Of a stretch of DNA of 23,464 nt, positions 1-23,464 are shown piece by piece; within the stretch, counting starts at the first letter, position 1; every line of letters starts with the position of its first letter. The DNA comes from a bacterium. Its GTDB lineage: Bacteria; Fidelibacterota; Marinisomatia; Marinisomatales; UBA1611. The notes beneath the pieces were generated by a model that worked only from the letters and a program-made list of their open reading frames with translations, was not told the DNA's origin and ran no database searches. Location: NCBI GenBank assembly GCA_038127595.1, contig JAYPIC010000027.1, positions 1 through 23,464 of the forward strand, in the 5' to 3' direction. A program made the position numbers and the translations under genes.

Positions 1-564
1 ATCTAATATTATACCCGATATTTCTCTTCTTGTTTTTGGGTATAGATTTAAGTGGAAACCAGCCTTCTTCTTGTTCTTAATTTTTACAATAACTTTACTA
101 AGGCCTTCATTAATATTAATCCTTGATAGTTTAGAATTATTTTGGGAAAGTTCCACATTTGAACCTTCGTAATACACACTAATGGATGAAAGAAATTCAA
201 CGAAATCAATTACCACAGATTGCTTTTTTTCGCTATAAATATTGGCTATACCAATTACTATATCATCTTCGTTTAAACCAGAATATAGTTGATGAATGAA
301 ATGAACACCATTAGCAGCATTCGAAGTAACATTTTTTAGATTGTAAACAGTCTCATCCAAGCTATATGTTTCAGAATTTGTTATACCATTGGTAAAAATG
401 TCATTAATGGCTTTATCGGCAATATTTTCATTTTTAAATGGACCCATAAACGTAAAATATTTTATCCAAGGTTCTTGATCTATTTTGTTTTGTTTAAAGC
501 TTTCACCAATCAAAGATGAATTAACAAAAAGTATTATTAATACATACCAAAGCAATCTAGTCAT
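1..564 (-). CDS. Secreted/membrane hypothetical protein, N-terminal part (runs off the window edge; not in the ORF track)
   Basis: Manual translation from ATG 564 is open for 188 codons to base 1: MTRLLWYVLIILFVNSSLIGESFKQ...WIKYFTFMGPFK...RREISGIILD. The N-terminus resembles a signal peptide. An SD-like AAGGA lies at 579..575. Confidence 0.75.
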   Translation of the reverse strand, partial: MTRLLWYVLIILFVNSSLIGESFKQNKIDQEPWIKYFTFMGPFKNENIADKAINDIFTNGITNSETYSLDETVYNLKNVTSNAANGVHFIHQLYSGLNEDDIVIGIANIYSEKKQSVVIDFVEFLSSISVYYEGSNVELSQNNSKLSRININEGLSKVIVKIKNKKKAGFHLNLYPKTRREISGIILD

Positions 565-606
565 TTTTTTAATTTCCTTATTTTGTACTGAAAATAAAAA
601 GCCAAA

Positions 607-3021
607 TCATTTCAATACAAAATTTAGCAATCTATTAGGAATGTAAATCTCTTTTTTTATCTTCATATTCAAAAAGTACTTTTTATAATTATTGTCATTA
701 ATAATGTATTCTATAATGTCTTTTTCATTCAGATTTTTCTCTAAATTCACAACGCCCCTAGTCTTTCCATTAATCTGCACAACTATTTTCATTGTATCGG
801 CAGTGAGGTAATTTTGATCATATATGGGCCAAGACTGACTGGATATTGCTCCATTCACATTATATTCTAAAATTTCATATATTTCTTCACTGATATGTGG
901 AGCGAATGGATTTAATATAATTAAAAAATTTTTGAGGACTTCTTCGTTTAAGCTTTCTAAAGTCAATGCATGATTTACAAAAATCATCATTTGAGAAACA
1001 GCAGTATTAAAACTTAACTCTTCAAGATCTTCAGTTACCTTTTTGATAGTTTGATGAAGTAATCTTAATGTCTCTTTTAGAGGCTTTTTGTTATTTATCT
1101 TTTGTCTAGACTCAATACATAATTTCCATACTTTTTGGAGAAAACGATAAGAACCTTGAAGACCTTTTGTGTTCCAAGGCTTTGATTTATCCAGCGGCCC
1201 CATGAACATTTCATAAACTCGAAAACTATCTGCGCCATATTTATCTACTACATCATCAGGATTGACTACATTACCCCTAGATTTACTCATCTTTTGGCCG
1301 TCTTCTCCGCCTATCATTCCTTGATTAAATAATTTTTTAAAAGGTTCTCGAGTGGAAACTAAACCTAGATCATGAAGCACGTGATGCCAAAATCTTGAAT
1401 ACAAAAGATGTAATACAGCATGCTCCACACCGCCGACATATAAATCTACAGGCATCCAGTATTTCTCATCTTCACTATCCCATGCAAAATCATCATTATG
1501 AGGCGAAATATATCGGAGATAATACCAGCATGAACCAGCCCACTGAGGCATTGTATTTGTTTCTCTTTTTCCACCATCTACATCGACCCAATCAGTGATA
1601 ACTGATAATGGAGACTCTCCGGTTCCAGATGGTTCATATTTTTTAACTTCAGGAAGTGTAAGTGGTAGATCAGAATTATTAAGGGCGGTAATACTCCCAT
1701 CATGATTGTGAATAATTGGCATTGGCTCTCCCCAATACCTCTGTCTAGAAAAAAGCCAATCTCTGAGCTTATATTGAGTTTTCCTTTTTCCTAAATCTTC
1801 TTTTTCCAGCCAATCTATTACTACTTTTATAGCTTCATTTACTTTTAGGTCATTTAAGTTAAGACCTTCACCATTTGAGGAATTAATCATCACTCCGTTT
1901 GATGTATCTGTGTGAACCTCTTTTTCAATGTTTCCACCTGATACGACCTCTTTAATTTGAAGGTTAAATTTCTTTGCAAACTCGTAGTCGCGCTCATCAT
2001 GAGCAGGAACAGCCATTATAGCGCCTGTACCATAACTCATCAATACGTAATCTGCTATCCAAATTGGAATTTTTTGATTATTTACAGGGTTAGTAGCATA
2101 AGCACCAAGTGGCACACCAGTTTTTTCCTTATTCATCTCGCCCCTATCAAAATCTGACTTAAGTGATGCAAACTTTTTATAATCATTTACATCACTAATC
2201 TGATCCTCTACCACCAGCTTATCTACCAAAGGATGTTCAGGCGCGAGAACCATGTAGGTAGCACCAAATAATGTATCTGGCCTTGTTGTATATACAGTAA
2301 TATTTTGACTTAAGCTAGATAACTTAAAATTTACTTCACACCCTTCGGACTTTCCTATCCAATTTCTCTGTAATTCCTTGACGCTTTCAGGCCAGTCTAG
2401 ATCATCTAGTCCATCAAGTAAAGATTCAGCATAATCTGTAATCTTTAACATCCACTGTCTCATTGGTAAACGTTCTACTGGGTGTCCTCCAATATCAGAT
2501 TTTCCATCTACTACCTCCTCGTTCGATAAAACTGCTTTCAGTTCTGGACACCAATTAACAGGAACTTCAGCTTCATAAGCCAATCCTCTTTTGTATAACT
2601 GTAAAAAAATCCATTGTGTCCATTTATAATATTTTGGATCTGTAGTATTCACCTCCCTATCCCAATCATAGGAAAAGCCTAGCATTTTTAATTGTTCCCT
2701 ATATCTTTTAATATTTTTTTCTGTTGTAACCCTAGGATGGGTACCAGTTTTTAAAGCATACTGCTCTGCTGGGAGTCCAAAAGCATCCCAACCCATAGGA
2801 TGAAGCACATTGAAATTATTAAGCCGTTTGAACCTTGAATATATATCAGTAGCAGTATATCCAAGAGGGTGACCTACATGAAGACCTGATCCTGATGGAT
2901 AAGGGAACATATCTAATACATAACACTTTTCTTTTTCTCTAGATACATCAGTTCTGAACGTTTTTTCTTCATCCCAAATTTTCTGCCACTTTTTTTCAAT
3001 TTTCTTGTGATTATATTTCAT
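607..3021 (-). CDS. leuS: Leucine--tRNA ligase
   Basis: Class I aaRS motifs [14 protein letters not shown] (HIGH) and KMSKS, editing-domain TTRPDTLFG and [15 protein letters not shown], plus [11 protein letters not shown]. Start placed at ATG 3021 ([13 protein letters not shown], a typical LeuS N-terminus) rather than the track's GTG 3054, which falls inside a hairpin. Confidence 0.97.
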
Positions 3022-3032
3022 AATATATGACA

Positions 3033-3059
3033 AAGGCGTGAAATAGATACCCACGCCTT
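3033..3059 (-). terminator. GC-rich hairpin between the DUF481-like gene and leuS (terminator-like or regulatory)
   Basis: Inverted repeat AAGGCGTG (3033-3040) / CACGCCTT (3052-3059). On the minus strand it is followed by only a short U run. Confidence 0.45.
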
Positions 3060-3085
3060 ATTTTAAAATTTATTGTTTAATACTA

Positions 3086-3907
3086 CTAGAAAGTGAAACT
3101 AAAACCAATAGAAACAGATAGATCTGTATCTTTATAAAATGTTTCTTTAGCCACAAAGTCACCATAATCAGGGTCATACTGACTTTCCCATTCTTCAAGA
3201 GGTTTTAGAACCTTATTATCACCCTCATATTTACTATTATAGCTATGTTTTAAAGTAATATCGACAGATAATGCCTCATAAAAGGTCATAACAGATAGCA
3301 CTACAATATTCTCTAGTAAAAAGTCTTCAAAGTCATCAACTCTTGGCTTATAAAAAGCCCTGTAATCAAAAAAGAAGTTTCCATCCGCTAGAACTAATTT
3401 TACTTTTGGTCTAAAAGAATGTCTTGAAAAGGTTTCAACAGAATCATATTCCTCTTCCTCAAACATGTAAGCATAACTAAGAGAAAATATTTTACCGAAC
3501 CTTATTTTACCGCCAATACCAAAGTCAGTACGATTTATAAGCCCCAAAGATCTATCAAAACTGTAATCATAAAAAAAGAATGGTGAATATTTTTGATTTG
3601 CCCATAGATCAAACTGGGTATGTATATTACCATCTAAAGCATATGGTTCATCTTCAAGAGTAGCATAATTTCCCCCAAAAGAAAAAGAAAATTCAGTATC
3701 CTTCAGTGACCCTACATCGCCAACTAATGAAAAGCTGTATTCAGCCCCAGTAACAAGATTGTTTGTATTGCCCCTAGTTTGATCAAAGGCAATGTATAAG
3801 TCCTGCGATGAATTCACCCCACCTTGCTCATCCTCATCTTGTGCAAAAATTGGATTTAGTAAACAAAAAGATAAAGTAATATTAAAAATAGATAATCGTG
3901 TGATCAT
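3086..3907 (-). CDS. Outer-membrane beta-barrel protein, DUF481-like
   Basis: Signal peptide ending IFA-Q, amphipathic beta-strand pattern, an RGNT motif near the mature N-terminus, and a C-terminal aromatic BAM signal (IGFSFTF). Confidence 0.7.
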   Translation of the reverse strand: MITRLSIFNITLSFCLLNPIFAQDEDEQGGVNSSQDLYIAFDQTRGNTNNLVTGAEYSFSLVGDVGSLKDTEFSFSFGGNYATLEDEPYALDGNIHTQFDLWANQKYSPFFFYDYSFDRSLGLINRTDFGIGGKIRFGKIFSLSYAYMFEEEEYDSVETFSRHSFRPKVKLVLADGNFFFDYRAFYKPRVDDFEDFLLENIVVLSVMTFYEALSVDITLKHSYNSKYEGDNKVLKPLEEWESQYDPDYGDFVAKETFYKDTDLSVSIGFSFTF

Positions 3908-3983
3908 TTTTATTCCTAAAAGTGAATTAATTTATTTAAAGAACAAAGTAAAAATAACTAAACTATTAAATTATTTCCTAAAA

Positions 3984-4015
3984 ATAAAAAAGGCGCATGA
4001 AAGCGCCTTTTTTAT
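3984..4015. terminator. Rho-independent terminator (bidirectional geometry) downstream of the 88-aa gene
   Basis: Perfect 13-bp inverted repeat ATAAAAAAGGCGC-atgaaa-GCGCCTTTTTTAT with a U6 run in both orientations, 22 nt past the stop at 4038. Confidence 0.9.
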
Positions 4016-4037
4016 ATAATCAGTAAAGAAATGAGAA

Positions 4038-4304
4038 CTACTTAGAGCTCTTCTTTTTCCACTTGGACTTCCATTTTCCCCAAGCACCGCCTTTTTTACC
4101 TTTTCCTTCTTTACCTTTCATTTTCTTGCCCTTCTTCTTCTTTTTCTTCTTTATATCTGCATCTGCAAATACAAGATCACCGCCGCAAGAACCAGCACTA
4201 GTTACGCACTGTTCAGCTTTTGTATCAACTGTAGTAGCTGGAGCTACTGCAACGATACCAACGATAACAAGAAGGGAGACAAATAGTCTGTAGAAACGTT
4301 TCAT
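4038..4304 (-). CDS. Small secreted, extremely Lys-rich protein (88 aa), unknown function
   Basis: Strong SD AAGGAG upstream of ATG 4304, Sec-type signal peptide (MKRFYRLFVSLLVIVGIVAVAPA), and its own terminator. 21 of the last 37 residues are Lys. Confidence 0.85.
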   Translation of the reverse strand: MKRFYRLFVSLLVIVGIVAVAPATTVDTKAEQCVTSAGSCGGDLVFADADIKKKKKKKGKKMKGKEGKGKKGGAWGKWKSKWKKKSSK

Positions 4305-4524
4305 TTTATTCTCCTTAAGTTAACTGTTTTGTTTTGTCGACAACACTGACATTAAATATCAGATAGCTAAACTTATTTTATAATGTGTTTCATTGTCAAG
4401 ACTATTAATAACTTGTAAAAAATTAATTTCTTATAAAATTTTATTTTTATCTTCAAATTAAATTTTGTTAATATTCGCACCGAAAAATGTTTGGAACTTT
4501 TAGATAACTAAAGCATTTATCATT

Positions 4525-4564
4525 TAATTTATATTAAGAACGAATAATTTATATTAAGAACGAA
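4525..4564 (+). repeat. Perfect 20-bp tandem direct repeat (2 copies)
   Basis: TAATTTATATTAAGAACGAA at 4525-4544 and 4545-4564, ending 1 nt before the TTG start at 4566. Confidence 0.95.
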
Positions 4565-4565
4565 A

Positions 4566-5510
4566 TTGATTAAAGTAGAAAATCTTTCAAAGAATTATGG
4601 CTCTGTTAAGGCCGTTAAGTCTATTTCATTTGAGCTAAAAGACGGTCAAGTAGTTGGATTTTTGGGTGCCAATGGTGCAGGTAAGAGCACTACTCTTAAA
4701 ATCATGACTGGCTACATATCACCCTCATCTGGAAATGTTTTCTATGGAGAAAAGAATATACAAGATGATACTTCTGAAATTCAAAAAGACATAGGATATC
4801 TTCCAGAATTAAACCCGCTTTATAGCGAAATGATCGTTCATGATTATTTAAAGTTTATTTCTGAAGTCAGAGGCATATCGGAAAATGATTTTAAAAATGC
4901 CTTTCAAAAAGTTGTAGAAGAATGTTCTTTGAATGCTGTGGCCCATCGTACTATTGCAAACTGCTCAAAGGGCTATAAACAAAGAATTGGTCTTGCAGCA
5001 GCATTGATCCATGATCCAAAGATACTTATTTTAGATGAACCCGTTACTGGCTTAGACCCCAATCAAATTGTTGAGATCAGGGAATTAATTAAAAAATTAG
5101 GCAAAGAAAAAATTGTCTTAATGTCCTCTCACATTTTACAGGAAATACAAGCTACTGTTGATAGAATAATTATCATAAATGAAGGTTCTATTGTTGCTGA
5201 TGGTTCAAGCGAAGAACTTTTAAATGACTCTGCAAAAGGAAAAGCTGACCTCAAATTAGAAGTTAGTAATGCTGATGAGAACGATATCAGAGATATGAAG
5301 GCAACTATACCCTCTATTGATATTAAAAACATATCTAAAGAAGATTCTTTTACAAGAATTAATATAGAGTTTCCTAGCAACGGCGATCCTCGAGAAGATA
5401 TTTTTAAATACGCAGTTGACAAAAGTTGGGTAATATTAGAAATGGTTACCTCAAAGCAAAACCTTGAAGATATTTTTAGAAAATTGACAGGAAATAACAA
5501 GTTATCATAA
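4566..5510 (+). CDS. gldA: ABC transporter ATP-binding protein, GldA-like
   Basis: Walker A GANGAGKST, family-type signature SKGYKQRIG, Walker B/D-loop ILILDEPVTGLDPNQ, H-loop SSHIL. TTG start. Confidence 0.85.
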   Translation: MIKVENLSKNYGSVKAVKSISFELKDGQVVGFLGANGAGKSTTLKIMTGYISPSSGNVFYGEKNIQDDTSEIQKDIGYLPELNPLYSEMIVHDYLKFISEVRGISENDFKNAFQKVVEECSLNAVAHRTIANCSKGYKQRIGLAAALIHDPKILILDEPVTGLDPNQIVEIRELIKKLGKEKIVLMSSHILQEIQATVDRIIIINEGSIVADGSSEELLNDSAKGKADLKLEVSNADENDIRDMKATIPSIDIKNISKEDSFTRINIEFPSNGDPREDIFKYAVDKSWVILEMVTSKQNLEDIFRKLTGNNKLS

Positions 5511-6223
5511 TGAAAAACACATTAAGCATATTTAAACGCGAGCTTAAGTCATTTTTTGATAGTCCTATGGCTTATGTTTTTTTGATTGTATTTGCTCTTC
5601 TCAATGGGTGGTTCTTTACTACAACTTTTTTTCTCTATGGCCAGTCAGACCTTAGAACTTTATTTAATATTGTTCCGCTCGTTTATTTATTCTTTATACC
5701 TGGCATAACTATGGGACTTATTTCTAGGGAAAAAGGACTAGGTACAATTGAGATAATTTCTACGCTTCCAATTGAGGATAGAGACATTGTAATAGGAAAA
5801 TATTTATCCGCAGTAGCTTTGATTACCATCGCTTTATTCTCTACCTCTTTACATTTTATTACGCTTGCTACTTTTGGCAATTCTATAGACTATGGGGCGG
5901 TTTTTACTGGCTATCTAGGGTTAATTTTAGTTGGATCAGTATATGCATCGATCGGAATGTTCTCTAGCGCAGTGACAGACAACCAAGTGATTTCCTTCAT
6001 AATTGGTATAGCGATAATTTTTGTTTTCTGGCTTTTTGATAAAGTATTGATTTTCATGCCAGATTTCATTGCAGGCATCATTCAGTATCTAAGTGTAGAG
6101 TATCACCTATCCAATATTTCTCGTGGAGTAATAGATACTAGAAATATCATATACTTTGGTTCCATAATTGGTTTCTTTTTATTTCTTACTACTAGGCTGG
6201 TAGAATCGCGTAGGTGGAGTTAA
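5510..6223 (+). CDS. gldF: ABC-2 type permease, GldF-like
   Basis: About 6 hydrophobic segments, KRELKSFFDSPMAY start, EKGLGTIE motif, SRGVIDTRNIIYF. Translationally coupled to the ATPase (TAATG). Confidence 0.82.
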   Translation: MKNTLSIFKRELKSFFDSPMAYVFLIVFALLNGWFFTTTFFLYGQSDLRTLFNIVPLVYLFFIPGITMGLISREKGLGTIEIISTLPIEDRDIVIGKYLSAVALITIALFSTSLHFITLATFGNSIDYGAVFTGYLGLILVGSVYASIGMFSSAVTDNQVISFIIGIAIIFVFWLFDKVLIFMPDFIAGIIQYLSVEYHLSNISRGVIDTRNIIYFGSIIGFFLFLTTRLVESRRWS

Positions 6224-6226
6224 AAG

Positions 6227-7735
6227 ATGTTAGTAAAAAATAAAAATACCTTAACCATCTACTTAGCAGTGTTAGTTGGGGCACTTCTACTTTTAAATCT
6301 TATTAGCCGTAATTGGTATAAAAGGTTTGATCTGACCGATAATAAAATGTACTCACTAAGTAAATCTAGCGAAGAAATTGTAGACAAGATTGATGACCTG
6401 CTAACCATGAAGGTTTATTTTTCAAGTGACTTACCAGGTGAGCTCTCAAATACTAAAAGATATCTTCAGGATCTACTAGAAGAATACGAAGCTAAATCTG
6501 ATAATATTAGATTTTATTTCTCCGACCCTGGATCTAATGAGAAATTGGAAGAGGAAGCGCGCAAGGATGGTATTCAGCCAGTGCAAATGCAAGTGGTTGA
6601 AGATGATAAACTTGAGGTTAAGAGAGTTTATCTTGGTATGGTTATCCTTTATGAAGATAAGAAAGAGACTATTCCAGTTATTCAAACTGCCACAGGGCTA
6701 GAATATTTAATTACAACCAAAATAAAAACGTTAGTTAATACAAATAAAAAAACAATCGGTATTGCGAATTTATCTGATTCAGAAGAAGTAAAAACAGAAA
6801 ACCTGTCTAACCAATTAAGACAGCATCACACCGTAAGAATCGTTGATCTATCCAATGATAACTTGGTTATTGATAATATAGATGTTTTACTTGTTAGCGG
6901 AGCAACAGATACGGTCGATTCAGCTACTATTTCGAATTTAAATACTTTCATTAATTCTGGTAGAAGTATCCTTTTTGCTCAAGGTGGTGTATCTACAAAT
7001 ATGCAAACCCAACAGGCTGTAAAAATAAATTCAAATATTTTTTCTTTCCTTAAGTCCTATGGTTTTACCCTTAACCAGAACTTGGTTCTTGATAAATCTT
7101 GTAGTAGAGTTCAAGTACAGCAGCAAATGGGATTCATAAGAATGAATGTACCTATGGAATATCCATTTTTACCCATTGTGAAAAATTTCAATGATCAAGA
7201 ATTGGTAGTTAGTGGGCTAGAACAAATACATTTATTCTTCCCTAGCCAAATTATGTTAGACACCTTACTTAGTGATAATGTAATTGGTATAGTAGACCTT
7301 TTTACTAGTTCTAATAAAAGTGGCATAATGTCTGATAGATTTATGTTAAGTCCAGACCCCAAATCAAACCCATTTATCCAAAATTTAAACCAGCGAGGTA
7401 AAGTTCTTGGTGCGGCATCAAGAATCACCAGCGGAAGCGAAATAATTCTCATTGCAGATTCAAAATTTTTATCCGATGATGCAGGCATGTCGGTTCCAGA
7501 AAATATGGTCTTCACAATGAATGCTGTTGATTATTTAGCAGGTGAAAAGGAACTCATTGCTTTACGTTCTCGTGAAATAACAAATAGACCACTTGAAGAG
7601 ATTGAAGACTCCACTAGAAGTCGTTGGAAGTGGGCTAATGTATTATTACCATCAATTGTGATTGCTGGATTAGGTTTTTACAGATCAAAAAGAGAAAAAA
7701 ATAAAGCTGAAATACTAAAACAGATCTATGAATAA
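6227..7735 (+). CDS. gldG: GldG-family ABC-transporter auxiliary component
   Basis: N-terminal TM followed by RFDLTDNKMYSLS, then VYFSSDLP, a C-terminal NAVDYL and a final TM. Follows gldA/gldF-like genes. Confidence 0.82.
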   Translation: MLVKNKNTLTIYLAVLVGALLLLNLISRNWYKRFDLTDNKMYSLSKSSEEIVDKIDDLLTMKVYFSSDLPGELSNTKRYLQDLLEEYEAKSDNIRFYFSDPGSNEKLEEEARKDGIQPVQMQVVEDDKLEVKRVYLGMVILYEDKKETIPVIQTATGLEYLITTKIKTLVNTNKKTIGIANLSDSEEVKTENLSNQLRQHHTVRIVDLSNDNLVIDNIDVLLVSGATDTVDSATISNLNTFINSGRSILFAQGGVSTNMQTQQAVKINSNIFSFLKSYGFTLNQNLVLDKSCSRVQVQQQMGFIRMNVPMEYPFLPIVKNFNDQELVVSGLEQIHLFFPSQIMLDTLLSDNVIGIVDLFTSSNKSGIMSDRFMLSPDPKSNPFIQNLNQRGKVLGAASRITSGSEIILIADSKFLSDDAGMSVPENMVFTMNAVDYLAGEKELIALRSREITNRPLEEIEDSTRSRWKWANVLLPSIVIAGLGFYRSKREKNKAEILKQIYE

Positions 7736-8291
7736 ATCTTTACAATATCTACTAATCGTTTTTGGTGTACTTCTTCTTTTGTTCTTTGTTAATCAGAAAC
7801 AACAAGATAAATACATAGGTTCTGAGGAATCATTATTCAAAATAAATAGTGAAATAATTGATAAAATTTTGATTAAAGATTCAAATGGAGATTCTTTGAC
7901 ATTAGTAAAATCTGACACTCTGTGGTCTATTCTCTACCATGATTCTCTTGAGGTTAAAGATAGACAGTTAGATCAGTTCTTTGAGAAAGTAGTCGGTGGA
8001 ACTTTTGATATGATGATGTCAAAAAATGCAAAAAAGTGGGCTAAATTTGGAGTTGATGATTCTTCAGGTAAGCAAGTAGTTCTATATCAAAATGATAATA
8101 AAGTCTCTGCTGCTATATTTAGCAATAAGGGAGATGATTATGCGCACAATTTTTTTAGGTCAGTTGGCGAAGATAATGTGTACAGAACATCAGAAAATAT
8201 ATTTTATATGATGAACACTCGTCCTACTTATTGGGGTAGTAAACCAAAACCCATAGTGCAACCATCAGACACGACTAGTGTCAATCCTTAA
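7728..8291 (+). CDS. DUF4340-like membrane-anchored protein
   Basis: N-terminal TM and a 'AKFGVD' motif. DUF4340 genes commonly follow GldG in these operons. Overlaps the gldG stop by 8 nt. Confidence 0.6.
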   Translation: MNKSLQYLLIVFGVLLLLFFVNQKQQDKYIGSEESLFKINSEIIDKILIKDSNGDSLTLVKSDTLWSILYHDSLEVKDRQLDQFFEKVVGGTFDMMMSKNAKKWAKFGVDDSSGKQVVLYQNDNKVSAAIFSNKGDDYAHNFFRSVGEDNVYRTSENIFYMMNTRPTYWGSKPKPIVQPSDTTSVNP

Positions 8292-8339
8292 ATATAAATA
8301 TCCTTTTTATTTATATAATAACATTGTATTCTGGATTAT

Positions 8340-8717
8340 ATGAAAAGTAAAAGTAAACAAGTTCTAGTTGTTGGTGATAGATTATTAATACAGCCTGACA
8401 AAGGCGATAAAACCTCACCCGCGGGCTTGTACCTACCTCCAAGTGTTGTTGAAAAACAGGAGGTTAAGGGCGGAATCGTTGTTGAAGTCGGACCTGGAAT
8501 CCCCTTAGGAAGTCCAAATGATACTATTGATGAACCGTGGAAAGATAGTAAAAGTGACATAAAATATATCCCTACACAAGCAGAAATAGGTGATTACGCT
8601 TTGTATTTGGGAAAAGCAAGTATAGAGATTGAGATAGAAAAAAAAGAGTACCTAATAGTCCCGCAATCTGCAATTCTCATTCTTATTAGAGATGATATTG
8701 ATAAAATTGTTTCTTAG
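8340..8717 (+). CDS. Co-chaperonin GroES family protein (long, orphan paralogue)
   Basis: Cpn10 pattern VVGDRLLIQPD...GLYLP...GIVVEVGPG...IGDYALY...EYLIVPQSAIL. At 125 aa it has an insertion after VGPG. No groEL is adjacent. Confidence 0.85.
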   Translation: MKSKSKQVLVVGDRLLIQPDKGDKTSPAGLYLPPSVVEKQEVKGGIVVEVGPGIPLGSPNDTIDEPWKDSKSDIKYIPTQAEIGDYALYLGKASIEIEIEKKEYLIVPQSAILILIRDDIDKIVS

Positions 8718-10849
8718 TATTTTATCCCCATCTCATAAAACATAAACGCCCATTTTTCTGCATACTCCTTAATCCTTTTATCAACAGAACGGCCGGCACC
8801 ATGTCCAGTACTTTCACCAATCCTAATCAATATAGGATCTTTTTTGCTTGATTGATGCTTCTGAAGTTTAGCTGCGTATTTATAGGAATGAGATGGTACT
8901 ACCCTATCATCATGGTCAGCTGTGTAAACTAGTACAGATGGGTAAGATTGTTCAACAATATTATGTAGAGGGGAATATGATAATAAATTCTTAAAATCTT
9001 TTTCATTTTTCACACTACCATATTCTACAGCCCATGCCCATCCTATTGTAAATTCTTCATATCTAAGCATATCCATGACTCCAACTTCAGGAAAAGCAAC
9101 CCTGAATAAGTTGGGTTTTTGATTAATAACAGCACCAACTAATGTACCTCCATTTGAACCACCCCTAATAGCCAATCTATCCGATGATGTATAACCTTCT
9201 ATTATCAAATATTCTCCTGCTGAAATAAAATCGTCAAAAACATTTTGCTTATTTTGTAGCATCCCAGCCTCATGCCACTCTTGACCGTACTCACCACCTC
9301 CTCTTGTGCATGCAACTGCATATACGCCGCCTTTCTCAAGTAAAACAGGGATAGTCTTATTAAAATAGGGCTTTTGAGATATGTTAAAACCCCCATATCC
9401 ATATAAAAGAGTAGGTGCTAAGCCATCCAATACTAGATCTTTACTATGAGCAATAAATATAGGTACCCTTGTACCATCTTTTGATTCATAAAAATCCCTT
9501 TTCATTACATACTTATTTTTATCAAATTTAGCTTTTGAGCTATAGTATTCTTTAGATGAATAACTACTAAAATCATACATATATACTGTAGGCGGGTGGA
9601 CTAAAGATTCAAAATTATACCATGATACTGATTGGTTATTGTTACCACCAAAACCGTAAGAGACTCCGAGACCCGGCAGTTCAACGTCCTTTATAAACTT
9701 CCCATTTAAATCATGTATTTTGTAGGTTGAAATGACATCTTCCATAAAGTGAGTTATGATATTGCCATTAATTACATTAGCCATGGTCAAGGGGAAATCT
9801 TTTTCTGGAACAATTGTTTTCCATTTTTTTTCAGTAGGAAATTTTGGATCTATCAAAACAATTTTTTTATTTGGTGCGCCTCTGTCCGTCATAACTAATA
9901 AAGAACCGTTAACTTCATCTATTACTGATACTTCAGATGTAAAATCACTAACAATAGTTATGAACTTCTCATCCTTTTTATTTAAATCCTTTATAAGTAG
10001 AGAATTACCGTACGTTCCTTTTGTTCTGTAGATGAGTAAATATCTTCCATCAGAAGTGGTGGAGGCATAATTACTTATTTTAGGGTTTTTTAGGTCAGAA
10101 TAAATTAACCTGTCTTCACTTTGCTTAGTACCAAGTTTGTGATAAAAGATCTGACTTCCCTCATTACTTTGAGAGTACTCTTTACCTTTAATCGGCTTTG
10201 GGAAAGTACTATAATAAAAACCATCCTCTACCCATGACATCCCACTAAACTTTATCCATTTCAGGTTATCATTTAAAACATTATTATTTTTAAGATCCTT
10301 GATATGGAATTCCTTCCAATCAGACCCTGAATTAGATGTCGCATAACCTAAATACCTATTATCATTTGAAAAATAGATGCCAGACAAAGATATAGTGCCG
10401 TCTTTTGAAAAAGTATTTGGATCAATAACAATAGAAGCCAATGAATCAGGAGTATCAACATTATCCTTAACATAAAGGATAGACTGGTTTTGAAGCCCTG
10501 TATTTTTATAAAAATATATCCTATCACCTTTTATAAAAGGTAAACTTTGAGTGGGATAATCCCATAATTCTTTTAAACGCTTTTCTATTTTTTTTCTAAA
10601 AGGAATTCTTCTAAAATAACTATCCGTGAATGAGTTTTGTTTTTGAATCCAAGCTTTGGTCTTTTGTGAATTCTCATCCTCAAGCCATTGATACTCATCC
10701 ATTATTTCTGCTCCATGGTAAACGTTAGTATAATATTTTGAGGATTCAGTTCTGGGATAATTTACTGGAGTTGGTGCATAACGATGTAAAAAGTATATAA
10801 CTACTGCTAAAAATACTAACCTAAAGTATGTGTTTCGAAAAAAAAACAT
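8714..10849 (-). CDS. Prolyl oligopeptidase (S9A serine peptidase), N-terminally anchored/exported
   Basis: Catalytic GGSNGG (Ser), DHDDRV (Asp) and GHG (His), with LYGYGGFNIS and RGGGEYG, an N-terminal beta-propeller region and a hydrophobic leader. Confidence 0.95.
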   Translation of the reverse strand: MFFFRNTYFRLVFLAVVIYFLHRYAPTPVNYPRTESSKYYTNVYHGAEIMDEYQWLEDENSQKTKAWIQKQNSFTDSYFRRIPFRKKIEKRLKELWDYPTQSLPFIKGDRIYFYKNTGLQNQSILYVKDNVDTPDSLASIVIDPNTFSKDGTISLSGIYFSNDNRYLGYATSNSGSDWKEFHIKDLKNNNVLNDNLKWIKFSGMSWVEDGFYYSTFPKPIKGKEYSQSNEGSQIFYHKLGTKQSEDRLIYSDLKNPKISNYASTTSDGRYLLIYRTKGTYGNSLLIKDLNKKDEKFITIVSDFTSEVSVIDEVNGSLLVMTDRGAPNKKIVLIDPKFPTEKKWKTIVPEKDFPLTMANVINGNIITHFMEDVISTYKIHDLNGKFIKDVELPGLGVSYGFGGNNNQSVSWYNFESLVHPPTVYMYDFSSYSSKEYYSSKAKFDKNKYVMKRDFYESKDGTRVPIFIAHSKDLVLDGLAPTLLYGYGGFNISQKPYFNKTIPVLLEKGGVYAVACTRGGGEYGQEWHEAGMLQNKQNVFDDFISAGEYLIIEGYTSSDRLAIRGGSNGGTLVGAVINQKPNLFRVAFPEVGVMDMLRYEEFTIGWAWAVEYGSVKNEKDFKNLLSYSPLHNIVEQSYPSVLVYTADHDDRVVPSHSYKYAAKLQKHQSSKKDPILIRIGESTGHGAGRSVDKRIKEYAEKWAFMFYEMGIKY

Positions 10850-10852
10850 CTT

Positions 10853-12208
10853 CTATCTTGGTAACCTTTGTTCGATATCTGCTACAACGTAAGCCATTAT
10901 CGCCATTGCAGCAATACAGTCATTAAATTCGCCGTAGTCAACTTTATCGAATGTATCAGCGCTTGTGTGATGGTACCAAAAATATTTACTATTATCAACG
11001 TTTAAGGACATAACGGGAACGCCTTCATCATTTAGAATTGCAATGTCAGGAGCCCTACCCCAATTTGTTATTTTACCAGCGCCAATTGGATCTAAAAGAT
11101 CAGCTATATCATAAACAACTTTTCTTGCTTCTTTATTTCCGGTAAATCCAAAACCTTGGGGAGCGAAAACTCCACCATCCGACTCTATAGCTAGAATATG
11201 ATTTTCTAGCTCATTAAGATGTTCATTTCTATAATTTCTACTACCTCTACTACCATTTTCCTCATTTGTCCATAGCACCACTCTTAACGTTCTTCTAGGC
11301 CTTAGCCCAAGTTCTTTGATCAATGTAACTGCTCTCCAAGCGGCTATACATCCTCCGGCATCATCATGAGCTCCTTGCCCTACATCCCATGAATCCATGT
11401 GTCCACCAATTACCACTATTTCTTCTGGATGCGTTGACCCTTTGAGCTCTGCTATGATGTTTCTTGACCACCTATCTTCTACAAATTTTGCATCCATGTT
11501 TAACTTTAATACTACTCTTTTTCCTCTTTTAGATATTCTTGAGATCATCATTGCATCCTCAGAGGTTATAGCAGCATGTGGTATTTTTTTTGCTGTCTTG
11601 TATTCACCCATTGTACCGGTATGAGGAGTATCCATTGACCATGTACCAACAGATCTAATTAAGCTAGCAATAGCACCATATTTTGCAGCCCTAATTGGAC
11701 CATCATATCTATATTTTACTGTTTCTCCGTATGTTGTAAATGGGACATTATATAATACAATCTTTCCCCTTACATTTTTCTTATTTCTTTCTAGGTCATC
11801 AAAACTATCTACAACCACAACCTCACCTCTTACACCGGCCTTATTAGTTGATACGCTTCCTCCTATTCCTAGCACTCTTAAATCGCGCTCAAAAGGCACA
11901 AGAATCTTTAACGATTCCTCTCCCCTTATCCATGTTGGGACTTTTACTCTCTCACCTTTGACATTTGTTAAACCATCTTTTTTCATTTCACTGATAGCCC
12001 AGTCAATAGCACGCTCAAGGTTTCTAGAACCACTCAACCTAGGACCAAACATATCACACAAATACCCTAATCTATTATAGCCAATACTATCTCCTTCTAA
12101 AGCGCTTATAATTTTATTAGCTGTTTGTTCGTATGTCGATTGTATTTCTTGCGCGAATATTGATGATATTAATAAAATGGATATAAATATTATTTTTAAT
12201 CTACTCAT
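10853..12208 (-). CDS. M28 metallopeptidase, carboxypeptidase Q-like, with PA domain, secreted
   Basis: Zn-ligand motifs GGHMDSWD, GAHDDAGG, NEENG, ESD and YHHT; CDMFGPRLSGS; signal peptide. Start set at ATG 12208 (MSRLK) rather than TTG 12223. Confidence 0.9.
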   Translation of the reverse strand: MSRLKIIFISILLISSIFAQEIQSTYEQTANKIISALEGDSIGYNRLGYLCDMFGPRLSGSRNLERAIDWAISEMKKDGLTNVKGERVKVPTWIRGEESLKILVPFERDLRVLGIGGSVSTNKAGVRGEVVVVDSFDDLERNKKNVRGKIVLYNVPFTTYGETVKYRYDGPIRAAKYGAIASLIRSVGTWSMDTPHTGTMGEYKTAKKIPHAAITSEDAMMISRISKRGKRVVLKLNMDAKFVEDRWSRNIIAELKGSTHPEEIVVIGGHMDSWDVGQGAHDDAGGCIAAWRAVTLIKELGLRPRRTLRVVLWTNEENGSRGSRNYRNEHLNELENHILAIESDGGVFAPQGFGFTGNKEARKVVYDIADLLDPIGAGKITNWGRAPDIAILNDEGVPVMSLNVDNSKYFWYHHTSADTFDKVDYGEFNDCIAAMAIMAYVVADIEQRLPR

Positions 12209-12215
12209 TTGGTAA

Positions 12216-12872
12216 TTACTCAATTAGAAAGTTAAAATAAGTATCAGGAAAAGTTTCATTGTGTAGGGTAAAATGCCACCATTCCTCTTTTAAAGGTTTG
12301 AACCCAAATTTCTTCATTACAGATTGTAATAAAAGTCTATTCTGTTTTTGTAAGTCTGTAACTCCATCATAATCAATCCAAGACTCTTTACCAAAAAAAT
12401 CATAAATGGTACCCATATCGAGTTCAATCCCAGTTTTTTTATCAATGATAGTCAAATCTATTGTACTTCCTCTAGAGTGCCCTGATTTTGATGCTATATA
12501 CCCTTCTTTGAATAGATTTCTCTTCTTCACAACAGGGTAATGTATTTTTTTCATCTTACGATCATTATTACGAGCCCATTTTACAAAATGGTCCACAGAC
12601 CTTTGAGGCCTGTATGCATCAAAGATCTTAATTCCATAGCCAAAGTGTGCTAGATCAGCTTGTACATGCTTTAGAGCTAATGCTGCATCCTTAGTAATAA
12701 AGCACCTATTAGCATTATACCCATTGATCTTTTTTCCGATGAAATTATTAGAACTGTAATACTTTAACTCAACAACTATGGATGAATCAATAGATCTAAT
12801 ATCTACAAATTCCTCTGGCCTCTGTGCGGTGATAGGATCATGGAAAAGTAATGCAGATAATAAAATAACCAA
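12216..12872 (-). CDS. D-alanyl-D-alanine dipeptidase (M15D, VanX/DdpX family), with signal-like N-terminus
   Basis: Motifs DAYRP, SGHSRGSTIDLT, DMGTIYDFF and EEWWHF. Start codon uncertain (TTG 12872). Confidence 0.92.
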   Translation of the reverse strand: MVILLSALLFHDPITAQRPEEFVDIRSIDSSIVVELKYYSSNNFIGKKINGYNANRCFITKDAALALKHVQADLAHFGYGIKIFDAYRPQRSVDHFVKWARNNDRKMKKIHYPVVKKRNLFKEGYIASKSGHSRGSTIDLTIIDKKTGIELDMGTIYDFFGKESWIDYDGVTDLQKQNRLLLQSVMKKFGFKPLKEEWWHFTLHNETFPDTYFNFLIE

Positions 12873-12889
12873 TACTAGTTTTAAAATAC

Positions 12890-14503
12890 CTATAATTCCT
12901 CTATTACTCTAAAGCCAATATTATCATCCCAGTAATTTATCTTACTTACTACCTCATCAGATATTCTACAACCAACTCCACTATTTGCCCATGAGCCACC
13001 CTTTAAAATAATCATGCTATCATTCGTAGCTAGGCAAAATTCATATACATTACCAGACATATCATATAATCCAAGCTCGTTAGGGTCTTTTAGACCAACA
13101 GGCTCAGTTTTTCCTTTAGTATTGTATTTACACCAGGCAACAGTCTCCAAAATATTTCCACCACTATATGAATTGTCATCACCACCTTTTACACCCCCAC
13201 GAGCTGCATACTCCCATTCGTTAATTTTTGGAAGCCTAATTGTTTTTCCAGTTAACTCACCTAACCATAAACAATAATCCAAAGCATCTTGGTAAGAAAT
13301 ATTTATAACAGGCCGGTTTCCCCTACCCCATTCGCTGTCATCTGGAGTTTCTTTGCCTTTTGCTAGGCAAAAGGAATCAAACTGTTCAAAAGTAATTTCT
13401 TGTTTACTAATTTTAAAACTATCTGCAGTTAAATAAGTTGGCTTAGGTGGCGGAATAACAGTCTCATCTAACATTTCTATTGAGCCTCCATCAATCATAA
13501 CAAATTCAGGAACAAAATATCCAGAAATTTTAATTATGTTATTTGAAAAGAAAAGTTGGCTTTGATGTTGATTAAAAATTTCACCATTATCAAAAATAAA
13601 AGAATTAGAAACAATTATTTTATCACTTGAATCAATAGCCAATCCATATAGCCCATCTTTTAACGTTGTTGCTTCTAATGAAATATTTTTTGAATTTGTT
13701 GCGCCTATACAAATATTTCCATTTGCTTCTAAAATTGAATTCTTAATAACAATGTCAGATGAATTTACGACTTTAATAATATTACCTAATTCAAGCTCAT
13801 TAAATGGCTCTAAATAGCCTTTTGTGTGCCGAAGCTTACCATCATATTTAAAAATTGAATTTTCACCGATTTCCTGCCTGGCTACAGCCAATGCCTTAGA
13901 ATAATCTACAGCTTGAGCTGTTGATATAATTTCAATATTTCTATCTTCAGATTCTAAGTATCCAACCGTTATATTTCTAATTTGAATATTTGTTGATTCA
14001 TAAATGTAGAAAATATTGGCGCTATTTGTCATAAGCCTTATTTCAGAATTATCAGAGCCCATAATTGTTACATTAGCTTTGTAATTAATAGATACTCCGG
14101 TAGTACTATCAACATTAAAATCAGGGTAAATATAATGAATACCAGGTGGAATGATTACAGTATCTCCATTTCGTGCGTTATTGATTAGTTCTTGTATAAA
14201 GGATTTCGGAAAAAGTTTTATCTTCATATTAGATGAAGGTATAAATTTATTTTTCTGAAAACCTTTCAATGTCACAATTATAGTATCATCAGGAAATATC
14301 TTACCAAGATCAAATTCACCAAATCTATTTGTCACAGCGCTTTTATTTTGATTTTTTAATGTAATAAGAGCATCTGAAAGTAGCTGCCCGTCCATGTTTT
14401 CTATTGTACCAAAAACAGAAATTTTATTTACAGCATATGCATTAGAGATGCACAACAAAAAATAAAATAAGGATGAGAAAAATATTTTAATTTTAAGTGA
14501 CAT
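12890..14503 (-). CDS. Secreted multidomain protein: carboxypeptidase-regulatory-like domain, beta-helix region, C-terminal FGE-sulfatase (SUMF1/PvdO-like) domain
   Basis: N-terminal VFGTIEN...AVTNRFGEF; beta-helix entry IQELINNARNGDTVIIPPGIH; C-terminal RPVINISYQDA, RLPKINEWEYAARGG, PNELGLYDMSGNVYE, GGSW and NIGFRV. Confidence 0.8.
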   Translation of the reverse strand: MSLKIKIFFSSLFYFLLCISNAYAVNKISVFGTIENMDGQLLSDALITLKNQNKSAVTNRFGEFDLGKIFPDDTIIVTLKGFQKNKFIPSSNMKIKLFPKSFIQELINNARNGDTVIIPPGIHYIYPDFNVDSTTGVSINYKANVTIMGSDNSEIRLMTNSANIFYIYESTNIQIRNITVGYLESEDRNIEIISTAQAVDYSKALAVARQEIGENSIFKYDGKLRHTKGYLEPFNELELGNIIKVVNSSDIVIKNSILEANGNICIGATNSKNISLEATTLKDGLYGLAIDSSDKIIVSNSFIFDNGEIFNQHQSQLFFSNNIIKISGYFVPEFVMIDGGSIEMLDETVIPPPKPTYLTADSFKISKQEITFEQFDSFCLAKGKETPDDSEWGRGNRPVINISYQDALDYCLWLGELTGKTIRLPKINEWEYAARGGVKGGDDNSYSGGNILETVAWCKYNTKGKTEPVGLKDPNELGLYDMSGNVYEFCLATNDSMIILKGGSWANSGVGCRISDEVVSKINYWDDNIGFRVIEEL

Positions 14504-14569
14504 ATTATAAGAATATACATCAATTTATTAAAACAAGCTCTATTAGGAGCTAGGACATGATCGGGAAAG

Positions 14570-15202
14570 TTAAGTTGCTATGTAATAGGCAAGAACTATA
14601 GGTAAGTAAATGTAATAGATCTTTGCTTTTGAAAATAAATTAAAATTTTTGAAAGAAAATTTATTATTGTTTACTCTTTCAAATAGTTTTTTTTGCGTAT
14701 ACATCATATGTAAAAGTTCTGACTTTTCATCTTCTAATTGTTTAGCAAATTTTCTATCACTCTCCAGCTTTTTAAACAGCAGGGTTTCAAGGCCAAACTT
14801 TTCAATACTTAAAGAACTAGATAAATTAGTCCCAAGTGATTCTCTTTTCATAACTGTCTCGGTCTTAACAATCTTATCATTATCCTCATTAGAGACAATT
14901 TCCGCAGGTAGTTCAGCGTAATCTTCCAAAACTGCTTTCTCTAATTTTTCTACTACAGCAGCTGGTGCTGTCTCTGGTTTTACTTCAGATTTAACGATTT
15001 CAACGACTTTTTTTGTTTTAGTGTCTAACTCTTCATCCGTTAACCACATCTGATGACCTTCAGAACAACGAAATAAAGATAAGGTTTCTTTGTTAACAAC
15101 CTCAGATACACCTAAAGATTTCATCGCCTTACCATCAAAAACGCAGGACTGAGCCAAACTATAGGTATTTAAAACAATCGCAGCAATGACTACAACTTTC
15201 AC
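14570..15202 (-). CDS. Hypothetical exported protein with Cys/His N-terminal knuckle, coiled coil and C-terminal TM anchor
   Basis: 210-aa ORF with GTG start, signal-like N-terminus, CVFDG...FRCSEGHQMW, and a hydrophobic C-terminus IYYIYLPIVLAYYIAT. Confidence 0.7.
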   Translation of the reverse strand: MKVVVIAAIVLNTYSLAQSCVFDGKAMKSLGVSEVVNKETLSLFRCSEGHQMWLTDEELDTKTKKVVEIVKSEVKPETAPAAVVEKLEKAVLEDYAELPAEIVSNEDNDKIVKTETVMKRESLGTNLSSSLSIEKFGLETLLFKKLESDRKFAKQLEDEKSELLHMMYTQKKLFERVNNNKFSFKNFNLFSKAKIYYIYLPIVLAYYIAT

Positions 15203-15392
15203 TATAATACATCCAATCTGTAATCTTATTTACTCACCACAATTACAAAAATGTAAATGAGTAAAATTATATAATATTAATTAATAACAAACAAACGTCG
15301 TTATTTATAAAAAAAGCACAAACAAATGTAATTAAAATGCACATTCACCAACAATATTAAATTGCATTTTTTCTTAAAATTAATTCTAAAAT

Positions 15393-15426
15393 AAAAAAGC
15401 CTTGTTTAGAATCTTCTAAGCAAGGC
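15393..15426 (-). terminator. Rho-independent terminator after tRNA-Gly
   Basis: Minus-strand RNA GCCUUG-C-UUAGA-agau-UCUAA-A-CAAGGC followed by UUUUUU, starting about 10 nt past the tRNA 3' end. Confidence 0.85.
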
Positions 15427-15436
15427 CTGTTTTATG

Positions 15437-15509
<73 letters not shown>

Positions 15510-15531
15510 AATATTCAAATTTACATACTAC

Positions 15532-15975
15532 TTATTTATCAGACAATTCAGTTTTTGGAAAAAACTCAAGAAATTTTTCTTTTCGAACGTAAACAAAATA
15601 AGAAAATAATATAAAAATGAAATTTTCTATTAATTTTTCAAAACCAACTAATTGCCCCTCTTTTAGTCCACATCCACAATCTATATTAAAACCGCGGGCC
15701 ATGGCTTGAGCTATCATAATATTAAAAGTAATAAGCAAAACTGAGCTAATTATGATTGAACCATCAACCATAACGCCTATTATTAGCCCAGTGCCAATAA
15801 AAAACTCTAACCAAGGTAGAATCAAAGCAATAGTGTTTTCTAGCCCTAAAGGCACAATATGGTAATTTGAAATATCCCTTGCAAACTTGGCTGGGTCAAT
15901 GATTTTATCAAAACTTGCCCATAAAAAAATGGCACCTACAACAATTCGAAAAAATAAGGTTAAATATTTATTCAT
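15532..15975 (-). CDS. MauE/DoxX-family redox-associated membrane protein
   Basis: RIVVGAIFLWASFDKIIDP, LPWLEFFIGTGLIIG and the family motif RGFNIDCGCG; about 4 TMs. Confidence 0.88.
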   Translation of the reverse strand: MNKYLTLFFRIVVGAIFLWASFDKIIDPAKFARDISNYHIVPLGLENTIALILPWLEFFIGTGLIIGVMVDGSIIISSVLLITFNIMIAQAMARGFNIDCGCGLKEGQLVGFEKLIENFIFILFSYFVYVRKEKFLEFFPKTELSDK

Positions 15976-15981
15976 AAAATG

Positions 15982-16470
15982 TTAGTAATACTTTGCAGGT
16001 AGGTTATTTTCAATCCATTGCTTCCAACCGCCCTTAAATAAGTATATAGACTCAAAACCCTGTTCATACAATTGATAACTGAGTTCTTCGCTTGAACCAC
16101 AATCATCATCACTACAATATACCACGAAGGCCTTTTCTAAATTATCAAAACTATATATTTTATCAATTAGCTCGTCAAGTTCATCACTACATATAGCACC
16201 AGGTATGTGCCCATCGTTAAAATATTCCTCAGCTCTTGCATCTATAAATAGAGTTCCTTGCTCATAGAGACCTTTCGCAATCTCAATATCAATCTCTACT
16301 ATTCCAGAAGGTTCATTAGAATTAGCAAGTTCATCAATATTATCTATTTTTTTTAAATCTTTAGCTATCATACTTACAGGATTAGGTCTAATAACATTAA
16401 GGGCCAAACTAATTATAACTGAGATGGTTATTAACGCATATACTTGATACTTTGGACTATTAAAATTCAT
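15982..16470 (-). CDS. Membrane-anchored rhodanese-like domain protein
   Basis: N-terminal TM, FIDARAEEYFNDGHIPGAI, active-site loop VVYCSDDDCGSS, and C-terminal FKGGWKQW. Confidence 0.9.
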   Translation of the reverse strand: MNFNSPKYQVYALITISVIISLALNVIRPNPVSMIAKDLKKIDNIDELANSNEPSGIVEIDIEIAKGLYEQGTLFIDARAEEYFNDGHIPGAICSDELDELIDKIYSFDNLEKAFVVYCSDDDCGSSEELSYQLYEQGFESIYLFKGGWKQWIENNLPAKYY

Positions 16471-16501
16471 TATTAAAATTTCAAAAAGTTAGATCGATCA
16501 G

Positions 16502-17689
16502 TTATTTTTTTCCGTGCTTTTTTGAATGGTTGTGATTGTGGTGAGAATTTTTATTATCAGATTTTTTTGATTTATCTAGTTTTGCACATTTATCTAAAGC
16601 ATTATCAACCATAGCAAGGAGTTCTGGATCATCTTTGATCTTTTTATTGAGAGCAAAGCTTGTAAATCTCATTTTATTTTTTGCTTTTTGTAAAATAGTT
16701 TCAGCAGTGCTTAGATCATTTCTGTAACGTTTTATTAAACTCAAAATATTATCCTGCCCAGCATAAATATCTTCCAATGCCTTAGTAGGATCTTTCTTCT
16801 GAAGCCTCTTCAAACGATTATTTAACTGCTTTATTTTTTGCTCCTGAGCAGAAACATCAGATATTGGGTCTGTGCTGTTATTAATATCAAGATCTACTAC
16901 AGTTAAATATTTCCCCTGCTTTCCATTGGAGTAGACATACGGTCCTTCGGGCTTTTGGGGCATTGAAGCGCTTGTCCTGTGTGTACTTCCGCTCGTAAAA
17001 ATAAAATCTGCTTTTGGAAAATTTTTTGCTAATGAAGATTGTGAACTACGATCAGTATTAACTAATAAAATAATTAAATCCACTTTACCTTTAATTTCAT
17101 TTATTAATCTATTCCCGGATATAATATAATCTTCAACACCTACGCTGGTCATTGTATCAGGAATCATATTTGACAGCCCTATAACCCCTAAATTCAATCC
17201 ATCTCTATTTAAGGTAACATATGGCTTAAATAATAATTCTCCAGAATCTCTATATTTGATATTGCCAGATATGAAGGGAATACTGGAGTACTTATTTTCC
17301 ATCTTTTTTAAAAATGAGATTCCAGCTAAGACTTCGTATTTACCGATGTTGAGAGCACTACACCCTATTTTCTCATAACCCTTTAACATTGTTTCACATC
17401 TAAACTTTTCTGAATTAATATTATTGACATTTATATTTGTTTTACTAAAAAACATATCACCAGCATCTAATATCAATGGATCATCGCCAGCTTTTCGCAT
17501 ATCTTCAATAGCAATGAATTTTCTAGACAGACCGCCCAGAGGATTCTTTTTTCATCCACACGGATCTAGTTGACCATGCACACTACCAGTAAGGACCATT
17601 TTTATTTTTGCCTCTTTACTAGGGTTTTCACATGAAGTATTGAAGACACTCATGAACGCAATCAATATATGTATATGTAAATATTTCAT
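16502..17689 (-). CDS. UshA-like (metallophosphoesterase-fold) selenoprotein, predicted lipoprotein, 395 aa with Sec46
   Basis: ATG 17689 is in frame with the track ORF (17500). It reads MKYLHIHILIAFMSVFNTSC-ENPSKEAKIKMVLTGSVHGQLDPCG[TGA 17554..17552]KKNPLGGLSRKFIAIEDMRKAGDDPLILDAGD. The extension restores a signal peptide/lipobox, the xHG motif and GGLSR. A SECIS-like hairpin follows the UGA. Confidence 0.9.
17516..17546 (-). promoter_or_regulatory. Bacterial SECIS element (selenocysteine insertion sequence)
   Basis: mRNA after the UGA: AAAAA-GAAU-CC-UCUGGGC-GGUCU-GUCUAGA-AA-AUUC. This gives a 7-bp upper stem (with 2 G-U pairs), a 4-bp lower stem and a GGUCU apical loop starting 19 nt after the UGA. 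Confidence 0.85.
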
Positions 17690-17698
17690 ACTCTAAAT

Positions 17699-18028
17699 TT
17701 AACCACCACTGGCTTTTACTTTAAAGCCTCTTTCAATTAAAATGTTCATAACTTTTTCTCGATGATTTCCTTGAATTAAAATCTGTTTATCTTTTACTGA
17801 TCCTCCGACACCACATGCTCTTTTAAGTTCTTTTGATATTTTTATTAATAGTTGGTCATTCCCTTTCATTCCAGTTACCACGGTAAGAATTCTATTTCCC
17901 GGTAACCTTTTAAGAAGACATTTAAGATTTTGTTTAACATTAGGTATTTGCTCTATACTTTCTGATTTTTCATTTTCAAATGAAAAATTTTCATCTGTAG
18001 AGTAAACAATGTTTTTTCGTTTTTTCAT
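17699..18028 (-). CDS. yciH: Translation initiation factor SUI1/eIF1-related protein
   Basis: IVYST N-terminus, KELKRACGVGGSVKDKQILIQGNHREKV, and C-terminal GFKVKASGG. Confidence 0.92.
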   Translation of the reverse strand: MKKRKNIVYSTDENFSFENEKSESIEQIPNVKQNLKCLLKRLPGNRILTVVTGMKGNDQLLIKISKELKRACGVGGSVKDKQILIQGNHREKVMNILIERGFKVKASGG

Positions 18029-18088
18029 ATTTTTTCAAGAAGAATAATTTTAATTTTTGTAAAACTCCAATCAAATAAATTTTAAAGC

Positions 18089-19429
18089 ATGGAAGTCGCT
18101 AAAAATATAAAATATTTTAAATTATACATATCTCAATTCTTTTTTTTTCTATGTACAATAAAAGGTCAATCATATAATGATCTATCCATAGATCTTGACC
18201 AAGCATATTTTAATTTAAATGAACTTAATTTTGAAACGAACATTTCAGCAGATAGTCTTAACAATGGCAAGCTAAAAATTAATTCCTTTCAATTTGGTTT
18301 TGATAAAATCAATTTTGATAACATAAAGGATAAATCTATAAAAATGAAAGTTCATGGACCTGAACTTTTTATTGATTTTATGGAATTTCGTTCAAATTAC
18401 ATTCTCCCAAACTACTATAGCCTACTACTATCTGACCTTTCTGACAAAAGATACGAATATCCATATGATGGTTTAGAGATACTGCAAAAAGCAATAGAAA
18501 CCTATTTCTTAAAATTTGATAGATATCCTAATGATTATAATGACTTGGTAACAGAATCAATGATCAGTTCTAATAAATATCCTTTTAAAAATAAGAATTG
18601 GAGCTATCATTTATTTCTCCCAGATAGCATAGTTGTAAAAACTACCTCGCAATATAGATTTCCTAAAAAATCTGTCAATTTAGATTGGGAAACAAGAACG
18701 ATAATAAATAAACAATCAGATATTTATTCAAAAGATGAGATAAACTGGTCACTCTATTGGAAGATAAGCAATATCAAGCAAACATTTATTTCGGATATAG
18801 ATATAAATCTCTCCAGCGATAAACTCGGTTTAGAAATATATCAACAAAAAGGTAATTTCAATTTGGAAAATATGTCAGTTGCATTGGTGCCTAATAATGA
18901 TCTTTTTGAACAAACCTTATTTAAAATGAACAATGTGATTCTTGAAATAAATGATCTATTTCTTCAATATTCTAATGACAATACTACACCTACAATCCAA
19001 AATGGAAATGGAGATTTTTCAATAAAAAATATTGATCTGAAGCTGCCTCCAACATTAATTAAAGATGAAACAATGAGGCATGTAATGCAAGATCTTGGTG
19101 TCCGCAATGGTTTGGTTAGAGTAAGAAGAATAGATCTACAGTTTAGATTTTACGATAACGAATTTGGTGCAATCAGTGCTTTAATTAATAGTCCTTTTCT
19201 TAATATTAGACTAGAAGGGCAATTTTCTATTGATACGAAAAAGAAAGATATAAGATACTTAGATCTATTTGATACAGAATTAAGAATTAATCCTATTTCC
19301 TATGGTGTTAGAGATATTATTAGAGAATGGGAGATAAGAAATAATAAAAATCTAAATAGAGAAGGATCAGTGATCGTTTTAAAACTTACTGGCCCTCTAA
19401 AAAAACCTTTGATACAAGGTATTAACTAA
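18089..19429 (+). CDS. Hypothetical exported beta-rich protein
   Basis: 446-aa ORF with a hydrophobic N-terminal segment. The C-terminus (VLKLTGPLKKPLI) resembles the ends of AsmA/GspN-type proteins. There is an internal pseudopilin-like segment. Function not assignable. Confidence 0.65.
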   Translation: MEVAKNIKYFKLYISQFFFFLCTIKGQSYNDLSIDLDQAYFNLNELNFETNISADSLNNGKLKINSFQFGFDKINFDNIKDKSIKMKVHGPELFIDFMEFRSNYILPNYYSLLLSDLSDKRYEYPYDGLEILQKAIETYFLKFDRYPNDYNDLVTESMISSNKYPFKNKNWSYHLFLPDSIVVKTTSQYRFPKKSVNLDWETRTIINKQSDIYSKDEINWSLYWKISNIKQTFISDIDINLSSDKLGLEIYQQKGNFNLENMSVALVPNNDLFEQTLFKMNNVILEINDLFLQYSNDNTTPTIQNGNGDFSIKNIDLKLPPTLIKDETMRHVMQDLGVRNGLVRVRRIDLQFRFYDNEFGAISALINSPFLNIRLEGQFSIDTKKKDIRYLDLFDTELRINPISYGVRDIIREWEIRNNKNLNREGSVIVLKLTGPLKKPLIQGIN

Positions 19430-19432
19430 ATA

Positions 19433-20572
19433 CTACTTTCTAGCCATCCTGCTATTTAACTGCTTTAATTCAAGTCTTACAGCAGACACAAGTCTACTAC
19501 TAGGGTATTTTTTGAGAAAAGTTTTATACTCTTTTTTAGCTTGTTTTCTATTCTCTAATACACTTCCATAAATATATGAAACCATATATTGCGAATCCTG
19601 AGCCTGAGCAGAAGTTGGAAATAGTTTTACTACAGCTTTATACTCTCTTATTGCAGCATTATAGTCTTTGAGATCGTTCATATAAATTTCGGCCTTTAAA
19701 AATTGAGACCTAGTTGCATACTTACTCTCTTTAAATGAATTAACAATATTATCCAATACAAGGACGGATGATTCAATATTTTTCTTTCTTAATTTTTGAG
19801 CTCTAGTATAGAGTTCTTTCGGTCCCCAGTGGAGGTCATATAAAAATAATCCTTCATCGTACCGACTACGCTGTATACTATTACCATCTGCTGCGTATTC
19901 AACCCAGATACCATCCATTTCACCGTCAGAATAACTGCCATCACGCTTTAGCTCACCATTTTCGTGCCAAAATGTCCAATGACCATTCTGTATACCTCTA
20001 AAATAGTCTCCTTCTTCTTTTTTACTACCATTTGAGTACCAAGAAGAATAAGAACTATCTAGCTTGCCAGCGTAATAAAAAGCTTCTTCTTTAACCTGAC
20101 CATCCTCGAACCATTTTGTAATAGGACCTTCAAGACCACCATCGACGTAAGTAAGGATAGTTTTGGTGTTTCCATTAGGATACCATTTAACATGCTCACC
20201 AGTTGGAATACCATCTTTCCAGCTACCCTCTTGCCATTGTTGCCCGGTTTTATAATAAAAGGTCCAATTACCAGTAAAACCATGCATTGCAATTTTAGTT
20301 TCAGGGTCTATTTTTGAACCATTACCATCAAAATATTTACCAACCGCCATTTTTGACCCATTAGTGTGGTAGTATTCCCACTTTCCATTCCTCAATCCAT
20401 TTCGCAGCCTACCCTTGACCTTTAGATCCCCATTAGGCCAATACTCAAAAACCTTTCCGGAGTATGGATACATCATGACACCATTACTTGAAGTTTCTAA
20501 TTCCTCTAAGTTCAGCCCTTGTTGGGAGTAAGAAAAAGATATTAAAATTATAAAATAAAAGATTTTTTTCAT
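19433..20572 (-). CDS. Secreted MORN-variant repeat (YwqK-like) protein with C-terminal TPR domain (BamD/YbgF-like)
   Basis: Repeats of W.x.Y/F.x.NG...EG.Y..G...G.W followed by helical TPRs (SQFLKAEIY, YKAVVKLFPTS, FLKKYPSS). Start set at ATG 20572 (MKKIFYFIILISFSYS signal peptide). Confidence 0.8.
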   Translation of the reverse strand: MKKIFYFIILISFSYSQQGLNLEELETSSNGVMMYPYSGKVFEYWPNGDLKVKGRLRNGLRNGKWEYYHTNGSKMAVGKYFDGNGSKIDPETKIAMHGFTGNWTFYYKTGQQWQEGSWKDGIPTGEHVKWYPNGNTKTILTYVDGGLEGPITKWFEDGQVKEEAFYYAGKLDSSYSSWYSNGSKKEEGDYFRGIQNGHWTFWHENGELKRDGSYSDGEMDGIWVEYAADGNSIQRSRYDEGLFLYDLHWGPKELYTRAQKLRKKNIESSVLVLDNIVNSFKESKYATRSQFLKAEIYMNDLKDYNAAIREYKAVVKLFPTSAQAQDSQYMVSYIYGSVLENRKQAKKEYKTFLKKYPSSRLVSAVRLELKQLNSRMARK

Positions 20573-20661
20573 GATTTTTCTAATAATTTGTTTACGTCGG
20601 ATGCAGATTAACTTAACTACATTTAGATTAAGTGGCAATCCGAACTATTAATTTGTTATTT

Positions 20662-22044
20662 TTACTCATCAACATTCACTCTAGATAAAAAATTTCCTTT
20701 GATCTCGTAAGATGTTTCAACTTTACCACTCTCTAAGTAGTAAGTCCATCTACCATTTTCTTTACCGTTACTATAACTACCTTCTTCCTTAATTTGACCA
20801 TTGGAGTACCATTTCCTACGAGCGCCATCCAACTTACCATTTCTGTACCTTCTCTCTTCCCTGGCCTGCAATTCATACCATTCTTTCCATAAACCCGTTT
20901 TAAGGTCATTTAAGTAATGTCTCTCTTCTTTCCTCGCGCCATCAATAAACCAACTTTGCCACTTACCTTCTTTCTTACCATCTACAAAATTTTTCTCTTC
21001 CTTCTTTTGTCCATTATCGTACCAATAAACCCACTTTCCATCTTCTTTACCTGAATTATAATTAATTTTATGCTTCATAAAGCCATTGGAATAATATTGA
21101 ACCCAATCTCCAGATGGTAGCCCGTTATCATAATTTCTCTCCTCTTTCAGCTGCCCATTCTCAAACCAATATTTCCAATTACCAACAGGTACTTGCTCCT
21201 TATAACTAATGTCCTCCATCATTTGACCGCTCAAGAACCATTTTTGAAGCCTACCATTCCACCAACCATCTTTGAAAGTTACCATTTTTTCCTTTTGCCC
21301 AGATGGATACCAATATGTCCATGTACCGTCTTCTTTACCATTATTGTAATTGCCCTCTATTCTTAGAAGACCATTATCATGCCACTCTGCCCAGTATCCG
21401 TGTTTTAGACCGTGCCTGTAGCTATATTGCCTTTCAGGTTGCCCATTTGCAAACCACTCCATCCATTTTCCGTCCTTAACGGAATTCTTGTAAGAGCCTT
21501 CAAGCATTTTATTACCATTTTCCCAGATATCAAAAACTGGTCCAGTGTATGGCTCTGGAGAGCTTTCTTGATATAAGACATCACCCCTCCTGACAAGTAG
21601 AGACATAAAAATTGGATCTTTAACAGAGCCATCTAACTTAAAATAAGTGTACTCACTAGATAGCTTACCACCCTCATAAAACACTTCATAGGAAGTTTCT
21701 CCAGTCTGATAAAGACCGTATGCTAAGCCCCAATATTCTCTGTCTGTCCCAGGGAAATACTTTTTCCCATCCTTGAGATCAAGTCTATTTTCCTCAACAG
21801 GAACTATTATCGAACCTTCATTATCATAGTAGGTGTAAGAACCATCAATAGCACCAAGGTCAAAAACTCCCTCTCTCATCTTAGAGCCAGTACTATAAAG
21901 TCTATAAACCTTACCAGAATAAGGTTTGCTGTTTTTTGGATTATACAATAATCCTCTTTTAGACTCTAACTCTGATTCATTGATAAGGTCAGAACAACCG
22001 ATAGCAAAAAGTAGCATAACCAATAATAATAGGCGGAAAATCAT
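20662..22044 (-). CDS. MORN-variant repeat (YwqK-like) lipoprotein
   Basis: Lipobox-like LFAIGC at residue 17 and more than ten ~24-aa repeats of the form G.W..W..NGQ..EE..Y..GK.. Confidence 0.85.
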   Translation of the reverse strand: MIFRLLLLVMLLFAIGCSDLINESELESKRGLLYNPKNSKPYSGKVYRLYSTGSKMREGVFDLGAIDGSYTYYDNEGSIIVPVEENRLDLKDGKKYFPGTDREYWGLAYGLYQTGETSYEVFYEGGKLSSEYTYFKLDGSVKDPIFMSLLVRRGDVLYQESSPEPYTGPVFDIWENGNKMLEGSYKNSVKDGKWMEWFANGQPERQYSYRHGLKHGYWAEWHDNGLLRIEGNYNNGKEDGTWTYWYPSGQKEKMVTFKDGWWNGRLQKWFLSGQMMEDISYKEQVPVGNWKYWFENGQLKEERNYDNGLPSGDWVQYYSNGFMKHKINYNSGKEDGKWVYWYDNGQKKEEKNFVDGKKEGKWQSWFIDGARKEERHYLNDLKTGLWKEWYELQAREERRYRNGKLDGARRKWYSNGQIKEEGSYSNGKENGRWTYYLESGKVETSYEIKGNFLSRVNVDE

Positions 22045-22145
22045 ACCATAAATTAAAAGAAAATTTTAATAGCTCTAACCAAATAATTATTATTTAATTT
22101 CATTATTATTAATATGCGTAAATAATTCTACAAAATGATCATTTC

Positions 22146-23276
22146 ATGGACATAGATCGAATATTATCATTACTGAAAAAAGATCTCGAGTATTTTGGTG
22201 CCGATCACACGGTTTCAAAAATTGAATTATACAGAAAATATCAGAAATATCTCAAAATATGGAAACTTGATAATTTTGAAACCATTGATGAGAAGTTAAA
22301 CGCTAGCAAAAACATAGAAAAAGCTCATAAAGCATATGATTTCATAAAGGCAAATTGGAATTACATCCTGTTCCTTAAGAAAAAAGAAGAATCCTATGAT
22401 CGATATATTATCATCATCGTCTTTGTTTTTTTATTCGTATCCATGATGACCTATATGCAAAAAAGAGCTAACAATCGTGTTAGAGAAGCAAAAATACAGG
22501 CAGTTGAAGTTCATGAATCTAATTGGGCTTGGACACATGGCGTATCAGATACGTTAATAAAAATGTCAAAAATGAATGCTCTTGATGACTTTTGGGGTAA
22601 AGTGATAAAAGACTCAGTAGAAATAGAAGATTATTTAACTTTTTGGCCACATACATTAAATAGGCATGAGCAAAGTAAAATAAGACAAGAAATTATTAAT
22701 GGATCTGCAAAGCATACCGTTTTTCCAAACGAAGAATATCAAAGAAAAAGTACAACATATCTAACTAATAGAGCATTGACTGTAGAGAACAACAAAATAC
22801 CTAAAATAATTTTTGAGAAAATAACATTTTATAGAAATCATTACGAGATGACCTTTAATTATTCATTTGATGAAAAATATAAAGAGCAAAAAATATTAAA
22901 TGTTGATTTTGGGCCGGTAAATATCATTGAGCCAAAGTATTACATATACTCAAGCGCTAATGACTCAATTTGGACCAAATTACCAAAATACCCCATCCTT
23001 CTGGATAATTTTATGGAAAATTGCGTCAGTTGTGGCGGAGGGATCGAAATGAACGAACTAAAGAAAGCAAAAAACACTAAATGTGTTTTTCGTTTTGCAG
23101 TCTCTTTGCCCTACCAAACTAAACTAGTTTATTTTAGAGGCGTTGGAAGCCCAATAGACGACGTGCCTTTAAATATAAAACCATACATAAATAAGTTAAA
23201 ACAAGAGTGGATGGAAAAATTACCTTATAGACCATTAGAATGGAAAAAATGGAAACCAATTGTACTAAGTGAGTAG
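22146..23276 (+). CDS. Membrane protein with N-terminal degenerate J-domain-like region and large C-terminal domain
   Basis: 376-aa ORF. Residues 14-68 follow the DnaJ J-domain pattern but with KLD in place of HPD. Single TM at about residues 87-103. CVSC in the C-terminal part. Confidence 0.65.
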   Translation: MDIDRILSLLKKDLEYFGADHTVSKIELYRKYQKYLKIWKLDNFETIDEKLNASKNIEKAHKAYDFIKANWNYILFLKKKEESYDRYIIIIVFVFLFVSMMTYMQKRANNRVREAKIQAVEVHESNWAWTHGVSDTLIKMSKMNALDDFWGKVIKDSVEIEDYLTFWPHTLNRHEQSKIRQEIINGSAKHTVFPNEEYQRKSTTYLTNRALTVENNKIPKIIFEKITFYRNHYEMTFNYSFDEKYKEQKILNVDFGPVNIIEPKYYIYSSANDSIWTKLPKYPILLDNFMENCVSCGGGIEMNELKKAKNTKCVFRFAVSLPYQTKLVYFRGVGSPIDDVPLNIKPYINKLKQEWMEKLPYRPLEWKKWKPIVLSE

Positions 23277-23290
23277 CTAAAACTATAAGA

Positions 23291-23464
23291 CTACTCTATA
23301 TTGATCTTTTTCCCATCCTCATTCCAGTAGTTCCAAACACCATCTTTAATACCATTCTTATAATCACCTGATTTTTCTGTTTGACCATTCTCGTACCAGG
23401 AGATATACAAACCATGTAATTTTCCGAATTGATAATTCATTTTCCATTTTCTTCCACCAGAACT
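23291..23464 (-). CDS. MORN-variant repeat protein, C-terminal fragment (gene starts beyond the window; not in the ORF track)
   Basis: Manual translation: SSGGRKWKMNYQFGKLHGLYISWYENGQTEKSGDYKNGIKDGVWNYWNEDGKKINIE-TAG, stop at 23291-23293. Confidence 0.85.
   Translation of the reverse strand, partial: SSGGRKWKMNYQFGKLHGLYISWYENGQTEKSGDYKNGIKDGVWNYWNEDGKKINIE

Follow-up and report, generated by a model that had tools for sequence, protein, structure and literature searches.

The dimetal site of UshA and CD73, with its ligands and the catalytic His, is marked by the motifs DxH, GD, GNH, H and GHxQ/H. UshA-like selenoproteins have been on record since 2008, when a GOS table listed a 'COG0737, UshA-like, CxU' class with 76 sequences (PMC2398784). 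The class was listed again in PMC9312934 and PMC13188914; in the accessible parts of these three papers its function is not given, and the main text of PMC13326102 does not mention it. Literature searches yielded no paper that gives a function or describes an operon, and other work on selenoprotein neighbourhoods (Haft and Tolstoy 2025) may bear on the class. A dedicated NCBIfam profile, NF041198 (UshA_like_PCGU), includes a C-terminal c554 haem domain at profile positions of about 400 to 519.

The window analysed here (the whole stretch of DNA, 23,464 nucleotides) carries a gene for a predicted UshA-like selenoprotein (16502..17689, (-)), which comprises the 5′-nucleotidase N-terminal fold only, without the haem domain. 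Translation of the frame from 17689 to 16502 gave 395 residues and confirmed what a sequence-only reading of this DNA had proposed: the ORF called with table 11 begins at an internal ATG (17500), and the frame runs 63 codons further upstream to ATG 17689, which sits 9 nt past the yciH stop. The sole internal stop is a TGA at codon 46 (17552-17554) within HGQLDPCG*KKNPLGGLSR, where it would complete a Cys44-Gly45-Sec46 motif (17552..17560, (-)); the coordinates given in that reading were all right. NF041198 was the best family match (E 6e-64) and spans residues 9-389, across the TGA. In 30/30 relatives (loci from a 61-genome search, the window's own locus included, which as kin are not independent, so that counts among them overstate the number of events) the residues flanking the TGA on both sides are invariant, among them D-P-C-G before it. 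With the profile match crossing the TGA and the flanks invariant, the read-through frame is more than a product of chance.

The upstream extension adds the first strand of the fold and a hydrophobic leader ending in Cys20, a predicted lipoprotein signal peptide (17630..17689, (-)). This Cys aligns with Cys in all 30 relatives. It is preceded by N-T-S here and mostly by x-W-S among the relatives, and this atypical lipobox leaves lipidation a prediction. The sequence-only reading had likewise proposed a signal peptide with a lipobox-like FNTS-C20. The protein is likely exported and lipidated.

The sequence-only reading had further assigned the protein to a described bacterial class of UshA-like CxC/CxU selenoproteins, and both the 2008 GOS table and NF041198 bear this out. 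With the GOS class the locus shares UshA homology, the CxU motif (C44-G45-U46), marine origin and Cys homologues; as the class is described in the accessible part of PMC2398784, nothing was shown to differ, and its two defining features, UshA homology and CxU, are both found here. The protein also shares PCGU with NF041198 and aligns to profile positions 3-399 of 519, but it scores 216.5 bits against a cut-off of 275, has no C-terminal c554 domain and contains no CxxCH. Five homologues with a C-terminal c554 domain (PF13435) passed this cut-off and five haem-less ones failed it. We place the protein in the broad UshA-like CxU class, below the NF041198 cut-off; it is not a UshA enzyme.

In named genomes, a pattern scan yielded at least 120 loci, and the 70 distinct ones with long flanks were compared. 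Among the matches listed, haem-fused forms made up 52 of these 70 distinct named loci, 25 with Sec and 27 with Cys. No haem domain, either fused or adjacent, was seen in any Marinisomatota locus read, and a split-off haem gene was not found elsewhere in the genome (best E 0.048). Homologues with a named source come from Candidatus Marinimicrobia, and the close named loci from Neomarinimicrobiota, which makes a Marinisomatota (SAR406) bacterium the likely host. The family itself is already known; the haem-less form, the replaced metal site, the SECIS and the neighbour link were missing from the sequence-only reading and were added by the present analysis.

Neighbouring genes and a possible electron relay

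A gene for a membrane-anchored rhodanese with C119-SDDD-C124 (15982..16470, (-)) lies 31 nt downstream of the selenoprotein gene, as indicated by PF00581, hydropathy and motif counts; a single-sequence model of this rhodanese was of low confidence (pLDDT 49). It is followed after 6 nt by a gene for a MauE membrane protein with C100-G-C102 (15532..15975, (-); PF07291, motif counts). Directly upstream of the selenoprotein gene is a yciH/SUI1-type gene (17699..18028, (-)), which is probably co-transcribed with it and is not thought to be functionally linked to it. The scan of the locus for promoters and terminators gave results equal to chance. A tRNA-Gly(GCC) gene stands at window positions 15436-15509, directly after mauE and on the same strand. 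Further away, at 19433-22044, two adjacent exported-looking repeat proteins were read by eye; we take their repeats to be MORN-like, with one of the two proteins presumably ending in TPR-like repeats.

MauE was found within 1 kb of the gene in 44/59 same-class genomes, the misses including nine that belong to a Sec-less genus, four from a single other family and one caused by a contig end. In several lineages the gene occurs without a MauE match (MauE was matched in 0/4 for lineage f22 and 3/12 for f12). In the loci read, the rhodanese lies beside MauE and two gene orders occur, gene-rhodanese-MauE in the taxonomic order to which the window belongs and, in further families of this class, rhodanese-MauE-gene; in two of these families the rhodanese and MauE are fused. 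CGC was present in all 61 neighbouring MauE proteins read (PF07291), and a two-cysteine loop in nearly all neighbouring rhodaneses. Within the order, yciH too has stayed beside the gene, so part of this pattern is accounted for by plain synteny. Searches of the 96% complete genome for DsbB, VKOR and a DsbA-type thioredoxin (Thioredoxin_4) gave no match. A second MauE gene in the genome (L248:1486-2202, on G000:C1) has a CAC motif and is fused behind a CxxC-containing domain, which we take to be of a metal-binding type.

Work in E. coli has shown that two MauE proteins of the CGC type can stand in for DsbB (bioRxiv 10.64898/2026.03.05.709764), and the gene adjacent to the rhodanese gene here likewise encodes a PF07291 protein with CGC. 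The accessible part of that preprint proposes thioredoxin-fold partners and names no rhodanese or UshA-like partner. In the mechanism that we propose, Cys44 and Sec46 would form a redox centre outside the cytoplasm, built on the scaffold of a former hydrolase, and their selenenylsulfide would oxidise a periplasmic thiol or a small sulfur compound. Electrons would pass from Cys44-Sec46 to the CxxxxC of the rhodanese, from there to the CGC of MauE and on to quinone; in other phyla, their acceptor would be the fused tetrahaem c554 domain. The haem fusions, the MauE link and the failure to find DsbB, VKOR or a DsbA-type thioredoxin were counted in support of a redox role. Counted against the relay was that the tested MauE works in E. 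coli without rhodanese or UshA-like partners. According to the accessible part of PMC13510729, a Sec-plus-haem enzyme can reduce polysulfide, which we regard as an analogy and not as evidence. Coupling of the selenoprotein to the rhodanese and MauE is a tentative proposal, with chances that we put somewhat short of even, and re-oxidation of the C-G-U redox centre via both proteins to quinone may likewise be slightly less probable than its opposite. More doubtful is the wider proposal for Marinisomatota, in which a selenium-tipped dead nucleotidase, a two-cysteine rhodanese and MauE would make up an envelope thiol-oxidation relay without DsbA/DsbB, the route from MauE to quinone replacing the fused tetrahaem domain of the family.

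It is possible, though in our view rather unlikely, that C-G-U of a real selenoprotein has a redox or structural role in which the neighbours take no part, the protein being at most a client of MauE and the synteny simply inherited. None of the loci retrieved from the phylum's other classes showed the rhodanese/MauE link, and neither gene stands beside the Cys form in the Sec-less genus. Among the matches listed, rhodanese or MauE was found in 0/52 haem-fused loci, whose flanks had medians of about 2.9 kb on the upstream and 1.7 kb on the downstream side. In addition, alignment showed that animal 5′-nucleotidases have two cysteines in the same loop, which presumably form a structural disulfide. 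Independence is harder to reconcile with the gene, rhodanese and MauE staying together in two different arrangements. It also sits poorly with the distribution of Cys368 (window 16586-16588), found in 42/50 rhodanese-linked forms vs. 5/35 unlinked Sec forms and 0/12 haem-less Cys forms, although this distribution follows the tree as well (FastTree, midpoint-rooted; no order of events was drawn from it). We consider Cys368 a candidate relay cysteine, confounded with phylogeny, and keep the coupled redox centre as our preferred, tentative reading.

Fold and replaced metal site

An AlphaFold2 model built from 148 sequences (pLDDT 94.4) matched the N-domains of 5′-nucleotidases (3ivd, Z 32.6; 1ush, Z 32.1, rmsd 2.4, 277 aligned) and SoxB (Z 29.2). 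The protein thus resembles E. coli UshA, CD73 and SoxB in the fold of the N-terminal domain (Z 29-33), and it keeps the DAGD motif. In contrast to them it has no C-terminal, substrate-binding domain: residue 362 is the last one aligned to 1ush, and the chain stops shortly beyond it. A C-G-U loop and a helical hairpin are added here, the latter inserted at about residues 280-335 (16685..16852, (-)) according to the secondary structure of the model. The chain ends in a His/Lys-rich tail (16505..16543, (-)), which has low confidence in the model. A Pfam search of the protein returned nothing at E 0.01.

We take the metal and catalytic positions of UshA to be D41, H43, D84, N116, H117, H217, H252 and Q254. 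In profile alignments these eight positions map to S36, H38, D78, K117, Y118, N211, G234 and T236, i.e., two of eight are kept and six are replaced, so that most dimetal ligands and the catalytic His that characterise UshA, CD73 and SoxB are gone. The replacements hold across the family, in which the C-x-C/U motif and the following GG-x-x-R are conserved instead. Since the metal ligands are replaced family-wide while these motifs are conserved, nucleotidase activity appears unlikely from the alignments. A redox rather than a hydrolase role is probable.

The conserved residues could also be put to another use. In a real selenoprotein, Cys44 and Sec46 may coordinate a metal or act as a nucleophile within a rebuilt site, the rhodanese being the partner for sulfur, which would make the selenoprotein a metal-binding protein or one acting in a sulfur-transfer/hydrolase step like SoxB. 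We consider this unlikely. Consistent with it, D78 is kept in 30/33 and H38 in 26/33 phylum sequences, N211 and S233 are conserved, SoxB has the same fold and His-rich tails are common in family-level relatives; yet H38 is not retained by more distant members of the family (His in 8 of the database rows covering the site), the rhodaneses carry their two-cysteine loop in nearly all cases, and the haem fusion suggests electron transfer. An active 5′-nucleotidase or phosphodiesterase with an incidental Sec would agree with the fold, the weak family matches and the naming of some database rows as phosphodiesterases, but is highly improbable given the six replaced metal/catalytic positions and the lack of the C-terminal substrate-binding domain. 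A redox role of C-G-U remains the reading that we favour.

Decoding of the UGA codon and the SECIS element

TGA was found at the position of codon 46 in 30/30 relatives (alignment of loci) and, at the same position, in 13/13 metagenome loci. The in-frame UGA aligns with Cys in homologues, a pattern by which selenoprotein genes are recognised. In databases, 41 homologues (e.g., P0002, P0006, P0017, P0031) are full-length with W at the Sec site, and most of the remaining ones are truncated after the UGA. Because DNA coding for proteins 95-98% identical to a W-type record has TGA, W at this site is best read as a product of code-4 gene calls. In the genome of the window itself, TGA serves as the stop of 156 of 868 long reading frames, TGG occurs 5396 times and there is a tRNA-Trp(CCA).

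Downstream of the UGA lies a predicted bacterial SECIS upper hairpin (17522..17540, (-)), with a 7-bp stem and a loop, GGUCU, whose first base is 19 nt past the UGA. Its loop, stem, 18-nt spacing and energy (-7.9 to -11.1 kcal/mol) all fit the bacterial consensus of a G in the loop, 16-37 nt spacing and at most -7.5 kcal/mol, as given in the accessible part of PMC13188914. In the SECIS of E. coli fdhF, GGUCU also begins 19 nt after the UGA; unlike that element, the one described here has an unbroken 7-bp upper stem, and the flanking sequence is unrelated. Codons +6 to +8 after the TGA are GGC GGT CTG in 30/30 relatives, while Gly codons upstream of the TGA use all four forms and CTG accounts for 4% of the Leu codons of the genome. 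When all distinct loci were compared, GGCGGTCT followed 103/132 Sec forms vs. 1/62 Cys forms. Bases in the stem columns pair in 88.6% of alignment cells vs. 25-51% for slid partners, and one stem pair switches between G-C, A-U and U-A in a compensatory manner in 10/30 sequences. An Rfam scan of the region gave no SECIS match. On its own, the GGUCU word has no diagnostic value: it occurs at this distance behind 36 of 85,654 TGA triplets, a frequency not exceeding that at other offsets, and of these 36 cases only the codon-46 site has long open frames on both sides. Folding energy was weak on longer windows (z -1.66, -1.05 and -0.35), and the z of -3.40 on 40 nt was obtained for a window chosen after the hairpin was seen.

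The genome (95.8% complete) has selA, selB, tRNA-Sec (selC) and selD, the last with its own UGA (C23:9610-10530(+)). In the assembly of the window, codon 271 of selB is an in-frame TAA (G000:C71, L011:2302-2304). This stop is unique, being seen in 1 of 57 selB matches across 61 genomes, and contigs of three DNA runs from three studies have a sense codon at this position, which lies within a small cluster of further differences; the DNA runs with the selB of this genome come from marine, estuary or biofilm samples. By these comparisons the TAA is likely an assembly error or a rare variant. A control genome (G047, 99% complete) gave no match to selA, selB or tRNA-Sec; its gene is a Cys form in which the codons are unfrozen.

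The sequence-only reading had seen in the UGA Sec46 of a 395-aa protein, had expected selA, selB, selC and selD in the genome, and had looked to homologues for TGA or Cys at position 46 with conservation on both sides; the conserved TGA, the SECIS and the four genes support it on each point. Trp in homologues, which it had held to be contrary evidence, does occur in 41 records, yet the underlying DNA is TGA and the objection does not truly apply. We conclude that codon 46 is almost certainly read as selenocysteine. That the TGA is a true stop in a pseudogene, is read as Trp or is undecodable in the strain owing to a broken selB is scarcely credible, since against the W records and the TAA at codon 271 stand the use of TGA as stop and of TGG with tRNA-Trp(CCA) for Trp, the TGA in DNA behind W records, the other 56 of 57 selB matches without TAA and the sense codon in three DNA runs; the Trp read-through and pseudogene readings were rejected.

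In a sample of 151 genomes of the phylum, in which selA and TGA were tallied by hand, the gene was matched in 133. TGA was present in 108/111 matches in selA-positive genomes and in 0/20 matches in three families without selA; two further TGA forms occur in genomes 86-88% complete in which selA was not found. The TGA position was read directly in 40 fetched phylum loci, of which 30 had U, nine had C and one was without the motif. In a genus of 0.8-1.1 Mb genomes (L050, L230-L232), selA was matched in 0/12 and the Cys-form gene is kept in 9/12. Its retention in small selA-less genomes suggests that the function matters even after streamlining. Two genomes of the window's genus (G002, G003; more than 90% complete) have selA and selB and gave no strong match to the gene. 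Some same-family genomes (L052:2811-3923, L053:2975-4075, L051) have a second TGA+SECIS copy away from rhodanese/MauE, and one same-family genome has a copy without the C-x-C/U motif. The genome holds other likely Sec codons, one at C15:4351(+) in a protein with G-C-T-U, after which the frame stays open for 334 codons. Two more are at C3:39338(-), in what we take to be a SelW-like protein with CxxU, and at C2:50857(-), in a presumably Bcp/peroxiredoxin-like one with TxxU.

Meaning for the family and the phylum

Of 151 genomes sampled from a major marine phylum, 133 have a match to this gene, which databases routinely truncate or mis-read as Trp; as a consequence its signal peptide and active motif are hidden. 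For the UshA-like class, which has been without a function since 2008, a direct test follows from the replaced metal site, from the haem fusions in other lineages and from the link to MauE. Cys forms that occur naturally in Sec-less relatives are open to expression in E. coli with no need for recoding. The relay, if real, would add a non-thioredoxin fold to envelope thiol chemistry, and a redox catalyst on such a fold would be nearly core to an abundant ocean phylum.
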